The position numbers were made by a program, and so were the translations under genes. From a virus, in IMG/VR virus record IMGVR_UViG_3300034355_000644, positions 5,850-69,849 of that record: DNA of 64,000 nucleotides; one strand, written 5' to 3'. This document shows, one piece after another, positions 1-64,000 of the stretch. The notes under the pieces were generated by a model. It was given only the letters and a program-made list of their open reading frames with translations, searched no databases and had not been told where the DNA came from. Numbering within the stretch: position 1 is the stretch's first letter; every line of letters begins with the position of its first letter.

Positions 1-348
1 TGCAATAACCTCTGCAAGCATTGCATCATTATTCCTTTTTGCCATACCTATTCTTGTAATTAGATCATTGTTGATTCTATCCAATTTAAAATCTAATTGC
101 TTAATAGTAATAGCCATATCATGTCTATTTATTTTATCTGCTATACACCAACTGATGGCTGATGGCATTTTTTTCATAATATGTAACGAAGTACCTAATT
201 TTAAAACTCTATACTCGTTATTGTCAGTAACTATTTCATAACTGCCAAATAGATGGTAGTTTTCGTAATCATCTTTCCATATCAATAAATCTTTAAGATT
301 ATCTAATTCGGATGTGAATATTGTTTTATATTTTTGTTTTTTGTTCAT
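1..348 (-). CDS. hypothetical phage protein, 3'-truncated by window edge
   Basis: Own translation: ATG at 348 overlaps the TGA of the 345..611 ORF; frame MNKKQKYKTIFTSELDNLKDLLIWKDD... stays open to position 1. Confidence 0.65.
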   Translation of the reverse strand, partial: MNKKQKYKTIFTSELDNLKDLLIWKDDYENYHLFGSYEIVTDNNEYRVLKLGTSLHIMKKMPSAISWCIADKINRHDMAITIKQLDFKLDRINNDLITRIGMAKRNNDAMLAEVIA

Positions 349-611
349 TTAGTAGCATAATTTTCTATTAACCATCCTATTACTCCCAAGAGTATAGTGA
401 TGATGCCGACTCCCCATTTCAGATGTTGTTCGTGCCGCTTACGATCTCCGGACATCATTAAGTCATACATTTCCTCTATCGCCACGTCCACTTTATCTAT
501 TTTTGCGGCCATATCATCTAACCTATCTTCCAATGCACTATATCTCCTTGCACATAATTCCACATGAGCTTCTAACGAATGTCTTTCAATACTACTAATC
601 TGATCGGTCAT
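345..611 (-). CDS. small coiled-coil protein with C-terminal transmembrane helix (holin/XhlA-like)
   Basis: Heptad-like N-terminus, hydrophobic WGVGIITILLGVIGWLI, AGGAG RBS, TAAATA box near 654-659. Confidence 0.6.
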   Translation of the reverse strand: MTDQISSIERHSLEAHVELCARRYSALEDRLDDMAAKIDKVDVAIEEMYDLMMSGDRKRHEQHLKWGVGIITILLGVIGWLIENYATK

Positions 612-655
612 AACAATGCTCCTTATGTTGAACGATTCAAAAAATCATATAGTAT

Positions 656-1069
656 TTATCTTTTTTTGAAAAACTGTATGTTAGTAGTATTACCTATTGC
701 GGTGGTCATATTTGCTTGAATTTCGCCATTCTCTGATATTATCAACATAGGAATTGAATTGGAATCTTTGTGGAGTATATCCAATTCTGAGTATTCCGTG
801 TATACAGAATCATTCTCAACAAAAAATTCAAATAACCATTGATCGTTTTGTTTTATCGGAAGATTATCATAAAATACTTGTGTTCTTAACCCCAATATCT
901 GAAGTAATGTTTCAAAATTTCGTTGTTTATTCCTTGATATCAGCCAATCTGATTGATTGGTAATAATAGCACCTGATTGATCTGGAAACGGCAATCGTTC
1001 TGCTTTAAAAAAACCAGTTGTTCCAGTGCAAGTTATATCAAAAGAAGTCTGACAAATAATTGAAATCAT
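656..1069 (-). CDS. hypothetical protein
   Basis: 137-aa ORF directly behind TAAATA box 1077-1082. Confidence 0.7.
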   Translation of the reverse strand: MISIICQTSFDITCTGTTGFFKAERLPFPDQSGAIITNQSDWLISRNKQRNFETLLQILGLRTQVFYDNLPIKQNDQWLFEFFVENDSVYTEYSELDILHKDSNSIPMLIISENGEIQANMTTAIGNTTNIQFFKKR

Positions 1070-1079
1070 TATGACCTAT

Positions 1080-2087
1080 TTACGTCAGATTTTTATCTCT
1101 ATTATTATTCTTCTTAGATAAGCCACCTCTCACCCACCCCTCACCGGGGCATTCTTCTGTTATTTTAAAATTTATACCATTGTTCCATGTCGTTTTTGTC
1201 TTCAGGCCACCCAATTGCCATCCTTCTCCGGGGCATTCTTCTGTTACTTTTTGTTCAATGCCGTTGTTCCACCACTTTTTTCCAAATGTTCCACAATATC
1301 CAACTAATTGCCCCAATTTCCAATCCACGCCTGGACATTCTTTTGCCATTACACACTCTACTCCATTGTTCCACCAACGATATCCTTTGTTGGATGTCAG
1401 CAGAGATCCCTCGAACCAATTTTCATCGGGTTGCTCGTAAGACATTATGCTATCCTTGCCGTTGTTCCACCACTTTAATCCCACGGACGATGGGATTAAT
1501 TCGCCCGATGTATATCTTGGATCATCCACCGATACTTGCATATTATTGCCATCTTTATCTTTTACTGGAACCATTCCTTTGCTGCAATGTACCAATTCAC
1601 CGGATACATATCTTGGATCATCCACTGAAACGGACATGGTGTTGCCATCTTTATCTTTTGCTGAAACCATTCCTTTGCTGTTGTGAATCAATTCGCCCGA
1701 TATATATCTTGGATCATCCACCGATACTTGCATAGTATTGCCATCTTTATCTTTGACCACAACCAATCCTATAGTATTCCACCTCCCTTCGTTGTTGTTC
1801 TTATTAAGCATTTTTGGGTGATTACGCGCATCCAAGCATTGTAATACTCTCGTTTCCCAAGCATAGCACTTGGTCGGGCAATTAAATGTTCTTCTTATTT
1901 CTTTAACATCGGGTTCACCATGCAACTTCCGAAATTCCGTCACGTGTTCAGATGAGGTCCAATAATTCTTCCAAAAAGTATTTGGGTCGGCATCTTTGCC
2001 GTACTTGGAGCCGTAATACCAGATATTAAGATGAGACCATCCGATTAGGTAGGTGTAAAAAATTGGTGCTTGTTTTTTTCTTGCCAT
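1080..2087 (-). CDS. GIY-YIG (Seg-like) homing endonuclease with 3 KDKDG-type and 4 WWNNG-type repeats
   Basis: N-terminal YTY...WYYG...YWTSS...WE...N pattern; C-terminal tandem ~32-aa repeats; GGGAG RBS. Confidence 0.8.
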   Translation of the reverse strand: MARKKQAPIFYTYLIGWSHLNIWYYGSKYGKDADPNTFWKNYWTSSEHVTEFRKLHGEPDVKEIRRTFNCPTKCYAWETRVLQCLDARNHPKMLNKNNNEGRWNTIGLVVVKDKDGNTMQVSVDDPRYISGELIHNSKGMVSAKDKDGNTMSVSVDDPRYVSGELVHCSKGMVPVKDKDGNNMQVSVDDPRYTSGELIPSSVGLKWWNNGKDSIMSYEQPDENWFEGSLLTSNKGYRWWNNGVECVMAKECPGVDWKLGQLVGYCGTFGKKWWNNGIEQKVTEECPGEGWQLGGLKTKTTWNNGINFKITEECPGEGWVRGGLSKKNNNRDKNLT

Positions 2088-2152
2088 GATTTATCTCCCT
2101 TTGATAATGGCAACGCCATATAGAGATATTTCAGGTGTGTTGATGTGTGTAA

Positions 2153-2230
2153 TAAATACATTGCTGATTGCTCCATGATAGCGTTAGAACCAATGGATAT
2201 TTGCAGTATCGCGATTGGTATCTTTATTTA
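2153..2230. ncRNA. conserved two-hairpin element upstream of endonuclease, copy 1
   Basis: Aligns with 4060-4137, 42208-42285 and 49368-49447 with covarying stems; bounded by TAAATA/TATTTA. Confidence 0.75.
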
Positions 2231-2381
2231 TCTCCGATTCATTTATATCGGAATTTAATTCTTCCACTTCTTGTTGAGCTTTGGCTCTTTTAGCTTCATT
2301 TGGGTCATGCTGATTGCTTCCCATAGCACTCATTTGACCACTTTTTGCTTTGTATTGATTGATAAATTCTTTAGCTCTCAT
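2184..2381 (-). CDS. small putative internal head protein (MRAKEFI N-terminus); 3' end runs into the hairpin element
   Basis: TAAATA box just upstream; N-terminus shared with ORFs starting at 39315 and 39764. Confidence 0.55.
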   Translation of the reverse strand: MRAKEFINQYKAKSGQMSAMGSNQHDPNEAKRAKAQQEVEELNSDINESEINKDTNRDTANIHWF

Positions 2382-2398
2382 ATTCGTATTTATCAGAC

Positions 2399-2425
2399 AA
2401 AAAAATCCCGCCGAAGCGGGATTTT
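2399..2425 (-). terminator. intrinsic terminator with UUCG tetraloop
   Basis: Minus strand AAAATCCCGC-TTCG-GCGGGATTTTTTT after 2448..2930. Confidence 0.85.
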
Positions 2426-2447
2426 GTGTATATATCTTAAAGATATA

Positions 2448-2930
2448 TTAGGATGCTAAGGTTGCAGAACTTGCCAATCTGAAGCCAACAGAGAATACGT
2501 CAGTTCCGGTGAAATCATAGCTTGATCCGTTGGGAAGTTGAGCATTACCTAGACCACCAATAAGTGCAGCCAGATTTACCGCTGAATTATCTCCGCCGGT
2601 AGTATCAGTATTGAAAGCTCCCACTGGGAAAGTTGCAAGGCTAAAATTTGTATTTGCAACAGTGTTACTAACTTGATACATAGCCACTGTGGATACTTGT
2701 TGAACTGTTTGTAGTAGCAGTTCAATCGCGCCACCAACACCAGCTTGATTGAAGGGGTTGGTATTACCACCAGAAAGATTCATGCCGAAGAATTCAAGTT
2801 TTGGTCCTTGAAAGTTAACGGGAACGCCAGCTGGTGCATAAGTTACATTTGCTGCAAGTTGTGGACCATTTAATTGATCAACTGCGAAAACAGGTTGTGA
2901 GCCGCCCGAGACGACAGGTATACTAGCCAT
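2448..2930 (-). CDS. probable abundant virion structural protein
   Basis: Gly/Ala/Asn-rich, own TAAATA box (2974-2979), AAGGAG RBS and own terminator. Confidence 0.65.
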   Translation of the reverse strand: MASIPVVSGGSQPVFAVDQLNGPQLAANVTYAPAGVPVNFQGPKLEFFGMNLSGGNTNPFNQAGVGGAIELLLQTVQQVSTVAMYQVSNTVANTNFSLATFPVGAFNTDTTGGDNSAVNLAALIGGLGNAQLPNGSSYDFTGTDVFSVGFRLASSATLAS

Positions 2931-2996
2931 AATAATTTTCTCCTTTAATAATTGGATCTTTTGATCCTAAATGTATTTATCATTTTGTTGAGAAAA

Positions 2997-4004
2997 CTAC
3001 TTTTTAGTATTTTTAATCATGCCCTTGACCCATCCATCTCCTGGATGCTGATACGAGAAAACATTATTTTTTCCATTATTATAACAAGTTTTTCCGGCTG
3101 TGGTTGCTTTGAAATCCCCCAATCTGCCCGGAACCCATCCCTCTCCTGGACAATCTTGCATCATTATACATTCAACTCCATTGTTCCACCAGGTCTGTCC
3201 AGAATTTGTTGTCCCAAGATTCCCTCTAATCCACCCTTCGCCCGGACATTCTTCGCTCATGGTTGATTTAATGCCATTATTCCACCATACTGTATTTTTT
3301 GACGTATGAATAAATTCCCCGGATTTATATCTAGGATCATCTCTGTGAATTCTTGTTTTTGTACCATCGCAATTTTTTACTGGAATAGTATCTATGGAAA
3401 CAGGAATTAATTCTCCGAGTTGATACTCTGAGTTGTGTATATCTACCTGTAAAATTGTTCCATTTTTATCTCGAACAGTAACTTTTCCTTTGTTTACGTG
3501 AGTGAGCTTATTTTTATTTTCTCTATAATAATCAGATGTAACCGTGGTTATTGTTCCGTTATTCGTTATGGTAGTCAATGATAGTGGTTTAATACTTCCA
3601 CCAGACTGTTCGATTTCATTTTTTGTTACCCAACATATCTCGCCCTGTTGATTCGTTGCCGCTCTTCGTGCGGGTAATCCCAATCTTCCTGCGCAACCCT
3701 CTCCTCCGAAGGTCATATTATAACCCCAATTGGACTTGTGGGAATTATTCTCTGTTATAAAGTGAGGTTCCATTACATTAAGCGTGTGGTCCGCATCACG
3801 AGATTGATATAATTCTTCCCACTTAAATGAGTCTTCACCCCATTTTTTAATCGCTCTGTGAAAAATCGCTGTTGTGGAATCACTGTTTGCATCTTTAAGA
3901 TGCCTAAACTTTCTTTTTTTAAAATTACTGGTAAAACCAACGTAGCATTTATTGTTAACAGTATTTGTTACCCTATATATAGTATAAATAGTTTTATTGT
4001 TCAT
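2997..4004 (-). CDS. GIY-YIG homing endonuclease with degenerate KDG-type and WWNNG-type repeats
   Basis: TIYRVTNTVNNKCYVG...R...H...AIKKWG.DSF...E...GYNMT.GGEG canonical GIY-YIG pattern. Confidence 0.88.
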   Translation of the reverse strand: MNNKTIYTIYRVTNTVNNKCYVGFTSNFKKRKFRHLKDANSDSTTAIFHRAIKKWGEDSFKWEELYQSRDADHTLNVMEPHFITENNSHKSNWGYNMTFGGEGCAGRLGLPARRAATNQQGEICWVTKNEIEQSGGSIKPLSLTTITNNGTITTVTSDYYRENKNKLTHVNKGKVTVRDKNGTILQVDIHNSEYQLGELIPVSIDTIPVKNCDGTKTRIHRDDPRYKSGEFIHTSKNTVWWNNGIKSTMSEECPGEGWIRGNLGTTNSGQTWWNNGVECIMMQDCPGEGWVPGRLGDFKATTAGKTCYNNGKNNVFSYQHPGDGWVKGMIKNTKK

Positions 4005-4059
4005 GATTTCCTCCTTGTTGAATTCACGCAGAGGATTTTTAACAGAAATAATAAATTGC

Positions 4060-4137
4060 TAAATATTATTACTGATGTCGTCCTCCGACGTTAGAACCAA
4101 TGGGTGTTTGCATCACCGCGATTGGTATCCTTATTTA
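4060..4137. ncRNA. conserved two-hairpin element upstream of endonuclease, copy 2
   Basis: Inner stem GGTG/CACC replaces GATA/TATC of copy 1; same 78-bp span. Confidence 0.75.
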
Positions 4138-4141
4138 TCTT

Positions 4142-5968
4142 TTAGTTCTTATTGAATAATTTGTTACCATGCGAGAACACGAATCTGTCTACCAGTTTTA
4201 CTCTGCCGTCCGGTGAATTCAATACCCATCCCTCATGACCGGGGTGTTGTCTATCTAATTGGAGTAATGATTCCATTTTTAATTCATGCAATAATAAAAA
4301 TATTTCAAATACTGCTTTAAGCGCGTCTCCGTTTGATGAAGGGCTATCTAAGTATTCGTTTATTCTTTTATATTTCAATGCGCCAACATTTCCCTCAATC
4401 CACTCTAAAAATCCATTTAGCAAATCATCAAAATTACTGCTTATACGAGAATTGATAAATCGCTTACACAGTTGAGGCAAGTCTGTTATTTTTTGAGATC
4501 GTAGCTCAGATGGATCAAATAACAAATCAATATCATCACCATGCTCTTTTAGCAATTTCTTTATTTCACCAATTATTTCCTTGCTTACCTTGAAGTTATT
4601 CCCTGATTCAAAGTCTGATGGGAACATCAGCAATAAACCCGGTGATTTTTTATGTTTTAACTCAGTTAGTGGCTCATCGCCAGATTCTTTGTGTTTAATC
4701 AGAGTATGAAGAGCTACACCGACCTCACTATCTGTAATCTTGGTTCCAAGGTCACTATTAACAGGAATCTTGTACTCTATAAAATTTGGCCTAAATGTAT
4801 ATGCGCCTTTTATTTCTTTTGGCTTAGATGAATACATCAGATCACCCTTGATGAATCCCCTAAAGCCTTTTGGCAAAGCTGAATCTAATAACGGAAATAA
4901 TTTATCATATATGTCAATCAATTCTTCTCTTCCAGGACCACGCGCATTGAGAATATCTCTCATTTGTTCTGATGTTTCCGCTAATCCATCGTATGTTTTA
5001 GCAGTGAATCCAGATTTGTCTGTGAGAATAAATTTACCCTTATCGTTTCTACCAAATACTATACAAGGTTTGCCGTCTATTTTGGTACTGATTGATTCAT
5101 CTCCATTCTCAGAAGAATATTTCATTATTCTAAGGGCTTCTTTTACTCCCTTTGATCCCCTTTCAAATACCAAATCCTCTAAGTGTTCTATTCTTGCATT
5201 ATTCTCAAGTAATGGCTGATATCCTTTGTGAACGATTCTATCTCGGAGTCTTGCCATATAGTGAATTTCCGGTTCATAGTAATCATCAATAAACGGAATA
5301 CCTTCTTTGTTTAGGTGTTGTGTGAATAATTCTATTTTTCTTGTTCGCTCTTTGTCTTTTGCCAACATCCTCAGTAATCGTTCTACTGTGCCCATATCTG
5401 CGCTTCTTGCGCTTGGTCCAAAGAATTTAACAGTAATGTCATTGACATCATTACTCACCGCTTTTTTCGTGTTTATGTCGTATAATCCTTGAAGTGGGTT
5501 TATTTTTTGACCCATAGTGTATGCAATTGAATTCAGTAGAATATTTCTTTCTCTACATTTATAGATACTTTCTTCTTGTAATCGCATCATGTATCTACTA
5601 AACTCAACATTCTTAACTGGATATAAGTTAACTTGAACGAATCCTCTTGATGGTGTTCCTACAATGGGGCACTTGAAGCAAACAGTATCATTTACTTTTT
5701 TCACGAAGTTATTAGGATTGAAGTCATAGCTTCTTGCCCAATTGATGAATCCTTCTAATAACTTGTTGGGTGATGATTTTGCCTGATCATATACTACATC
5801 AATATTTGAGCAATTCGGAGATATAGGTGCGCTTCCAACAATGTTGTCAATTAAATCTAAATGAGGTTGCATCATGCCCAACCAAGCAATAGTGGGTCTA
5901 CAATCGGTTTGATTGATTCTTTGTGTCAGTAATTTTCCTTTTGAATCAACAAAAACGAATTTCGTCAT
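4142..5968 (-). CDS. two-domain phage protein; C-terminal half with ligase-like KxDG motif (DUF6267-like)
   Basis: IEHLEDLV...STKIDGKPCIVFG...KGDLMY...EGWV...VKLVDR resembles nucleotidyltransferase motifs I-V. Confidence 0.55.
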   Translation of the reverse strand: MTKFVFVDSKGKLLTQRINQTDCRPTIAWLGMMQPHLDLIDNIVGSAPISPNCSNIDVVYDQAKSSPNKLLEGFINWARSYDFNPNNFVKKVNDTVCFKCPIVGTPSRGFVQVNLYPVKNVEFSRYMMRLQEESIYKCRERNILLNSIAYTMGQKINPLQGLYDINTKKAVSNDVNDITVKFFGPSARSADMGTVERLLRMLAKDKERTRKIELFTQHLNKEGIPFIDDYYEPEIHYMARLRDRIVHKGYQPLLENNARIEHLEDLVFERGSKGVKEALRIMKYSSENGDESISTKIDGKPCIVFGRNDKGKFILTDKSGFTAKTYDGLAETSEQMRDILNARGPGREELIDIYDKLFPLLDSALPKGFRGFIKGDLMYSSKPKEIKGAYTFRPNFIEYKIPVNSDLGTKITDSEVGVALHTLIKHKESGDEPLTELKHKKSPGLLLMFPSDFESGNNFKVSKEIIGEIKKLLKEHGDDIDLLFDPSELRSQKITDLPQLCKRFINSRISSNFDDLLNGFLEWIEGNVGALKYKRINEYLDSPSSNGDALKAVFEIFLLLHELKMESLLQLDRQHPGHEGWVLNSPDGRVKLVDRFVFSHGNKLFNKN

Positions 5969-6789
5969 GATATTTTAAATCCGTGTTTTGTCAGCAATCT
6001 GTCAGCTTCTTCGTTGCCGGTTGAATTAACAACTTCATCGTTGCCCTCAATTTTATCGTATTCTCTTTCTTTTGATCTTTTTGTGTGATTGTTCAGCGTT
6101 TGTGAAGCAAGGCTGGCTTGTCGGATTAAATCAACGAATAATTTATATTCTTTGGTCATGGTCCCCGAGGCATCTTCCATAACAGAACTGCTATAGAAAT
6201 CATCCTCTTTGTCAAGGAATGCTTGAAGTTCTTCGGGCGCTATCGCTTGAGTCTTGGCATTGATCCATTCTCCTTTAGAGTTAACCATATAATCTCTATT
6301 GCCATAACGAATAATCTTAGGCTCACCCGATATTAACTTAGTGCCGCTTGGACTGCTATGAAGAACATTTTTTGTCCTTGGCGATGTTGGGTTAGCTTGA
6401 TTTTGATTTGATTTCTTATACTTTGAAATCTGATTATTCATAATTTTATCAATAATCACCATAATGTCATCGCCATTAACAAATGATTGAATATGATTTC
6501 TGTTTAAGAAGTTTATTTCAACGAAGTTGATCAATTGCTTTCGCATCACGCCAGAAGAACCATTCAGGTATCTTGCTCTTTCTGCCTTATCACGGAAGTT
6601 ATTGGCATATTTCTTTTTAAAGTTGTTCCAAAAATTATACGCTTTCGTTGCCTTGTTGTGCTCAGAAGCAGATGATAATAACCCTCGGCCAGCACGATCC
6701 TTTTTCGTTTTTTTATAGATATCCAACAGACCTTCGTCAAGGATTTTAGTTTTTTTAGGATTTGGTTGTGTTATCTGATAAATTAGCAT
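5965..6789 (-). CDS. hypothetical protein (possible internal head protein)
   Basis: 274-aa ORF overlapping neighbours; ILDE motif near N-terminus. Confidence 0.65.
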   Translation of the reverse strand: MLIYQITQPNPKKTKILDEGLLDIYKKTKKDRAGRGLLSSASEHNKATKAYNFWNNFKKKYANNFRDKAERARYLNGSSGVMRKQLINFVEINFLNRNHIQSFVNGDDIMVIIDKIMNNQISKYKKSNQNQANPTSPRTKNVLHSSPSGTKLISGEPKIIRYGNRDYMVNSKGEWINAKTQAIAPEELQAFLDKEDDFYSSSVMEDASGTMTKEYKLFVDLIRQASLASQTLNNHTKRSKEREYDKIEGNDEVVNSTGNEEADRLLTKHGFKIS

Positions 6790-7024
6790 CTATTCTTCTC
6801 ACTGCTCGTATGAACTTGCTTGGGTCCTTTACCTTTATCGCATTTAATAGCTTTCTAACCAAAATCTCAGCATTAGCTTCGTCATACGAAGATTCAATTT
6901 TTTCAATGACACGAATAACGCTCGTAATAGCGGTTGAGGCTCTATTTTCCAATATATGTCCACGATCACGCTCAACATACATTGACTCAAGTTCTTCCAA
7001 TAAACTTCGTGTTTTTTTCTGCAT
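6755..7024 (-). CDS. conserved hypothetical phage protein
   Basis: 89-aa helical ORF behind TAAATA box near 7055-7060. Confidence 0.7.
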   Translation of the reverse strand: MQKKTRSLLEELESMYVERDRGHILENRASTAITSVIRVIEKIESSYDEANAEILVRKLLNAIKVKDPSKFIRAVRRIDANLSDNTTKS

Positions 7025-7074
7025 AGGGTAAATTCCGGTTACAAACTCGTCTGGTATTTATGCTGATTTAAAAA

Positions 7075-8475
7075 TCAACGTCCGGACTTTAAGTCATTCA
7101 TTAGTTGTTTTAACTTAGTGCTGTGGAATTCAGCCTCTATTTTTGGAGATTCTTCGTTGATTTCCTCTATACTACTCGTTGTTGAGCTATCTTTGAGCCT
7201 ATCAAGAACATTGGGCCTTCTCACGAATCCAGAACTCTGCTGTTCATCGTCCGGCAAATCGCTAATTCGCATAGTATCCATATCATACAGTAAATCAATC
7301 TTGTTACCAACGCCAGTGGAACTTCTTGATTTCATACATTGAATCTGATATTTTCCTTGTTCCTTCATTGATCGTGAAGTAAAGATACCAAAAACATTAT
7401 CCGCCGTATTGATTTTACTTATACCACCAGCAATATGGCTATGATCAAACTCTACTTCGGAAGTAGATGACCGATTTAATTGGCTGGCGGTCACAAGAAG
7501 TACACCCAATTCTTTTGATAAGTTTCTCAATTCCTCACTTACATATTTGTCCTTAACATACAAATCCGAGGGGCTAACTTTGGTGCTAACAGGCATCAAT
7601 AGATCAAGGTAATCCACCATTAAAAAATCTATTTTTATTCCAGATTGAACTTGAAGCTCTTTAAGATACGAACGAATATTGTTGATATTACTCTGAGCGG
7701 GTAGATACTTAACTCTATATTGTCCCATCTTTTTGGATGCCATTTTTACCTTCAATTCGGTAGTATCCATATCTTTCCGAATATCTTTCGTAGACATCAT
7801 TGTGAGCATCGCATCAGTTCGCAAGCTGGCTAATTCTTCGGATAGCTCTAAGGTGATGTAAACTCCATTTAATCCTTGTGCTAGCCAATTTAAAGCTAAA
7901 TTCATCATTACAAGTGATTTTCCGCTTCCAGAACCACCAGCGAAGATAGATAACTCGCCTCTACTAAAACCACCGTATAACAATTGATCTAATTGCTTCC
8001 ATCCAGTAGATACTTGACCCCCGCTATTAAAGTATTTTTCAAGTCTATCTTTGGGATTGGCGAAGTAATCTGTTCCCATATCCTTGGTAAGACTGATTTG
8101 AACAGCATCTTTAATCAGTTTTTCAACAGGATCATATTCGCCCTTTTCAAGAAGATCGGCTGATTTCAGAATAGCTCTTTCTAATTCTCTTCTACGAGTA
8201 AAGCTCTCAAATTCAGCTAAAAACCAATCATAATGTCCTTCGGTTAAATCTGATATTTCTTCTAATCTTATTCCGGTCGCTGCTAATATCTGAGAACGAT
8301 CTGGTAGTACCGTATACTTAGTGGCGTGTTCTTGTATAAATTTCGCAACAGGTTGTAATTTAATATCAAAATTTTTGGGATTATAAATGCCTTGGATTCT
8401 TACGTAACTCTGAGCATCTTGTATAAGGAATTCAATGAATAATTTTTGTATATCTAGGTTATAATCAGTGAGCAT
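7075..8475 (-). CDS. gp41: DnaB-like replicative helicase (T4 gp41-like)
   Basis: Walker A GGSGSGKS, ITLELSE, Walker B MVDYLDL, TASQLNR, MKSRSS. Confidence 0.93.
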   Translation of the reverse strand: MLTDYNLDIQKLFIEFLIQDAQSYVRIQGIYNPKNFDIKLQPVAKFIQEHATKYTVLPDRSQILAATGIRLEEISDLTEGHYDWFLAEFESFTRRRELERAILKSADLLEKGEYDPVEKLIKDAVQISLTKDMGTDYFANPKDRLEKYFNSGGQVSTGWKQLDQLLYGGFSRGELSIFAGGSGSGKSLVMMNLALNWLAQGLNGVYITLELSEELASLRTDAMLTMMSTKDIRKDMDTTELKVKMASKKMGQYRVKYLPAQSNINNIRSYLKELQVQSGIKIDFLMVDYLDLLMPVSTKVSPSDLYVKDKYVSEELRNLSKELGVLLVTASQLNRSSTSEVEFDHSHIAGGISKINTADNVFGIFTSRSMKEQGKYQIQCMKSRSSTGVGNKIDLLYDMDTMRISDLPDDEQQSSGFVRRPNVLDRLKDSSTTSSIEEINEESPKIEAEFHSTKLKQLMNDLKSGR

Positions 8476-9439
8476 GAAGATGTTTTCTTTTTAATTCAAT
8501 TTTTAGCGAGCTTTTTTCCACCGACTCAATGATTGATATCAGTGTAGCAATTTTTCCATAACGAGCAACAGCATCGGCGGTATCTTTAATATCACTGTCC
8601 CATTCTGGGAAGCTCACTCCCCAATGATATTCTATGGCTTTTTTAATCATTTTTTCACCGGCTTTATCTCTATCTGGAACAACAATAACTTGTTTTCCGA
8701 AGCTGTTTATCAATCGTGCCTGATTGTCATTGACAGTATGATGTAATACAGCAACACCATTTATCTGAATGGCATCAAAAATTCCCTCTACTAATATCAG
8801 ATATTTCCAATGTCTTGATTGATTATCAAGATTGAATACATATCCCGGTGGATTGTGTTTTACATACTTTGGTAATTGATTATCTAAGTATCTGCTTGCG
8901 TATCCAATAATAGTATCGTCGTGAGTAAAGGGTATAATTATTCTATTGTTATCTCTGCCAATATCGTTTGGTGTTACATAATATGGCATTGATTCCGAAT
9001 CAATAGAGCGTGATTTAAGGTAATCCGCGTATACCTTATGGTGCGGATTATTTATATCCAACTTGTCAGCAGTCTCGGGAAGTGATATTACTTCAAATTT
9101 TGGATTGATGTGTCTGACATGGCTTTCCACAATACCATAGAGATTTCTATGTCGTAGAGATTGTAGATTTAGCTTATTGATTATCGCTTGATCTACATTT
9201 AGCCACCCAAGGAGTAACTTGAAATTTTTACTTAGATGTTCACCGGGTGTAAACGAAGCGGAAAATCCACAGTTAAAACAGTTCCAAATTATAGATTGGT
9301 CTGAGTTTATTAAAATACCACCTCTTCCTCGTTGATCTGCTCGTTCGCCACGATGATGGCAACAAACGGCATTCATAGTTCGCCATCCAGAAGGGGTTAA
9401 CTTATTTTTAGCCGGTAAATATGGCAATATGTTAAACAT
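8465..9439 (-). CDS. gp61: DNA primase (T4 gp61-like)
   Basis: Zn-binding CCH...CFNC, RIIIPF, TOPRIM VEGIFDA and PDRDKAG, KD; adjacent to helicase. Confidence 0.9.
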   Translation of the reverse strand: MFNILPYLPAKNKLTPSGWRTMNAVCCHHRGERADQRGRGGILINSDQSIIWNCFNCGFSASFTPGEHLSKNFKLLLGWLNVDQAIINKLNLQSLRHRNLYGIVESHVRHINPKFEVISLPETADKLDINNPHHKVYADYLKSRSIDSESMPYYVTPNDIGRDNNRIIIPFTHDDTIIGYASRYLDNQLPKYVKHNPPGYVFNLDNQSRHWKYLILVEGIFDAIQINGVAVLHHTVNDNQARLINSFGKQVIVVPDRDKAGEKMIKKAIEYHWGVSFPEWDSDIKDTADAVARYGKIATLISIIESVEKSSLKIELKRKHLHAH

Positions 9440-9490
9440 TGCTCTATCTTACGCTATGTTGAGTTCTCAATCAATGAAAAAGGTGAAATA

Positions 9491-10645
9491 TCAACGATAG
9501 TACATGTTCTCAATATATCCAGTAGTGATAAGAACGATAGCGCCCGTTTTACCGGGCGGAACAGGATACACTTGGCCGTTATAGGAGATAATAGGAACCG
9601 GCCAATAGCCAGAACCAGGATTAGTTATAGTGATGCCAGTAACGGTGCCAGTAACAGTATCAATGGTAGCCTCTGCTGTTGCACCAGAACCATCGCCAAC
9701 CAAATCAACTCTTGGTGGAGCCAAATAGCCAGCGCCACCATTCTGAAGCAATATATCCACCACATGTCCATCTTCGCATACTGCATAAGCAATGGCCGGT
9801 TGCGCTGGTTGCTTTGGAGTAGAAAATAGACTATTGTTAAACGCCATTCTAAGGAGAGGAAACCATCCTTCTATGTTCCAATGTATAGTGCCATAATGAT
9901 TATAAAATGTTCTACTCTCGGTGATGTTATACCAAATGCTCTCATAGGTTTCTGCCCACTGAGCTTTAATCGTTCCTGTATATCCAATCAATGATAGTTG
10001 AACTGTAGTCAATGAATTAGCTGGTGCGATGTGGCTGGAGAAGTATTCAGTATTCATCCAACTATTGAAGTATGCGCTATCACCACCCCAATATTGTCCG
10101 GCCCAATTTGGATAATTTTCAAAACTTGAACCGCCGTAAGAATACTGGCTGGATAGTTCTAAGGTGGGAAGAGTGAGCGGACGACTTGGAACAAATTCCG
10201 GGAACACTGAATCCACGATATCCAATGGCGCTCTCGCACCCGCATACGAATCGGTAAAAACCGGCTCAACGAGATTGCCCGAGTGTCGTTGAATTGAATA
10301 ATACGCTGGTTGGGCAATAAGTTCTAATAATTCTTCGCGAGTGAACGTAACCTTAAATCTGCCACATCCGGGATTCAGAATAACCATTTCTTTTTCAAGA
10401 AGGATTCTATCACCGGCAGTATTCATAACTCGGAATACGAAATTGCTGCCACTGATATTCACCGGCTTTTCTTGCTGGTTGATAGCTTGGAACAGAAGGA
10501 CATTGTCCACGCCGAGATTTATATTGAGTCTTTTTGCATACATGGGATTTTCAAACCGATAAGTGAACGTGAACCCATCACCAGTATTGATAACGAGAAC
10601 TTTGGTAAATTGGTGATAAACATAACATTGGGTACTGTAAGCCAT
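9491..10645 (-). CDS. probable virion structural protein
   Basis: C-terminal NGGAGY..PP.V...GDGSGATAEA...ITNPGSGY beta-repeat typical of myophage baseplate/fibre proteins; late box at 10650-10655. Confidence 0.6.
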   Translation of the reverse strand: MAYSTQCYVYHQFTKVLVINTGDGFTFTYRFENPMYAKRLNINLGVDNVLLFQAINQQEKPVNISGSNFVFRVMNTAGDRILLEKEMVILNPGCGRFKVTFTREELLELIAQPAYYSIQRHSGNLVEPVFTDSYAGARAPLDIVDSVFPEFVPSRPLTLPTLELSSQYSYGGSSFENYPNWAGQYWGGDSAYFNSWMNTEYFSSHIAPANSLTTVQLSLIGYTGTIKAQWAETYESIWYNITESRTFYNHYGTIHWNIEGWFPLLRMAFNNSLFSTPKQPAQPAIAYAVCEDGHVVDILLQNGGAGYLAPPRVDLVGDGSGATAEATIDTVTGTVTGITITNPGSGYWPVPIISYNGQVYPVPPGKTGAIVLITTGYIENMYYR

Positions 10646-10697
10646 GTTATATTTATCTTTTTAGTTCAACTATTTTGAGAAGAATAAATACTATCCG

Positions 10698-11075
10698 ATG
10701 ACATCTTCCATTTTAGAAAAATTATCAGAACAATATCCGTTTATTACGTTGTGCGTTTATGCTCAGAATGAATATATAGGTATTATTCAGAATCAAGACA
10801 ACAACATAACATCGTTATATGATTATGGAAGTGTTATTGATGCCTCAATGAAACAGTTATTCATTGACTTGGGTAATGCATGGTGGTGGGAAAGTAATCG
10901 CTCCATACCAATTAATATTTTCCTCAAGGCAGAATGGGAACCGTTCAGACCATACTTAAAAACATTCGCTAACAAGGATTTACAAATAATACATGGACCA
11001 GTGTGTAGTTTAGGTCAGTTAAACGAAAGAAAATCCAAAAAAAGATCAATAACTCTCGTTAAACGAGTTATCTGA
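10698..11075 (+). CDS. conserved hypothetical phage protein
   Basis: 125-aa ORF behind plus-strand TAAATA (10685-10690), divergent from 9491..10645. Confidence 0.7.
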   Translation: MTSSILEKLSEQYPFITLCVYAQNEYIGIIQNQDNNITSLYDYGSVIDASMKQLFIDLGNAWWWESNRSIPINIFLKAEWEPFRPYLKTFANKDLQIIHGPVCSLGQLNERKSKKRSITLVKRVI

Positions 11076-11639
11076 TTTTTCTGCCAATAGGCTAAGATTT
11101 ATCTTAACCAACATCGCATATGATATGCTATGACTTTTTCTAAAAGTATATCCATCTGTCAACTCTCCATCCCATACATTACTCAATACCTCGTCCCATG
11201 GTTTTCTTTGCAGATGCGCCTTACCAGGACGTATGATACTAATAAAAGCCGCCATTTTTATGACACTATCTGGTTGCATCGCTTTCAATAGATCATAATA
11301 ATTTCCGACATGAACTATTTGTTCTGTAACCTTCTTATCTTGCCATAGCATATCCCACTTAGGCTCTTGATTGAGCAATTTTTCATAATGCTCATTATCT
11401 CGTATCATCTTATATACTTGCACATTAAGTAGGTCTATTTTAAAATATCCTCTACTTTCTGCTTCTTCGTATAAAATGGATGAACATTCATTTACAGGAT
11501 CATACGGAATATTGGTAGCATAAATACCAGAATTGTGCTTTTTAATTTTACCACCGTGTAACATGGAAGCAGCGGTACAATCAATCAGGTTTAATATCTG
11601 ATCACGATCAGCGCAATCTATATCAATATCAGCCGACAT
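11046..11639 (-). CDS. minimal DNA polymerase III alpha (DnaE)-like catalytic fragment
   Basis: DIDID, KHNSG, FKIDLL, IRPG, FRKSH...YA: C-family polymerase motifs in order within 197 aa. Confidence 0.8.
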   Translation of the reverse strand: MSADIDIDCADRDQILNLIDCTAASMLHGGKIKKHNSGIYATNIPYDPVNECSSILYEEAESRGYFKIDLLNVQVYKMIRDNEHYEKLLNQEPKWDMLWQDKKVTEQIVHVGNYYDLLKAMQPDSVIKMAAFISIIRPGKAHLQRKPWDEVLSNVWDGELTDGYTFRKSHSISYAMLVKINLSLLAEKSDNSFNESY

Positions 11640-12311
11640 TTACCATCCCGCTTTGCCTAAAATATCCCACGCATAAGAAGTATCAGTTTTTTTATGTTGG
11701 AACGTATTCTTCCATATATCAGAATCAATATAGGGCCAACATTCTTTCAATAATGCAGGTGTGCCAGACATTCTTTCAAGCAAATCTTGGCCACTGTTTG
11801 AATTATATAATGCCCATCCACTCAGTCTACCTGTCACGATAGAATAAGATATAGTATTAAGATTACCATATCTTAGCCAATCTTTTGATGGTGCATTTAT
11901 CTTTTCACTCCATTTTATTGAATTGGTTATGGCGCGAGTAAGTGCTTGGCCGACATCTTCTCTTGGTAGAAAATCAATCAGATATTCTGAATATAGTGAA
12001 TCACGAGTCCAATCATCAATTCTTTTTTTGTTTTTAATTAACCAAAGTGAATATTCCTCGGGTGATATTACCTTGACCTCAATACAATATTTTCCAAATT
12101 TAGTAAATGCTTTATAATACGCACTGGAAGCAAATTCATTGAATGATTTTTGCTTCGGGTACATGGAATTGAACGCATGGAAAGCTATCCGAGAATAGGT
12201 TTCATTTTTCGAATCATGCCGATCACGTTTTTCGCATTTATGAGTGAGTATAGTTTGAGATTTTTTAAATGATTTGCCGCAATACTCACATGAATAGACT
12301 GTTACTTCCAT
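11640..12311 (-). CDS. hypothetical protein with N-terminal Zn finger
   Basis: YSCEYCGKSFKKSQTILTHKC. Confidence 0.7.
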   Translation of the reverse strand: MEVTVYSCEYCGKSFKKSQTILTHKCEKRDRHDSKNETYSRIAFHAFNSMYPKQKSFNEFASSAYYKAFTKFGKYCIEVKVISPEEYSLWLIKNKKRIDDWTRDSLYSEYLIDFLPREDVGQALTRAITNSIKWSEKINAPSKDWLRYGNLNTISYSIVTGRLSGWALYNSNSGQDLLERMSGTPALLKECWPYIDSDIWKNTFQHKKTDTSYAWDILGKAGW

Positions 12312-12511
12312 GTTGATTCAAAAATTTCTGCATCTTCGTCCGAATCAAATTCCCAAGGAATTTCCTCTGAATTCATTGTAGTGGCTGCATAACAATTTTT
12401 TAAAGCAGGGCTACCACAATGATATCCATTCCTACAATGCTCCTTACACCATGAATCCATCGTTAATTGCTGATAGTATCCATAATGTTTTTGCAGAAAA
12501 ATTTGTCTCAT
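12302..12511 (-). CDS. hypothetical protein
   Basis: 69-aa ORF ending WEFDSDEDAEIFESTWK, a common small-phage-protein C-terminus. Confidence 0.6.
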   Translation of the reverse strand: MRQIFLQKHYGYYQQLTMDSWCKEHCRNGYHCGSPALKNCYAATTMNSEEIPWEFDSDEDAEIFESTWK

Positions 12512-12523
12512 TGTAATCTCCGA

Positions 12524-12991
12524 TTAAACTAACTGGTGGTTATTATCATCCTGAAAATCATACGGAGGAACATCTTTTGGTATCTCTACCACTTCTCCGC
12601 CTTCTACTTTTAATCTAACAATTGATCCTGATCTACTGGCTCTGAAGTAATCTCGCCCGCCATCAATCCAAACAGAACCATCAGGACTACCTCGATAATC
12701 ATGCCTGCATCTTGAGTATATTATATCACCATTGTTTGCGCGAATGCCAATAAACGATTCCTCTATTGAGTCCTTGGCATCAGATATATAATATAAATCT
12801 GATTTCCTCGAGATTGCGAACCAATTTGATCCCTGTGGGTGTGGCTTTTCGGTATAAAAGATCAATGATGGTTCATATCTCCATCCATTTTTGGTTTTCA
12901 ATGGAAATTCCATCAGATATTTTGCTGAAAATTTCTTCTCTATTTTTTCAATATCAATATCTTTTATAAATTCAGGATTTGTTAAAATCAT
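12524..12991 (-). CDS. hypothetical protein
   Basis: IYSRCRHDY...IDGGRDY motif; start overlaps upstream stop. Confidence 0.7.
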   Translation of the reverse strand: MILTNPEFIKDIDIEKIEKKFSAKYLMEFPLKTKNGWRYEPSLIFYTEKPHPQGSNWFAISRKSDLYYISDAKDSIEESFIGIRANNGDIIYSRCRHDYRGSPDGSVWIDGGRDYFRASRSGSIVRLKVEGGEVVEIPKDVPPYDFQDDNNHQLV

Positions 12992-13455
12992 CCGATTTCC
13001 TTTTTAATTTGTTCTGGAGTCATTCCCATGCTTTTTGCAAGGGATTTTAATTCAGCATTGGTTGTCAAAGACGCCAGTATCTGAATATCATCCATTTTAT
13101 AAGATGGATACAACTTTGTCAAGAATTTTTCCATTTTATTGTTAGACTTAGATTCTTTTTTCTTTACAGGAATCCAATTGTGCTTAAATTTTCCCATTCC
13201 CGGTGATATCGTGGTAGCACATAGCCATTGCAATTGAGGATGTTTATTTAACGCAAAAAAGTGTTTATTTAATCTCTGATTACAAGCCATAATATAGTAT
13301 TCTTGCAAATCAACATCTCCTTGGACGCAAGACCCCCAGCGTATCATAAGGTATGCACTAAACTGTTTTTTATCTTCGTCTGATAGTGACTCATAAAAGT
13401 TCCTATCTTTAAGATCAAGTTTAGCCATTTCGTTAGATATGTCCAATTCGCTCAT
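12988..13455 (-). CDS. putative clamp-loader small subunit-like protein
   Basis: FSAYLMIRW...N...HPQLQW...WI...LYP pattern resembling gp62-like proteins; replication context. Confidence 0.5.
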   Translation of the reverse strand: MSELDISNEMAKLDLKDRNFYESLSDEDKKQFSAYLMIRWGSCVQGDVDLQEYYIMACNQRLNKHFFALNKHPQLQWLCATTISPGMGKFKHNWIPVKKKESKSNNKMEKFLTKLYPSYKMDDIQILASLTTNAELKSLAKSMGMTPEQIKKEIG

Positions 13456-13459
13456 TAAA

Positions 13460-13963
13460 TCACCATGCGTGTTGATAGTTTACTACTTCGCAATTTCTAC
13501 TAATATCTTTTACGAAGTAGATACACTGAGGCATAGGGTCATCGGTTAGTGGAACACAAAGCATCTGTCCATTTTTTAATTTAGGCGCATACCATGTCAC
13601 TTCATGATATACATCAATAATTTCAATGTCATAAAACGTGGGACTAAAACTGGTCAGAGGATTGTATGAAAATACCTTGAATCCTCTGTCGGATATTGCA
13701 GTTAGCGGCAATATTTCTAAATCTCCCATATCTGGCTCACCGATTAGCACTTGCCAATCTACGGGCATTTTAATAACATGATTACCGATTTTCAGCACCA
13801 AAGCTGGACTTGAAAAACTCTCAAGAAAGATCAGCGGTATAAAATAGTAATCGGGTGAATTAGGATTGCTATTGTCAAATATAGCGAATCTGATATCATC
13901 TACCTCTTTGGGTAGAAAATTCAATTCATATGCTTGATTTTCATCTAATGTTAAAATTCTCAA
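13460..13963 (-). CDS. conserved hypothetical protein
   Basis: 167-aa ORF with AGGAG RBS, downstream of a TTGACA-N17-TATAGT promoter at ~13992-14020. Confidence 0.7.
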   Translation of the reverse strand: MRILTLDENQAYELNFLPKEVDDIRFAIFDNSNPNSPDYYFIPLIFLESFSSPALVLKIGNHVIKMPVDWQVLIGEPDMGDLEILPLTAISDRGFKVFSYNPLTSFSPTFYDIEIIDVYHEVTWYAPKLKNGQMLCVPLTDDPMPQCIYFVKDISRNCEVVNYQHAW

Positions 13964-14016
13964 TTTATAGACACTCCTTTGTTAATGATTCACTATAGCA
14001 CATAATATGTCCATTG

Positions 14017-15480
14017 TCAACGCCATTCTAACTTTTCTTTTGAATAAGGATATTGAGCATCCTTGTAATACTGTATTCTTTTAGTGAGATGGCGCTTTGA
14101 AAACCTACAAGTAGAAGTAATGTCATAAATTTCTACATGATTCTTGTCATGGGCTTTTCTTAGTCCTCTACCAATGGATTGGATGCATCTTACGAAAGAG
14201 CGGCCCGGTTCGATTAGTACAATGTTGAACAATCTTGGAATATTGATACCTGTACTCGCCACGCCATACGTTGCCACAATAACTTTACCATCACTGCCTG
14301 AGATTGAATCGTATTCTTCTTTTCTGTTTTTTGATTTGGTACTTCCGCTCACGAATACAGCATCTTCGCCCAATCTAGCTGCAATTTCTTTTCCGCTGGC
14401 TACTCGGTCAACCAACACCAACGTATTACCCGATGTTTTTATTTTATCAATAATCTTTACGATTTCATCCAATCTATCAGAGTTTTCAGTCAAAAACTTT
14501 AATTCTTTCTGATAATCTGTGAACTCACTATGATCTACTAATTGAATAATATTGATATGGCAATTGGATAAATGACCTTCGTCTTGTAGCTCCTTAGCAG
14601 ATAATCTCCCTATCACTTGGCCAATACTACAAAACAAACTCATAAATTCATATTGTTCTTTTGGTATAGTGCCAGTCAATCCCCACCGAATGGGAATATT
14701 GGCAAATGGCCCTGTTAACAATGATTTGAGCGCATTTGCCCGTAATTGGTGGCACTCGTCCACAATAACGCACACAACGCCCTCAATAAATTCATGAATG
14801 GTGGTTTCTATGGTACCAGCCTGAGTATTTTTAAGCATGACATTTAATGCTTGCCATGTGCAAATAGTATGTGTTTTACCAAGTTCTTTTTTATCACCAC
14901 AATAAACACCGGTTTCCAATCCCATGTTTACATAATCTTCTAATGTTTGTGATACCAATGATTTATTTGGAACGATGATAAGCGTTCTACCATATTTCTC
15001 AACCGTAGCACTAAGTGCAGCGCAAGAAATTGTTTTTCCAAATGCAGTTGGAAGCTCCTGTAAACACTGAGGATTAGCCAAAAAACTGTTTATGGCACTT
15101 ACTTGATAATCTCGCAATACGATGGGTTGGCCAGCAATAGGATGCCCTTCTGGCCAACACCTATTGTCAAATGTCGTTTCTGATACTGGATCAAAGTGAA
15201 ACTGCCGATGAGATTGGCGTTTGTCATCTAATTCAAAATCATACCCTTCCTTTTCTAAAATAGGAATTATCTCCGGTAGTAGATTAAGGTAAGTTGATCC
15301 AGCGATAGAAAAAAATGATTCTTTACCATTCCATCTCCCAAGGCGGACAGCAGGCATATATTTTGCACCAGGAACATCATAACTGAATTTGGACGCTAAT
15401 TTTCTTCTAACATCGGCGTCCAAATTCACGAGCTTAATGTTAACCTCATCTAATACTTGTATAATACACGTTTTCATCAT
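14017..15480 (-). CDS. uvsW: UvsW-like SF2 DNA helicase
   Basis: LRDYQ, PTAFGKT, VDECH, GLTGT, STGINIP, QSIGRGLR. Confidence 0.92.
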   Translation of the reverse strand: MMKTCIIQVLDEVNIKLVNLDADVRRKLASKFSYDVPGAKYMPAVRLGRWNGKESFFSIAGSTYLNLLPEIIPILEKEGYDFELDDKRQSHRQFHFDPVSETTFDNRCWPEGHPIAGQPIVLRDYQVSAINSFLANPQCLQELPTAFGKTISCAALSATVEKYGRTLIIVPNKSLVSQTLEDYVNMGLETGVYCGDKKELGKTHTICTWQALNVMLKNTQAGTIETTIHEFIEGVVCVIVDECHQLRANALKSLLTGPFANIPIRWGLTGTIPKEQYEFMSLFCSIGQVIGRLSAKELQDEGHLSNCHINIIQLVDHSEFTDYQKELKFLTENSDRLDEIVKIIDKIKTSGNTLVLVDRVASGKEIAARLGEDAVFVSGSTKSKNRKEEYDSISGSDGKVIVATYGVASTGINIPRLFNIVLIEPGRSFVRCIQSIGRGLRKAHDKNHVEIYDITSTCRFSKRHLTKRIQYYKDAQYPYSKEKLEWR

Positions 15481-16187
15481 TGATGGCTATCTGCTATTAG
15501 TTGTCGCTCGGTGTATCTATTGCTGATTCCTCTTTCCTTGTAAAAAATATGTAGTCCAATCTGATTGATCTTTTTGTAATCTGCTCGCCACTTTGGACTA
15601 ACATAATTAGCGTGATACCATTTGGCATCATCTAACTCAATGACACGCACACCATGTTGGAATCTATCTACTACGTGTAAAATGGCTTTCAATCTTTTAT
15701 TTGGTAGCTTTTTATTACGAAGGCTCTTTTTAAGAGTCCAACTAAATTGCTTTTTTGCATACACCACATCACATATTGAATCGCCCCAACGACCATCCAA
15801 TGCGCGATTGAATGTTACTTGAGCAACTGCTAATTTTCCGATATACGGCTCAAATCTTGCTTCGTGATAGATATTTTTAGCAAGACAATTTATATCTTGC
15901 CGAGATAGAACAAGTTTATGATGCGTATTGTACAGCCTTGATGATTGTGAACTAAATTCATTCATCGTGTTTTTTGTTGGAGATTTCCAATATGGATCCT
16001 TTTCCAATGTTACTTCGACTTCTCCATTCAGTCTATTTTCTATAGCACCGAGTCTTGTGTCAAGGTTATTATAAGCATGAACTCCGATGATTGATATGAC
16101 AACCGTTGCGGCAACAGCGATGTTGCTTTTAAAGTCCTTATCACTACTAAGGATAGATAAAATCTTCATTGTTGGTCTTCTTCTCAC
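15477..16187 (-). CDS. SleB-like cell wall hydrolase (Hydrolase_2) with N-terminal TM anchor
   Basis: CLAKNIYHEARFE...AVAQVTFNR...ICDVVY..KQFSW...WYHANYVSPKW...IGLHIFY; true start may be ATG 16169. Confidence 0.88.
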   Translation of the reverse strand: MRRRPTMKILSILSSDKDFKSNIAVAATVVISIIGVHAYNNLDTRLGAIENRLNGEVEVTLEKDPYWKSPTKNTMNEFSSQSSRLYNTHHKLVLSRQDINCLAKNIYHEARFEPYIGKLAVAQVTFNRALDGRWGDSICDVVYAKKQFSWTLKKSLRNKKLPNKRLKAILHVVDRFQHGVRVIELDDAKWYHANYVSPKWRADYKKINQIGLHIFYKERGISNRYTERQLIADSHQ

Positions 16188-16259
16188 ATAGATTGTTAAG
16201 TTGAAGTTAAAGTGTACTATACAACCATCATGATTGCAAGTGTTTTTCTGAACATTGTT

Positions 16260-16287
16260 AAAAATAACCGCCTTGCGGCGGTTATTT
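16260..16287. terminator. intrinsic terminator (GCAA loop on minus strand)
   Basis: AAAATAACCGCC-TTGC-GGCGGTTATTT perfect inverted repeat. Confidence 0.8.
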
Positions 16288-16427
16288 CAAATTTGCGATG
16301 TTTTTGTCAAGTATAAGGCGATAGATTCAATCAGATCATGTGAGACTTTAACTTCTGTGGATATTTCCTCATAAGACTTTCCCTCAATAATCATTGCTTT
16401 TACTTGATCAATGATTGGCGTTTTCAT
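16287..16427 (-). CDS. 46-aa HTH-like protein (not in ORF track)
   Basis: MKTPIIDQVKAMIIEGKSYEEISTEVKVSHDLIESIALYLTKTSQI; GAGG RBS, TAAATA at 16447-16452, followed by terminator. Confidence 0.65.
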   Translation of the reverse strand: MKTPIIDQVKAMIIEGKSYEEISTEVKVSHDLIESIALYLTKTSQI

Positions 16428-16457
16428 TTTGCGTTACCTCAATCTGTATTTATCTTT

Positions 16458-17279
16458 TTAAGTCCAAAGGCTTCTGCGAATTTGAATTAAATCTATCAAC
16501 ATCTGAGTATCTTCAGCATGATACTCTTCTTCGATTCTCGTGGCTAACTCAATCGCTTTGTTGGACTCAGCACATTCTTCATCAGTTTCATCGTGGCTTC
16601 CGAATACTCCTTTGTCAGATTCATCGCGTTTCCTACAAATTTCACTCCAACCACTTAATTCATGAGGCTCCTTTCTGTTTGGACGCTCAAACTTCCACCA
16701 ATGATATAGTTTAGAGATTGTTTCTGCTGTTTCTGCTTGATAGGATTTCTTGCCATAATCTGGATTATCTTTGTGATAACCCCAAGATTCGTCCATAATC
16801 AGTGTAGATTCCCAATCAAGATAATCGGCCCCGGCCTCCGGTGAGCGCCAATTTCTAAATCTGAACCAACCAGTAGCATACCAAGGAGCGTTATACTTCT
16901 TCAATGCTCCATCGGAAAAAACAATGTTCTTCCATGCCTTCTCCACCTCGACGTGGTTTACAAGCTCATCAAACAGGCAATATAACATCCTTTCGTCAAA
17001 TTCATACCAAGAACCCCTTTTCAAATTAGAAGTCAGCGCGTGAGTCTTGGTGATAAACCGATTTATAAGCCAATACTTGATTGAGTAGAGTTTATCTAAT
17101 GGCCACATAACAAAATCCTGTAAATTGCCTAACCCTTCTGCCAACCGATACCGAAGAGGATGCCGCTTCTTACATTCCTTTTCCCAATCATTCCATTCTT
17201 GAGATGTTCCGCACGTTAATCTAGGTACACCCCGTACCCAATCAGCAAATTTTGAACAACTCCAATGATTACTCCTCAT
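16458..17279 (-). CDS. conserved hypothetical phage protein
   Basis: 273-aa Trp-rich ORF ending LIQIRRSLWT. Confidence 0.75.
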   Translation of the reverse strand: MRSNHWSCSKFADWVRGVPRLTCGTSQEWNDWEKECKKRHPLRYRLAEGLGNLQDFVMWPLDKLYSIKYWLINRFITKTHALTSNLKRGSWYEFDERMLYCLFDELVNHVEVEKAWKNIVFSDGALKKYNAPWYATGWFRFRNWRSPEAGADYLDWESTLIMDESWGYHKDNPDYGKKSYQAETAETISKLYHWWKFERPNRKEPHELSGWSEICRKRDESDKGVFGSHDETDEECAESNKAIELATRIEEEYHAEDTQMLIDLIQIRRSLWT

Positions 17280-17562
17280 AGTTTATCTCGTTGATTCTGG
17301 CCAATTTTGTTTCCCTCGGACACCCCGACAAGTACTCATTTTCCTTATCAAACTCCTTGATAAATTCATCTTCGGTTACTTCTCTTGCGTTGATTTGAAT
17401 CTCATCAACATGTCGCTGAGAACCCTCAATAAAGGAATCATTGTCTTTGTTGTAACATACCTCGTCCTTAGCGTCAGTTTCACATCTCGCTCTAACGTAG
17501 TAGGTCATCTTGAACATTGATATCGTTTCAATCTGATAGATTTTTTCATCATTCTGAGTCAT
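17269..17562 (-). CDS. hypothetical protein
   Basis: 97-aa ORF in tightly packed operon. Confidence 0.7.
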   Translation of the reverse strand: MTQNDEKIYQIETISMFKMTYYVRARCETDAKDEVCYNKDNDSFIEGSQRHVDEIQINAREVTEDEFIKEFDKENEYLSGCPRETKLARINEINYEE

Positions 17563-17758
17563 TGTCTTTTTCCTCTTTGCTGTAAAGAATACATTCTACT
17601 TTATCCACATTCCTGTTGTCAATCATCATTGATTTGATACATCTCCATTCTTCTTTTCTAAGCGATACACGTCCGTTGAGTTCTGACCTAATTAAAAGTA
17701 CGGTGAGTAAAGCTCCGGCAAACAATGTCATCGGAACAACGATCCAATCCCTATTCAT
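17549..17758 (-). CDS. small membrane protein
   Basis: N-terminal hydrophobic helix, W.C...C motif. Confidence 0.6.
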   Translation of the reverse strand: MNRDWIVVPMTLFAGALLTVLLIRSELNGRVSLRKEEWRCIKSMMIDNRNVDKVECILYSKEEKDNDSE

Positions 17759-17759
17759 G

Positions 17760-18335
17760 TTACATTTCCTCTGCTAATTTTCCAGTATACCAATGCGGAA
17801 CACTTCTACCATTTATTTTTCCAGACCATATTGCTAAATGTTGCTTGCCGTTGTTGTAGTAATTTCTATATGATGCTACAAAATCATTTTCAATGATATA
17901 TTCTTTTGGCATTGCTGGCGTTACTGGTGTAAATGTCCCTCTGGGAATATTGTTTGGTGGTGTGCGTAGCATATCAATCAATCCGATTCGCTCGCACTTA
18001 TGAATCTTACCATAACGATATTCATACTCTCTGCATAGCTCTATCGTGAGTTCGTGTAGCCATTTGTAATTTTCGTCAGTCGTTCTACACCAGATTGCAC
18101 TTGGATGATTTACATGAGTAGCTGAATACATCAAATCATTTTTACTGGAATCAGAAAGAATCCACTGTTTCTTTTTTCTTCCAGTTTTAGATTTACCTTG
18201 AACCTCAACCCCGTCTAAGATTCTATGAGCCGTGCATAGCAACTGCACGTGCTCAAGTATCATTTTTATATTATGTGCATTATTATGATACATAGCTGCT
18301 GTTTTGGGTGATGTATCAAGAGCGAATATATTCAT
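17760..18335 (-). CDS. pyrimidine-dimer DNA glycosylase / DenV-family protein
   Basis: MNIFALD...H.IKMILE..QLL.TAH...H.NHPSAIW...NY.WL...EY..RYGK.H...AMP...YR.YY. Confidence 0.75.
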   Translation of the reverse strand: MNIFALDTSPKTAAMYHNNAHNIKMILEHVQLLCTAHRILDGVEVQGKSKTGRKKKQWILSDSSKNDLMYSATHVNHPSAIWCRTTDENYKWLHELTIELCREYEYRYGKIHKCERIGLIDMLRTPPNNIPRGTFTPVTPAMPKEYIIENDFVASYRNYYNNGKQHLAIWSGKINGRSVPHWYTGKLAEEM

Positions 18336-18336
18336 G

Positions 18337-19329
18337 TTAGTTCACCATGCAAGTAGCTTCGGCCAAATTTTTCCAATTTACTGGGCTAACTTTCGTCAGA
18401 TCAGCAATTTTGAGTGCCATACGAAGAGATATTTCTCGCAGCTTGTTTTTATTCATTTCCATAAAATCAATGATCTGATGACCCATTTCTTCTCCAAAAT
18501 TATATCCCTTGAACAATTCGCCAGTGCGATGAATCTGCTTAATACGCAAGAACTTTTCACGCTCGGTATTCATTGTAAGGTCCAAGTAATGGCACCGACT
18601 CCGCAATGCTTCCAAGTGATCTTGTAGCTTTTTACTCTTAATATGCTCAAGATTCAAGTTGGTAATAAAGATAATTGACCCCTTGAAGTCAAAAGAATCT
18701 GGGATACCTTCGCGACGAAGCATATAGCTATCAGAGTTCCAGCAGATTCTACGACGCTTGCCAGAATCAAGCGCGGCTTTGAGTAGATTGAGGCTCAACT
18801 CGTCCCCGAAAACGCCATCACTATCATCAAATACAATGACATTGTTGCTGTCACTGTAATTGTAGAGTGTCGTATAAAGTCCAATAGCTGTCAATGCACC
18901 TTTGACGATATTATGCTTGATCGGGGTGCCAGCGATTTGATCAAATACCGATGCTTGTTCCAGTTCACGCTCAACACCGTATGATTTACCTACACCGGGT
19001 GGTCCTACCACGATCATTGCACGAATGTCATTCGAGATGGCTGCTCTGGTCATTTCTTCAAGAATACCAAAGCGAGTTTCAATTCGGTCCATAATTTCTT
19101 CATCAGTCTCAACATATTCCATCACAGGAGCTTTTTTTGTTCCAGTGATTTCACCATCAATTTCATAATGATTCTCAGAATCTACTTTTACTCTCATTGT
19201 TTTTTCGCCATCGTAAACGGTGATAAAACCACCATAAACACCTTCTTTGTAGTCGCGAATCAGATCAAATGTCTGATTTACGATCAGATTGTTACGATAA
19301 GAACCCTTGTGAACGGTAACAGTAGCCAT
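18337..19329 (-). CDS. AAA+ ATPase
   Basis: Walker A GPPGVGKS, Walker B IVFDDSD, IFITN, ALRSR. Confidence 0.85.
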   Translation of the reverse strand: MATVTVHKGSYRNNLIVNQTFDLIRDYKEGVYGGFITVYDGEKTMRVKVDSENHYEIDGEITGTKKAPVMEYVETDEEIMDRIETRFGILEEMTRAAISNDIRAMIVVGPPGVGKSYGVERELEQASVFDQIAGTPIKHNIVKGALTAIGLYTTLYNYSDSNNVIVFDDSDGVFGDELSLNLLKAALDSGKRRRICWNSDSYMLRREGIPDSFDFKGSIIFITNLNLEHIKSKKLQDHLEALRSRCHYLDLTMNTEREKFLRIKQIHRTGELFKGYNFGEEMGHQIIDFMEMNKNKLREISLRMALKIADLTKVSPVNWKNLAEATCMVN

Positions 19330-19364
19330 CAGATTATCTCCGCGTATAAGTGAGTGAGAGGAGT

Positions 19365-19392
19365 ATTGTACAGATTAAATTTCAGATGTCAA
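19365..19392 (-). promoter_or_regulatory. sigma70-type early promoter
   Basis: TTGACA-N16-TACAAT; near-identical context to 59841-59868. Confidence 0.7.
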
Positions 19393-19506
19393 GCTAGCAA
19401 TGACATTTAAGACAAAATATTTTGGAATATTCAATTTTTCAGAGATTTGCGCTACGGTTTTTCCGGCAACATACATTTCTTCAATTTCAATGATCAGGTC
19501 TGACAT
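19375..19506 (-). CDS. 43-aa HTH-like protein (not in ORF track)
   Basis: MSDLIIEIEEMYVAGKTVAQISEKLNIPKYFVLNVIASLTSEI; GAGG RBS. Confidence 0.65.
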   Translation of the reverse strand: MSDLIIEIEEMYVAGKTVAQISEKLNIPKYFVLNVIASLTSEI

Positions 19507-19562
19507 GAGAATTCCTCGTGAATCAATTAAAAAACGTATGTTACGTCTATTTTAGAAGAATG

Positions 19563-20039
19563 TCAAATGTATTTTTCGTAACAGATTATATAGGACTTAA
19601 AATAATCATCATCCGACATTTGATCAGTGTTTATATCGTTGGCAGCATCTTGGTAGAATGATGCAAACAATGAATTATATTGGCTCTGAATTAGAGCATT
19701 GCGCTCAATCACTTTGGTAAAGGAGGTAACCGTTGTCCTCACTCGGTTCAGTTGAGCGAGCTTGCCTGATTCATTGTCGCTAATCAGTTGCTTACTAAAT
19801 GAGACCATGATTTCCGGCATTTTCTCTGATATCTTTCTGCAATATTGCATTTCGTATGCAAGCTGCTTTGCGTTGATTTCGCTTTTTGGAATATCGGAGA
19901 AGACGAATTTGTCTATATGCTTTTCAACATTGAGAGGCCCTTTTTCGACAACAGTTGTTTCCTTGTTGTATATCAGATAACCAATCAATCCGACGATTAT
20001 CACAAATAGAATAAGTTCAAGTATTTTTTTCATTTTCAT
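19563..20039 (-). CDS. hypothetical protein with N-terminal TM/signal
   Basis: ILELILFVIIVGLIGYLIY. Confidence 0.7.
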   Translation of the reverse strand: MKMKKILELILFVIIVGLIGYLIYNKETTVVEKGPLNVEKHIDKFVFSDIPKSEINAKQLAYEMQYCRKISEKMPEIMVSFSKQLISDNESGKLAQLNRVRTTVTSFTKVIERNALIQSQYNSLFASFYQDAANDINTDQMSDDDYFKSYIICYEKYI

Positions 20040-20043
20040 AATC

Positions 20044-20292
20044 TCAGGTAAGGAATTGAGTAACTATACCAGGCTCAAGGCGTATTGTATCATCAAGTTT
20101 TAATCGCACCGAACGATTAACACAATCCTTGATACATTGTTCAAAATCATCATATTCTTTTTTGTAGAAATCATCTACAGATTCAGCTAAAATTTTAATC
20201 ACGGCATCTTCGTTATCCGCCACAACGCACTGTAGACCGCCGTATTCCGAGGACCACTGGGGCAACCAATAATCAACCAAAAATATATACAT
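20044..20292 (-). CDS. hypothetical protein
   Basis: VDYW.P...SEYGG motif; GAGGAG RBS. Confidence 0.7.
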   Translation of the reverse strand: MYIFLVDYWLPQWSSEYGGLQCVVADNEDAVIKILAESVDDFYKKEYDDFEQCIKDCVNRSVRLKLDDTIRLEPGIVTQFLT

Positions 20293-20305
20293 CTATAATT
20301 TCTCC

Positions 20306-20470
20306 TCAATAATCTTCGGAATCATCAAAGCTAACTTCGTCTCTTATTTGAGAAATATACCTACTCACCACCTCTGAATTAATATTCAGAATAGCAGCTA
20401 TTTCCACAAAATCAAGTCCCTGAGAATACAAGGTCCTAATTGATTGTATCATGTCATTAACTTGTTGCAT
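20306..20470 (-). CDS. 54-aa HTH-like protein (not in ORF track)
   Basis: MQQVNDMIQSIRTLYSQGLDFVEIAAILNINSEVVSRYISQIRDEVSFDDSEDY; AGGAGG RBS; TTGACT-N17-TAAACT upstream. Confidence 0.7.
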   Translation of the reverse strand: MQQVNDMIQSIRTLYSQGLDFVEIAAILNINSEVVSRYISQIRDEVSFDDSEDY

Positions 20471-20618
20471 AAAACACCTCCTTTAAAATATAAGTTTAGC
20501 CACAAAATTTGAAAAAGTCAACTAAAATTTTCATTTTCTGAAAATTTTCCATAAGCCATTGATCGATAGAACATTCACCATCAACAAAATCACATAAACT
20601 ACCAAAACCCAAATCATA

Positions 20619-21332
20619 TCACCACCAATTCTTAATCACAATCTCATCATTAACTTCATGGGGCTTTGGATCACCGTGAAATATCAATAAGCTAACATCA
20701 TCGTCAATTATTGAACCTTGCTCAGATGATTTATGCCTTCTATGCTCAAAATCATATCCGCCGTTCATCACTTCCCATCGCCAGCTTTTAACTTGAGCAT
20801 GATTGAAAAACTTCAACTCAGGTGGTCGCAAAAACGAACTAAGATATTCTTGGTCGCCCCTAAACAGTCCCATTATACGCCTCAATTCGCCATCTGTCAA
20901 GCGATCATTGATAGAATGATATCGGCTATTATCCCAAAGCATCACGCTTGAATTCATCATGGTTGAAGATGGTCGCCACAATCGCCTGAAATCTTGAATA
21001 GACCAAAAGTAATTCAACGGCAACGCAAAAACCCAGTCCAATGAACCAGTGACCACCACATCCAAATCAAAATAAATCACTCGCCCACTAAAATTTTTCT
21101 TATTGAATAGTTGTAATTTATACCACCATGGACTAAATGAACCAATATGACTCCAATCAATTAGTGAATGTTTGATAAGCTGATCGGGAACTACTCTTGA
21201 TTCTTCTGTAAAGACATGAAATCTGATAGGAACGGAAAAGGATCGTTTTAACGCTCTATATAACTTCTCTACATAAACAGAGTGATACTTATCACCGTAA
21301 ATCAAACAGGCGCAATCAATAAAATCGTTCAT
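20619..21332 (-). CDS. glycosyltransferase (GT-A, GT8-like)
   Basis: G.KY...YV..L, WWYKLQLF, YFDLD, NSSVMLW, GDQ.Y, FHG.PKP. Confidence 0.8.
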   Translation of the reverse strand: MNDFIDCACLIYGDKYHSVYVEKLYRALKRSFSVPIRFHVFTEESRVVPDQLIKHSLIDWSHIGSFSPWWYKLQLFNKKNFSGRVIYFDLDVVVTGSLDWVFALPLNYFWSIQDFRRLWRPSSTMMNSSVMLWDNSRYHSINDRLTDGELRRIMGLFRGDQEYLSSFLRPPELKFFNHAQVKSWRWEVMNGGYDFEHRRHKSSEQGSIIDDDVSLLIFHGDPKPHEVNDEIVIKNWW

Positions 21333-21379
21333 TCATTCTCCAAAGGCTAAATAGGATTAACATAACTCTATTTAACGAT

Positions 21380-22141
21380 ATGAAAAAGATAGTGCTAGCA
21401 ACTGGAGGATTTGATCCTCTTCATAGTGGACACCTTGAATGCTTTAATGCAGCAAAAACTTATGGCGACATTTTGGCAGTCGGTGTTAATTCAGACGCAT
21501 GGTTGACCAGAAAAAAAGGAAGATCATTTATGCCAATATCAGAACGATTAGCATTAGTGAGCAACATTAAGTGTGTTGATTTAGCATTTGAATTTAATGA
21601 TGACGATAATAGCGCAATCGGAGCGATTCGGCATTTACTGAATCTTTACCCCGATGATGAAATTATTTTTGCCAACGGTGGCGATAGAACATCTGATAAT
21701 ATTCCAGAGATGTCCATCAATGATGATCGTGTTAAGTTTGAATTTGGAGTAGGTGGATCAAACAAGGCAAATTCAAGCAGTTGGATTTTGACTGAGTGGA
21801 AATCACCGAAAACCGAACGGATATGGGGCCAATACAGAGTGTTACATGATGTACCCGGTATGAAAGTAAAAGAACTCACAGTAAATCCCGGCTGTAACCT
21901 ATCAATGCAAATGCACAATCATCGTTCAGAATATTGGATAGTATCAGAGGGAAAATGCGAGGTTTATTCTTATCACCCCATCAATTCAGAATATCTAACC
22001 ACCGTATTATATCATCATTCTGAAACTAAAATAAAACAAGGTTCTTGGCATCAGTTACGCAATCCGTTTGATGAGCCGTGCAGAATTGTTGAAATTCAAT
22101 ACGGTGAGCAGTGCATTGAAGAGGATATTATCAGGAAATGA
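21380..22141 (+). CDS. cytidylyltransferase fused to mannose-6-phosphate-isomerase-type cupin
   Basis: TGGFDPLHSGH (HxGH), ANGGDR, NSSS; then R.WG...LS.Q.H.HRSEYW...WH.L.N...EIQYG...E.DI. Confidence 0.88.
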   Translation: MKKIVLATGGFDPLHSGHLECFNAAKTYGDILAVGVNSDAWLTRKKGRSFMPISERLALVSNIKCVDLAFEFNDDDNSAIGAIRHLLNLYPDDEIIFANGGDRTSDNIPEMSINDDRVKFEFGVGGSNKANSSSWILTEWKSPKTERIWGQYRVLHDVPGMKVKELTVNPGCNLSMQMHNHRSEYWIVSEGKCEVYSYHPINSEYLTTVLYHHSETKIKQGSWHQLRNPFDEPCRIVEIQYGEQCIEEDIIRK

Positions 22142-22608
22142 GATTGAAGCCAGAAGATGATGACATCATTCCCATCTACATTGATTATGATATTAATCGT
22201 CCAGAGTTATTTGTAGAGTGTGTGCGATCAATTGCCTTATACAACCCGGGATTGGTTAATTATATTCCTCTACCAAAAACACTGATAAATAGTTACTGTT
22301 CTTCTGTGCTTGGCAATGATATCAATTACTCTATGTTTTTGATACCCATATTGATGAAATTTAGAGGACAAGCAATATACTTAAACGAATCAGTGAGATT
22401 ACATCATAGTATTCGCCAAGTATGGGCTTTTCGTTCAATGAGCAATGACGTTCAGTTTTATAACTGTGACATAGATAATCCTACCATTATGATATGGAAT
22501 TGCGAACGATTTCCTCACAGAAAACTGAATGATTTTGTATTAGAGAAAGCGAGTGCAGAATACTTGGCTTCTATGGAATGGCTTAAAACAGAGACGATAA
22601 CGACTTAA
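22138..22608 (+). CDS. degenerate glycosyltransferase-like protein
   Basis: IPIYI.YD...SI...FLIP.L..F.G.AIYL resembles phage GTs but lacks DxD. Confidence 0.45.
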   Translation: MRLKPEDDDIIPIYIDYDINRPELFVECVRSIALYNPGLVNYIPLPKTLINSYCSSVLGNDINYSMFLIPILMKFRGQAIYLNESVRLHHSIRQVWAFRSMSNDVQFYNCDIDNPTIMIWNCERFPHRKLNDFVLEKASAEYLASMEWLKTETITT

Positions 22609-22619
22609 TAACGATCACC

Positions 22620-23168
22620 ATGAAAGAAATATACAACAACATTTACCAAAACAATAAAAGATATAACAACAGCTACGACTACAAACTTGAGGTTGTGCTA
22701 TTAGAAATTAGAAAACTAGCCAAGAGTTCAAAAATAATAGACATTGGGTGCGGCAAGGGTCATTACATTAGGAAGATCATCTCCGAAGGGTACAGTAGCA
22801 CGCTCGGAATTGAATTCTCTGACGTTTGTTGTAAGGAATTTTTATGCGACGTGCCCCACGTCAATGCAGATTTTTTAACAACAAATTCAATTTTCGTAGA
22901 TCAGCAATTTGACTTGTGTGTGTGTATGGATGTATTAGAGCATATCGAATACAAAAATATCGATTTGATGATCGAAAATATTAAACGAATCGGTAGGTCG
23001 TCTATTCTGGGAATTGCAAATCATTCTGATGTTATTCTTGGACAAGAGCTTCATCTAATACAAGAAGATTTGTTGTGGTGGAATAACAAACTGAGTCAAT
23101 TTTACTCCTCCGTTGTGGTGTTAAATGAATTGCCCAATGGCAGATTTTTTATTTTTAAGTGCGAATAA
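22620..23168 (+). CDS. class I SAM-dependent methyltransferase
   Basis: IIDIGCGKG, FDLCVCMDVLEHI. Confidence 0.88.
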   Translation: MKEIYNNIYQNNKRYNNSYDYKLEVVLLEIRKLAKSSKIIDIGCGKGHYIRKIISEGYSSTLGIEFSDVCCKEFLCDVPHVNADFLTTNSIFVDQQFDLCVCMDVLEHIEYKNIDLMIENIKRIGRSSILGIANHSDVILGQELHLIQEDLLWWNNKLSQFYSSVVVLNELPNGRFFIFKCE

Positions 23169-23953
23169 CAAAGATGATTTCCATTGTTATGACTTATTAT
23201 AACAGGGTAACACAACTTCGTTACAGCCTAAAGTCACTGTGCTCGTATAAACACGACCAAATTGAAGTAATAATAGTGGATGATTTTAGTGAACAGGAAC
23301 ATTCTCTGGATTCCATAACCGATGAATTCCCATCATTGAATATCCATGTAATTAAAATGTCAAATATTTATAAGTCTAAGACATATTTCAACCCTTGCAT
23401 TCCATTCAACGTAGGATTTCGTGAGTCCCAAGGCGACAAGATCATCATTCAAAACCCAGAGTGTTGCCACATGGGAGATGTCATTCAATACACTATGGAT
23501 CATCTATCGGACAATAATTATCTTGCGTTTCATTGTTTCGCCGGCGACAAGAGTCAGTCTGAGATTCTTAGGCAAACTGGCGAGATTGACACCAGCAACC
23601 CAAACAAGGTGTCGTCGGCTGGAAATTGTTGGTACGTACATGACGAGCTAAGGCCATGTGCTTGGCATTTTACATCAGCTATTACCAGAAACAATTTAAT
23701 AAAACTCAATGGATTCGATGAAAGATTTGCACACGGAAGAGGTTCCGATGATGTTGAATTTCTTTATAGAGTGCAAAATTTGGGATTGAACATAAAATTT
23801 GTTTCAAGTCCATTCGTAGTTCACCAATGGCACCCAAAAGATGCTTCGGTATCTTATAGTCATAATATACCAACTACTCAAAACACACAGTTGTCTCACG
23901 AGACAAAGATAACAGGTCTAATAACCGCACCGAATAACAATTTAATACAGTAA
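23159..23953 (+). CDS. glycosyltransferase family 2
   Basis: ISIVMTYYNR, EVIIVDDFS, NGFDERF, DDVEF, HQWH. Confidence 0.88.
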   Translation: MRITKMISIVMTYYNRVTQLRYSLKSLCSYKHDQIEVIIVDDFSEQEHSLDSITDEFPSLNIHVIKMSNIYKSKTYFNPCIPFNVGFRESQGDKIIIQNPECCHMGDVIQYTMDHLSDNNYLAFHCFAGDKSQSEILRQTGEIDTSNPNKVSSAGNCWYVHDELRPCAWHFTSAITRNNLIKLNGFDERFAHGRGSDDVEFLYRVQNLGLNIKFVSSPFVVHQWHPKDASVSYSHNIPTTQNTQLSHETKITGLITAPNNNLIQ

Positions 23954-23960
23954 CTTAGTT

Positions 23961-24593
23961 ATGGAAAAAACAGCACAAGACAACCATACCGACGTTTTTC
24001 TAAATTCATTTGACGCAAATCCATTCATTGAAAACAAAACCATTTTAGATATAGGTTGCGGCCACGGATATGCTTCTTCGGAATTCATAAAAAGAGGAGC
24101 AAAATTAGTAGACGCTTTGGATATTGATTTGAGAAAAGTAAACGATATACCAAAACCAATATACTTACAAGGTATACCAGTGGATTTCTTCTCATCTTGG
24201 GATGACATCTTAACGAAAAACACGAAATATGATTTAATTTGGCATCATCATGTCATTGAACACGTTGAAGACTGTTTTGAATTTCTGCGAACTATTCACT
24301 CACTTCTTAGTGATGATGGGTATATGTGGATGGCTTGCCCAAATATGGCATCACATAGTGTATTTTCACCAGGGCATATTCACAATTTTCAAGCAGGACA
24401 GTTGATTGATGTTTTGAAGAGGTGTGGATTTGCAGTAGCTGATGCCAGAGTGTGGGCACTTGCAGGACAACTTCGTGTAAGAGTCGCAAAAAACGGCGAC
24501 AATGATTACCCAGAAGTAATGAAAACATCATTAAAAGAAACAGGAAGATGCCCGGCTGATATTCTTTCAAATTGGAGATGGAAGGAAGCATGA
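23961..24593 (+). CDS. class I SAM-dependent methyltransferase
   Basis: ILDIGCGHG, YDLIWHHHVIEHV, L..DG. Confidence 0.88.
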   Translation: MEKTAQDNHTDVFLNSFDANPFIENKTILDIGCGHGYASSEFIKRGAKLVDALDIDLRKVNDIPKPIYLQGIPVDFFSSWDDILTKNTKYDLIWHHHVIEHVEDCFEFLRTIHSLLSDDGYMWMACPNMASHSVFSPGHIHNFQAGQLIDVLKRCGFAVADARVWALAGQLRVRVAKNGDNDYPEVMKTSLKETGRCPADILSNWRWKEA

Positions 24594-25288
24594 TCAACAT
24601 AGTCTGTTTAAAATGGGGCGACAAATACAACGCAGATTACGTCAACAAGCTATATGCTTCAATTAAGCGTAATACTACATTGTCATTTCGTTTTCATTGC
24701 TTTACTGAGGATTCAAGTGATTTGAATCCTAACGTCTTTGCACATGATTTGCCATACACCAACCTCCAATCATGGTGGAATAAACTCTACTTGTTCAGCA
24801 ACGAGATCCTCATTCCCAAAGGTGAGAAAATCTTTTATGTTGATCTTGATACTCTAATAACCGACAACATTGATGATCTATTACAACAACCCGCAAATAA
24901 AATCACAGTATTGAGAGATTTTTTGAATGGTATCGCAAGGACTGCTGGTGAAATGGGTTCTGGACTAATGATGTGGAGGCATGGCGAATATGAACATATT
25001 TGGACAGAGTTCACAAAGAACCCAAGTGCAGCGGTTGAATTGGTACACCCACATGGCGACCAACATTGGATTGATCACTGCGTAAGCGATAGATTTTATT
25101 GGCAAGAGATTTTACCAAATAGAGTGGTTAGCTTCAAAGTACACTGTAGAGAAGGATTGCCAAAAAATGCAGCAATTGTTTGCTATCATGGCAGACCATC
25201 AATACCCGAATCTGTACATATAAATGAAAGAATATGGAAATTCGACCTCACGCCTCAACCGTGGGTTTTAGATTACTGGAGAGATTAA
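24572..25288 (+). CDS. glycosyltransferase (paralogue of 20619..21332)
   Basis: CLKWGDKY...YVNKLY, WWNKL.LF, YVDLD, GDQ, YHGRP; start probably ATG 24590. Confidence 0.82.
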   Translation: MEMEGSMINIVCLKWGDKYNADYVNKLYASIKRNTTLSFRFHCFTEDSSDLNPNVFAHDLPYTNLQSWWNKLYLFSNEILIPKGEKIFYVDLDTLITDNIDDLLQQPANKITVLRDFLNGIARTAGEMGSGLMMWRHGEYEHIWTEFTKNPSAAVELVHPHGDQHWIDHCVSDRFYWQEILPNRVVSFKVHCREGLPKNAAIVCYHGRPSIPESVHINERIWKFDLTPQPWVLDYWRD

Positions 25289-26028
25289 TGTCAGTCAGAG
25301 TTTTTTACGACGTGATAGACCCAACCACCATTTTTGGAATGGTAGGTCGTTGTGGTGGTGGGTATAATACAGTTTGGGAAGATTGGTCACCAAGGGGAAG
25401 GATTGCTCGCGAAAAAATCATGCGTGAATATGAAGAAGGATTGAACAAAATCTGCGGTCACTACGATAAGCTAGAAAAAAGTGTCCTTAAAGAAGGCTTC
25501 AGAAATCCATTGATCGTAACTTGCGGTGAGCCAAAACGATGCAAGATATTCAATCTACCACCAGAGATTACGAGATTGCCAAAAGAACGATGGTTATTGC
25601 TTGAAGGTGTAACCGGAGGTTCAAGATTGTGGGTAGCGCAAAAATATAATATAAAAGTACCGTGTATAATCAACGATTTCACTGGAAAATACAACACAGG
25701 CACGTTGATGACTGACGTTAATCAGTTGGTATCAAGATATTTCGTTGATGCACCAAAATCATTTAAGATTGACGCTAAACGTGGATTTACCGAGAGCTAT
25801 GATAATTCACAAAAAGCGCATCATATGGAAAGCTGGTGGTCAGAAAAAAACATTGTTAAACAAAGGGCACCAATGTGGGTAAGCATTATGAACAAGCATG
25901 GATACTACGTTGATAGATTGCAACCCTTTGTTCATGAGATTTTAAGAGAAGCGGGTGTTATTCAACCAACCAATCTTAAAAAGGTTTTCCCAACAACTAA
26001 GTTCTATGTAAAAAATCCTTCAATCTAA
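25288..26028 (+). CDS. hypothetical protein, ParB/Srx-like segment
   Basis: L..SVLKEGFRNPLIV...GGSRLWVAQK.NIKVPCII; ATG overlaps upstream TAA. Confidence 0.55.
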   Translation: MSVRVFYDVIDPTTIFGMVGRCGGGYNTVWEDWSPRGRIAREKIMREYEEGLNKICGHYDKLEKSVLKEGFRNPLIVTCGEPKRCKIFNLPPEITRLPKERWLLLEGVTGGSRLWVAQKYNIKVPCIINDFTGKYNTGTLMTDVNQLVSRYFVDAPKSFKIDAKRGFTESYDNSQKAHHMESWWSEKNIVKQRAPMWVSIMNKHGYYVDRLQPFVHEILREAGVIQPTNLKKVFPTTKFYVKNPSI

Positions 26029-26451
26029 TGTCATTATTCCGTAATGTGCAGTGGATTTTTCATGATGGTCCAAGGTATAAATGATGCTCGGTATTGAATA
26101 ATCATCAATACATCGCATACAACCAGGACACGGTTTTGCTAACCCTTGAATCAGTTTTATTTTATCCGAGCTATCATACTTCAATCTGACCACATATAGC
26201 TCGGATTTACTGAACTTTCTAAATCCTAATTTTTTATCGGCATTGTATATTGCAAGCGTTTCAGCATGCCAATATACACACTCGTTGTTACGCCCATACT
26301 TGTGTTGGTATGGATGAGTTTTCATGTTATTCACTCCATAGGAGATAACTCGCCCCCTATGAACTAATGCGGCAGCTACCCATACTTTTGGGTGATTGCT
26401 GGTCAAGGATAGTGTTTTAAGTTCACTGATTAAATCTGTATCAATCTTCAT
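26020..26451 (-). CDS. CMP/dCMP-type deaminase
   Basis: HAE and KPCPGC Zn motifs; TTGACT-N17-TATAAT just upstream places the start at MKIDTD (26451). Confidence 0.82.
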   Translation of the reverse strand: MKIDTDLISELKTLSLTSNHPKVWVAAALVHRGRVISYGVNNMKTHPYQHKYGRNNECVYWHAETLAIYNADKKLGFRKFSKSELYVVRLKYDSSDKIKLIQGLAKPCPGCMRCIDDYSIPSIIYTLDHHEKSTAHYGIMTLD

Positions 26452-26490
26452 GTGAAGTATTATATCCCTGCCTCCACATGAAGTCAAGTA

Positions 26491-26946
26491 TTAAATTGTA
26501 ATATCCTCAAGTCCGACGACTCTCAAGCGCACAACATGCCCGAGCATAAAAGATTTTTGCTCAAGTGCTTTGATAATGCCAAGATACTTATTTCTGAGCA
26601 ATGATACTTCGTTTATTATCAATTCCATATCAATGGATTCTTGTTCTGCTTCTGAGTATTTCTCAGCATCTTTTGAAGACAATGCTCTGCCATAATGTTC
26701 CAAGTACTTCTTGTAATGCTTCTGCTTAATAATCTTATGCTGAATGTTACAGTAATTCAGGACTGATTCTATGGTTTGCAATTGATTAAATCTATGCTCA
26801 GTAATCCCAGGCAACGCTGATATATTCTGTTCAATGATTCCTTTTATGCTGGTTTCTTTTTTTGCTGCGTTTAGCTCTGATTGATATTCATCAATAAAAT
26901 CGGGCAGAAGCGTTATATTCTTAACTACGTCCGAATAACTAATCAT
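26491..26946 (-). CDS. uvsY: UvsY-like recombination mediator
   Basis: Helical, Y.RALSS.DAEKY...KALEQKSFMLG.VVRLR.GLEDI; downstream of uvsX. Confidence 0.75.
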   Translation of the reverse strand: MISYSDVVKNITLLPDFIDEYQSELNAAKKETSIKGIIEQNISALPGITEHRFNQLQTIESVLNYCNIQHKIIKQKHYKKYLEHYGRALSSKDAEKYSEAEQESIDMELIINEVSLLRNKYLGIIKALEQKSFMLGHVVRLRVVGLEDITI

Positions 26947-27118
26947 AGGTAGTTTCTTATGTCCTTAAATTCTTGCTTGGATATATCCACGGAGACTTTG
27001 GATATTATTTTCCAATGCTCCGCGAATAATCGTTTCATTTGGTTGTTGTATTAGTCGGTACCACTACGATCTCGCATCCCACACAACACTCATCCAGTAT
27101 TATCTCAGATAGCTTCAC

Positions 27119-27394
27119 TTAGTATTCTTCGTGAATTTCATCATCATAATCGTCATCAAGCCAATCATCTTCGTACTCCATTTCCATCGGAAGATGATCG
27201 TCTTTAAGATAGGTGGTTACTGCATCACTCATCCATTCATCGTTTTTGAATGCCTCGCGAATTTCTGAAGCAACAATGTCATTGTCAATCATTGCTGCAA
27301 GAACCGCCTCTGCCGCATCAGTCAAATCGCTTTCATCAATATATTGAGATAGCTCTGACCAAATTTCCTTTGCCAAACTTAAACTTACTGACAT
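27119..27394 (-). CDS. acidic hypothetical protein
   Basis: 91-aa ORF between uvsX and uvsY. Confidence 0.7.
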   Translation of the reverse strand: MSVSLSLAKEIWSELSQYIDESDLTDAAEAVLAAMIDNDIVASEIREAFKNDEWMSDAVTTYLKDDHLPMEMEYEDDWLDDDYDDEIHEEY

Positions 27395-27397
27395 TTT

Positions 27398-28465
27398 TTA
27401 CTCCATTTCTTCTATTTCTTGTGGTTCCGATGGTGCAGCCACCATAGCTTGTTTTTGGCTGAATTCTTCCATCACTTTATCCATGATGCCATTTTCATTT
27501 CTTGACCATTCCTTACGGAAATATTTATGAATTTCTCCGTCAATATCAACATATACATATCTATTTCCTTCCTTGGTAATCAGATTCTTCTTCTCAAGAA
27601 GATCAAAGAATCCAGAATATGGGTCCATTCCCTTGTCCCATGGAATTCTCAGTTCAATATCAGTAAATGGTTGAGAATAGCGTGTTTTCATTATCTTACA
27701 ACCGGCTCTGATTCCTTGAACTTCCTTGGTCTTGTTGCCTTCTTCGTCTTCTTTTAGCTTTAGCTTCTTCATTGCAACAACAATTGAGCTTGCATACACT
27801 GCTCCGTTACCACCCGAGATAATTGGATCAGGGTTATATGGATCCATACTTCCATAACAGTGATTCGTTGCAACCAATCCCACATTATAACTACCAAACA
27901 TATTTACACAATTGCGAACAAGCGCAGCAAGTGCTTTTGGCTTTCTACCCAAGTCTCCTTTTAGATCACCAGAATCAAATTGATTTACGTCGGTGGGTGT
28001 AAGCAACATACCCAACGAATCAATAATGAACAACACCTTTGGTCTATCTTCTTCGGACAGACTTTTGTAATCGCTCATGAATTTTGAGATGGTCTTTGCT
28101 ACATCATCAATCATTGCCAGATTTAACTTTAATAGCTTATTCTCGCTGGTATCTACGCCCAACGCTCGTAGCCATGATTCATCAAGGGCATTTTCAGTGT
28201 CAATTAGCACAACAAAAATACCTTGTTGTTGTGCATTTTTAGCAATATTACCAGAGCAAATGTAGGATTTACCAGCACCAGAATCGCCGGAAAACATTAC
28301 TACCTTTCCTAATGGGATTCCTTTGTCAAATGATCCCGATATTAAATAATTTAAAGCGAAATTGCCAGTGCTAATCCAATCCACTGGGTCAGAAAACCCA
28401 ATTGATAGTCCTTCAATTGATTTAGTAAGCTCCCGACGAAACTTACTCAGGTCAAACGGTTTCAT
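27398..28465 (-). CDS. uvsX: RecA/UvsX recombinase
   Basis: ISTG..ALN, GDSGAGKS, IDTENA, IIDSLG, TNH, SGG, KTR. Confidence 0.95.
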   Translation of the reverse strand: MKPFDLSKFRRELTKSIEGLSIGFSDPVDWISTGNFALNYLISGSFDKGIPLGKVVMFSGDSGAGKSYICSGNIAKNAQQQGIFVVLIDTENALDESWLRALGVDTSENKLLKLNLAMIDDVAKTISKFMSDYKSLSEEDRPKVLFIIDSLGMLLTPTDVNQFDSGDLKGDLGRKPKALAALVRNCVNMFGSYNVGLVATNHCYGSMDPYNPDPIISGGNGAVYASSIVVAMKKLKLKEDEEGNKTKEVQGIRAGCKIMKTRYSQPFTDIELRIPWDKGMDPYSGFFDLLEKKNLITKEGNRYVYVDIDGEIHKYFRKEWSRNENGIMDKVMEEFSQKQAMVAAPSEPQEIEEME

Positions 28466-28476
28466 ATATTTTTCTC

Positions 28477-29373
28477 CTAAATTTGTTTTTCATAATAATA
28501 ATCTTTATTGTCAACATTTTGTGATTTTACTCTACTTTTAATGGTTCTTGGGTCTATTCCCAATGCCCTAGCAGCGATTGCAATACTACTGAACCATCCC
28601 TTTGGAGTGTGAACTCTTATAGAATTATGTGATACTGATCGTGTGTCATCAATGTCAATATTCATCACACATACTTGTTCATGTTTTGTTACATTACTAA
28701 TCCCAAACAAATTACTGCAAAATTTACAAGGAACTTTTTGCTGTTTTGTTCCGATCTTTGCCCTAGATATGTTATTGGAGTGCGAGGAGGTTCTCTCTCT
28801 ACCTGTTAGTGCTTTGGATACTTTACGTCTATTCACCTCGTTGTGCATGGGATTATTTTCGCCCCTAATATTGGGTTTTGGTATTCCCGATAAGGCTAAA
28901 CTTATTTTAGCAGCATTTTCGGGCTTTTTATTGGGGTGATTGATGCCCGATATAGTTGGTCGTTTCTGTCCCTTTTGTGGGTGCTCTTTATCTCCCAGTT
29001 TAGCTGTCCAATGATTTTTTCCACTCGTCACAGACTTTTGACGTTTTACAACATCTGGATCTTTCATTGGATTTTTATCCCCAACCCACACGGATATGCC
29101 GTCATTGTTGTGCTTATTGAAGCTATTTGTATCATTCTTTGCATCTAGTATGCGAAGTATCCTCGTCTCTAATTCCAATACCTCATTGACATCTCCCATA
29201 AACAATATAATTCTTACCCATTCACTTCGCGTGTCAATAGTCAATAATTTATTAACAATCTTGCTGGATGTAATATACCCATCATCTGGGTGACAGCCTT
29301 TCGCTGTTCGTGACCCTATATACCAACGCTGCGTTGATAAATGAATCCAAACATAAACGAAAGGCTTGTGCAT
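28477..29373 (-). CDS. GIY-YIG (Seg-like) homing endonuclease with NUMOD3-like repeats
   Basis: FVYVW...WYIGSR...YITSS...LE...FNKHN; GDKNPM/GENNPM repeats; C-terminal HTH (F.SI..AARALGI). Confidence 0.85.
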   Translation of the reverse strand: MHKPFVYVWIHLSTQRWYIGSRTAKGCHPDDGYITSSKIVNKLLTIDTRSEWVRIILFMGDVNEVLELETRILRILDAKNDTNSFNKHNNDGISVWVGDKNPMKDPDVVKRQKSVTSGKNHWTAKLGDKEHPQKGQKRPTISGINHPNKKPENAAKISLALSGIPKPNIRGENNPMHNEVNRRKVSKALTGRERTSSHSNNISRAKIGTKQQKVPCKFCSNLFGISNVTKHEQVCVMNIDIDDTRSVSHNSIRVHTPKGWFSSIAIAARALGIDPRTIKSRVKSQNVDNKDYYYEKQI

Positions 29374-29378
29374 TTTTC

Positions 29379-30392
29379 TTATTGCGCCGATTGCTGTCGC
29401 ATTCTTATCAGTTTTAAAATGTCCTCGGCCTTTGAAGATGCCACTGGTGCTTCTTCAGCTTCCGGTGCTTTAACTGACGTTACTTTTACAGGAGTGGGCG
29501 ATGATTCAAATGGTGCATCGTCTTCTTCTGATGTTACTTCAACCTTTTCTTTTGGTGCTACCTTTGGGGTACTTGGAGTAGATGATGAATCGCCGCTTTG
29601 AGTGATGACCATTCCAGCGGGCCGGAAATATTGCCCCCATCGTTCACTATCATATAGTTGACCATCAACCGATGCCTCAAACATTTCCGTCATAACTTTT
29701 AATTCTACTTCACTTGGCTTTTTGGGCAAGAATGTAGCTAGATCGAATAGACCATGCGATTTAATGGCTGATTGTTCTTGTTCGGTTAGTGCAGATTCGC
29801 GCCTTGACCAAGTGCTGGTGCTATAGTCAGCATAGCCACCTTTGCTTCCCTTGGTTACACGAAAGTCAAGACCACGTTGATAATCGGTTGGCAATTCATC
29901 CAACTCTGGATCCATCAATGCTGACTTTACGATGTTAAAAATCTGTGGACCAATGATCAGTCTACGAACAGGATTTTCTGGTGCGTTTTCTTCAATGATT
30001 GGATTTTCCCGAATGATACCTTGGAATAGATAATCGCGCTTTTTCCAATACTTGCGTCCCATTTCTTCAAGTGATTTATCCTTGAACCAAGTGCGAACCT
30101 CAGTGAGAATAGGACACGTATCGCCCCACATCTCGACACAAGGAACACGCACTGTTACTGCCTTCTTTTCTTCGCCATTCTTTACACCGGGAAATTCAAG
30201 GCGAATCATCGCTCGCTCTACCCAAAAGAATGTGTTGTTTGGATTGCCGTCTGGCAAAAAGCGAATAGTTGCGCTTTTGCCCTCGTCAATGTTCCAGAAT
30301 GGATAAAGAGTGTTATCCATTTGGTTGTTTGAATTTTGTCCGCGATTTTCTGACGCGGACAATCTTGATCTGATTTCTGCCAAAGATGCCAT
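29379..30392 (-). CDS. gp32: single-stranded DNA-binding protein (T4 gp32-like)
   Basis: IRFLPD, PC...CP, G.DF...K...GYADY..S.W, C-terminal A.DIL..IR.RQ. Confidence 0.88.
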   Translation of the reverse strand: MASLAEIRSRLSASENRGQNSNNQMDNTLYPFWNIDEGKSATIRFLPDGNPNNTFFWVERAMIRLEFPGVKNGEEKKAVTVRVPCVEMWGDTCPILTEVRTWFKDKSLEEMGRKYWKKRDYLFQGIIRENPIIEENAPENPVRRLIIGPQIFNIVKSALMDPELDELPTDYQRGLDFRVTKGSKGGYADYSTSTWSRRESALTEQEQSAIKSHGLFDLATFLPKKPSEVELKVMTEMFEASVDGQLYDSERWGQYFRPAGMVITQSGDSSSTPSTPKVAPKEKVEVTSEEDDAPFESSPTPVKVTSVKAPEAEEAPVASSKAEDILKLIRMRQQSAQ

Positions 30393-30455
30393 TTTTGATG
30401 CCTATATTGTTAATTAAAAATAAATTTAAGAAAGATGCCTTACTTAAACGATGCC
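30385..30455 (-). promoter_or_regulatory. four GGCATC repeats in SSB leader (possible translational operator)
   Basis: GATGCC on plus strand at 30385, 30397, 30434, 30450; one overlaps the start codon. Confidence 0.5.
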
Positions 30456-30488
30456 TACCTTGTTATTTTACTACGTCAAGGTCCGTAG

Positions 30489-30646
30489 TTCAACCAAAAA
30501 GGTCGAGTCTTGTCAGACAGCCAACATCTCCGTGTCGACTGGCCATCACTAGGATGGACTTCAGCCCGATGCTTTCGCAGAGCGGGGACGCTTGAATTTA
30601 CTTGACCATAGCGAATCCGGCCAAAGTTTTCAACCAAAAAGGTCGA
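30489..30646. repeat. 140-bp structured direct repeat copy A with terminal TTCAACCAAAAAGGT repeats
   Basis: Identical to 31124-31278 except one base (30595 A vs 31230 T). Confidence 0.92.
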
Positions 30647-30647
30647 T

Positions 30648-30959
30648 TTAATCTAAATTGTTTTTAATTTTAAAAAGCGATTCTTTCATTTTACGATGTT
30701 TGTCTATTTCCTCGTACTCGTTAAACGGATCTTGTGAAAAATGTTCGTCAAAAATATCAATATTGATGATTAAATTATCAATTAATTTAAACAGTTTATC
30801 CTCGCATTTGATTACGTATTGAACTCTGCTAGTGTAGTCAAAATTGGCAATCTCTTGATAAACGGACAATATTTCCCGATAATCATTATCCAATTCTATC
30901 TTGATATCAGATATAATAGACCAAAATCTTGTTACATCACTTATTTCTCGTAGTCTCAT
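30648..30959 (-). CDS. hypothetical protein between the 140-bp repeats
   Basis: 103-aa ORF, MRLREIS start. Confidence 0.6.
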   Translation of the reverse strand: MRLREISDVTRFWSIISDIKIELDNDYREILSVYQEIANFDYTSRVQYVIKCEDKLFKLIDNLIINIDIFDEHFSQDPFNEYEEIDKHRKMKESLFKIKNNLD

Positions 30960-31101
30960 TCAAGATATCATATTTGATTGTAGTCAATATTCCTCGCATC
31001 ATAGCACATTCTTTTTTAATGCGAAGGCTGTCTTTTTTTACTTTTTCAGAAAAATTTATTAAAAACGCTATATCAGTCTCGGAAAGACTTTTGTTTGTCA
31101 T
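30937..31101 (-). CDS. 54-aa hypothetical protein between the 140-bp repeats
   Basis: GAGGA RBS before ATG 31101; the longer ORF-track call merely reads through the repeat. Confidence 0.55.
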   Translation of the reverse strand: MTNKSLSETDIAFLINFSEKVKKDSLRIKKECAMMRGILTTIKYDILNETTRNK

Positions 31102-31123
31102 ATTAATCCTCAGAATGTTATTT

Positions 31124-31278
31124 TTCAACCAAAAAGGTCGAGTCTTGTCAGACAGCCAACATCTCCGTGTCGACTGGCCATCACTAGGATGGACTTCAGC
31201 CCGATGCTTTCGCAGAGCGGGGACGCTTGTATTTACTTGACCATAGCGAATCCGGCCAAAGTTTTCAACCAAAAAGGT
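31124..31278. repeat. 140-bp structured direct repeat copy B (contains intact minus-strand TAAATA)
   Basis: 635 bp from copy A; stems on minus strand with GAAA loop and G-U pairs. Confidence 0.92.
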
Positions 31279-31317
31279 TAAATCAGTCTATCACTGAGCG
31301 AACCCGGTGATCTCGTG

Positions 31318-32106
31318 TTATTTCACCATCGGGAAGCCAGCGAGTGTTTTTAATCTCACCAAGCTTGGATCATGTACCGGATGTCCGCCATGAATCTCAA
31401 TGTCCTTCTCATCTGAGCAATCTTCACAATCCTCGCAATCTTCGCCACATGATTCATCCATTCTATCGTAAGATGATACTTCGTAATCCACAGCGCATTC
31501 ATCTTCGTCCTCTTGTGGATCCTTTGGGTTTTTTATACCGGCGTGTTTGAGGATTTGCTCAAGGTCTCTATTGTACTCGTATTTTTTTGATTCTGCAACC
31601 GGTTCTTCAAATTCATTGTCCATATCTAAATCCATATTCATATCTCCCTCATCTCCTTCTGGTGGCGGTCCTTCCATATCATCTGGCTCTTCCATATCAT
31701 CTGGCTCTTCCATATCATCTGGAGGAGGAGGCGGCGGAGGTTCTACTGGCGGAACTGGCTCCGAAGTGGGTGGAGTCGCATTCAACCCTTGTTGCAAATT
31801 GATTTGACTGAGCACAGCAGCCACACCGGGATTACCTCTTGCATAAGATTCCATGTGATCAATCACAAGGGACCTTACATCAGAATTTGGGTCTACCTCT
31901 GCTACATTAGTGATTGAATCAAATAGCGCATCTTCGCCAAAAATATTATCTAATTGTCGTTTAGCATTAACACCATCAGGTCCTGCCAAGATGGGTTTAG
32001 CCATCAATTCTAGGAATTTTTTCTGATCGCCTCTTGTAGTAGGCAATGCCCAACATCCTTCTGATACCAGATTGACCCAGTTTTCAAATAATTTTACTTC
32101 TTTCAC
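31318..32106 (-). CDS. acidic, Pro-rich probable head/scaffold-associated protein
   Basis: Poly-Pro, DDMEEP x3, RLKTLAG C-terminal motif; follows terminase. Confidence 0.65.
   Translation of the reverse strand: MKEVKLFENWVNLVSEGCWALPTTRGDQKKFLELMAKPILAGPDGVNAKRQLDNIFGEDALFDSITNVAEVDPNSDVRSLVIDHMESYARGNPGVAAVLSQINLQQGLNATPPTSEPVPPVEPPPPPPPDDMEEPDDMEEPDDMEGPPPEGDEGDMNMDLDMDNEFEEPVAESKKYEYNRDLEQILKHAGIKNPKDPQEDEDECAVDYEVSSYDRMDESCGEDCEDCEDCSDEKDIEIHGGHPVHDPSLVRLKTLAGFPMVK
31671..31722. repeat. 18-bp tandem repeat (~3 units) encoding DDMEEP
   Basis: CTTCCATATCATCTGGCT repeated. Confidence 0.85.
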
Positions 32107-32110
32107 ATCA

Positions 32111-33043
32111 TTATCTCCGTTTTCCTCTCACTTTGTCAAGCACTTTTTTAGACAATCCCTCGTATACCATCTGATGAGCGAACATTTCTCTCAGATTTTC
32201 AACGATCACGTCACCATAAGTGATGTTCAACGGCTCCCAACTTTCAAAATACTCAGAGTATCCTTTTGGTCTTGCAATTCTCTTAGCAGTTTTTTTCAAG
32301 CTCTCATAGTAGTTTTTTACGTCCTCTGCCATTTTCATTGACGAATCATCCTCAAACGTTTTATTGGATGATGCGCGAGTGTATCTTTTTAGGACATTCA
32401 ATTCCTCTACAATGGAGCAAATATGTTGACCACGCCGATCATAGGGGTTTCCACCTTGCCGAACGTGCTGCAACATTGCTCTACCACCAGTGAGATTCTT
32501 AAACGGCATCATAAATCGTTCGCCGTCAATAGTTTCAACAAATAATTTATCAATTTGCCGATAACGCAAATCATTCTCACCCAAAGGCTTAGAGTGCTTG
32601 ATCATCAATCTTGCTTGAGATGGATTGCCATCATAGCTCACATTCCGAGTACCCGACCAGCTTTCCATCAATCCTTCTTTGAGATTTTTATTGCCACCAA
32701 TATCAAATTTCATTCTATTAACATTTCTTACATCAAATGTCATAAAATGGCGAACGGCAAATTGCTTGAGTTGAGCCAAAAAATCATACCATCCTTTTTT
32801 GTCCGAATCAATAAATCCTTTTCCCATATTGTCGGAAAAATACATAGCCATTGAATCAGTTCCCAATAAAATTACCACCGATCCATAATTTTTACCAGAA
32901 TCACCGGTATAATCAAAGCGAAACAACGTAGCATCACTTGGATCTTCAGCCGGACGACCGTCATTATTCAACGTGTCAGCCGTTATATTGCGTGATAACA
33001 ACAAATCATTTAGGTTCGTAGAGGTTTGATCTTGGTTTAACAT
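32111..33043 (-). CDS. conserved jumbo-phage structural/head protein
   Basis: IKHSK...R.RQI..LFVET.DGERF..P...L.G.RAM..HV..GG.PYD motif; late box 33051-33056. Confidence 0.65.
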   Translation of the reverse strand: MLNQDQTSTNLNDLLLSRNITADTLNNDGRPAEDPSDATLFRFDYTGDSGKNYGSVVILLGTDSMAMYFSDNMGKGFIDSDKKGWYDFLAQLKQFAVRHFMTFDVRNVNRMKFDIGGNKNLKEGLMESWSGTRNVSYDGNPSQARLMIKHSKPLGENDLRYRQIDKLFVETIDGERFMMPFKNLTGGRAMLQHVRQGGNPYDRRGQHICSIVEELNVLKRYTRASSNKTFEDDSSMKMAEDVKNYYESLKKTAKRIARPKGYSEYFESWEPLNITYGDVIVENLREMFAHQMVYEGLSKKVLDKVRGKRR

Positions 33044-33065
33044 AGTGTTGTATTTATCTTTTTTA

Positions 33066-34613
33066 TCAACCCATCATCACAACAAACGGCATTGGCGCAA
33101 TGATATCCGCATGATCTTTTATTCTATTATCCAATTCTGGGTAATAGGACTGAAGTGTTTGTAGCATTCTGACAGCAATCAAAGTAGCAGACACCAAATC
33201 ATCATGTTCACCAGCTTTAGCCTCATAACCAATCATGCCTTTAGCTACAAATGTTTTTAATTCAGATATTAACGGACCAGAACTAATCTTCATTTTATCT
33301 CGCTCAACGAGCATTTTTAATTTATTACAAGCAGCAATTTTGGTTCGCCTTGTAGTAGAAAATCCTTTTCTTTGTTTCCCCGGCTCACATAAAAAATACC
33401 CTTTTATATTTGGTTCACCGTATTCCGCTATACTAACCAATGCAGCTTCGCCAACAGAATTATTTTCAACCGAATAATAAATTGTTTTATCATCTTCAGT
33501 AAATTCGTGTAGATAATCGCATATACCAGCTAAAATGCGAATTTGTTCTTGTATCGGTGTTCTATTATGTTGCCACTCTGCCACTTGTTCAGTTGTGTTA
33601 GCTTCATATACTTGAATTGCTGCATAATCGCCACCTGTTCCCACACTTGGATCAAGCGCAACACAGTAGATTGAATCGCGTTTAGGTTGCTTATACCACC
33701 TTACTTGGCCTATTTTAAAAATAGGTTCTTGTTTTTCAAGATCGGCCAATTTTGCTGGTGCTATCAGAGTCTCCTCTGCTGAAATGAAGCGGCAATTTAT
33801 CTCTCGTTCAAACCTATCATCACCCAATTGTGCTCGCATATTGTCGGCCCAATGTTGATCTCTGTCTGGATGATCACTCCAATGACAAGTAAATGCCTTG
33901 AATCCATTGATTCCTAACTCGGTGGGATTGCCATAGGCATCAATACATTTGTTTGCATTTTTCCACAATAACGCAAACTGATCTTCGTCCGAACTGGGCG
34001 TAGACGTGATAATACATTTACCGCCAGTTGCAAGAGTTGGGCTAATTGAGGTCCAAAAGTCTGCGGCAATTGAAGGTCGAACGAAACTGAACTCATCCAG
34101 GTACAACAATGATATAGACATACCACGACCAGTATTCTCAGTTGTTGTTGTAGATACTATTCTTGACCCATTTTCAAATTCCAAACTACCTTTATTGTAA
34201 CTTGTTGCGCCTGCCCTAATATGATCTGGGCAACATTCGTATGCAAATCTTACTCTGGTCATGATTTCTTGACTGCCAGTGTGCTTGTGTGCTGCAACCA
34301 AAATGGTTGAATCTCTGTTAAACATTGCATACCAAAGCAAGTATCCTGCCGCAACCGTACTTTTACCACTTTGTCTGGGCAGCATTGATATACTATAGAT
34401 ATTTTGGTGGTACACTCTGGCGAGGTCTACCTGATACTCATAAGGCTTATATAGCATTCTACCCTTGGTGGGATGCTGAATATAAAAGAAGTGATCTAAG
34501 AAGTATTGTGGACCAATGATAGGATCAGAACATTTAGCAAACTCTTCTATTTGTTGTTTAGTATATATATGCTTTTTGTGTGGGTCTTTGACTAATGATA
34601 AATCAGCGGCCAT
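33066..34613 (-). CDS. terL: terminase large subunit (gp17-like)
   Basis: PRQSGKST, RGMSISLLYLDEF, ITSTP, ALDPSVG, HDDLV. Confidence 0.95.
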   Translation of the reverse strand: MAADLSLVKDPHKKHIYTKQQIEEFAKCSDPIIGPQYFLDHFFYIQHPTKGRMLYKPYEYQVDLARVYHQNIYSISMLPRQSGKSTVAAGYLLWYAMFNRDSTILVAAHKHTGSQEIMTRVRFAYECCPDHIRAGATSYNKGSLEFENGSRIVSTTTTENTGRGMSISLLYLDEFSFVRPSIAADFWTSISPTLATGGKCIITSTPSSDEDQFALLWKNANKCIDAYGNPTELGINGFKAFTCHWSDHPDRDQHWADNMRAQLGDDRFEREINCRFISAEETLIAPAKLADLEKQEPIFKIGQVRWYKQPKRDSIYCVALDPSVGTGGDYAAIQVYEANTTEQVAEWQHNRTPIQEQIRILAGICDYLHEFTEDDKTIYYSVENNSVGEAALVSIAEYGEPNIKGYFLCEPGKQRKGFSTTRRTKIAACNKLKMLVERDKMKISSGPLISELKTFVAKGMIGYEAKAGEHDDLVSATLIAVRMLQTLQSYYPELDNRIKDHADIIAPMPFVVMMG

Positions 34614-34616
34614 TTT

Positions 34617-35084
34617 TTACTTGACCTCACACCAAGATTGTTTTGTTCCACCATAGTATGGTCTTGCCAGTTTGCTATCAATTAGCATTTTACTCAGATT
34701 CTTATTATCAAGCACAATGTCCGCTAGCAACCTACCATATTTTTCAAATTTATAAATTATTACTTCTTGTTTTTTTGATTCTTTAACTTTTGTCTTGGTA
34801 AATTCTGTTGCTTTTGCTGATAGTATTTGTTCTGATTCACATTGAGAACGAGCGCCTTTTTCCGGCGTATCAATATTATTCAATCTAACTGATATTTGTT
34901 TTGGCAACGGATCAGGCAACCATTTAGCTTCTATTTTAAGCGTATCGCCATCAATCACTCTGATGATATTCGTTGGATACTTTTTTCCCATGTTTGGTTC
35001 TTTTGCTATTACACTAAATGTTGATAGCAATAATACTGTAAGTATAATTTTCATAGTATTTCTTCCCATCCCATTTGGGCACAC
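34617..35084 (-). CDS. thermonuclease (SNase-like) with signal peptide
   Basis: RVIDGDT, VRL..IDTPE, KYGRLLA, LARPYYGG; start probably ATG 35054. Confidence 0.88.
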   Translation of the reverse strand: MCPNGMGRNTMKIILTVLLLSTFSVIAKEPNMGKKYPTNIIRVIDGDTLKIEAKWLPDPLPKQISVRLNNIDTPEKGARSQCESEQILSAKATEFTKTKVKESKKQEVIIYKFEKYGRLLADIVLDNKNLSKMLIDSKLARPYYGGTKQSWCEVK

Positions 35085-37135
35085 ACATTGGCATTGTTAT
35101 TTTCTGCCGCGAGCGCCAACGTGAATACGTCTGATACTCCCCCAACCGTTCTTCCCAATCTTGCATAAAACCCCAACTCACCCAATGTCATGTTTTCTCT
35201 GCTTGATGCAAACCCAGATTGAATTTCTGTTCCACCAGATATTGCTGTGGCGGCAGTATCTACGTCCACTTTATTGGAAGCTGCCGGATATGCCCACGTT
35301 GCACCAGTCAGTGTTGCGTTTTTTAATACCACCCACCGATAATAATTTACACTGGGGCTTAGAATATCAACCTGTGCTAGTTTTACAATAGAATCCAAAA
35401 ACCCACTATTTAATCTGATTGATACTATAGGATAATATGTGCCGCTATTTACCAAACGTGTCGAAGAAATTCCGGTACCAGCCGAGTATGTGAATGTTGA
35501 TTCATTGTATCCACCTTCTGACATTACGGTGCAACAAATTTGTTGCATAGTGGCAGTACCTATTCCCCCTCCAGTTGATGTGAGTTCGTACCGCATCGGA
35601 AGAGTGGCTGTCCCCATGTAAGTGGTTGGGTAAGCCGGATTATTCGCATGATTGAATGTATGGCATAAGATAAACTGACCATTGATAACAAATCCGCATC
35701 TGATGCTACCAACGCCAAGCCACTCTACATCATGCCACAATAATTGAGTTGCGCTTGGATTCAGCGTAATTCCGCTTGGTCCTGTTCCATTTAATTTATC
35801 GCCATTCCAGCTTGATTGTGGAATTACTTCTTCTGATAATACACCAGATGATGAACTTCTGATGACAAAGGATACTATCTTGCCAACTTGTTGAAAATAT
35901 ACTCCATTGCTTGCGGAGAATAATCCTGCTTTTTGTATTGTATTATAAGTCCAGTCCGCGAAACAAACGCTATGCATGATTAGCAAACTTTTTCCAGGTT
36001 GATATGGGAAGGTTAGCATTGATTCTCTGATCACTTGGCTTGCTGCATTCACTGAATTAACTTGCAATTGCCTTACATTTGCGTTAAAGTCAAAATTTAC
36101 TGCTCCACCGCCCGCTGTTTGAGATGAGAAGTCATATCTTCTTTCGCCAGATAATGCAGAATTAAATAGAGTATATGGCTCGCTTACTCTGAGTCTACCA
36201 AATGCATCAATGTTGGTTCCAGTAATTACGACATTACTAACCGATGGGGGTGTTAATGTGCCACTAACTATCCACGGTGATGTTCCTTGTGTAATAGGTG
36301 GCAAACTTGTAATACCAACAATATTTCCAGTAACGGCTACATTACTATTGCCACCAGTGATATTTGCGTTGACGTTTCCTGATACTACCCAAGGCGAAGA
36401 TGCTTGAGTAACCGGAACATTTCCCAATATAGTTACGTTACTATTGCCACCAGTGATATTTGCGTTGACATTGCCTGTAATTGGTGGCAAACTTGTAATA
36501 CCAACAATATTTCCAGTAACGGCTACGTTACTATTGCCACCAGTGATATTTGCATTGACATTGCCTGTAATTGGTGGTAAACTTGTAATACCAACAATAT
36601 TTCCAGTAACGGTTACGTTACTATTGCCACCAGTGATATTTGCATTGACATTGCCTGTAATTGGTGGTAAACTTGTAATACCAACAATATTTCCAGTAAC
36701 GGCTACATTACTATTGCCACCAGTGATATTTGCGTTGACATTGCCTGTAATAGGTGGCAAACTTGTAATACCAACAATATTTCCAGTAACGGCTACATTA
36801 CTATTGCCACCAGTGATATTTGCGTTGACGTTTCCTGATACTACCCAAGGCGAAGATGCTTGAGTAACCGGAACATTTCCCAATATAGTTACGTTACTAT
36901 TGCCACCAGTGATATTTGCATTGACATTGCCTGTAATAGGTGGCATACTCGTGATATTTGCATTACCAGTAATAGTCACTAATCCAGGAATAGATACTGG
37001 ACCAGTAATATTAACTATAGAATTACTTAATCCTGTGCGAATAAAAACATTACCGGATACAGGGTCAAGCTCTAGAGCCTGACACATATCGCGCAAATAC
37101 CAAGGCGCTACATTGGATGGAGATGGTATAGCCAT
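35051..37135 (-). CDS. virion structural protein with 30-aa tandem repeats
   Basis: GNVNANITGGNSNV repeats followed by DAFGRLRVS...YQPGKS...WLGVG lectin-like beta domain. Confidence 0.75.
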   Translation of the reverse strand: MAIPSPSNVAPWYLRDMCQALELDPVSGNVFIRTGLSNSIVNITGPVSIPGLVTITGNANITSMPPITGNVNANITGGNSNVTILGNVPVTQASSPWVVSGNVNANITGGNSNVAVTGNIVGITSLPPITGNVNANITGGNSNVAVTGNIVGITSLPPITGNVNANITGGNSNVTVTGNIVGITSLPPITGNVNANITGGNSNVAVTGNIVGITSLPPITGNVNANITGGNSNVTILGNVPVTQASSPWVVSGNVNANITGGNSNVAVTGNIVGITSLPPITQGTSPWIVSGTLTPPSVSNVVITGTNIDAFGRLRVSEPYTLFNSALSGERRYDFSSQTAGGGAVNFDFNANVRQLQVNSVNAASQVIRESMLTFPYQPGKSLLIMHSVCFADWTYNTIQKAGLFSASNGVYFQQVGKIVSFVIRSSSSGVLSEEVIPQSSWNGDKLNGTGPSGITLNPSATQLLWHDVEWLGVGSIRCGFVINGQFILCHTFNHANNPAYPTTYMGTATLPMRYELTSTGGGIGTATMQQICCTVMSEGGYNESTFTYSAGTGISSTRLVNSGTYYPIVSIRLNSGFLDSIVKLAQVDILSPSVNYYRWVVLKNATLTGATWAYPAASNKVDVDTAATAISGGTEIQSGFASSRENMTLGELGFYARLGRTVGGVSDVFTLALAAENNNANVCAQMGWEEIL
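36290..36960. repeat. 90-bp coding tandem repeat with two interleaved unit types
   Basis: CCAACAATATTTCCAGTAAC recurs at 36501, 36591, 36681, 36771. Confidence 0.9.
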
Positions 37136-37155
37136 TTTAATTTTCCTTTAATAAT

Positions 37156-37782
37156 TCAATACTTATGTATCAACCTATGAATGCGATACATTTCAAATGA
37201 TGTCCAAACACCACCACATCTTGATTTTACATTTTCGGACAATACGAATCTGAAATTTCTACTCGTTTCTGTATCGCCCAAAAACTTTTCTAAATCTTCT
37301 TCCGAATCTATATTTTGATAATAATTCGTATTTGCAGAATCATACCCAAACAATTTACTGTCGCTCTTTAGCAAGTTTTTCCATATTCTATGGCCTTCAT
37401 CGCTTATCTGATCGCCGCTAAATAGCAATTTCATACCAGAGTTTTTTACAATGCTTTTGTAAAAATCACTAGCCCACACCGATCCCTTTTGCTTTTTGCC
37501 AACATCTCCTATAGCAATGCCGTTTTCAAATGGCATCACGCCCGCTATTATTTCTATTTCGCCATTTTTTTCTATCCAATAATAAGCATAATTTGCATCA
37601 ACTTGCATCATGAATAGATTATCCCCGAGTGACTTCGTAACATGACCAACCGAGGAGTTTGCTTGCATTCCCATGATTAAATCATCATAGGGATTGTGAC
37701 CGCTTGCTCCCATTCTTTTTGGGAACTCAAATAGCCACCGATCACCGAATCGTTTATCCGTGGTTCTGTTTTCGGATATCAT
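37156..37782 (-). CDS. GNAT-like protein, paralogue of 44622..45254
   Basis: WL.E.P...G, ASDFY..I...LFS....SDEG..IWK.L, F.FVLSE shared with 44622..45254. Confidence 0.55.
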   Translation of the reverse strand: MISENRTTDKRFGDRWLFEFPKRMGASGHNPYDDLIMGMQANSSVGHVTKSLGDNLFMMQVDANYAYYWIEKNGEIEIIAGVMPFENGIAIGDVGKKQKGSVWASDFYKSIVKNSGMKLLFSGDQISDEGHRIWKNLLKSDSKLFGYDSANTNYYQNIDSEEDLEKFLGDTETSRNFRFVLSENVKSRCGGVWTSFEMYRIHRLIHKY

Positions 37783-38330
37783 CGTTCTTCGATCAAGTAA
37801 TAGGTCGTTGTTCCTCTATTTGACTCATATACCGCAATTTCTTTCAAATTTTTATTGACTTTAAATGTTTTTGGCATATCAAATTCATCATTGCCCAAAT
37901 TATTAAACGCTCTTGCCCCAGTATATCGCGTGGAAGATGTTATCCGCTCTACAGAAAATCCTTGAGCCTTGGCAAAATTTTTCAATTGTTTCATTGACCA
38001 ATGAACGCCGCGTGTTCCCAAATCAACGCCACCATCAAACGAGCCAGAGGATGTATGTACAGTTTTTCCTTTTTCATCTGTATCTAATACTGGTTCAATA
38101 TTACCCACATCTATTTCCTTATCATTTTTACTTAACTTGAAGTTAATAACAAGTCTTGGTTTTGATGTTGATCTTTCGCTTACTATCGCCTCATAATAGC
38201 TATCATCATATTCTTCTACTACTTTTCTGAACTTTATATGCAACTCAGATGATGGATTCGCGTAAGATTCAAGCATTGCCAATGTTCCCGGCTTGCTAAA
38301 GAATTTTAAATGAATTTTTCTTGGCGACAT
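37779..38330 (-). CDS. hypothetical protein
   Basis: 183-aa ORF in late operon. Confidence 0.65.
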   Translation of the reverse strand: MSPRKIHLKFFSKPGTLAMLESYANPSSELHIKFRKVVEEYDDSYYEAIVSERSTSKPRLVINFKLSKNDKEIDVGNIEPVLDTDEKGKTVHTSSGSFDGGVDLGTRGVHWSMKQLKNFAKAQGFSVERITSSTRYTGARAFNNLGNDEFDMPKTFKVNKNLKEIAVYESNRGTTTYYLIEER

Positions 38331-38340
38331 AGAATTTCCT

Positions 38341-39315
38341 TCACTGATTTTTTTTGTCTCGTTTCGTTTTATATCCCTTAAAACTAACCATCGGGCTTTT
38401 GTTATTCACTAACTTAGGTTCGTCGCTGTCAGGAGTAACTACTAACTTCTTTCCTCCCGGTGTATTTGTCATTGTCAATGCCTTGTCTATTACTTGTTTA
38501 ATTCCGCCATTCATTCCAGATATGACTCCATGTTCTCCGAATGTCGTCTCAGCGGTCCATTCAGGCATATATGGATTCACATCGTCGGTTTTGGCCTCGG
38601 AACGAGCACGTGCCATAGCGACACCAAACCGATAGTTGTTATATGGGTCGGCGGCAGATAATCCGGGAATAATATAGGTTTGTCTCATAGGACCACTGTA
38701 TTCTGGTGGTAATTCAGTTTGTTCATTAAATCGTCTTTTATTTTCACTAAACTCTGTTGGCAAATCATAGGTATCAATCTTTTCTTTTGGTTGTACTCGC
38801 TTGATCTCTACTATTTTTCTCATATTAAAGATAACGACCATCATCTCACCCCAACCAAATGCGTTTGGCACCAATAGATAATCTATGCCTTGGCTAACCA
38901 AAAACTCACTTAAATCTTTCGTATTAGTTGGACGAATCGCATCATTGTTCAGAATGATGTTATTAAAAGTCTCAGCATTTATTTGATTATTTTTTGATCG
39001 TTTTTGTATTCTTTCCTTAACTTCGTTGCGTTTTTCTTTAACTACATATTGATCAACGAATGATATCGCAGCATCCGAATCAATTGAATGTGAATTTGCA
39101 TCATTGCCTTTTTGAAGAATGATCTTATACAATTTTCTTGATCCTTTTGAATACTTATTGGCTGTTCCCCAATGAGTGGTCGCATATAATCCACTACCAT
39201 ATTCAAATCTTCCCTTTTTTTGTGATATTAAAGCGAGATTGTCAGTAAGATTGCCGCCGTGCCAAAGAGTCATCTTTGTGTTATCATTTTCTACAATAAA
39301 TTCTTTGGCTCTCAT
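38341..39315 (-). CDS. putative internal head protein with ADP-ribosyltransferase-like domain
   Basis: MRAKEFIVE start (ATGA overlap at 39312-39315); LWHG...YGSGLYAT....A.KY...LY...E.MVV. Confidence 0.6.
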   Translation of the reverse strand: MRAKEFIVENDNTKMTLWHGGNLTDNLALISQKKGRFEYGSGLYATTHWGTANKYSKGSRKLYKIILQKGNDANSHSIDSDAAISFVDQYVVKEKRNEVKERIQKRSKNNQINAETFNNIILNNDAIRPTNTKDLSEFLVSQGIDYLLVPNAFGWGEMMVVIFNMRKIVEIKRVQPKEKIDTYDLPTEFSENKRRFNEQTELPPEYSGPMRQTYIIPGLSAADPYNNYRFGVAMARARSEAKTDDVNPYMPEWTAETTFGEHGVISGMNGGIKQVIDKALTMTNTPGGKKLVVTPDSDEPKLVNNKSPMVSFKGYKTKRDKKNQ

Positions 39316-39764
39316 AATATTTTTTCTCTGATTTTCCAATCATTGCTGCTGAACCCAAGAAAAAATAATGTGAAAAATTCTTGCCAGTGTTGCTCAGATT
39401 CAAACAACATTGTTCTTTTCAAAAAACCACCATTGATTCCATTATTAGCAAATTTTAATCCATCAAACACATAATAATCACGTACCATATCGTCTAATGT
39501 TCTGCTATCATCAAATCTGGCTATAGTTATCAACGCCGGAGTAGAGGGATCAACAGTTGTTAGTAATGCATTAAACGATACTGGATAGTATTGCATGCCA
39601 ACTTTGACATCACTTATCGTTTGATTGTTTATTAAAAATTGATTCAATCTTTCCAATTCTTTTTCGTCAGCGCCTTCTATTAAGTACTCTTTAAAATGCT
39701 CAAACATATCAATCAATTGATTGTCATTGACTGTCCATTCACCGATAAATTCTTTGGCTCTCAT
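39312..39764 (-). CDS. putative internal head protein
   Basis: MRAKEFIGE start with ATGA overlap at 39761-39764. Confidence 0.65.
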   Translation of the reverse strand: MRAKEFIGEWTVNDNQLIDMFEHFKEYLIEGADEKELERLNQFLINNQTISDVKVGMQYYPVSFNALLTTVDPSTPALITIARFDDSRTLDDMVRDYYVFDGLKFANNGINGGFLKRTMLFESEQHWQEFFTLFFLGFSSNDWKIREKIL

Positions 39765-39958
39765 GGATTCCATCCCCATTCTCTGATACTATCACCGTTT
39801 GTAAATACTTGATTAGCCGGAACTGTTTTTGATATAATTTTATATTTTCCATTCAGCACAGATTCACCATGACGCCCGCGATACTCCTCTTCGGATAATA
39901 TATCCAACTGATTTATAGTATTTCTCAGTGATTCCGTTAACGACATTTTTCGTTGCAT
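39761..39958 (-). CDS. hypothetical protein
   Basis: Fills operon, coupled stop/start. Confidence 0.55.
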   Translation of the reverse strand: MQRKMSLTESLRNTINQLDILSEEEYRGRHGESVLNGKYKIISKTVPANQVFTNGDSIREWGWNP

Positions 39959-39962
39959 TGGG

Positions 39963-40277
39963 TTAAACCGCGTTTACACCAGCCGTGCCAGAGCTTGCTG
40001 TTCCGATCTCACTGATAGTGAAACTAGCGCCGGTTACTGTGATCTTGTTGCCAACGCACACCTGAATATCTTCACTGGAGTTCGCGGGTACCTGTATTGG
40101 GTTACTATACATCGTGTCCGTGAAGGCTGGATATAGATACACCTGATAGGTCACCGGAGTGGTTCCTGTACTTATTTTCGCCTTGTCGGTTTGCCATACT
40201 AAATTTGACGCCGATGTGTATACGTTTGCGGCTGGCGCTGGTATTGATACCGACACTGATAACGATGCTGATGGCAT
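39963..40277 (-). CDS. small beta-rich probable structural protein
   Basis: Ser/Thr/Val/Ala-rich 104 aa, AAGGGG RBS. Confidence 0.65.
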   Translation of the reverse strand: MPSASLSVSVSIPAPAANVYTSASNLVWQTDKAKISTGTTPVTYQVYLYPAFTDTMYSNPIQVPANSSEDIQVCVGNKITVTGASFTISEIGTASSGTAGVNAV

Positions 40278-40280
40278 ATA

Positions 40281-40718
40281 TTATTCCCCTTTGTAATCTT
40301 GATACAGCTTGAATAGTGATCTTTCTAATATCATCAAGTCGGAATCTTCTTCCTCTTCAATACTCTCATGCGCATGTTGACGATCTTTTTGGCTAGCAAG
40401 AACCGGCACAGTAGATTGTCCAGTCGTTTTTGGCTTATTGAGTCCACCAGAATAAGAAGATAGGGTTGGAGTATCTTGGAATGTTTCTGGTTTTGTTGGC
40501 CAATTTGGTTTGTTTTCGTCTAATGGCTCATCTACGACATCCACTTCAATAGAATCTGGTTGTTGTTTAATGCCAGCCATTGCCAACAGTTGTAAAATTT
40601 CTTGTGCTTCTTCTTCGTCGAATGCAATTTGCATACCTTCATTTAATTGCTTTTTGGCAGTTGGTATCATATCATTTCTGTAAGACTTAAGAAGGTCTTC
40701 GTAAATAGATTTTGACAT
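40281..40718 (-). CDS. acidic probable head-associated protein
   Basis: LNE/LDE motifs, LLAMAGI, SGGLNKPK; late box 40742-40747. Confidence 0.65.
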   Translation of the reverse strand: MSKSIYEDLLKSYRNDMIPTAKKQLNEGMQIAFDEEEAQEILQLLAMAGIKQQPDSIEVDVVDEPLDENKPNWPTKPETFQDTPTLSSYSGGLNKPKTTGQSTVPVLASQKDRQHAHESIEEEEDSDLMILERSLFKLYQDYKGE

Positions 40719-40784
40719 TTTTGTTTCCTCAGTGTATTATGTATTTATCTTTTGTTTAATCTTCTCTTTAATCACAAATTCATT

Positions 40785-42140
40785 CTATGCATATTTTAGA
40801 TTATCTTTTGATAGCATGATGGCATTATCATCTTTATCTTTATCTTTAACTTTGATTCTTCCTTTTGACAGACTGATCAACTCACCCGATACATATCTTG
40901 GATCATCTTTTGATACTCTCATAGTATTTCCATGTTTGTCTCTAACCGGAACCGTTCCTTTATTGACAGAGACCAATTCACCCGATACATATCTTGGATC
41001 ATCTTTTGATACTCTCATAGTATTTCCATATTTGTCCCTTACACTCACTCTGCCTTTTTCTACATTCACCAACTCACCAGATACATATCTTGGATCATCT
41101 TTTGATACTTGCATAGTGTTGCCATCTTTGTCATATACTCTAACTTTCCCTTCATGTACACTAACGAGTTCTCCAGATAAAAATCTAGGATCATCTTTCG
41201 ACACCGATGTTGTATTACCATTCTTATCTATCACCGGAACCATTCCTTTTGTGTTATGGACCAATTCACCGGATAAATATCGCGGATCATCCACTGATAC
41301 TTGCATAGTATTACCATCTTTATCTCGCACAACTACTTTCCCGCAAGCAATACCAACTAATTCACCAGACACATATCTTGGATCATCTACTGATACTTGC
41401 ATAGTATTGCCATCTTTGTCTTTTACGACAACCCTTCCGGTAAATATATGGACCAATTCACCAGATAAATATCGCGGATCATCCACTGATACTTGCATAG
41501 TATTACCATCTTTATCTCGCACAACTACTTTCCCGCAAGCAATACCAATCAATTCGCCCGACACATATCTTGGATCATCTACTGATACTTGCATAATATT
41601 TTCTTCTTTGTCTTTTACTACTATAATTCCAGTGTTCGTGCCAATCAATTCGCCCGACACATATCTTGGATCATCCACTGATACTTGCATAGTATTGCCA
41701 TCTTTGTCTTTTACTGATGCCATACCAGAGGCTATCCCAATCAATTCACCAGACACACGTCTTGGATCATCAACGGACACAAATGATATGTTGCCGACTT
41801 TATCTTTTACAGCAATCATCCCATCAGCACGGAATCTCTCATTAGCATCAGTTGCATTTAACCACATAGGACTGCGTCGACATCCCATACGTTTATGGAC
41901 TTTACTTTCCCATTCCACTGTTTTTTTGGGACAATTAAACATTCTTCGTATTTGAATTACATTGGGTTCGCCGTGTAGTTCTCGAAATTTTTTCACGTGC
42001 CTGCTGGAAGTCCAATAATTCTTCCAAAAAGTATTCGGGTCGGAGTCTTGTCCGTACTTGGAGCCGTAATACCAGATACTAAGATGAGACCATCCGATTA
42101 GGTAGGTGTAAAAAATTGGTGCTTGTTTTTTAGTTGCCAT
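40785..42140 (-). CDS. GIY-YIG (Seg-like) endonuclease with ten full and one partial 32-aa KDKDG repeats
   Basis: N-terminus nearly identical to 1080..2087; 96-bp periodicity (GGATC at 41284, 41380, 41476). Confidence 0.82.
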   Translation of the reverse strand: MATKKQAPIFYTYLIGWSHLSIWYYGSKYGQDSDPNTFWKNYWTSSRHVKKFRELHGEPNVIQIRRMFNCPKKTVEWESKVHKRMGCRRSPMWLNATDANERFRADGMIAVKDKVGNISFVSVDDPRRVSGELIGIASGMASVKDKDGNTMQVSVDDPRYVSGELIGTNTGIIVVKDKEENIMQVSVDDPRYVSGELIGIACGKVVVRDKDGNTMQVSVDDPRYLSGELVHIFTGRVVVKDKDGNTMQVSVDDPRYVSGELVGIACGKVVVRDKDGNTMQVSVDDPRYLSGELVHNTKGMVPVIDKNGNTTSVSKDDPRFLSGELVSVHEGKVRVYDKDGNTMQVSKDDPRYVSGELVNVEKGRVSVRDKYGNTMRVSKDDPRYVSGELVSVNKGTVPVRDKHGNTMRVSKDDPRYVSGELISLSKGRIKVKDKDKDDNAIMLSKDNLKYA

Positions 42141-42207
42141 TGAAGTTTTCCTTTATTGGTTATGACAACGCCAATAGGAGAATTTTTAGGTTCACTGACC
42201 TGTATAA

Positions 42208-42285
42208 TAAATATCATTGCTGATTGCTCCTTATAAGCGTTAGAACCGATGGATACGCCAATATCGCGATCGGTACTTTTATTTA
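42208..42285. ncRNA. conserved two-hairpin element upstream of endonuclease, copy 3
   Basis: Outer stem ACCGAT/ATCGGT vs ACCAAT/ATTGGT in copies 1-2; 78-bp span. Confidence 0.75.
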
Positions 42286-42305
42286 TCAAATAAAAATCAA
42301 CACGT

Positions 42306-42335
42306 AAAAATAACCCGCCATTAGCGGGTTATTTT
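42306..42335. terminator. intrinsic terminator
   Basis: AAAAATAACCCGC-CATTA-GCGGGTTATTTT after 42339..43241. Confidence 0.8.
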
Positions 42336-42338
42336 ATT

Positions 42339-43241
42339 TCATTTGTATTTTAGTAGTTGTTTTAATCGGAGTAACTCAGAGGATTCATAAACGCCATTTC
42401 CTACTTGTTTTTCAGTGATCTTTTTATCACCTAAAATGGGTAGATTGGTAGTTGCCACTGCACCTGAACCAGAAGAACCACCGGACGCATTTTCGTCGGT
42501 TTTCTTGACTTTCTTGGGCAATCCCTTGTGTTTAGTAGATGCAAAGTCTTTTACGTCCTTTTTAGACATTGATTTAGCTGCTTCACCGGCCTTACCTTTT
42601 TTGGGTTGATCGCCCTTTTGCATTGAATTAACAACACCAAAGAATTTTTGTTGAGCTTTTGACTTTGCCTTTTCGGTTACTTCGGCTTCATCAAGTTTCT
42701 TGTCTTCGTGTTGCTTAATCCATTTACGGCATTCTGCTGCTGATTTGAATGGTCCAGCTTCGCTTGATGTCTTGCCGCTTCTGAATACATGCCACACACC
42801 GTCTTTAGTTTCACGGCCAGTGTATTTGGGAGTTACTTCGGCTTCATTTACATCTTCACGAGGTTGAGATTTCCACATTGCAGCAGCGGCAATTTTTTTA
42901 CCCTTTTCGCCACCACCGGCTTTCTTAGCAAGCGCATCAAAGCCTTTACCTTTTTTGCCAATATCTTTTCCAGCTTTTGCTTTCTTGACCACACTGGACT
43001 TCTTTTTCTTAGATAGTCCGGAACTTGGCTTCTTTTTTGATTCATCAACTGCGGAATCACAGTGATCTTTATCCTTGATAGCTTTTTTCATGGGTTCTTT
43101 TTTGTTCCCATCTTTATCAATATCAATGTAATCTGGCTTTGGCTTTTTACCCTCATTGAGTGGGTGAATTTTCTTTACCACTGCGCCGGGTAATTGAGAT
43201 TGAATCGCCTGTTCAATCAGTCTTTTAATATTGTTGCTCAT
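42339..43241 (-). CDS. Lys-rich modular probable internal head protein (DUF3008-like segment)
   Basis: KPDYIDIDKDGNKKEPMKKA; KAKSKAQQKFFG...MSKKDVKDFASTKHKGLP; modules separated by xNE/xDE/xTE. Confidence 0.65.
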   Translation of the reverse strand: MSNNIKRLIEQAIQSQLPGAVVKKIHPLNEGKKPKPDYIDIDKDGNKKEPMKKAIKDKDHCDSAVDESKKKPSSGLSKKKKSSVVKKAKAGKDIGKKGKGFDALAKKAGGGEKGKKIAAAAMWKSQPREDVNEAEVTPKYTGRETKDGVWHVFRSGKTSSEAGPFKSAAECRKWIKQHEDKKLDEAEVTEKAKSKAQQKFFGVVNSMQKGDQPKKGKAGEAAKSMSKKDVKDFASTKHKGLPKKVKKTDENASGGSSGSGAVATTNLPILGDKKITEKQVGNGVYESSELLRLKQLLKYK

Positions 43242-44605
43242 TATTGTTTCCTCTTTCCAGCTTTCGGTAAATCTACGATAATTCTTTTTAGTTTCCCTTT
43301 ATGTTCCACCACTACCTCAAATGATTCCGCGAATAGCGTAGAGGCTTCTTCGTCATCTAAGTAAAAATCAGTTTTTGGATCCCAGTATTTTCCTTCTTTT
43401 GGATCATAATAAATCGGTCTACCATTTGCGTTAAATGGTCCTTCTAATCCGGCTCTTCCTTCATATTCGTCGTCAAGTGAGGGAATAACACGATATCCTT
43501 CTGTAGCTGGCACTTTTGCACCACCGTGTTTTTTCTTTAGTGCATTATATACACCGGCTTTACGCTTTTCCGGAACATCTCCAAAATCAGTTGCTCCAGC
43601 AGACGCTTTCTTGATATACTTGGTGGCTGTGTTCTTGCTTAGTTCGTTTACTCTACTACACGAACTTTCATCAAATTCATCGTCGTCGCAAAGACTGACA
43701 TTACTTGATTGGAACGACCTTACTCCGTTCGGGCCTAAATCAACAACAACAAACCTGTTGTCTCTGCCGAAATCTTTTATCGTGCCTCTTTCACCGTTGA
43801 ATTGTACTCGTCCGATAATCTCAACTGTGTCGCCGATATTCATCTTTGATTTGCCTTTGAACATACCTTTTTTTGACTCGGGCGTTTCGTAGTCCCAATC
43901 GGATTCGGATACATTTTTCTTTCCATAAAAAGCATCGGTGTGTTTCTTTAAATCTTCTTTAGCATAACTACCAAGAGTGCCCTTGCTTAGTTCGTTTAGT
44001 TTATCGGCACCACTACGAAGTCGGTTTTTAGCCAACATTGATACGAATTTTACACCAGCGTCGGCCAATACTTGAAGGTGTTCTCTATCAAGATTATCCA
44101 AAAAGTCAATCAATTTTGTATAAGTAGGACTGTCTGGATCAATGCCTTCAATATTACCATAAGCTTTGCGTAGATTGCTAAGTAAATCTTCCATATTATC
44201 GGATTCTTCTTCAAGATGCATCTTATCTTGCCACTTTCCACCACCAACGGGTCCGGCTCTTTCATTAGTCATCTTATCAACCGCACGATCAATGCCGCGT
44301 TGGCGTTTATCAGAGTGTTCCAATCCTCTTTCATGTCTGCCTATGTTGCCCCGCTCATAATCAGCAGCGGATGCATAAGAGGCTTCACGGGAATCTTGAG
44401 CAGCTTTCTTTACGTAGCTACCGAGAGTCTTAGGTGAGAGTTCATCCAACTGAATTTCATCAGGAGCAAACCCCTGATCTTCATCAATATCATCTGGTAC
44501 GTATCCGGGAACCGCTTGAGCGGCATCTTTGACGCTTTCTGTCAATTTTCTTTTGCCACCGATAGCGGCAAGTTTTTCCTTTATATCATAAAAATAGTTG
44601 TTCAT
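43241..44605 (-). CDS. modular probable prohead core/internal protein
   Basis: Three (D/N)ELSxxTxxxYxK repeats; GLEGPF...YYDPKEGKYWDP..DFYL. Confidence 0.65.
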   Translation of the reverse strand: MNNYFYDIKEKLAAIGGKRKLTESVKDAAQAVPGYVPDDIDEDQGFAPDEIQLDELSPKTLGSYVKKAAQDSREASYASAADYERGNIGRHERGLEHSDKRQRGIDRAVDKMTNERAGPVGGGKWQDKMHLEEESDNMEDLLSNLRKAYGNIEGIDPDSPTYTKLIDFLDNLDREHLQVLADAGVKFVSMLAKNRLRSGADKLNELSKGTLGSYAKEDLKKHTDAFYGKKNVSESDWDYETPESKKGMFKGKSKMNIGDTVEIIGRVQFNGERGTIKDFGRDNRFVVVDLGPNGVRSFQSSNVSLCDDDEFDESSCSRVNELSKNTATKYIKKASAGATDFGDVPEKRKAGVYNALKKKHGGAKVPATEGYRVIPSLDDEYEGRAGLEGPFNANGRPIYYDPKEGKYWDPKTDFYLDDEEASTLFAESFEVVVEHKGKLKRIIVDLPKAGKRKQ

Positions 44606-44621
44606 ATTTTAAATCCTTAAC

Positions 44622-45254
44622 TCAAAGTAACCGGTCAATTAATTCTCGGTGTCGTCTTAACAAAAACAGTGTCCTTGTTTCTGCTAACATATCATTTCTT
44701 TCTGATAAAACATACTGATATCGTTTGAAGTCCGTATCATCATCGGCAAAATACTCATCAATTTCTGATGCATTATTGAACGTAACAAATGATTTACCGG
44801 GATTCTCTTTATCATACACTGATACTGAATGCCCGGATGCTAACATTCTTTTCCAAATAGCATACCCTTCATCACTCAATGATTCATCACTAAACAATCG
44901 CAATGAACGATTATTGTCGTCTAATATCGCATCATATAATTCAGAAGCATAAGGCGGCTTTCCTCTCCACTTAGGATTCTTTCCCGTTAATGTCACTACC
45001 AATCCTTGTGCCTTAATAAGCATTTCGGTTGCGAGAACTATTTGATCTCCTGATTGATACCAATAAAACATCGTCTGAGAGCCAACTATTTTCTTTATAT
45101 CATTTGTTACATCAATTACTTCACTTCCGTGTCGTATTCTATCTTTAATAGTATAATCTATTGTATCAAAGGTATCAAATGAACCAAGTCCTTGTGGCAT
45201 TTCAGCCAACCAAGTTTCATTAAAATCATTGCGTCCAGTGATATCAAGCGTCAT
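44622..45254 (-). CDS. GNAT-like protein, paralogue of 37156..37782
   Basis: NPKWRGK...ASELY...LFSDESLSDEGYAIWKRM resembles acetyl-CoA binding motif A and downstream helix. Confidence 0.55.
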   Translation of the reverse strand: MTLDITGRNDFNETWLAEMPQGLGSFDTFDTIDYTIKDRIRHGSEVIDVTNDIKKIVGSQTMFYWYQSGDQIVLATEMLIKAQGLVVTLTGKNPKWRGKPPYASELYDAILDDNNRSLRLFSDESLSDEGYAIWKRMLASGHSVSVYDKENPGKSFVTFNNASEIDEYFADDDTDFKRYQYVLSERNDMLAETRTLFLLRRHRELIDRLL

Positions 45255-45260
45255 AAGATA

Positions 45261-45878
45261 TTATCCTTTCGGATTTCTCCCTGTTGCCGGTTTAGCTGGT
45301 CGTTTTACCTTAGTCATCGGTGAATCATTGCCTGTCTTGAAGTCATTGGTCGTCTTTGCTTTAGGAGGTGTTTTACCCTCATAGCCAGAGATTTCAAAAT
45401 CAGAACGATAAGTATTTTTCAATACATTATGTTCACCATAAGGAGCAGAATAATCTTTCTTTAGCTCATTCTGTTCTGGTGTGTTTTCTGGGTAATCGGT
45501 ATCAACCAATAATCCCTTGTTTTCTTCGTCGGTCCTTTCTATTTCATCAACAAAACCATCAGAGTGTGCAGTTGTCAGCATCACGATTCTGTTTGGGTCC
45601 AATCCCAAGAATTGAGCAAAGTTTTTAATCTGTGGTTCAATCGCCGGATACCTGAACTCAACATCAAACATTTTTACTCTCTCATTTGGGTACTTTGGAA
45701 AGTCGGTTGATTTCGGCATCACCGGAGTTTCTTTTGTTTCGGATGTTTTTAGTGGATCAAATTGCTTTAATTTTTCTTTTAGATTTTTTTCAAAATCTTC
45801 TGGAACATCACCAACATACTTGATTCTGTAGTTATATGTACGTTGAGATTCAGCTAAGTATTGCTTAAATAGTGTCAT
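45261..45878 (-). CDS. conserved hypothetical phage protein (probable head-associated)
   Basis: MTLFKQYLAES N-terminus; YNYRIK...TP....DFP...YP. Confidence 0.7.
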   Translation of the reverse strand: MTLFKQYLAESQRTYNYRIKYVGDVPEDFEKNLKEKLKQFDPLKTSETKETPVMPKSTDFPKYPNERVKMFDVEFRYPAIEPQIKNFAQFLGLDPNRIVMLTTAHSDGFVDEIERTDEENKGLLVDTDYPENTPEQNELKKDYSAPYGEHNVLKNTYRSDFEISGYEGKTPPKAKTTNDFKTGNDSPMTKVKRPAKPATGRNPKG

Positions 45879-45918
45879 TTTTGTGTCCTAATTGTGGAAT
45901 ATAGTGTATCTTATATCC

Positions 45919-47190
45919 TTATGTCACTACTTCAGTGACTAACTCCATCCCTCCAGAAACTATTGATTTATCAATAGACCTCTCGGTTTTAATACTGAAT
46001 TTCTTTAGAGTCGTTGGGATTTTTCTTCCCATTTCGCCGAGGGCCGACGAAGATATTGTTGATCCGTATAAATCTACTTGACCAACTCGTTTTATATTAA
46101 TTGCAGCATTTACATCTCTATCATGGCTTGTTCTACAAACAGGACAATCCCATTCGCGAACATTCAAGAGAAGAACTTCAAGTTTATGATTACAACAAGA
46201 ACATGTTTTTGATGTGGGTGTAAAACGATTTATCTTATAGAATGTTTTGCCAAACCAATTTGCCTTATACTCAATCATTGAAGCTAGTGTAGACCAGGCA
46301 GAATCTTGAATAACTCGTGATAGTTTTCTATTCTTCAACATACCCGATACATTTAAATCTTCCATGAATATTGAATCATAATTTTCTATTAGCCATGTAC
46401 TCACGCAATGATAATAATCATTGCGTTGTCTGGTATATTTTGAGTATTTCCTCGCTAACTGCATTCTCGCTTTTTCTCTGTTGTTGCTCCCCTTACTCTT
46501 TCTTGCGAGCTTTTTTTGTAAATGCTTGATTTGTTGCTTGGTTTTTGTCAACAATATCAAATCTTTTGGATTTCTAAATTTATCACCATCACTGGTAATA
46601 AATAAATCCATAATTCCTAAATCAATTCCGATCTCGCGACCAGTCATTGATCTTAATTCTTGTTCCACTTCAGCCAACACAGATACATAATATCTACCAT
46701 CTTTATCAAGAGATATTGTAGCACTTTTTATTTTGCCGTCAATTTCTCTGTCAATAATCGCTTTTACGTATCCCAATTTTGGTAAATGTATCTTGTTATT
46801 ATTTATGCGAATTACATTGTTGTTATTTGGCGTCCGATAGCTTTGTCTTGCATATTTGCTTTTAAATTTTGGTGCGTTTACTTTTTTGCCTTTTCTTTTA
46901 CCATTAATTGCCTTAAAGAAATTACTATATGCTTCCGATAAATCTTTGGCCGCTTGTTGTAGTGCTTGACTATCCACGTCAGCTAAAAAAGTTGCATCTT
47001 CTTTTTTCCACTCCACCAACAGGTTGTTCATTTGAAAATGAGTTAAGTGGTGTTCCTTTGATTTATATCTTTGCAATTGAGTATTGAGAAGGTTATTAAA
47101 CACATATCTTTTACACCCAAATGTCTTCGACATCAATTCTCTTTGAATGATGGTCGGGTAGATTCTGTATTTGAATGATTTAAATATCAC
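45919..47190 (-). mobile_element. tnpB: TnpB RNA-guided endonuclease (IS200/IS605 OrfB), no TnpA nearby
   Basis: FKYRIYPT...FGC.RYVFN HTH; RuvC GIDLG, MEDL, HDRD.NAA.NI; CSCC/CPVC Zn ribbon; likely GTG start 47190. Confidence 0.92.
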
Positions 47191-47365
47191 TATCTCGGTA
47201 TACTCTATTATAATGATTCGTATATACTTGTAACACACTGACCAATTGATTGTAAATATCTGCGTTGCCAGAACGAGCTATGGCAATCAATCTATTTTGT
47301 AATTGATAGATTTTACTCTCAACTTCTTCTTTTGTCAATGATTCCAACTTTACCAATGGATTCAT
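47180..47365 (-). CDS. small hypothetical protein coupled to tnpB
   Basis: 61-aa helical ORF behind TAAATA (47372-47377), overlapping tnpB start. Confidence 0.6.
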   Translation of the reverse strand: MNPLVKLESLTKEEVESKIYQLQNRLIAIARSGNADIYNQLVSVLQVYTNHYNRVYRDSDI

Positions 47366-47382
47366 ATCTTATATTTATCTTT

Positions 47383-47880
47383 TTATGAAGTTTCATCACT
47401 CTTGCCATGATTCAATATTCTATCAAGCAAGTCGTGTCTTGATAATAATTGTCCCTCGGCGGTTTCAAGAATTTCTTCTGTTGGTTTGGCGCTCTTTTCC
47501 TTATCAAAATCAAGCTTGGCTTTTTTCAATTGTAATTCAACGATTTTTAGCTTCTTATTCAGTTTAGCTTGTTTTGCTGCTAAAGCATGACCGAACATAG
47601 AACTGGCTACCGATAATATCTCAGCGGAATATCGTGAATCAACTTGATAACCAAGTGATACCAAATCTGAAAAAGTTTCAGTTGCTTTTTCGGCTAATTC
47701 ATCCAACTCTCTATCAGCAGCAGATAAGTCACGAACAGTAGGCAATGCCGCATCTATACGATCAATAACATCATCTATTTCAATAAGAGAATCCAAATCA
47801 ATTTCGGATGGAAGTGATGATTCTATGATTTTTGAATCATCGTCTGTTGGTAGATTGAATATTTGTTCAAGTGTTTTCAT
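47383..47880 (-). CDS. putative terminase small subunit
   Basis: Helical; F.DL..LG..V..R....I..VA...K...K.K...LQL; C-terminal SR.DLL; late box upstream. Confidence 0.55.
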   Translation of the reverse strand: MKTLEQIFNLPTDDDSKIIESSLPSEIDLDSLIEIDDVIDRIDAALPTVRDLSAADRELDELAEKATETFSDLVSLGYQVDSRYSAEILSVASSMFGHALAAKQAKLNKKLKIVELQLKKAKLDFDKEKSAKPTEEILETAEGQLLSRHDLLDRILNHGKSDETS

Positions 47881-47920
47881 AATAGTAGTGTAATATACTA
47901 CTATTTAGCTTTTTTGTTTT

Positions 47921-48361
47921 TTAGTGTTTTTTACCTTGCCAGAACAGTTCTCGCTCTGTTAATACTCTAAAGTGTAATCCATATTGTTTACAGAATATTC
48001 TTGCTTGTTGCCATTTTGCATGATTGACTATGATAGCCATTTTATCATACTGTGATGTTTTTTCAGTGAGAATGGTTTGACCGTATGGTTTGATTTCAAG
48101 CAATTCCGCTCTTAGTGTATTTGTTTTGTCAAGATAATTGATTAAAAAATCTGGAAGATATGTGGTATTTTTTCCGGTGAGGGGATTTCGATACTTTATG
48201 CGTAAAACCTCACTTCCCCACCTCAGAATATGAGGGTTAGTATCAAGCATTATCATCACTCGGTTTTCCCAACCCGATCTGTATGTTGGCTCTTTGTTGC
48301 CAATGTACTTATCTTTATTGATTACATTATAAATTCCTTGTGAGTAGTTCTTTTTTGCCAT
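47921..48361 (-). CDS. gp4: head completion nuclease (T4 gp4-like, TnsA-like)
   Basis: N..KYIG...TYRSGWE...WGSE...Y.NP....Y.PDF...EIKP...N.AKW..A...F...TE. Confidence 0.9.
   Translation of the reverse strand: MAKKNYSQGIYNVINKDKYIGNKEPTYRSGWENRVMIMLDTNPHILRWGSEVLRIKYRNPLTGKNTTYLPDFLINYLDKTNTLRAELLEIKPYGQTILTEKTSQYDKMAIIVNHAKWQQARIFCKQYGLHFRVLTERELFWQGKKH
48315..48361. repeat. 47-bp direct repeat, copy in functional gp4 5' end
   Basis: Identical to 49454-49500. Confidence 0.92.
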
Positions 48362-48384
48362 AACACAACTCCATTAGAATTATT

Positions 48385-48493
48385 TATCTTATTTTTCTTC
48401 CATCAATCCATCCATCTGGTTGTTTTCCGACCGCATACAAATGAGCTTGTATTCCATTATTATATCACTTACTTCCTTTATTGCGGGATTCAA
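48385..48493 (-). pseudogene. decayed extra WYNNG repeat beyond the endonuclease stop
   Basis: Shifted frame reads NKGSK*YNNGIQAHLYAVGKQPDGWIDGRKIR. Confidence 0.65.
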
Positions 48494-49381
48494 CTAAACC
48501 CAACCTTCTGGTTCTTTTCCTGGTACAAACATTTTAGTATTTGACCCATCGGTAAATGCTCTCAATTTAGTTTTCGTCAAATGTCCTTCAACCCATCCTT
48601 CTGGTTGTTCTCCGGGAAAACAAATAGTCGTCTTAATTCCGTTGTTGTATGCTTTTTTGCCTTTCGATGAAGGGGGTTTTGTACCAAGTTCTCTGTGAAT
48701 TATTGATTGTTTCTTTTTTGTTTCTTCAGATGCAGTAGTACCAAAACTGTTATGCACCCATTCGCCCGATAAAACTTTAGGATGATTAGTTTCGACTAAT
48801 CCAATCGTTTCTCCAGTAATTAGATTTTTGACAATCATTTTTCCTTTTTTATGAGCATATCTTTCTTCTTTGTCTTCTTTGGTCAACGAATCATAATGAA
48901 TTCGTTGACTTTTACTCATTTTACTTTTGGTTTCTTCTGTTACTTCTTTGCCGTATCTTCCATTTAACTTTCCTGGTCTAGATTTTTTTGCATTTATTAC
49001 GGCTTTTTCATCATCAGATAAACTGTTCCACTTATCTTTCGCCAACTGTACATAGTAATCCATATTTGCTTGAATATGTTCAAATCCACCATCTCCCTTT
49101 TCTTCTTTTAAATTCGCCCATATTTTTTTGCCATTTTCATCAACTGCATGCATTATATTCCAGAATCTACTCATGAATTGTCCCTTGCTCTTTATTTCAT
49201 CATAATCGGAGGTGGACAATATTATTGTGGTATGAATTTCTTTTCCGTGTTTGTTTAGATGCTTCTTCCAGTAAACACCAGACCCAAGATATTTAATAGG
49301 ATCTTTCCTACGTGTGTAACATAGATATTTTAATTTCGTTTTTAGGTGAGTTTTCACCATCAGGTGATAAATATGTGTCAT
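48494..49381 (-). CDS. GIY-YIG-like homing endonuclease with NUMOD3 and YNNG repeats
   Basis: IYHLMVKTH..T.LKYLC....P.KY.GSG.YW..HL.KHG...WANLK.E.GDGG; EETKSKMS; YNNG...PEGWV. Confidence 0.8.
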   Translation of the reverse strand: MTHIYHLMVKTHLKTKLKYLCYTRRKDPIKYLGSGVYWKKHLNKHGKEIHTTIILSTSDYDEIKSKGQFMSRFWNIMHAVDENGKKIWANLKEEKGDGGFEHIQANMDYYVQLAKDKWNSLSDDEKAVINAKKSRPGKLNGRYGKEVTEETKSKMSKSQRIHYDSLTKEDKEERYAHKKGKMIVKNLITGETIGLVETNHPKVLSGEWVHNSFGTTASEETKKKQSIIHRELGTKPPSSKGKKAYNNGIKTTICFPGEQPEGWVEGHLTKTKLRAFTDGSNTKMFVPGKEPEGWV

Positions 49382-49447
49382 GCTGATACTCCATTATAGT
49401 ATTAGAACCGATGGAGACTGCAATCTCGTGATCGGTACTTTTATTTA
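49368..49447. ncRNA. conserved two-hairpin element, copy 4, overlapping endonuclease start codon
   Basis: Inner stem GAGA/TCTC, second stem TACT/AGTA enclosing GGAG; 80-bp span. Confidence 0.75.
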
Positions 49448-49453
49448 CCAATC

Positions 49454-49500
49454 TTATTGATTACATTATAAATTCCTTGTGAGTAGTTCTTTTTTGCCAT
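49454..49500. repeat. 47-bp direct repeat, orphan gp4 5' end (mini-ORF MAKKNYSQGIYNVINKIGK*)
   Basis: Identical to 48315-48361; has own TAAATA at 49505-49510. Confidence 0.92.
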
Positions 49501-49556
49501 GTTGTATTTATCGGTTTTGATAAATACTTGATATCATAGCCAAGGATTTAATATCA

Positions 49557-49763
49557 TTGTTCACGAAGTATGCCTCTGGTGATATTAGCAAACAACAATT
49601 GGTTACTACCTTAAAGGGAGTTCAATCCAGAAGAGCATCTGATAAAGAATTAGCCAATGCCTTGTCATCAGATGCCGAAATTGAACGCGAATTAGATATG
49701 GAACCAGTTGAACAAGTATCAGAAGATATCTCAAGAATCAGAAAATTAGCAGGATTGAGGTAA
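49557..49763 (+). CDS. small protein with C-terminal RIRKLAGL motif
   Basis: Plus-strand GATAAATA at 49519-49526, AAGGA RBS, TTG start. Confidence 0.55.
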   Translation: MFTKYASGDISKQQLVTTLKGVQSRRASDKELANALSSDAEIERELDMEPVEQVSEDISRIRKLAGLR

Positions 49764-49770
49764 AATCCAA

Positions 49771-50130
49771 TCAAGCCAAACAATTACGAGCAGAATAGTA
49801 GTCCGGTGCCGAAGGGGTATTTAATCCCAATAATGTCATCGGGCTACGCAAACTATTGATATACAAAGCTAATTGTAGAGTCAATTCAGGTATACCTTTA
49901 CCTTGTATCTCTTGAAATAATGTCATCACAGGAATGTTAGATTCATTTGCCACGCGAAACATCGTTACTGTCATATTACCAGCCGCTTCCCGCGTATCAA
50001 ATACTGAAAGAAAATAGCTAAAAATTACATCATACTCAACCAACGGAACAGTGATATCAAATTTATAGAATAAATCAAATACCCTTACGGTTTTATCTAT
50101 TTGAAAATTAGTCTCGTTAACAGACGACAT
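49771..50130 (-). CDS. hypothetical tail-region protein
   Basis: 119-aa ORF following tube-like genes. Confidence 0.7.
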   Translation of the reverse strand: MSSVNETNFQIDKTVRVFDLFYKFDITVPLVEYDVIFSYFLSVFDTREAAGNMTVTMFRVANESNIPVMTLFQEIQGKGIPELTLQLALYINSLRSPMTLLGLNTPSAPDYYSARNCLA

Positions 50131-50132
50131 TA

Positions 50133-51248
50133 TTAGCTCACGTTAGCTTGGAACATTGGAAACATCATTCCTGATGCACCATTAGGAGTTAATCTTACAC
50201 CAGCTGGCAAAGATTGTTGTAATATACTGGGTGCAGAAGCGGATAAATTCAAACTAACACCAGAGGCATTATTTCTATAATCAAAATTCACAGTAGGTTG
50301 TTGTACTTGTCCTATAGTATTGACTGTATTTACCGCTTGTAAATCCACCGTTGATCCTTGCACCGTAGACACCGTTGAGCCATTTTGTTGCACAGTTGCA
50401 GTTGCAGCAACAGTAGCAATCGGACTGGGTTCTACATCATAATAAGCAGGATCGGCAAATCCGGGAACAGCAATACTTGGACGAGCACCGCCAATATCAC
50501 CAGTATAATATTTCACAGTCTCATACTGAAGAGTAACTGTATTGATCATAGTGCCATCACCAGAAGAATAATCGTAAATATCATGTAACCAATCTTTAAT
50601 CATTGGATTGATTAGCACATACGAAGCGAATTTCTTTTGACTAAATCCATATATTTGAACATCATTAAAGAATGGTGGTTTAGCTAATGGATTGGTAGCA
50701 TTGCTATTATAATACGATTCACCAATATAACCCCAATCGGTATATTCAATGTTCTTATCGTATATATTTCGTTGATTGTACATTGATCCATTTACTTGAA
50801 CACCGCTTTGTCCTGCTGTACCATTAACGGACTGAATATTCATGTAGTTTTGACTTGGATCTTTATAGTAGTAACTATAGTAATTATACCATAGATTACG
50901 AATTAAATCTGCTTGATCATCATGAAATGTAACCTGAATAGGTCCATATTCTATTTTATTCTGAATCAATCTTTTACGATTGTATTGATTAAGTGTTTCA
51001 ACTGCCACGTTAAATTGAGGCAGTTGAATCGTTTTTACCATCAAGCCAACTCTAGCTTGATCACCGCCACCAAAAACAGTGGATAATTGTGGTATTTGTC
51101 CAACATTTATATTAAAATAAACATGAAATAGGAACTTGTATCTTGGTATAAATTCATAGCCATTGGCTACAAAGGTTTTTGATGCATGCCGATAATCTCT
51201 GTAGATTACCGGCCCATCTTGTGCTATACCAGTTGCTTGTCCTGCCAC
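50133..51248 (-). CDS. tail tube-like / baseplate-tube protein
   Basis: PRYKFLFHV.F, VK..QLP.F....NQYNRKR.....Y.PI...FHDD; follows tail tube. Confidence 0.75.
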   Translation of the reverse strand: MAGQATGIAQDGPVIYRDYRHASKTFVANGYEFIPRYKFLFHVYFNINVGQIPQLSTVFGGGDQARVGLMVKTIQLPQFNVAVETLNQYNRKRLIQNKIEYGPIQVTFHDDQADLIRNLWYNYYSYYYKDPSQNYMNIQSVNGTAGQSGVQVNGSMYNQRNIYDKNIEYTDWGYIGESYYNSNATNPLAKPPFFNDVQIYGFSQKKFASYVLINPMIKDWLHDIYDYSSGDGTMINTVTLQYETVKYYTGDIGGARPSIAVPGFADPAYYDVEPSPIATVAATATVQQNGSTVSTVQGSTVDLQAVNTVNTIGQVQQPTVNFDYRNNASGVSLNLSASAPSILQQSLPAGVRLTPNGASGMMFPMFQANVS

Positions 51249-51265
51249 AATAGTTAAGTAGTATT

Positions 51266-51991
51266 TTAAAGTACTGCTTGTCCAGCTACGGCTGCGGCTG
51301 CACCAACGGTAGTCGGAGCACCAAGGAATGCAGGATTACCGATACCCGTGGATAGATCACCCAGAGTACGTTGACCCATATTCGCACCAACGCCATAAGT
51401 AGCATCGGATAGCAATTGAACAGCATTATCAAATGCAAGCGAGAGTGTGATATTGGTAACAGCACTTTCGCCATAATCAAGATTATTGTAGTTAGCTCCC
51501 TTGATAAAGCAACCAAGTAGCTGCCAAGATTCAAGAACGATTGGTAGAGCAATACCATTACCACCATCAAGCACTTCAACATTACATTGGAATTTATAGT
51601 CAATACCAGAAGAGGCAGACGCTTGTTCCATAAAATCTTGTTGTAGCTGTAGCTGCATACCGATTAGCTTAGATACTGCACCAAGGCTATCATCGCGAAT
51701 AGTACAAGTAACATCCTGCCATTGTGGTTTACCAGCAAGTTTAATTGTGCTATTATAAACCGGAACATCAATTTGATCAAACTGAACATTAGGACGATCA
51801 ATGTTGATTACTTGCCGTGTTAATTCCGTAAGCAAGCTACCACCACCACCGAGATTCGTGAACACGACCCGGAAGCGATATTTTAGTTTTGGCATCAAGA
51901 GGACTTGATTGCCCGCACCCTGTACTGGAACAGACAAGTTAGATAACGAGTAGGCTCCGTCTGGGTTTAATGAGTAATTTTTACTAGACAT
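51266..51991 (-). CDS. gp19: tail tube protein (gp19-like)
   Basis: PKLKYRFRV, RP, AGK..W.....RDD, W.L.GCF...NY..LDY, L.FDNA; directly after sheath. Confidence 0.85.
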   Translation of the reverse strand: MSSKNYSLNPDGAYSLSNLSVPVQGAGNQVLLMPKLKYRFRVVFTNLGGGGSLLTELTRQVINIDRPNVQFDQIDVPVYNSTIKLAGKPQWQDVTCTIRDDSLGAVSKLIGMQLQLQQDFMEQASASSGIDYKFQCNVEVLDGGNGIALPIVLESWQLLGCFIKGANYNNLDYGESAVTNITLSLAFDNAVQLLSDATYGVGANMGQRTLGDLSTGIGNPAFLGAPTTVGAAAAVAGQAVL

Positions 51992-52059
51992 TTTATTCTC
52001 CGTAAGTATTTATGACGATTCATAACCATTAAAAATCACGAATCGCCATGTCTTTTATC

Positions 52060-55000
52060 TTAAGCCCCTACTGATAACGAAGCAATTTCACCAGTATTTA
52101 GAATGCGAATTGGAATATAGATAAATTCAACTGCCTTCAATGGTTCAATAGCCAAGTCAAGCCATAGTTCATTACGATCAATAGTTTGCGGAGTGTTGTT
52201 AGACAGATCGCAGATAACTAGATAATCGTAGATACCTCTCTTGGTTTGCAGGTCGAGCATTAGGGATGTAACTGCATTCCGGAATTGATCACGGGTCAAC
52301 TGATCGTTTGGCTCAAACAAGAATTGCTGAGATAGACGCTCAAGTTGCATCCGAATGTATCCGATAAGTCTTGCTACATTGATTCTATCCAGAGCGGATC
52401 TGATATTTGTGCAAGTTTTGTTACCAAAATTCAGAATACCAACACCGGCTTGGAATGTAATCGGATTGATGTTATTTGTATACAGCAAATCACGAGTAGC
52501 AAGATCATTAGAGAATGATACAAACTGACCGTTACCTTTTAAATATCCAATCCGAATAGCGTTCTCAACTAGACCACGACGAACACCGGCTGGTGCGAAC
52601 CAAGGCCAAGATAGCTGGTCAGAACGAATAATAGTTCTGATCATCATGTGACTTGGTGCAGTTACCACTGTTAGGCCAGATAGATCACGTGTTTGGCAAC
52701 TTGGATAGAAGATACCAGTATATTGGTCACCCAACTGAACGATAGGATTCTTATCAAGATAAGGAGCCGCATCATCGTTAATCCACGCTTGAATATCAGA
52801 TGGTGCTAATCTTAGAGGAGTATCGCCAATAACGAAACCACTATTACCACGATCAATGTTGAGAGCAACAAGATTTGGCGTTAGTTCTGGGTATTGTGTA
52901 CAAGCCAATAGTGTGTAGTTTAGCTGTTCTTGACGAGCTTGAGCACTATTATCAATACCCGATTTTAGAGCGGTAACGATAACAATACGTTGAGCATTGC
53001 GACCCATGTTAGGAGTACCGTTATCATTATTTTGAGAAGCAGTGACCCATGCATTGGTTTGTAGCAATTGCCAAATAGTAGATGAACCAGTGCTTCCAGG
53101 AATTACACCTTGGGTGGCGCTGATTGGACCAGTATTCACACAGACATACAGCGTACCTTCATAAGAAACTCTGGTTCCCTTTGGATATTGGAAATCAGGA
53201 TTCCATGCAGCCACTGGATAATCAGTTGCATTGAAGTAGTTAACTTGGAACGACTTGACATTAAACCCAGAACGACGAGTATTAAACAGTAGTGTTCCTT
53301 GTGGATACAACAATGGGTTTGGTGCATCAGGATCAACATAATTGCTAATAAGCAAAGATTCAATTGTTGGCAGTTCAGCAACAACCGGATCAACAGCGCC
53401 GGTAGATGACCAACGAGCATCAGCATAAAGAATGCCATTTTCGGTGGTATTATCTGCGTTGTCAAGTAGTACCCATTGACCTTCGCCACTGACATTGGAC
53501 CAACGACTAATTTTTGGATAATTGATCAGATCACTTGTATCTACCCATAAATCACCAAATTGAAGCGGAGTATTACCGGCATCAAATTGTGAAGTAGGAG
53601 GCGTAACATTAAAGATAGGACCATTAGGATTGGTCAGAGTTAGATTGTAGCCACGAACGTCGTTTGTTACATTCTGATAACCCATCCAACGACCGTTGTT
53701 CTGAATCATGATATCAACTTGATCAAATGCCGAATAGTACCATAGTGTACCATCATTTGGATCTTGATCCGGTGCAGTAGCAAGAGGAATGTAAGTAAAT
53801 AGCGGGGAACCTACCCAGTTAGATAGTGTAACACCTACTTTCTCACCTTCAACGTACAGAAATTTCGCACCACGTGCAACCGATGTCCAAGCACTGTTGA
53901 CGAATCCAGCAACAACGATTGGGCTAGTTGACAGTGTGCCAATCGGAATTAAGTTGACAATACCACCGGTAGCGTGTGCAATCACAATACGACCAGCATT
54001 ATTGATATAGGCGCTAACATTGCTAACAGCAGCAGAACTAATATCTGCAACAAAATTCTGAGCGGTAGTGCCACTGAGAGTTACGGTAACTTCGGTATAC
54101 TCGGGATCATTTGGTTCGGATGCTTGTAGAATAAACCGAGAACCAGAAACAAAAGTTCCAGCATCAAATGCAGCAGCAACCACAGTTGGTCCAGTAGCCA
54201 ATCTACTGTAGAGTGTAAATCCAGCCATTCCATAATCAGCATTGTTAGCGATGTCTGGTCCAGTAGGAGCAAACAAAGGATTAACTTCTGCATACAATGT
54301 GCCAGCAGGAATCGCAGCACCACCACCAGCAGGATCAATACTATTGATAGCATCAAGATCGCTACGATAAATGCTCACAGTTTGGCGAACAAATGTATCA
54401 AGAACGGCATCGTATTTCTTAACGACGATATTAGCGCCTTGATTTACATTGTTGGTCTTCAACCAAATAGAACCGGTAGGATGTGGTGCAGTATCAGTTG
54501 TACGCCACCGTGGAACCTGATAGCTCCGTGAAGCTTGATACCGTGGGCATAGATATTGTGAGTTTGTGACACCACCAGGTGTTGGTAGAATGCCAAGAGC
54601 ACTCAACACACCAGCAGTAGTGGCTGGACCAAAATCAACACCACCCTCAATACTAGCGGTGACTGCAAGCATATTGCTATAAAGCATCAGCTTACCGTTG
54701 ATAGCAGCGGAAAAGACGCCGGGAATAGCAGCAGCGTTGATGTCATCAGATAATTGAGAAACAGTGGTACCTAAACCAGCGATATCAACAACAACACCAT
54801 TGATTTCAAGTGAACCTACGGGAACGGCGGTTGGCGCTAATGTACCAGTAACCGTTGGCCAAGATAGTGCCCATTCATCAGAACCGACTTGAACCCAAGT
54901 ATTAAAAATATTGGATAGTTCTGGAGCTGTTGTTTGGGCTTCAGATGGACCGCCGCACTTAAAGAAGATAGGCATATCAAGAGCAAGTGCGTTAACGGAA

Positions 55001-55593
55001 TAATTACCGATATCACCAAAGCTAGAAGATGGACCTTCTGTTACACTGGATACACCGTTGTAAGTAGTGGTAATATCAGTTAGCTTAGTGGAATCAAGAA
55101 TAACACTAGGATTCTTTACGGTGAACTGAGATGTAACAATGTTCCACTCGTTGATACCCCAAGAAGTGCTGGCAACATCAAGCCAGTATTGACCGGCATT
55201 GGGTTGTCCCATTGGACGAGTCAAAGAAGCCTTTAGGTCTTGGAGATCAATATCCACTCTCTGAACATAGCAACGATTGCTGATACTCAGGGCAGAATAA
55301 GCGGCCAATAGACCGTATTCGTTGAGTTCATCACCATTGATAGGCGTACCAGCAGTAGTGGTATAGAACAGTGGTTTACCGTACCAAGATAAAAGTTCGC
55401 GTTGGCTCGTAAGTAAATAAACGTTATTTGCGTTTTCAGGTAAAGTACCAGGAGCAACACCAACACCAGAACCAGATGCTTTATTAGACGCGGTCGCTAA
55501 TAGAACATAGGGAACTGAGTTTGTGGACCCCTGAATATATTGACTTTGGTCGTCAACAAATACCTCTACGCCGGGTGATAGTAGTTCTTTCAT
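52060..55593 (-). CDS. gp18: tail sheath protein (gp18-like) with large insertion
   Basis: SPGV N-terminus, ELNEYGL, PWFAPAG.RRG, LY...INPI, DRINV.RL, FEPND, P.KAVEFIYI. Confidence 0.93.
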   Translation of the reverse strand: MKELLSPGVEVFVDDQSQYIQGSTNSVPYVLLATASNKASGSGVGVAPGTLPENANNVYLLTSQRELLSWYGKPLFYTTTAGTPINGDELNEYGLLAAYSALSISNRCYVQRVDIDLQDLKASLTRPMGQPNAGQYWLDVASTSWGINEWNIVTSQFTVKNPSVILDSTKLTDITTTYNGVSSVTEGPSSSFGDIGNYSVNALALDMPIFFKCGGPSEAQTTAPELSNIFNTWVQVGSDEWALSWPTVTGTLAPTAVPVGSLEINGVVVDIAGLGTTVSQLSDDINAAAIPGVFSAAINGKLMLYSNMLAVTASIEGGVDFGPATTAGVLSALGILPTPGGVTNSQYLCPRYQASRSYQVPRWRTTDTAPHPTGSIWLKTNNVNQGANIVVKKYDAVLDTFVRQTVSIYRSDLDAINSIDPAGGGAAIPAGTLYAEVNPLFAPTGPDIANNADYGMAGFTLYSRLATGPTVVAAAFDAGTFVSGSRFILQASEPNDPEYTEVTVTLSGTTAQNFVADISSAAVSNVSAYINNAGRIVIAHATGGIVNLIPIGTLSTSPIVVAGFVNSAWTSVARGAKFLYVEGEKVGVTLSNWVGSPLFTYIPLATAPDQDPNDGTLWYYSAFDQVDIMIQNNGRWMGYQNVTNDVRGYNLTLTNPNGPIFNVTPPTSQFDAGNTPLQFGDLWVDTSDLINYPKISRWSNVSGEGQWVLLDNADNTTENGILYADARWSSTGAVDPVVAELPTIESLLISNYVDPDAPNPLLYPQGTLLFNTRRSGFNVKSFQVNYFNATDYPVAAWNPDFQYPKGTRVSYEGTLYVCVNTGPISATQGVIPGSTGSSTIWQLLQTNAWVTASQNNDNGTPNMGRNAQRIVIVTALKSGIDNSAQARQEQLNYTLLACTQYPELTPNLVALNIDRGNSGFVIGDTPLRLAPSDIQAWINDDAAPYLDKNPIVQLGDQYTGIFYPSCQTRDLSGLTVVTAPSHMMIRTIIRSDQLSWPWFAPAGVRRGLVENAIRIGYLKGNGQFVSFSNDLATRDLLYTNNINPITFQAGVGILNFGNKTCTNIRSALDRINVARLIGYIRMQLERLSQQFLFEPNDQLTRDQFRNAVTSLMLDLQTKRGIYDYLVICDLSNNTPQTIDRNELWLDLAIEPLKAVEFIYIPIRILNTGEIASLSVGA

Positions 55594-55705
55594 TTTTCAT
55601 CCTCATTTGTAGATAAATGTATTTATCAAATATCACGAAAAATGAGTTGAAGTGAACTCTATTTATGCTCGGTTGATAGCGTGTTTTTGATTGTGGGAAA
55701 TATTT

Positions 55706-56473
55706 TTATCCGATTACCCAGTACATTGGTTGACTAAAATCAACATAATTTTTTAGGTCTTCAAGGCATTTATCAATAGCAGCTTGTCCCTCTGCCTTCA
55801 TCGCTGCACCATTCAATGATGAACCCCCTTGGGGTCCAACAATTGTGCTATATTTTTCTCTGGGTTCACCAATGATAATTTTACAAGCGCCTACCATAAA
55901 ATCACGGAACCACTGTAAGATAACTGGGTCAGCCAATAGGTTGAATTCAGGTTTCCAATTATATGTCCATAGTAGCACATTTTCACCCGTTGCTTTTGGA
56001 TCACGCATAAGCTGTAATTTTTTAGTAACAGTATTAAATGTATACACAATATATGCGCCGAACATTCTACCGGCTAATTCTACGTATTGAGAATAAAAAT
56101 CATAAGTGGCCAATCCACCAGATACATTGAAGTTCATCAAATAAACATTCAAGCTGGCTTGGCTAAATGGGTCAAAGTTACTTGCGAATGGTCCAGTAGC
56201 ATTGCCAAAGGTTCTTCTATAAACTTGTCTTACAGATTGAACCTCTTGTGGCATTGTATAGATATTTACATTGTCAACAAGCTCCATGAAGATATAACTT
56301 TCTTCTGTTGAATTTTGCGCCCTCTGTCTGTATGTACCCAATGCTCTTTGGTATGCAGTTTCATAATGCTCTGCATCCAATTCAATGTCCACTATTTGAT
56401 CGCCTAAACTATAGCGAACATAGTCAATGAGTTCTTGCTTTAATCTTGTAGTTGAGGATTCAGATTCAATCAT
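55706..56473 (-). CDS. gp13: neck protein (gp13-like)
   Basis: LG...VDIEL...Y...; K...GE.R.K....GPQGG..LNG..K.E; upstream of sheath. Confidence 0.82.
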   Translation of the reverse strand: MIESESSTTRLKQELIDYVRYSLGDQIVDIELDAEHYETAYQRALGTYRQRAQNSTEESYIFMELVDNVNIYTMPQEVQSVRQVYRRTFGNATGPFASNFDPFSQASLNVYLMNFNVSGGLATYDFYSQYVELAGRMFGAYIVYTFNTVTKKLQLMRDPKATGENVLLWTYNWKPEFNLLADPVILQWFRDFMVGACKIIIGEPREKYSTIVGPQGGSSLNGAAMKAEGQAAIDKCLEDLKNYVDFSQPMYWVIG

Positions 56474-56512
56474 GTTAATACACCAATAATATTGATGTAT
56501 TTATCTGTTTTT

Positions 56513-56713
56513 TTAACTGAGCTTAGGTTCAGAGTCTATGAATCTTAGATATTCTCGTAAATGAACTGATGCTTCGTTTTTTGTCGTAAACGGACCAGAC
56601 CAATCTTCTTCGATGATTCTATAATACCATCCTTCTGGTAATATAATATCAGATTGATCGTAGTCCGTGATGTGCTTAGTACCATCTGAGTAAAAAACTT
56701 CAGATTGAATCAT
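56513..56713 (-). CDS. hypothetical protein
   Basis: GWYY...GPF.TK.EA motif. Confidence 0.6.
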   Translation of the reverse strand: MIQSEVFYSDGTKHITDYDQSDIILPEGWYYRIIEEDWSGPFTTKNEASVHLREYLRFIDSEPKLS

Positions 56714-56829
56714 AAATCTCTATCTTTCAACCAATTGTCTATGTTGAATGTAGTATACACCAACAATGTTAGATATGCAAGTAGCAATACTTCAAAAGTT
56801 GTTTTTAATGTTTCCATGATCACGTTAAT

Positions 56830-57594
56830 CTACTCATAGTCAAACAATCCACCCAATTGATCTTTTTCATCATTGTTGTTTTTATGAGATTCAATTCTGT
56901 TTTTTGCAATTTCAAAATACTTTTCTTCTTTTTCAATACCGATAAAATTTCTGTTGGTATTGATACAAGCTATGCCGGTTGTGCCCGAACCCATGCAGTT
57001 GTCTAACACTGTTTCGTTCTCGTTGGTATATGTTTTTATCAGATACTCCATTAAGGCAACAGGTTTTTGAGTTGGGTGTAATTTTTCTTTATCTCTTTTT
57101 ATTTCAACCCAAGACAAAGGAAATCTTTCGCCAGATTCATTGTTTGTTTCCGTCAAATCTTTTCCAACATAAACGTCACTAGCAGAGCCTCTTGTGCATT
57201 TATACGGTTTACCTTTTGTTTTTTGAGGATTATATGTTGGCAGTGATTTATAAAAAACAAGAATATCTTCATGTGCCCTAAGAGGCATACGATTGGCGTT
57301 ATAGAATCCTGTTGCTGCTTTTTTTATCCATTTCAAATCATATCTAAAATCATTTATGTTTGATGAAATTAAAACAGTAGTAAACGGCTGTGCCGCAGTC
57401 AGAACAATTGCTCCATTTTTTTTTATAATTCTTTTGTATTGCAACCATAAGCCATCAATAGGAATAATTGAATCCCACTTACACGCCGTTGTCCCATACG
57501 GCAAATCACATAGAATCATATCTATACTCCCATCGGGAATATCTTTCATGATATCCAAGCAATCGCCATGTCTTAAATCATTCATCTTTACCAA
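56830..57594 (-). CDS. DNA methyltransferase (N6-A/N4-C, beta class)
   Basis: GDCL, DLPYG, HPTQKPVAL, VLDNCMGSGTT, FIGIE. Confidence 0.92.
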   Translation of the reverse strand: MVKMNDLRHGDCLDIMKDIPDGSIDMILCDLPYGTTACKWDSIIPIDGLWLQYKRIIKKNGAIVLTAAQPFTTVLISSNINDFRYDLKWIKKAATGFYNANRMPLRAHEDILVFYKSLPTYNPQKTKGKPYKCTRGSASDVYVGKDLTETNNESGERFPLSWVEIKRDKEKLHPTQKPVALMEYLIKTYTNENETVLDNCMGSGTTGIACINTNRNFIGIEKEEKYFEIAKNRIESHKNNNDEKDQLGGLFDYE

Positions 57595-58808
57595 ACTCGT
57601 AATATTACCAAGTTCTCATTTGATCTACCAGACCACTTTGTCTCGGTAGATTTAATCTCTTTGAACAATTTTCTCAATGCCGGTTTTCCTTCTTTTGTAA
57701 ATTTACCAATAATTTCTTGAGGCTTCCTTATCGTTTTTTGAACGGTCTTACTAGCGTCAAATCCAACAATACTTGATCCTTTTATTGTTAACGACCCTGC
57801 ATTAAAATCAGCCGCAACATAAATCAATTTTCTCTTTGCATTATCATACAACCATGCTTCTTGGGCCGCAACAATTTTAGCTGGGGCTTCTGATTTTATT
57901 TTTAATTCAGGAACATCTCTGAGATACTTAAATTTAACAGCCAACCTTTCTGGGCTCACCGCCTTTTTAGCTCTTGGCTTTCGCTCTGTTTTTTTAACTT
58001 GCAAGTACGATAAACAATCAGATAAAACCTGTTCAATAAATTTAATTATGTTTCTTAGTTGTATTTTAGTATACCCACTATACGATTCAGTAACATACTC
58101 ATCATCGCCAGAATAGGCCAACTTTACTTCGTTTAAGTCTTTTTGCCAAATATCGGAGATATATGATGTGTGTTGAGGCGATACGTTCATTGATCGCATA
58201 ACATTGATCGGCTTTATGTCAGCCGTCATCTTGCAACCAGATTTGATAAATGTCTCATACATTGCGTCAATCTCAGATGCGGCTTCCTTTACTTTTTCAA
58301 GTAGCCTATCTTGAATAGTCGGTTTCTTATCTTCATCGTCTATGTCTGTTACCGGCTTTCTCTTTGATACTCGCATTGACTCAATAGTATTTTCTATTGA
58401 GCTTTTTTCATGATCGGTCAATTCAAGCCCCATCAGATTCATTCTTGCTAACCAGCATTGAGTAACCGATATTTCACCATCTGGTATAGATTTTACTACT
58501 TTAATATCATTGGGTCGCTTATTCAACGTCAACCAATGAATCATCATTTCTTTTGCTTCCTTTTGCTTGAAGTATCCATTATACCAAGTAAAGGCGCGAG
58601 CAAGTTTGCTGAATCTTTCTTCTTTTTTTGGTTGAATTTCCCAAGATGGCTCTGGTCCTACATACTTTGTATCGCCGCCAATAAAAGAAAATGGTTTTAG
58701 TTCATTACTTTTTTCTGATGTTTTAGCTTTTACGGCACGTGCAACCGTTCTTTTTGTTTTCGGCTTCGTTGCTGTTTTTGTTGTTTTTTTGGTTACGATT
58801 TTTGCCAT
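57588..58808 (-). CDS. conserved hypothetical phage protein
   Basis: 406-aa ORF, basic N-terminal tail, C-terminal KT.RKP...GR.N...IL. Confidence 0.75.
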   Translation of the reverse strand: MAKIVTKKTTKTATKPKTKRTVARAVKAKTSEKSNELKPFSFIGGDTKYVGPEPSWEIQPKKEERFSKLARAFTWYNGYFKQKEAKEMMIHWLTLNKRPNDIKVVKSIPDGEISVTQCWLARMNLMGLELTDHEKSSIENTIESMRVSKRKPVTDIDDEDKKPTIQDRLLEKVKEAASEIDAMYETFIKSGCKMTADIKPINVMRSMNVSPQHTSYISDIWQKDLNEVKLAYSGDDEYVTESYSGYTKIQLRNIIKFIEQVLSDCLSYLQVKKTERKPRAKKAVSPERLAVKFKYLRDVPELKIKSEAPAKIVAAQEAWLYDNAKRKLIYVAADFNAGSLTIKGSSIVGFDASKTVQKTIRKPQEIIGKFTKEGKPALRKLFKEIKSTETKWSGRSNENLVILRVW

Positions 58809-58810
58809 AA

Positions 58811-59083
58811 TTAGTTTGTATTAAGAATAGCTACGAACAAGTATTGGTCAATTGTTTCAATCAACTCGTCTACTTGATCTTTGGTAAGAGTATACATTGA
58901 TGTTACTCTATTACGCCGACGGCACTCTATCTCTTCTTTTGAGAGAGTGGTTACTTTTTCATCAGCAGTTTTGATGATCTTGATTAAATCATTGTAATAC
59001 ACCGGATCGGTGATTTGCTTGATTTTTTCCTTGTATTCTTCTACAAGATTTCTATAATGTTGAATGATATTATCGCTTGACAT
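58811..59083 (-). CDS. hypothetical coiled-coil protein
   Basis: 90-aa ORF behind TAAATA (59096-59101). Confidence 0.65.
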   Translation of the reverse strand: MSSDNIIQHYRNLVEEYKEKIKQITDPVYYNDLIKIIKTADEKVTTLSKEEIECRRRNRVTSMYTLTKDQVDELIETIDQYLFVAILNTN

Positions 59084-59107
59084 ATTTCTTAATACTATTT
59101 AGCGATG

Positions 59108-59398
59108 TTAACTGAATCGCAATATAAACGCAGTAGCATCAATTTCATTGGCAAATTCAATGTAATACACTGAATTATATAATTCTTCGGCTTGATTGTC
59201 TGGCAATAGTTCATAAATCATAAGGCCATGCAATTCATCCTTAACCCAAGAAAAAAACTCTTTGACTACCGGCGAATTGGATGGGCCGAATTCTTCAAGG
59301 AAGACTGCTATCTTCCTTGCTGCGACTTCGTCAGTTTCCCAACAACAAAGTAGATTGAATAAACTTTTTTTAGATAATTTCAACCTAGTCATCTTCAT
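59108..59398 (-). CDS. hypothetical protein
   Basis: C-terminal IEF..E.DATAFILRFS motif. Confidence 0.65.
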   Translation of the reverse strand: MKMTRLKLSKKSLFNLLCCWETDEVAARKIAVFLEEFGPSNSPVVKEFFSWVKDELHGLMIYELLPDNQAEELYNSVYYIEFANEIDATAFILRFS

Positions 59399-59808
59399 TT
59401 CTTTTCACTCAATTCAAGCTCAAGATCATGCCAATCACCATTAAAGAATACTGACCACACATTATCTTGAGTGAAGATATACTCAAATTCTTCGTATTGG
59501 TGATTTTCCTCATAATCACTCAGCGATTCAAATTCTTCAATCACAATGACTTCGCCACGATAAGTGTAATACACGGTGTAATCATCTTCATCATCGTGCT
59601 TTTTATTAAATGACTTTTCATCATCGGATACATATTCGCCTAATGAGCTAATTGATCCACCTGCAAGCAGCTTTTCTACTGCTTCACGAGTATTGTAGTG
59701 TTCAAGGAGAGTTTTACCAACGCCTTCAAGATACCCATCCCAATGACAGTAAACTTGAGATACAGTTCCATCATTGTTTTCAATTGCGATAGTAGATCGT
59801 GTGGCCAT
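59395..59808 (-). CDS. conserved early phage protein
   Basis: MATRS.I...VYCHWDGY..GVG..L..HY...G.ISSL. Confidence 0.75.
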   Translation of the reverse strand: MATRSTIAIENNDGTVSQVYCHWDGYLEGVGKTLLEHYNTREAVEKLLAGGSISSLGEYVSDDEKSFNKKHDDEDDYTVYYTYRGEVIVIEEFESLSDYEENHQYEEFEYIFTQDNVWSVFFNGDWHDLELELSEKK

Positions 59809-59840
59809 GTTTTTTCTCTGTTGTGGTGAAGAAGATGTGT

Positions 59841-59868
59841 ATTATACAGAAAATTTTGGTGATGTCAA
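59841..59868 (-). promoter_or_regulatory. sigma70-type early promoter
   Basis: TTGACA-N16-TATAAT. Confidence 0.75.
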
Positions 59869-59921
59869 GCGTTTTTCTCGGCGAAGATTGCATAAATACT
59901 CCATAACCAAGGAGTAACTTC

Positions 59922-61301
59922 GTGCCAAGATTAAGTGCATATCGACCAACAAAGACCAATGATTTTAGATATTTCGACAGAAATATAAGGCAAATGTATC
60001 AAGTTGGAGGTTTGGATGTCTATTGTCATAAGTACTTGGGTCCACAAGTAGGCAACGAAGGCACCCCAGACGTAACTATCCCTGTATATAATAACGAAAG
60101 TCCGCTATTCATTGAGGATTTATTACTGCTTGAGAACAGAGATAGAAACTACGAATCAAATATTTACATTCTTCGTATGGCATATCTTGAAAGAGATATT
60201 GATTTTGACTTAACTCAATTCGGGTTGTTTTTGAATAATGATACTTTGTTCTTATCAACTTTGTACTCGGACATGATGGACATATTTGGTAGAAAATTGA
60301 TGGCTGGAGATTGCCTTGAATTTCCGAATCTACGCGATTATAACCCATTAGATACCAGCATTTCCAAATCATTACCAAGATATTATGTCATTCAAGAAGC
60401 AGCATGGGGTGCAGAAGGATTCAGTCAGACTTGGTTGCCACATCTTTGGAGAATTAAAGCAACACCATTGGTCAATGCTCAAGAATATAAAAGCATATTG
60501 AATAAACCCTTTGAACCCGATAATATATGGGATCCGGGTAATTTTTATCCAGCAGGAACGATTGTTAATGATTGTGGTAAATTTTACAGAGCTAAACAGA
60601 ATGTCCCACCAAACGAAGATATAACTAATCCTGCATATTGGGAGTGGATTGAAGACCCAACTACAATTGCCGATGTTATCAGCACATATAACAAAGACCT
60701 TGCAATCAACGAGGCTATATTGGCTCAGGCTCATATTGAGGTTCCGTTGAGTGGGTTTGATGCGACTAAATTTTATATTATACCAACCTACGACGACAAT
60801 CAACCCGCACCACCTCGGAGTGGCAATCCTGATATGGAGCAAGTGACACCAAATACCACCAAACCATACTCTGGCTATTTGACCGGAGACGGGACTGCCC
60901 CAAATGGGTTACCAGTGACACCGGGCGTATCGTTCCCTCTAGGAGCCACTAAAGGACAATACTGTTTGCGGTTGGATTACTACCCTTCAAGGCTTTTCAG
61001 ATATGACGGGAACATTTGGATACATATATCAGATGATGTGAGAACTGATCTATACCAGATTCCTGGTTTGGATAACACTCAACGCAGTAGTTTTGTAAAT
61101 AACACCTATACCGTTAATACTGCAACTCAAGGATGGATACCGAGCAGGCAATCCCTCAGCGATGCATTGATGCCACTTGCACAAAATGGCAACGATGGCG
61201 GTGATAAGGTGCCGAATCCAAGACCGATTACACAACCGGGACAAAAAGGACAATTTTGGGTACCACCACCACCGGACCTAGACCCCCAACCGGACGATTG
61301 A
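59922..61301 (+). CDS. gp14: neck / head-closure protein (gp14-like)
   Basis: IEDLLLLENRDR.Y, DL.QFGLF, GRKLM.GD.LE.P, W.PHLWR; late box 59893-59898, AGGAG RBS. Confidence 0.75.
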   Translation: MPRLSAYRPTKTNDFRYFDRNIRQMYQVGGLDVYCHKYLGPQVGNEGTPDVTIPVYNNESPLFIEDLLLLENRDRNYESNIYILRMAYLERDIDFDLTQFGLFLNNDTLFLSTLYSDMMDIFGRKLMAGDCLEFPNLRDYNPLDTSISKSLPRYYVIQEAAWGAEGFSQTWLPHLWRIKATPLVNAQEYKSILNKPFEPDNIWDPGNFYPAGTIVNDCGKFYRAKQNVPPNEDITNPAYWEWIEDPTTIADVISTYNKDLAINEAILAQAHIEVPLSGFDATKFYIIPTYDDNQPAPPRSGNPDMEQVTPNTTKPYSGYLTGDGTAPNGLPVTPGVSFPLGATKGQYCLRLDYYPSRLFRYDGNIWIHISDDVRTDLYQIPGLDNTQRSSFVNNTYTVNTATQGWIPSRQSLSDALMPLAQNGNDGGDKVPNPRPITQPGQKGQFWVPPPPDLDPQPDD

Positions 61302-61315
61302 CCAAGCGGATAATC

Positions 61316-61447
61316 CTACTTACATTTCTCGTTGCAGTTTCTACCTTGATTGCAATCTTGTCCGCAACTGGTAAGATTGCTTCCTTTGATATAAATCCAA
61401 ACTGCTCCAATCACCGACGATATTGCGAATATTATTAAACCATTCAT
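61316..61447 (-). CDS. 43-aa membrane peptide with Cys-rich tail
   Basis: MNGLIIFAISSVIGAVWIYIKGSNLTSCGQDCNQGRNCNEKCK; GAGG RBS; TTGACT-N17-TATGAT upstream. Confidence 0.6.
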   Translation of the reverse strand: MNGLIIFAISSVIGAVWIYIKGSNLTSCGQDCNQGRNCNEKCK

Positions 61448-61539
61448 TATTTTACCTCTGATTATGATCATACTGCTTATTTTGCCATAAGTCAAGTACT
61501 TTGTAGCTAAATACTGTAACATCATTAAAAGGTTATATT

Positions 61540-62964
61540 ATGTCACAATTTTTTTATAATTCTCAGATTCGGCGTTACTTATTGCAAGTAACCAGAGTAT
61601 TTTCACACTTTTTTGTTGAATTTTCGAGGGACACCGAGGGAGAAAGAGATTTATATCGCGTACCTGTAAAATATGGAGACGCATCAAGGCAAGCTCAAAC
61701 CATTCTCCAAAACAATTCCGCATCAAGTATGCCATCAGTGCCGCTTATCACGTTCTACATCGCTGGAATGGATTATGATAGGCCAAGAATTCAGAATCCA
61801 ACATACGTTGGTCGTTCAGATATCCGACAACGAACATATTGTGAACAAACCGGAGAATGGACCACATTAGAAGGCAATGCCTTTACCGTAGAGCGATTGA
61901 TGCCAGTTCCATACAAGATGACTATCAATGTAGATATATGGACCAGCAATACTAATCAAAAGATGCAAATTTTTGAACAGTTAGCTGTGCTATTTAATCC
62001 CAGTTTGGAAATTCAAGCAACGAGCAATTGGTTTGATTGGTCAACGCTCACTATTATTGAATTGATTAAAACAACATGGTCATCAAAGACTATACCAGTG
62101 GGAACAGAAGACCCTATTGACATCAACACGTTTGAATTTGATATTCCAATTTGGATTTCAAGTCCGCTTAAAGTGAAGAAATATGGCGTGGTTGAGAAAA
62201 TCATTGCTTCTGTTTTTGATTCTGAGGCAGATATGATTAACGCCATTGGCAACGGTGATTTATTAACGGGAACAAGAGCGACCATTACGCCGTATGCTTA
62301 TAAAGTATTGCTAACTGGCAACAGAGTGCAAGCCTTACGGCAGAATCAAGTAGTACAACCATCTGAATTTAGCTTTGAGCCACCAGAACCACCCGACAGT
62401 GATCTATTTTGGCCATCCATTGTTCAAATGTATGGTACAATAAAAACTACTCCAAGTACTCAAGATTGTATTCGTCCGGGTATTAGCTTAATGAGCTTGA
62501 CACAACAAGATGGAAATGAGATTATTGGTACCATATCATATGATCCATTTGATAATAGATTCTTGTTATTCACGATTGATCCATCTACTTTACCAGGTAA
62601 TACATTACCACCAGTAGATGCCGTGATTGATCCTCAAAAAGTGGGTCCGGGTATGGGATTGCCCAATCGTGGTATTGGTCAACGATACTTAATCACGAAT
62701 GCTACTGGCAGTGATCGGGGCTATGCGGTGGGATGGTTGGGTGCTGATAATACTCCATTGATTGCCGAGAAGAATGACATTATTGAATATGATGGTAATA
62801 AATGGTTTGTGGCGTTTTCTGCCGCTGATAGCCACGATGACATTGAATACGTTGCCAATATCACCGACGAGGTTCAATATAAATGGGGTGGTGGAATGTA
62901 TGATGAATGGGTGCGTTCTGTACAGAATGTGTATGCTGGTGGTGATTGGCGACTGATTTTGTAA
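61540..62964 (+). CDS. gp15: tail sheath stabilizer/completion protein (gp15-like) with C-terminal extension
   Basis: FFY..QIRRY..Q....F..F, VPV.YG, PVPY......IW..N..QK.QI.EQ...LFNP. Confidence 0.85.
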   Translation: MSQFFYNSQIRRYLLQVTRVFSHFFVEFSRDTEGERDLYRVPVKYGDASRQAQTILQNNSASSMPSVPLITFYIAGMDYDRPRIQNPTYVGRSDIRQRTYCEQTGEWTTLEGNAFTVERLMPVPYKMTINVDIWTSNTNQKMQIFEQLAVLFNPSLEIQATSNWFDWSTLTIIELIKTTWSSKTIPVGTEDPIDINTFEFDIPIWISSPLKVKKYGVVEKIIASVFDSEADMINAIGNGDLLTGTRATITPYAYKVLLTGNRVQALRQNQVVQPSEFSFEPPEPPDSDLFWPSIVQMYGTIKTTPSTQDCIRPGISLMSLTQQDGNEIIGTISYDPFDNRFLLFTIDPSTLPGNTLPPVDAVIDPQKVGPGMGLPNRGIGQRYLITNATGSDRGYAVGWLGADNTPLIAEKNDIIEYDGNKWFVAFSAADSHDDIEYVANITDEVQYKWGGGMYDEWVRSVQNVYAGGDWRLIL

Positions 62965-62965
62965 T

Positions 62966-63394
62966 GTGGACAGGCGAATAGAAGCGGTTGGTGTATTGTT
63001 CTACTCAGTAGATACTAATAGATATCTATATCTGATGCGGAACGACGAAAAACATCGTGGAATGTGGTCTTTGCCGGGTGGCAAACAGGAGAACAATGAG
63101 TCATTACTTGAATCATTGATGCGAGAATGTCGTGAGGAGATAGGATTTTGGCCGGATTTTTTGCAATTAACTCCATTAGAACGATTCACCAATACAAATA
63201 ATAATTTTACTTATCATACATTCTTTGCGGCAATATCTTCTGAGTTTGTGCCAAAACTAAATCATGAACATTTTGGCTACACGTGGGTCAACCGTGGAAT
63301 TATTCCTCGCCCATTGCATCCAGGATTAAAGTCAACATTACAATATCGTGAGATAAAGTCTAAGATACGATCATTAGAAAAATTTTTTGATTAA
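62966..63394 (+). CDS. NUDIX hydrolase
   Basis: WSLPGGKQENNESLLESLMRECREEIG Nudix box; LNHEH..Y.W; PLHPG. Confidence 0.9.
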   Translation: MDRRIEAVGVLFYSVDTNRYLYLMRNDEKHRGMWSLPGGKQENNESLLESLMRECREEIGFWPDFLQLTPLERFTNTNNNFTYHTFFAAISSEFVPKLNHEHFGYTWVNRGIIPRPLHPGLKSTLQYREIKSKIRSLEKFFD

Positions 63395-63420
63395 AAAAGG
63401 GTGCATTAAGCACCCTTTTT
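63393..63420. terminator. bidirectional intrinsic terminator
   Basis: AAAAAAGGGTGC-ATTAA-GCACCCTTTTT between convergent genes. Confidence 0.85.
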
Positions 63421-63443
63421 AGTATCATAACATTGTATGATTT

Positions 63444-64000
63444 TTACTCTTTTGATTCAAGCTTTTCAATTCTCGTAATCAATTCAGCGATTACTTCATT
63501 TTGATCCTTGATAGCAGCAAAAGCAAGTGCCGATAGTTTCTCATAGTCTACAGCCAGTGATCCATCGATTCTTGTGCGAGTAGCCAACGGGAATACCGCT
63601 TGAACATCTTGAGCGATAACACCAAAGTCACGCTTGACCACGAAGAATCCATCTTCGCCACCGTGTTCTCTGATATAATCGTCTGTCCAATCAAACGTTT
63701 TACCACCGATATATGTAACTGCCGATAGAGCATTTGAAATATCAACAATGTTTTCCTTAAACGCTACGTCCGATGTTGCGAATGCTTGAATCTGACCAGT
63801 AGCTCTGAGTTCACCAGCAACTCCGCTCGGTGCGATACCCACACCAACCGAATTACCGATGTTGGCACTGCCAGCAGTTGTAAAGCTGCTTGCCGATACT
63901 TCTCCATTAGATACCAATGCGTTAACTGTCGCAATATTGGCAACATTTAGAGTAGAACTGAATGTTCCGGTTGTACCACTGATTGCTCCATTAGATACCA
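63444..64000 (-). CDS. C-terminus of tail fibre with peptidase S74 intramolecular chaperone (5'-truncated)
   Basis: SD..FKENI..I..AL, F.W, GVIAQDV..VFP, AVDYEKL...AIK + coiled coil. Confidence 0.88.
   Translation of the reverse strand, partial: VSNGAISGTTGTFSSTLNVANIATVNALVSNGEVSASSFTTAGSANIGNSVGVGIAPSGVAGELRATGQIQAFATSDVAFKENIVDISNALSAVTYIGGKTFDWTDDYIREHGGEDGFFVVKRDFGVIAQDVQAVFPLATRTRIDGSLAVDYEKLSALAFAAIKDQNEVIAELITRIEKLESKE

Follow-up and report, generated by a model that had tools for sequence, protein, structure and literature searches.

Cassette copies and nuclease genes in the window

The window, by which we mean the whole 64,000-nucleotide stretch of DNA that was analysed, carries five nuclease genes of GIY-YIG or GIY-YIG-like type on its minus strand, and four of them are headed by a cassette of about 80 bases. 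The host phages are uncultured T4-like myoviruses, and the nuclease genes are free-standing homing endonuclease genes. The copies, named c1 to c4, lie on the minus strand at 2232-2151, 4139-4058, 42287-42206 and 49449-49366. An earlier note, made from the letters alone, had described a two-hairpin element at the head of four of five GIY-YIG genes; all four copies were confirmed where it had placed them. The fifth gene (28477-29373, minus) abuts its upstream ORF, carries no copy and serves as a negative control within the window. A covariance model built from 10 copies (R1) scored the four at 85-99 bits (E 3e-15 to 3.5e-18) and, with filters off, gave no further copy at E <1 in the 64-kb window. 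The antisense covariance model (R2) scored the same four at 82-100 bits and gave nothing beyond them at E <0.5. The CRC/C internal loop is kept in 4/4 copies, as is the GGAG of hairpin 2, and in all four the fold fits the plus strand.

Cassette c1 (2151-2232) scores 91.9 bits with R2 (E 7e-19) and 94.1 bits with R1 on the minus strand. Its forward late-type box, GATAAATA, is at 2225-2232 (minus), and transcription is predicted to start (+1) with the opening base of hairpin 1. An antisense-facing late-type box, ATAAATA, is at 2152-2158 (plus); read on the minus strand it is the TATTTAT directly after a relic ATG. From this second box, an antisense RNA starting with GCUGAU is predicted at 2163-2231 (plus). 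It would contain hairpin A (2164-2187), with CUCC within and adjoining the loop, and hairpin B (2189-2219), followed by a U-rich tail. The minimum free energy (MFE) is -13.0 kcal/mol for the antisense RNA and -9.9 kcal/mol for the sense span. The nuclease of c1, Type B and GIY-YIG-like (1080-2087, minus), has its own Shine-Dalgarno sequence (SD) and ATG about 65 nt past the element, and a short ORF from the element's ATG (2161) overlaps its start.

The other copies have the same layout. Cassette c2 (4058-4139; R2 82.6 bits) has lost the element's ATG. Its antisense box CTAAATA is at 4059-4065 (plus) and its forward box at 4132-4139 (minus), and the predicted antisense RNA (4071-4138, plus) has a modelled energy of -21.7 kcal/mol (z -3.33). 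The Type C nuclease behind it (2997-4004, minus; Pfam GIY-YIG) begins at its own start 60 nt past the element. Cassette c3 (42206-42287; R2 99.8 bits) has an antisense box at 42207-42213, a forward box at 42280-42287 (minus) and a predicted antisense RNA at 42219-42286 (plus). It precedes a second Type B nuclease (40785-42140, minus), 54% identical to that of c1, whose C-terminal part is repeat-rich. In cassette c4 (49366-49449; R2 81.8 bits), the antisense box GATAAATA (49366-49373, plus) stands 8 nt from GCUGAU, the usual distance being 5, and 49442-49449 (minus) hold the forward box GGTAAATA. For its antisense RNA, the predicted span is from about 49379-49382 to 49448 (plus; -16.9 kcal/mol, z -2.66), and one stem pair that reads A·C in the sense direction becomes U·G when read as antisense. 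The Type A nuclease of c4 (NUMOD3; 48494-49381, minus) takes the element's ATG (49381) as its start codon and the GGAG of hairpin 2 as its SD; its first codons are overlain by the antisense box.

The GGAG had been called Shine-Dalgarno-like. It is indeed the SD of the element's own ATG, which is the true nuclease start in c4 and in most copies on outside contigs; in c1-c3 this ATG is merely a relic or the start of a short upstream ORF. The statement that the element is shared by three nuclease subtypes also holds. The c2 enzyme has only a C-terminal part in common with those of c1 and c3, and the c4 enzyme matched none of the other three at E 1e-4, with Pfam and PHROG rows also compared. A programmed -1 frameshift at A_AAA_AAC in c1 and c3, which would fuse the short upstream ORF with the Type B nuclease, was considered and rejected. 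The frame of the upstream ORF differs between homologues and the ATG is missing in c2 and at an outside locus (L015), so there is no conserved fusion product.

Covariation, strand of the fold and facing boxes

In the 10-copy alignment, 96.7% of cells were paired, 8/21 pairs changed on both sides, and the covariation score was reached in 0/500 shuffles. Among 107 distinct copies from outside contigs, 13/14 pairs changed on both sides, with 300 double-change cells vs 66 after shuffling. This indicates that the compensatory stem changes described in the earlier note are real. The large alignments were fitted to models, and most outside copies were retrieved with patterns fixing TAAATA, CRCG, TCTAAY and ATCAGY, so part of the invariance of these letters there follows from the retrieval; neither the stems nor the TATTTA box was constrained.

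The earlier note had read the fold on the nuclease strand. On that strand, the stem cells outside Watson-Crick pairing were A·C or C·A in 47 cases, G·U or U·G in 8 and other in 3 among the 107 copies. In another set of 80 distinct copies, 75 of them new, the counts were A·C 30, G·U 3 and other 12, and the two sets pooled gave 77, 11 and 15. The sense mismatches are thus nearly all A·C, so that they are G·U wobbles only on the antisense strand. When read as antisense, 98.9% of 1922 cells pair over 18 pairs, of which 14 change on both sides. Further pair types numbered 43 vs 32±1.8 in shuffles on the antisense strand (0/500) and 30 vs 30.1 on the sense strand (310/500). The 5-bp helix CUGAU/GUUAG pairs in 187/187 rows on the antisense strand only, with an AT to TA swap in seven cells; on the sense strand one of its pairs is A·C in 187/187 rows and another is C·A in 114/187. 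The antisense MFE was the lower one in 180/192 copies (mean -15.8 vs -11.4 kcal/mol) and in all four window copies. Single-sequence thermodynamics are weak in some copies (antisense z -0.35 in c1 and -1.21 in c3), and RNAfold favours another fold for c3. On the mismatches, the antisense-only helix and the better antisense fold, the nuclease-strand reading is probably wrong, and the fold fits the opposite strand.

The TAAATA and TATTTA that bound the cassette read as two T4-late-type promoter boxes (N-A/C-TAAATA) facing one another about 70 bp apart. TATTTA lay within 20 nt of ATCAGY in 170/192 copies, vs 9/192 with shuffled tails, and it was found in all three reading frames. In 104 ORFs beginning M-x-I-Y, codon 2 ended in T in 103 (background third-position T, 33%), the Ile codon was ATT in 101 (background 40%) and the Tyr codon was TAT in 93 (background 69%). 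The TATTTA in codons 2-4 is therefore kept by selection at synonymous sites, a result obtained on the outside copies. Since TATTTA occurs in three frames, at synonymous sites and on HNH genes, the idea that it is a mere by-product of GIY codons was rejected.

The distances are also constrained. The forward box (NATAAATA) is separated by 5 nt from the hairpin 1 G in 99/107 copies, and the antisense box stands equally far from the G of GCUGAU in 79/107. In T4, the late box is placed at -13 to -6 (PMC1524935). Of the minus-strand ATAAATA boxes in the window, 19/23 are intergenic and directly upstream of ORF starts, while long ORFs occupy all but about 12% of the window; late-type boxes precede the tail sheath gene and other virion genes. 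These positions suggest that the late-type box acts as a promoter motif in this phage, and by the same token both boxes of the cassette would fire. A sigma-70 scan of 1-6000 gave no excess (24 vs 24.1 expected). Positions 3-10 past hairpin B are mostly U. A simple terminator scan, with a tool that requires an unbroken stem, did not flag hairpin B.

The wider family and exchange of nuclease cassettes

A relaxed pattern search of IMG/VR gave at least 192 distinct copies. A third batch of 30 loci (L340-L369) was examined by regular expression only, and a looser pattern, GGTTCTAA...ATCAG...TATTTA, gave mostly chance matches and zero new real copies. An ATG stood within 10 nt of the element in 180/193 copies, and 149 of these opened an ORF of at least 100 aa or one that ran off the locus. 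Among 141 downstream ORFs, 80 matched phrog_314 and 50 phrog_655, both annotated as homing endonuclease. The Pfam matches included NUMOD3 (42), HNH (16), HNH_3 (14) and HNH_5 (8), and the 15 Pfam families matched by these ORFs included none of Vsr type. BLAST single-linkage of the 141 proteins merged nearly all of them owing to common DNA-binding modules, and families could not usefully be counted from it. The data show that most genes opened by the cassette encode homing endonucleases, both GIY-YIG and HNH, and that the cassette is neither GIY-YIG-specific nor local. Its sharing between unrelated nuclease types, as first proposed, thus extends to HNH enzymes.

No Rfam 15 family matched anywhere in the window at gathering score, which agrees with the view that the element belongs to no named family; searches of c1 and c4 at E up to 10 gave chance-level snoRNA matches only (6.6-15.4 bits). 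A 5-kb flank had no megablast match among GenBank phages. The dominant copy (96 nt) had no blastn match at E 1e-3 and was absent from cultured-phage records at that sensitivity.

The cassettes come and go between close relatives. A contig 93-99% identical to the window (G005) is without the c1 cassette, has another nuclease at the c2 locus and carries an extra HNH cassette elsewhere. The c1 indel (1098-2388, minus) spans the element, its nuclease and an ORF of 65 aa; G005, which is 96-99% identical there, does not have it, and the junction is GATAAA|AATCTG. At the c2 locus, G005 has a Type B nuclease instead of the Type C one, and the 5' crossover falls within the element's GGTTCTAACG. The HNH cassette of G005 interrupts a host gene after its codon 10 and brings a recoded N-terminus; by Pfam its ORF has no HNH domain, and in PHROGs it matches phrog_1035, endonuclease VII. 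The 3' ends of the cassettes carry no copy of the element. Presence and absence, the swap and one crossover within the element indirectly support the proposal that the element mobilises nuclease cassettes. The earlier note had spoken of an RNA or ssDNA module that controls or mobilises them. A structured, covarying, portable and nuclease-tied module is what was found, and the strand first assigned to it is probably the wrong one.

This shuffling recalls the PeSL cassettes of T4-type phages, a conserved promoter with a stem-loop bordering variable genes (PMC2839356, PMC4122927). Both accompany insertion, deletion and replacement between close relatives. However, PeSLs, by their description in these papers, are early-promoter/terminator composites beside novel ORFs generally, whereas the boxes here are late-type, fused to nuclease start codons only, and the fold is antisense.

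A predicted antisense RNA and the competing explanations

Homing endonucleases are among the commonest selfish genes in large phages. To our knowledge, how phages tolerate many of them is known from few T-even cases, all with sense-strand hairpins. In this study, we believe, with somewhat more confidence than doubt, that the cassette is a portable unit of expression and restraint whose brake is a predicted cis-antisense RNA of about 67 nt resembling RNA-OUT of IS10. The forward box would give a nuclease mRNA starting at the conserved G that is the first base of hairpin 1, followed by the SD AAGGAG and the ATG. The second box, embedded in codons 2-4 (ATG-NNT-ATT-TAT), would give an opposite-strand RNA of about 65-70 nt from another conserved G. 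Its predicted order is 5'-G-CUGAU, hairpin A, whose loop and adjoining bases hold the anti-SD CUCC, a single A, hairpin B carrying two bulged G, and a U-rich tail. This tail, the complement of the purine run and the forward box, resembles an intrinsic terminator, and the RNA would probably end there. Its complementarity to the nuclease mRNA would be complete over the first ~65 nt, as far as the base preceding the AUG. It may then block ribosome binding and/or trigger decay, as RNA-OUT does on RNA-IN of IS10, and the facing promoters may interfere with each other. In c1-c3, the nuclease start lies ~60-65 nt further on, and the antisense RNA would cover only the relic start or a short upstream ORF. 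As the covered ATG is not the nuclease start in these three copies and in 26/193 outside copies, a direct block of translation does not follow there.

IS10/Tn10 offers the closest model. RNA-OUT is described as a folded antisense RNA of ~69 nt, complementary to the translation initiation region, which blocks ribosome binding (PMC5006887). As in that account, a promoter, here a putative one recognised by its sequence, lies within the 5' end of the coding region of a selfish DNA-cutting enzyme and faces the gene's own promoter. The RNA predicted here is likewise folded, about 67 nt long, and spans the SD to the base before the AUG. Unlike IS10, the cassette has T4-late-type boxes where the IS10 promoters are described as sigma-70, it belongs to a homing endonuclease of a lytic phage and not to a transposon, and it has two hairpins vs one long hairpin in the published description. 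There is no sequence or model similarity between the two and no Rfam match. An antisense RNA of ~225 nt, CfrI, has been described in the cyanophage S-PM2, where it links psbA to an endonuclease gene (PMC2984593). As far as that description goes, it too is an antisense RNA of a T4-like phage overlapping a homing endonuclease gene, the one here being predicted. The R1 model gave no cassette match in the whole S-PM2 record (best E 2.9, 17.8 bits).

More tentatively, and with the balance slightly against it, the cassettes may form a large unnamed family of ~67-nt cis-antisense RNAs that is the common governor of nucleases in uncultured T4-like and jumbo myoviruses, possibly acting in trans as well. 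The module's four fixed codons (M-x-I-Y) would have been grafted onto unrelated enzymes. The 5' hairpin and its flanks are near-identical between cassettes, so the RNAs could target all nuclease mRNAs of the genome in trans. Such action would be the phage counterpart of the multicopy inhibition of IS10.

Of the other explanations, a T4-type leader on the sense strand survives best, although we regard it as unlikely. Since Watson-Crick pairs fold on both strands, the cassette has room for such a role. In read-through transcripts, TAAATA and TATTTA would pair and the ribosome site would be masked, hairpins 1 and 2 serving as the scaffold; transcripts from the late promoter would begin at hairpin 1 and escape the mask, and hairpin 1 would also shield their 5' end. 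Late promoters within hairpins are the published layout for I-TevI, I-TevII, I-TevIII, segB and mobE of T-even phages and Aeh1 (PMC2988022). The likeness to these masks, as described there, includes a late box directly upstream of the endonuclease gene, which was found here too, RNA structure at the ribosome site and a nuclease kept low or late. The boxes are exact complements, RNAfold draws the outer stem in 3/4 window copies, and hairpin 1 begins at the predicted +1 in the same 99/107 copies; the initiation region is also slightly more open in the 'late' form (0.53 vs 0.45 unpaired). However, the median predicted probability of the outer stem is 0.02, exceeding 0.5 in only 23% of 161 copies. 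The free N of NATAAATA does not covary, being paired in 67/125 cases vs 62.6 expected, with 427/2000 permutations as high. The first model, in which the outer stem was the translational mask, was dropped on these two results. Moreover, the sense strand has A·C and not G·U mismatches, its fold is weaker in 180/192 copies, and hairpin 2 is there only 3 bp long. A T4-type sense structure sequestering the ribosome site was thus not found, on outer-stem probability, covariation and mismatches, which fit the antisense strand. In addition, the T-even and Aeh1 masks are, in the published description, on the sense strand and in need of sequence that precedes the late start; in the present cassette the fold under selection is antisense, pairing of promoter with anti-promoter is unsupported, and hundreds of nuclease genes, unrelated to one another, have one conserved module in common.

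An earlier sighting of the family may exist. Dassa et al. 2009 (PMC2677866) described free-standing GIY-YIG (and Vsr-like) endonucleases of uncultured phages, 15/16 with a hairpin upstream of the start and 10 of 16 with a TATAAATA box. Their hairpins may belong to the same family, although they are interpreted there as translational hairpins on the sense strand.

A little less likely still is an action at the level of DNA, in which the hairpins would work in plus-strand ssDNA, or the element as portable homology, to provide a recombination or insertion joint for swaps. The c1 presence and absence, the c2 swap and the crossover in GGTTCTAACG between contigs 93-99% identical fit this idea, as does the HNH cassette that carries a copy and entered after codon 10 of its host gene with a recoded N-terminus. 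DNA hairpins likewise tolerate G·T, and PeSL cassettes are a precedent for promoter-stem-loop motifs mediating shuffling, as they are described (PMC2839356, PMC4122927). However, plain homology needs neither covarying stems, conserved G·U, nor boxes 5 nt from a conserved G; the module always stands at a translation start with SD and ATG, and the cassette 3' ends lack a copy.

It is improbable that the conserved unpaired letters are the binding site of a trans-acting protein or the catalytic core of a small self-cleaving RNA: an invariant G-C pair of hairpin 1/B does have bulged letters on its flanks, the linker letters do not vary even among copies that only the model detected, and the family is widespread in phage metagenomes, but most of the 'unpaired' letters (UCUAAC and AUCAGC) pair mutually on the antisense strand, which removes much of the need for another reason, and no Rfam ribozyme or other family matched at E up to 10. 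The core motifs of the hammerhead and other known ribozymes misfit by eye, and a pseudoknot between the hairpin-1 loop and AUCAGC had no consistent register across copies by eye. Strand-biased mutation could in principle contribute to the wobble asymmetry between the strands.

The contigs of one freshwater metatranscriptome matched the window at 2470-2951 and 5737-5887 only, with 95-99% likeness. None of these contigs spans a copy, and contigs are a form of data from which strand and ends are not readable.

One portable cassette combines a promoter, a ribosome site, the first four codons and an apparent antisense brake, and on hundreds of contigs from uncultured phages it heads genes for enzymes of the GIY-YIG and HNH kinds. 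If the antisense reading is true, new nuclease genes would arrive pre-regulated and hence be replaceable at one locus. This would be the first dedicated antisense control described for homing endonucleases and a new, abundant phage RNA family for Rfam. The cassette is also a sharp annotation marker of true nuclease start codons, and it could serve engineers as a compact module for late-phase expression and damping. Protein, promoter and RNA fold would overlap in the same 12 bases, a clean case of multi-layer coding.

Cassette copies and downstream genes

The earlier note placed four copies of an approximately 80-bp element on the minus strand, ahead of four of five GIY-YIG genes. All four were found at those places (c1, 2232-2151; c2, 4139-4058; c3, 42287-42206; c4, 49449-49366), and the fifth GIY-YIG-like gene (28477-29373) carries no copy. 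The covariance model R1, built on the nuclease (sense) strand from ten copies, the four in the window and six from other viral contigs, gave c1-c4 scores of 85-99 bits and, run without filters, no further window copy below E 1. The three nuclease subtypes claimed were also recovered on the minus strand: c1 (1080-2087) and c3 (40785-42140) head Type B nucleases of 54% identity, c2 a Type C nuclease with a Pfam GIY-YIG match (2997-4004), and c4 a Type A nuclease with NUMOD3 (48494-49381). No Rfam family matched the element, whether by gathering score or with E relaxed to 10.

In c4, the ATG within 'TCAGCATG' is the start codon of the nuclease, the GGAG of hairpin 2 is its Shine-Dalgarno sequence, and TATTTA lies within the first codons. 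In c1 and c3, the element's ATG begins only a short ORF, which overlaps the true start approximately 65 nt downstream and whose reading frame varies among homologous copies. In c2, the element's ATG is lost. The ~65-nt Type B spacer (2090-2160 and 42145-42205) has counterparts in outside loci L005, L006, L007, L012, and L131. It is like the first codons of Type A (IYL...LKYL) with a deletion, and a small palindrome, TGGCGTTGCCA, is conserved within it. The short ORF of Type B loci always ends past the nuclease ATG, and a hok/mok-like coupling is possible. In the c3 and c1 nucleases, the C-terminal part (40785-41800 and 1500-1760, minus strand) consists of many tandem repeats of ~32 aa, with phrog_12434 matched at 10 stretches in that of c3; the c2 nuclease has this repeat part in common with them but not the catalytic domain. 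Immediately upstream of c4 (49438-49527) lies a truncated GIY-YIG-like start (MAKKNYSQGIYNVINKIGK), whose stop is inside the c4 forward box, the late-type TAAATA before hairpin 1. This stub carries a GATAAATA box of its own at 49511 (minus) and a back-to-back box at 49520 (plus), and looks like an older nuclease gene truncated when the c4 cassette arrived.

The cassette is real, abundant, and as yet unnamed. Two relaxed patterns matched at least 118 stretches of IMG/VR in one case and at least 120 in the other; among the matches listed, R1 gave 121 across the first 100 loci and 113 across the following 100. A regular expression yielded at least 193 distinct cores from 369 loci. Among the matches listed, an ATG stood within 10 nt of ATCAGY in 180 of 193 distinct cores; 149 of these 180 began an ORF that was 100 aa or longer or ran off the locus, and in 26 cores the ATG began a short ORF. 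In Pfam and PHROG searches, the 141 complete downstream ORFs among the matches listed hit phrog_314 (80) and phrog_655 (50), both annotated 'homing endonuclease', NUMOD3 (42), HNH (16), HNH_3 (14), HNH_5 (8), GIY-YIG (5), and a TnsA-like endonuclease (1). The proposed nuclease link holds for homing endonucleases, but it is not exclusive to GIY-YIG, as HNH types are headed too. Whole-record searches of seven related contigs gave five divergent copies whose hairpin-1 stems are completely different; one heads an HNH (endonuclease VII-like) gene. The dominant copy had no blastn match in GenBank phages. Pattern matches in 185,579 prokaryote genomes came from ten contigs (L372-L381), mostly labelled MAG and the rest from bin-derived assemblies. 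Their labels span unrelated phyla (Methanosarcinales, Haliscomenobacter, Geobacteraceae, Pyrinomonadaceae, Erysipelotrichaceae, and others), and they are most likely misbinned phage contigs.

Covariation and the folding strand

The covariation described for the stems was confirmed in 107 distinct outside copies: 96.6% of cells were paired, 13 of 14 pairs varied on both sides, and double-change cells numbered 300 against 66 in shuffles. The nuclease-strand fold was not upheld. In strand tests whose alignments were fitted to the models, and whose loci were mostly picked by patterns fixing TAAATA, CRCG, TCTAAY, and ATCAGY with stems and TATTTA free, the mismatches, an extra helix, pair types, and stability favoured the antisense (plus) strand. 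Read on the sense strand, the non-Watson-Crick stem cells of the first set were 47 A·C, 8 G·U, and 3 other, and those of a second set (80 distinct rows, 75 new) were 30, 3, and 12; a sense A·C mismatch is a G·U wobble on the antisense strand. There, the conserved and supposedly unpaired UCUAAC and AUCAGC form a CUGAU/GUUAG helix in 187/187 rows. On the sense strand, one pair of this helix is A·C in 187/187 rows and another is C·A in 114/187. A compensatory AT to TA swap occurred in seven cells of the helix, in copies not forced by the patterns. The antisense model, R2, had 98.9% of cells paired over 18 pairs. Antisense pair types numbered 43 versus 32±1.8 in shuffles, with 0/500 shuffles reaching 43, and sense pair types 30 versus 30.1 (310/500). 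The antisense span had the lower folding energy in 180/192 copies (mean -15.8 versus -11.4 kcal/mol for sense) and in all four of c1-c4; taken singly, the c1 and c3 sequences fold weakly.

Flanking boxes and the predicted antisense RNA

A TAAATA/TATTTA stem that hides the gene start in transcripts reading through, the arrangement of I-TevI, segB, and mobE (PMC2988022), failed two tests: the free N of NATAAATA showed no covariation with its would-be partner (67/125 paired versus 62.6 expected) and the median predicted probability of the stem was 0.02. TATTTA was present in 170/192 copies, against 9/192 with shuffled tails, and occurred in all three reading frames. In 104 M-x-I-Y genes, T ended codon 2 in 103 (background 33%), Ile was ATT in 101 (40%), and Tyr was TAT in 93 (69%). 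Nucleotide-level selection acts on TATTTA. Read on the opposite strand, TATTTA(T) is (A)TAAATA. Of the minus-strand ATAAATA sites in the window, 19 of 23 are intergenic, directly upstream of ORF starts. Plus-strand sites stand ahead of plus-strand gene blocks, and boxes precede the tail sheath and other virion genes. Judged by this placement, ATAAATA appears to behave as a promoter motif in the window. In T4, the late box occupies positions -13 to -6, with A or C at -12 in related phages (PMC1524935). A conserved G follows 5 nt past the forward box in 99/107 copies and 5 nt past the antisense box, the TATTTA just past the element's ATG, in 79/107; in c4, the antisense-box spacing is atypical. 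A second antisense-facing TATAAATA box lies at 3984-3991 (+), in codons 5-7 of the c2 nuclease and 75 nt from the antisense box of the relic c2 element.

We believe that cis-antisense control in a new form is the most likely mechanism of the element. Two late-type promoters would stand face to face. From the forward promoter, the nuclease mRNA would begin at hairpin 1, and the opposing promoter would give a predicted ~67-nt RNA beginning at GCUGAU. In this RNA, hairpin A, which contains the anti-SD, would be followed by a single A, by hairpin B, in which two G are bulged, and by a tail rich in U. The RNA would complement the mRNA leader as far as the base before AUG and may act in the manner of IS10 RNA-OUT on RNA-IN (PMC5006887). 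RNA-OUT and the predicted RNA have no similarity. In c1-c3, the ATG that the predicted RNA would cover is not the nuclease start. Contigs of the single metatranscriptome run that matched the window cover 2470-2951 and 5737-5887 and none of the four copies. The earlier interpretation, a structured module controlling or mobilising nucleases, was partly borne out: the covarying, nuclease-linked element stood, the folding strand probably did not. For the c1 antisense RNA, the predicted 3' end is followed directly by a terminator-like hairpin at 2233-2252 (plus), which has a T-rich tail; terminator-like sites in the scan overall showed no excess over shuffles.

The literature on antisense control of homing endonucleases yielded CfrI and general reviews only. 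CfrI of S-PM2 is the only reported antisense RNA over a T4-like phage endonuclease gene (PMC2984593), and it is not a member of the cassette family. Dassa et al. (2009) described conserved hairpins with TATAAATA before metagenomic free-standing endonucleases, reported two complementary motifs in the leaders, and interpreted them as sense hairpins (PMC2677866), whereas the cassette fold fits the antisense strand. Those hairpins may be of the same family.

Cassette gain, loss, and swap

The source contig is a 69.8-kb IMG/VR virus with a CheckV completeness of 20%, and the window spans its bases 5850-69849. The gene content of the window is that of a myovirus (tail sheath, terminase large subunit, virion proteins, and helicases), and cyanomyoviruses and other marine phages encode distant relatives of one window protein. 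A 439-aa ORF at 45919-47238 (-) matched transposase families of PHROG (phrog_506, E 3e-122); such cargo is unusual in a lytic-type myovirus.

Across shared parts, the window and a near-identical contig (G005) are 93-99% identical. G005 lacks 1098-2388, comprising a 65-aa ORF, element c1, and its nuclease, with the junction GATAAA|AATCTG. The 65-aa ORF (2184-2381, minus) has its own GATAAATA box, and runs across the c1 forward box and then hairpin 1, terminating at the TAA of TTCTAA; no Pfam or PHROG match was obtained for it. G005 carries an extra 871-bp HNH (endonuclease VII-like) cassette with a copy at its head (L132:1462-2332). It interrupts the homologue of window ORF 9491-10645 past codon 10 (window 10616-10645), and the old start of that host gene survives as a stub of 10 codons. 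At the end of the cassette stand a new GATAAATA box and, for the host gene, a recoded N-terminus (MYATQCYVY versus MAYSTQCYVY). From this arrangement, it looks like a classic homing insertion whose target is protected. At the c2 locus, G005 has a Type B nuclease instead of Type C, and its sequence equals c2 through hairpin 1 and 'GGTTCTAACG' and is c1-like beyond. A metatranscriptome contig is 95-99% like the window over 2726-2951 and then continues with unlike sequence, and its breakpoint at 2951 is the same boundary as that of the nuclease swap between G005 and the window.
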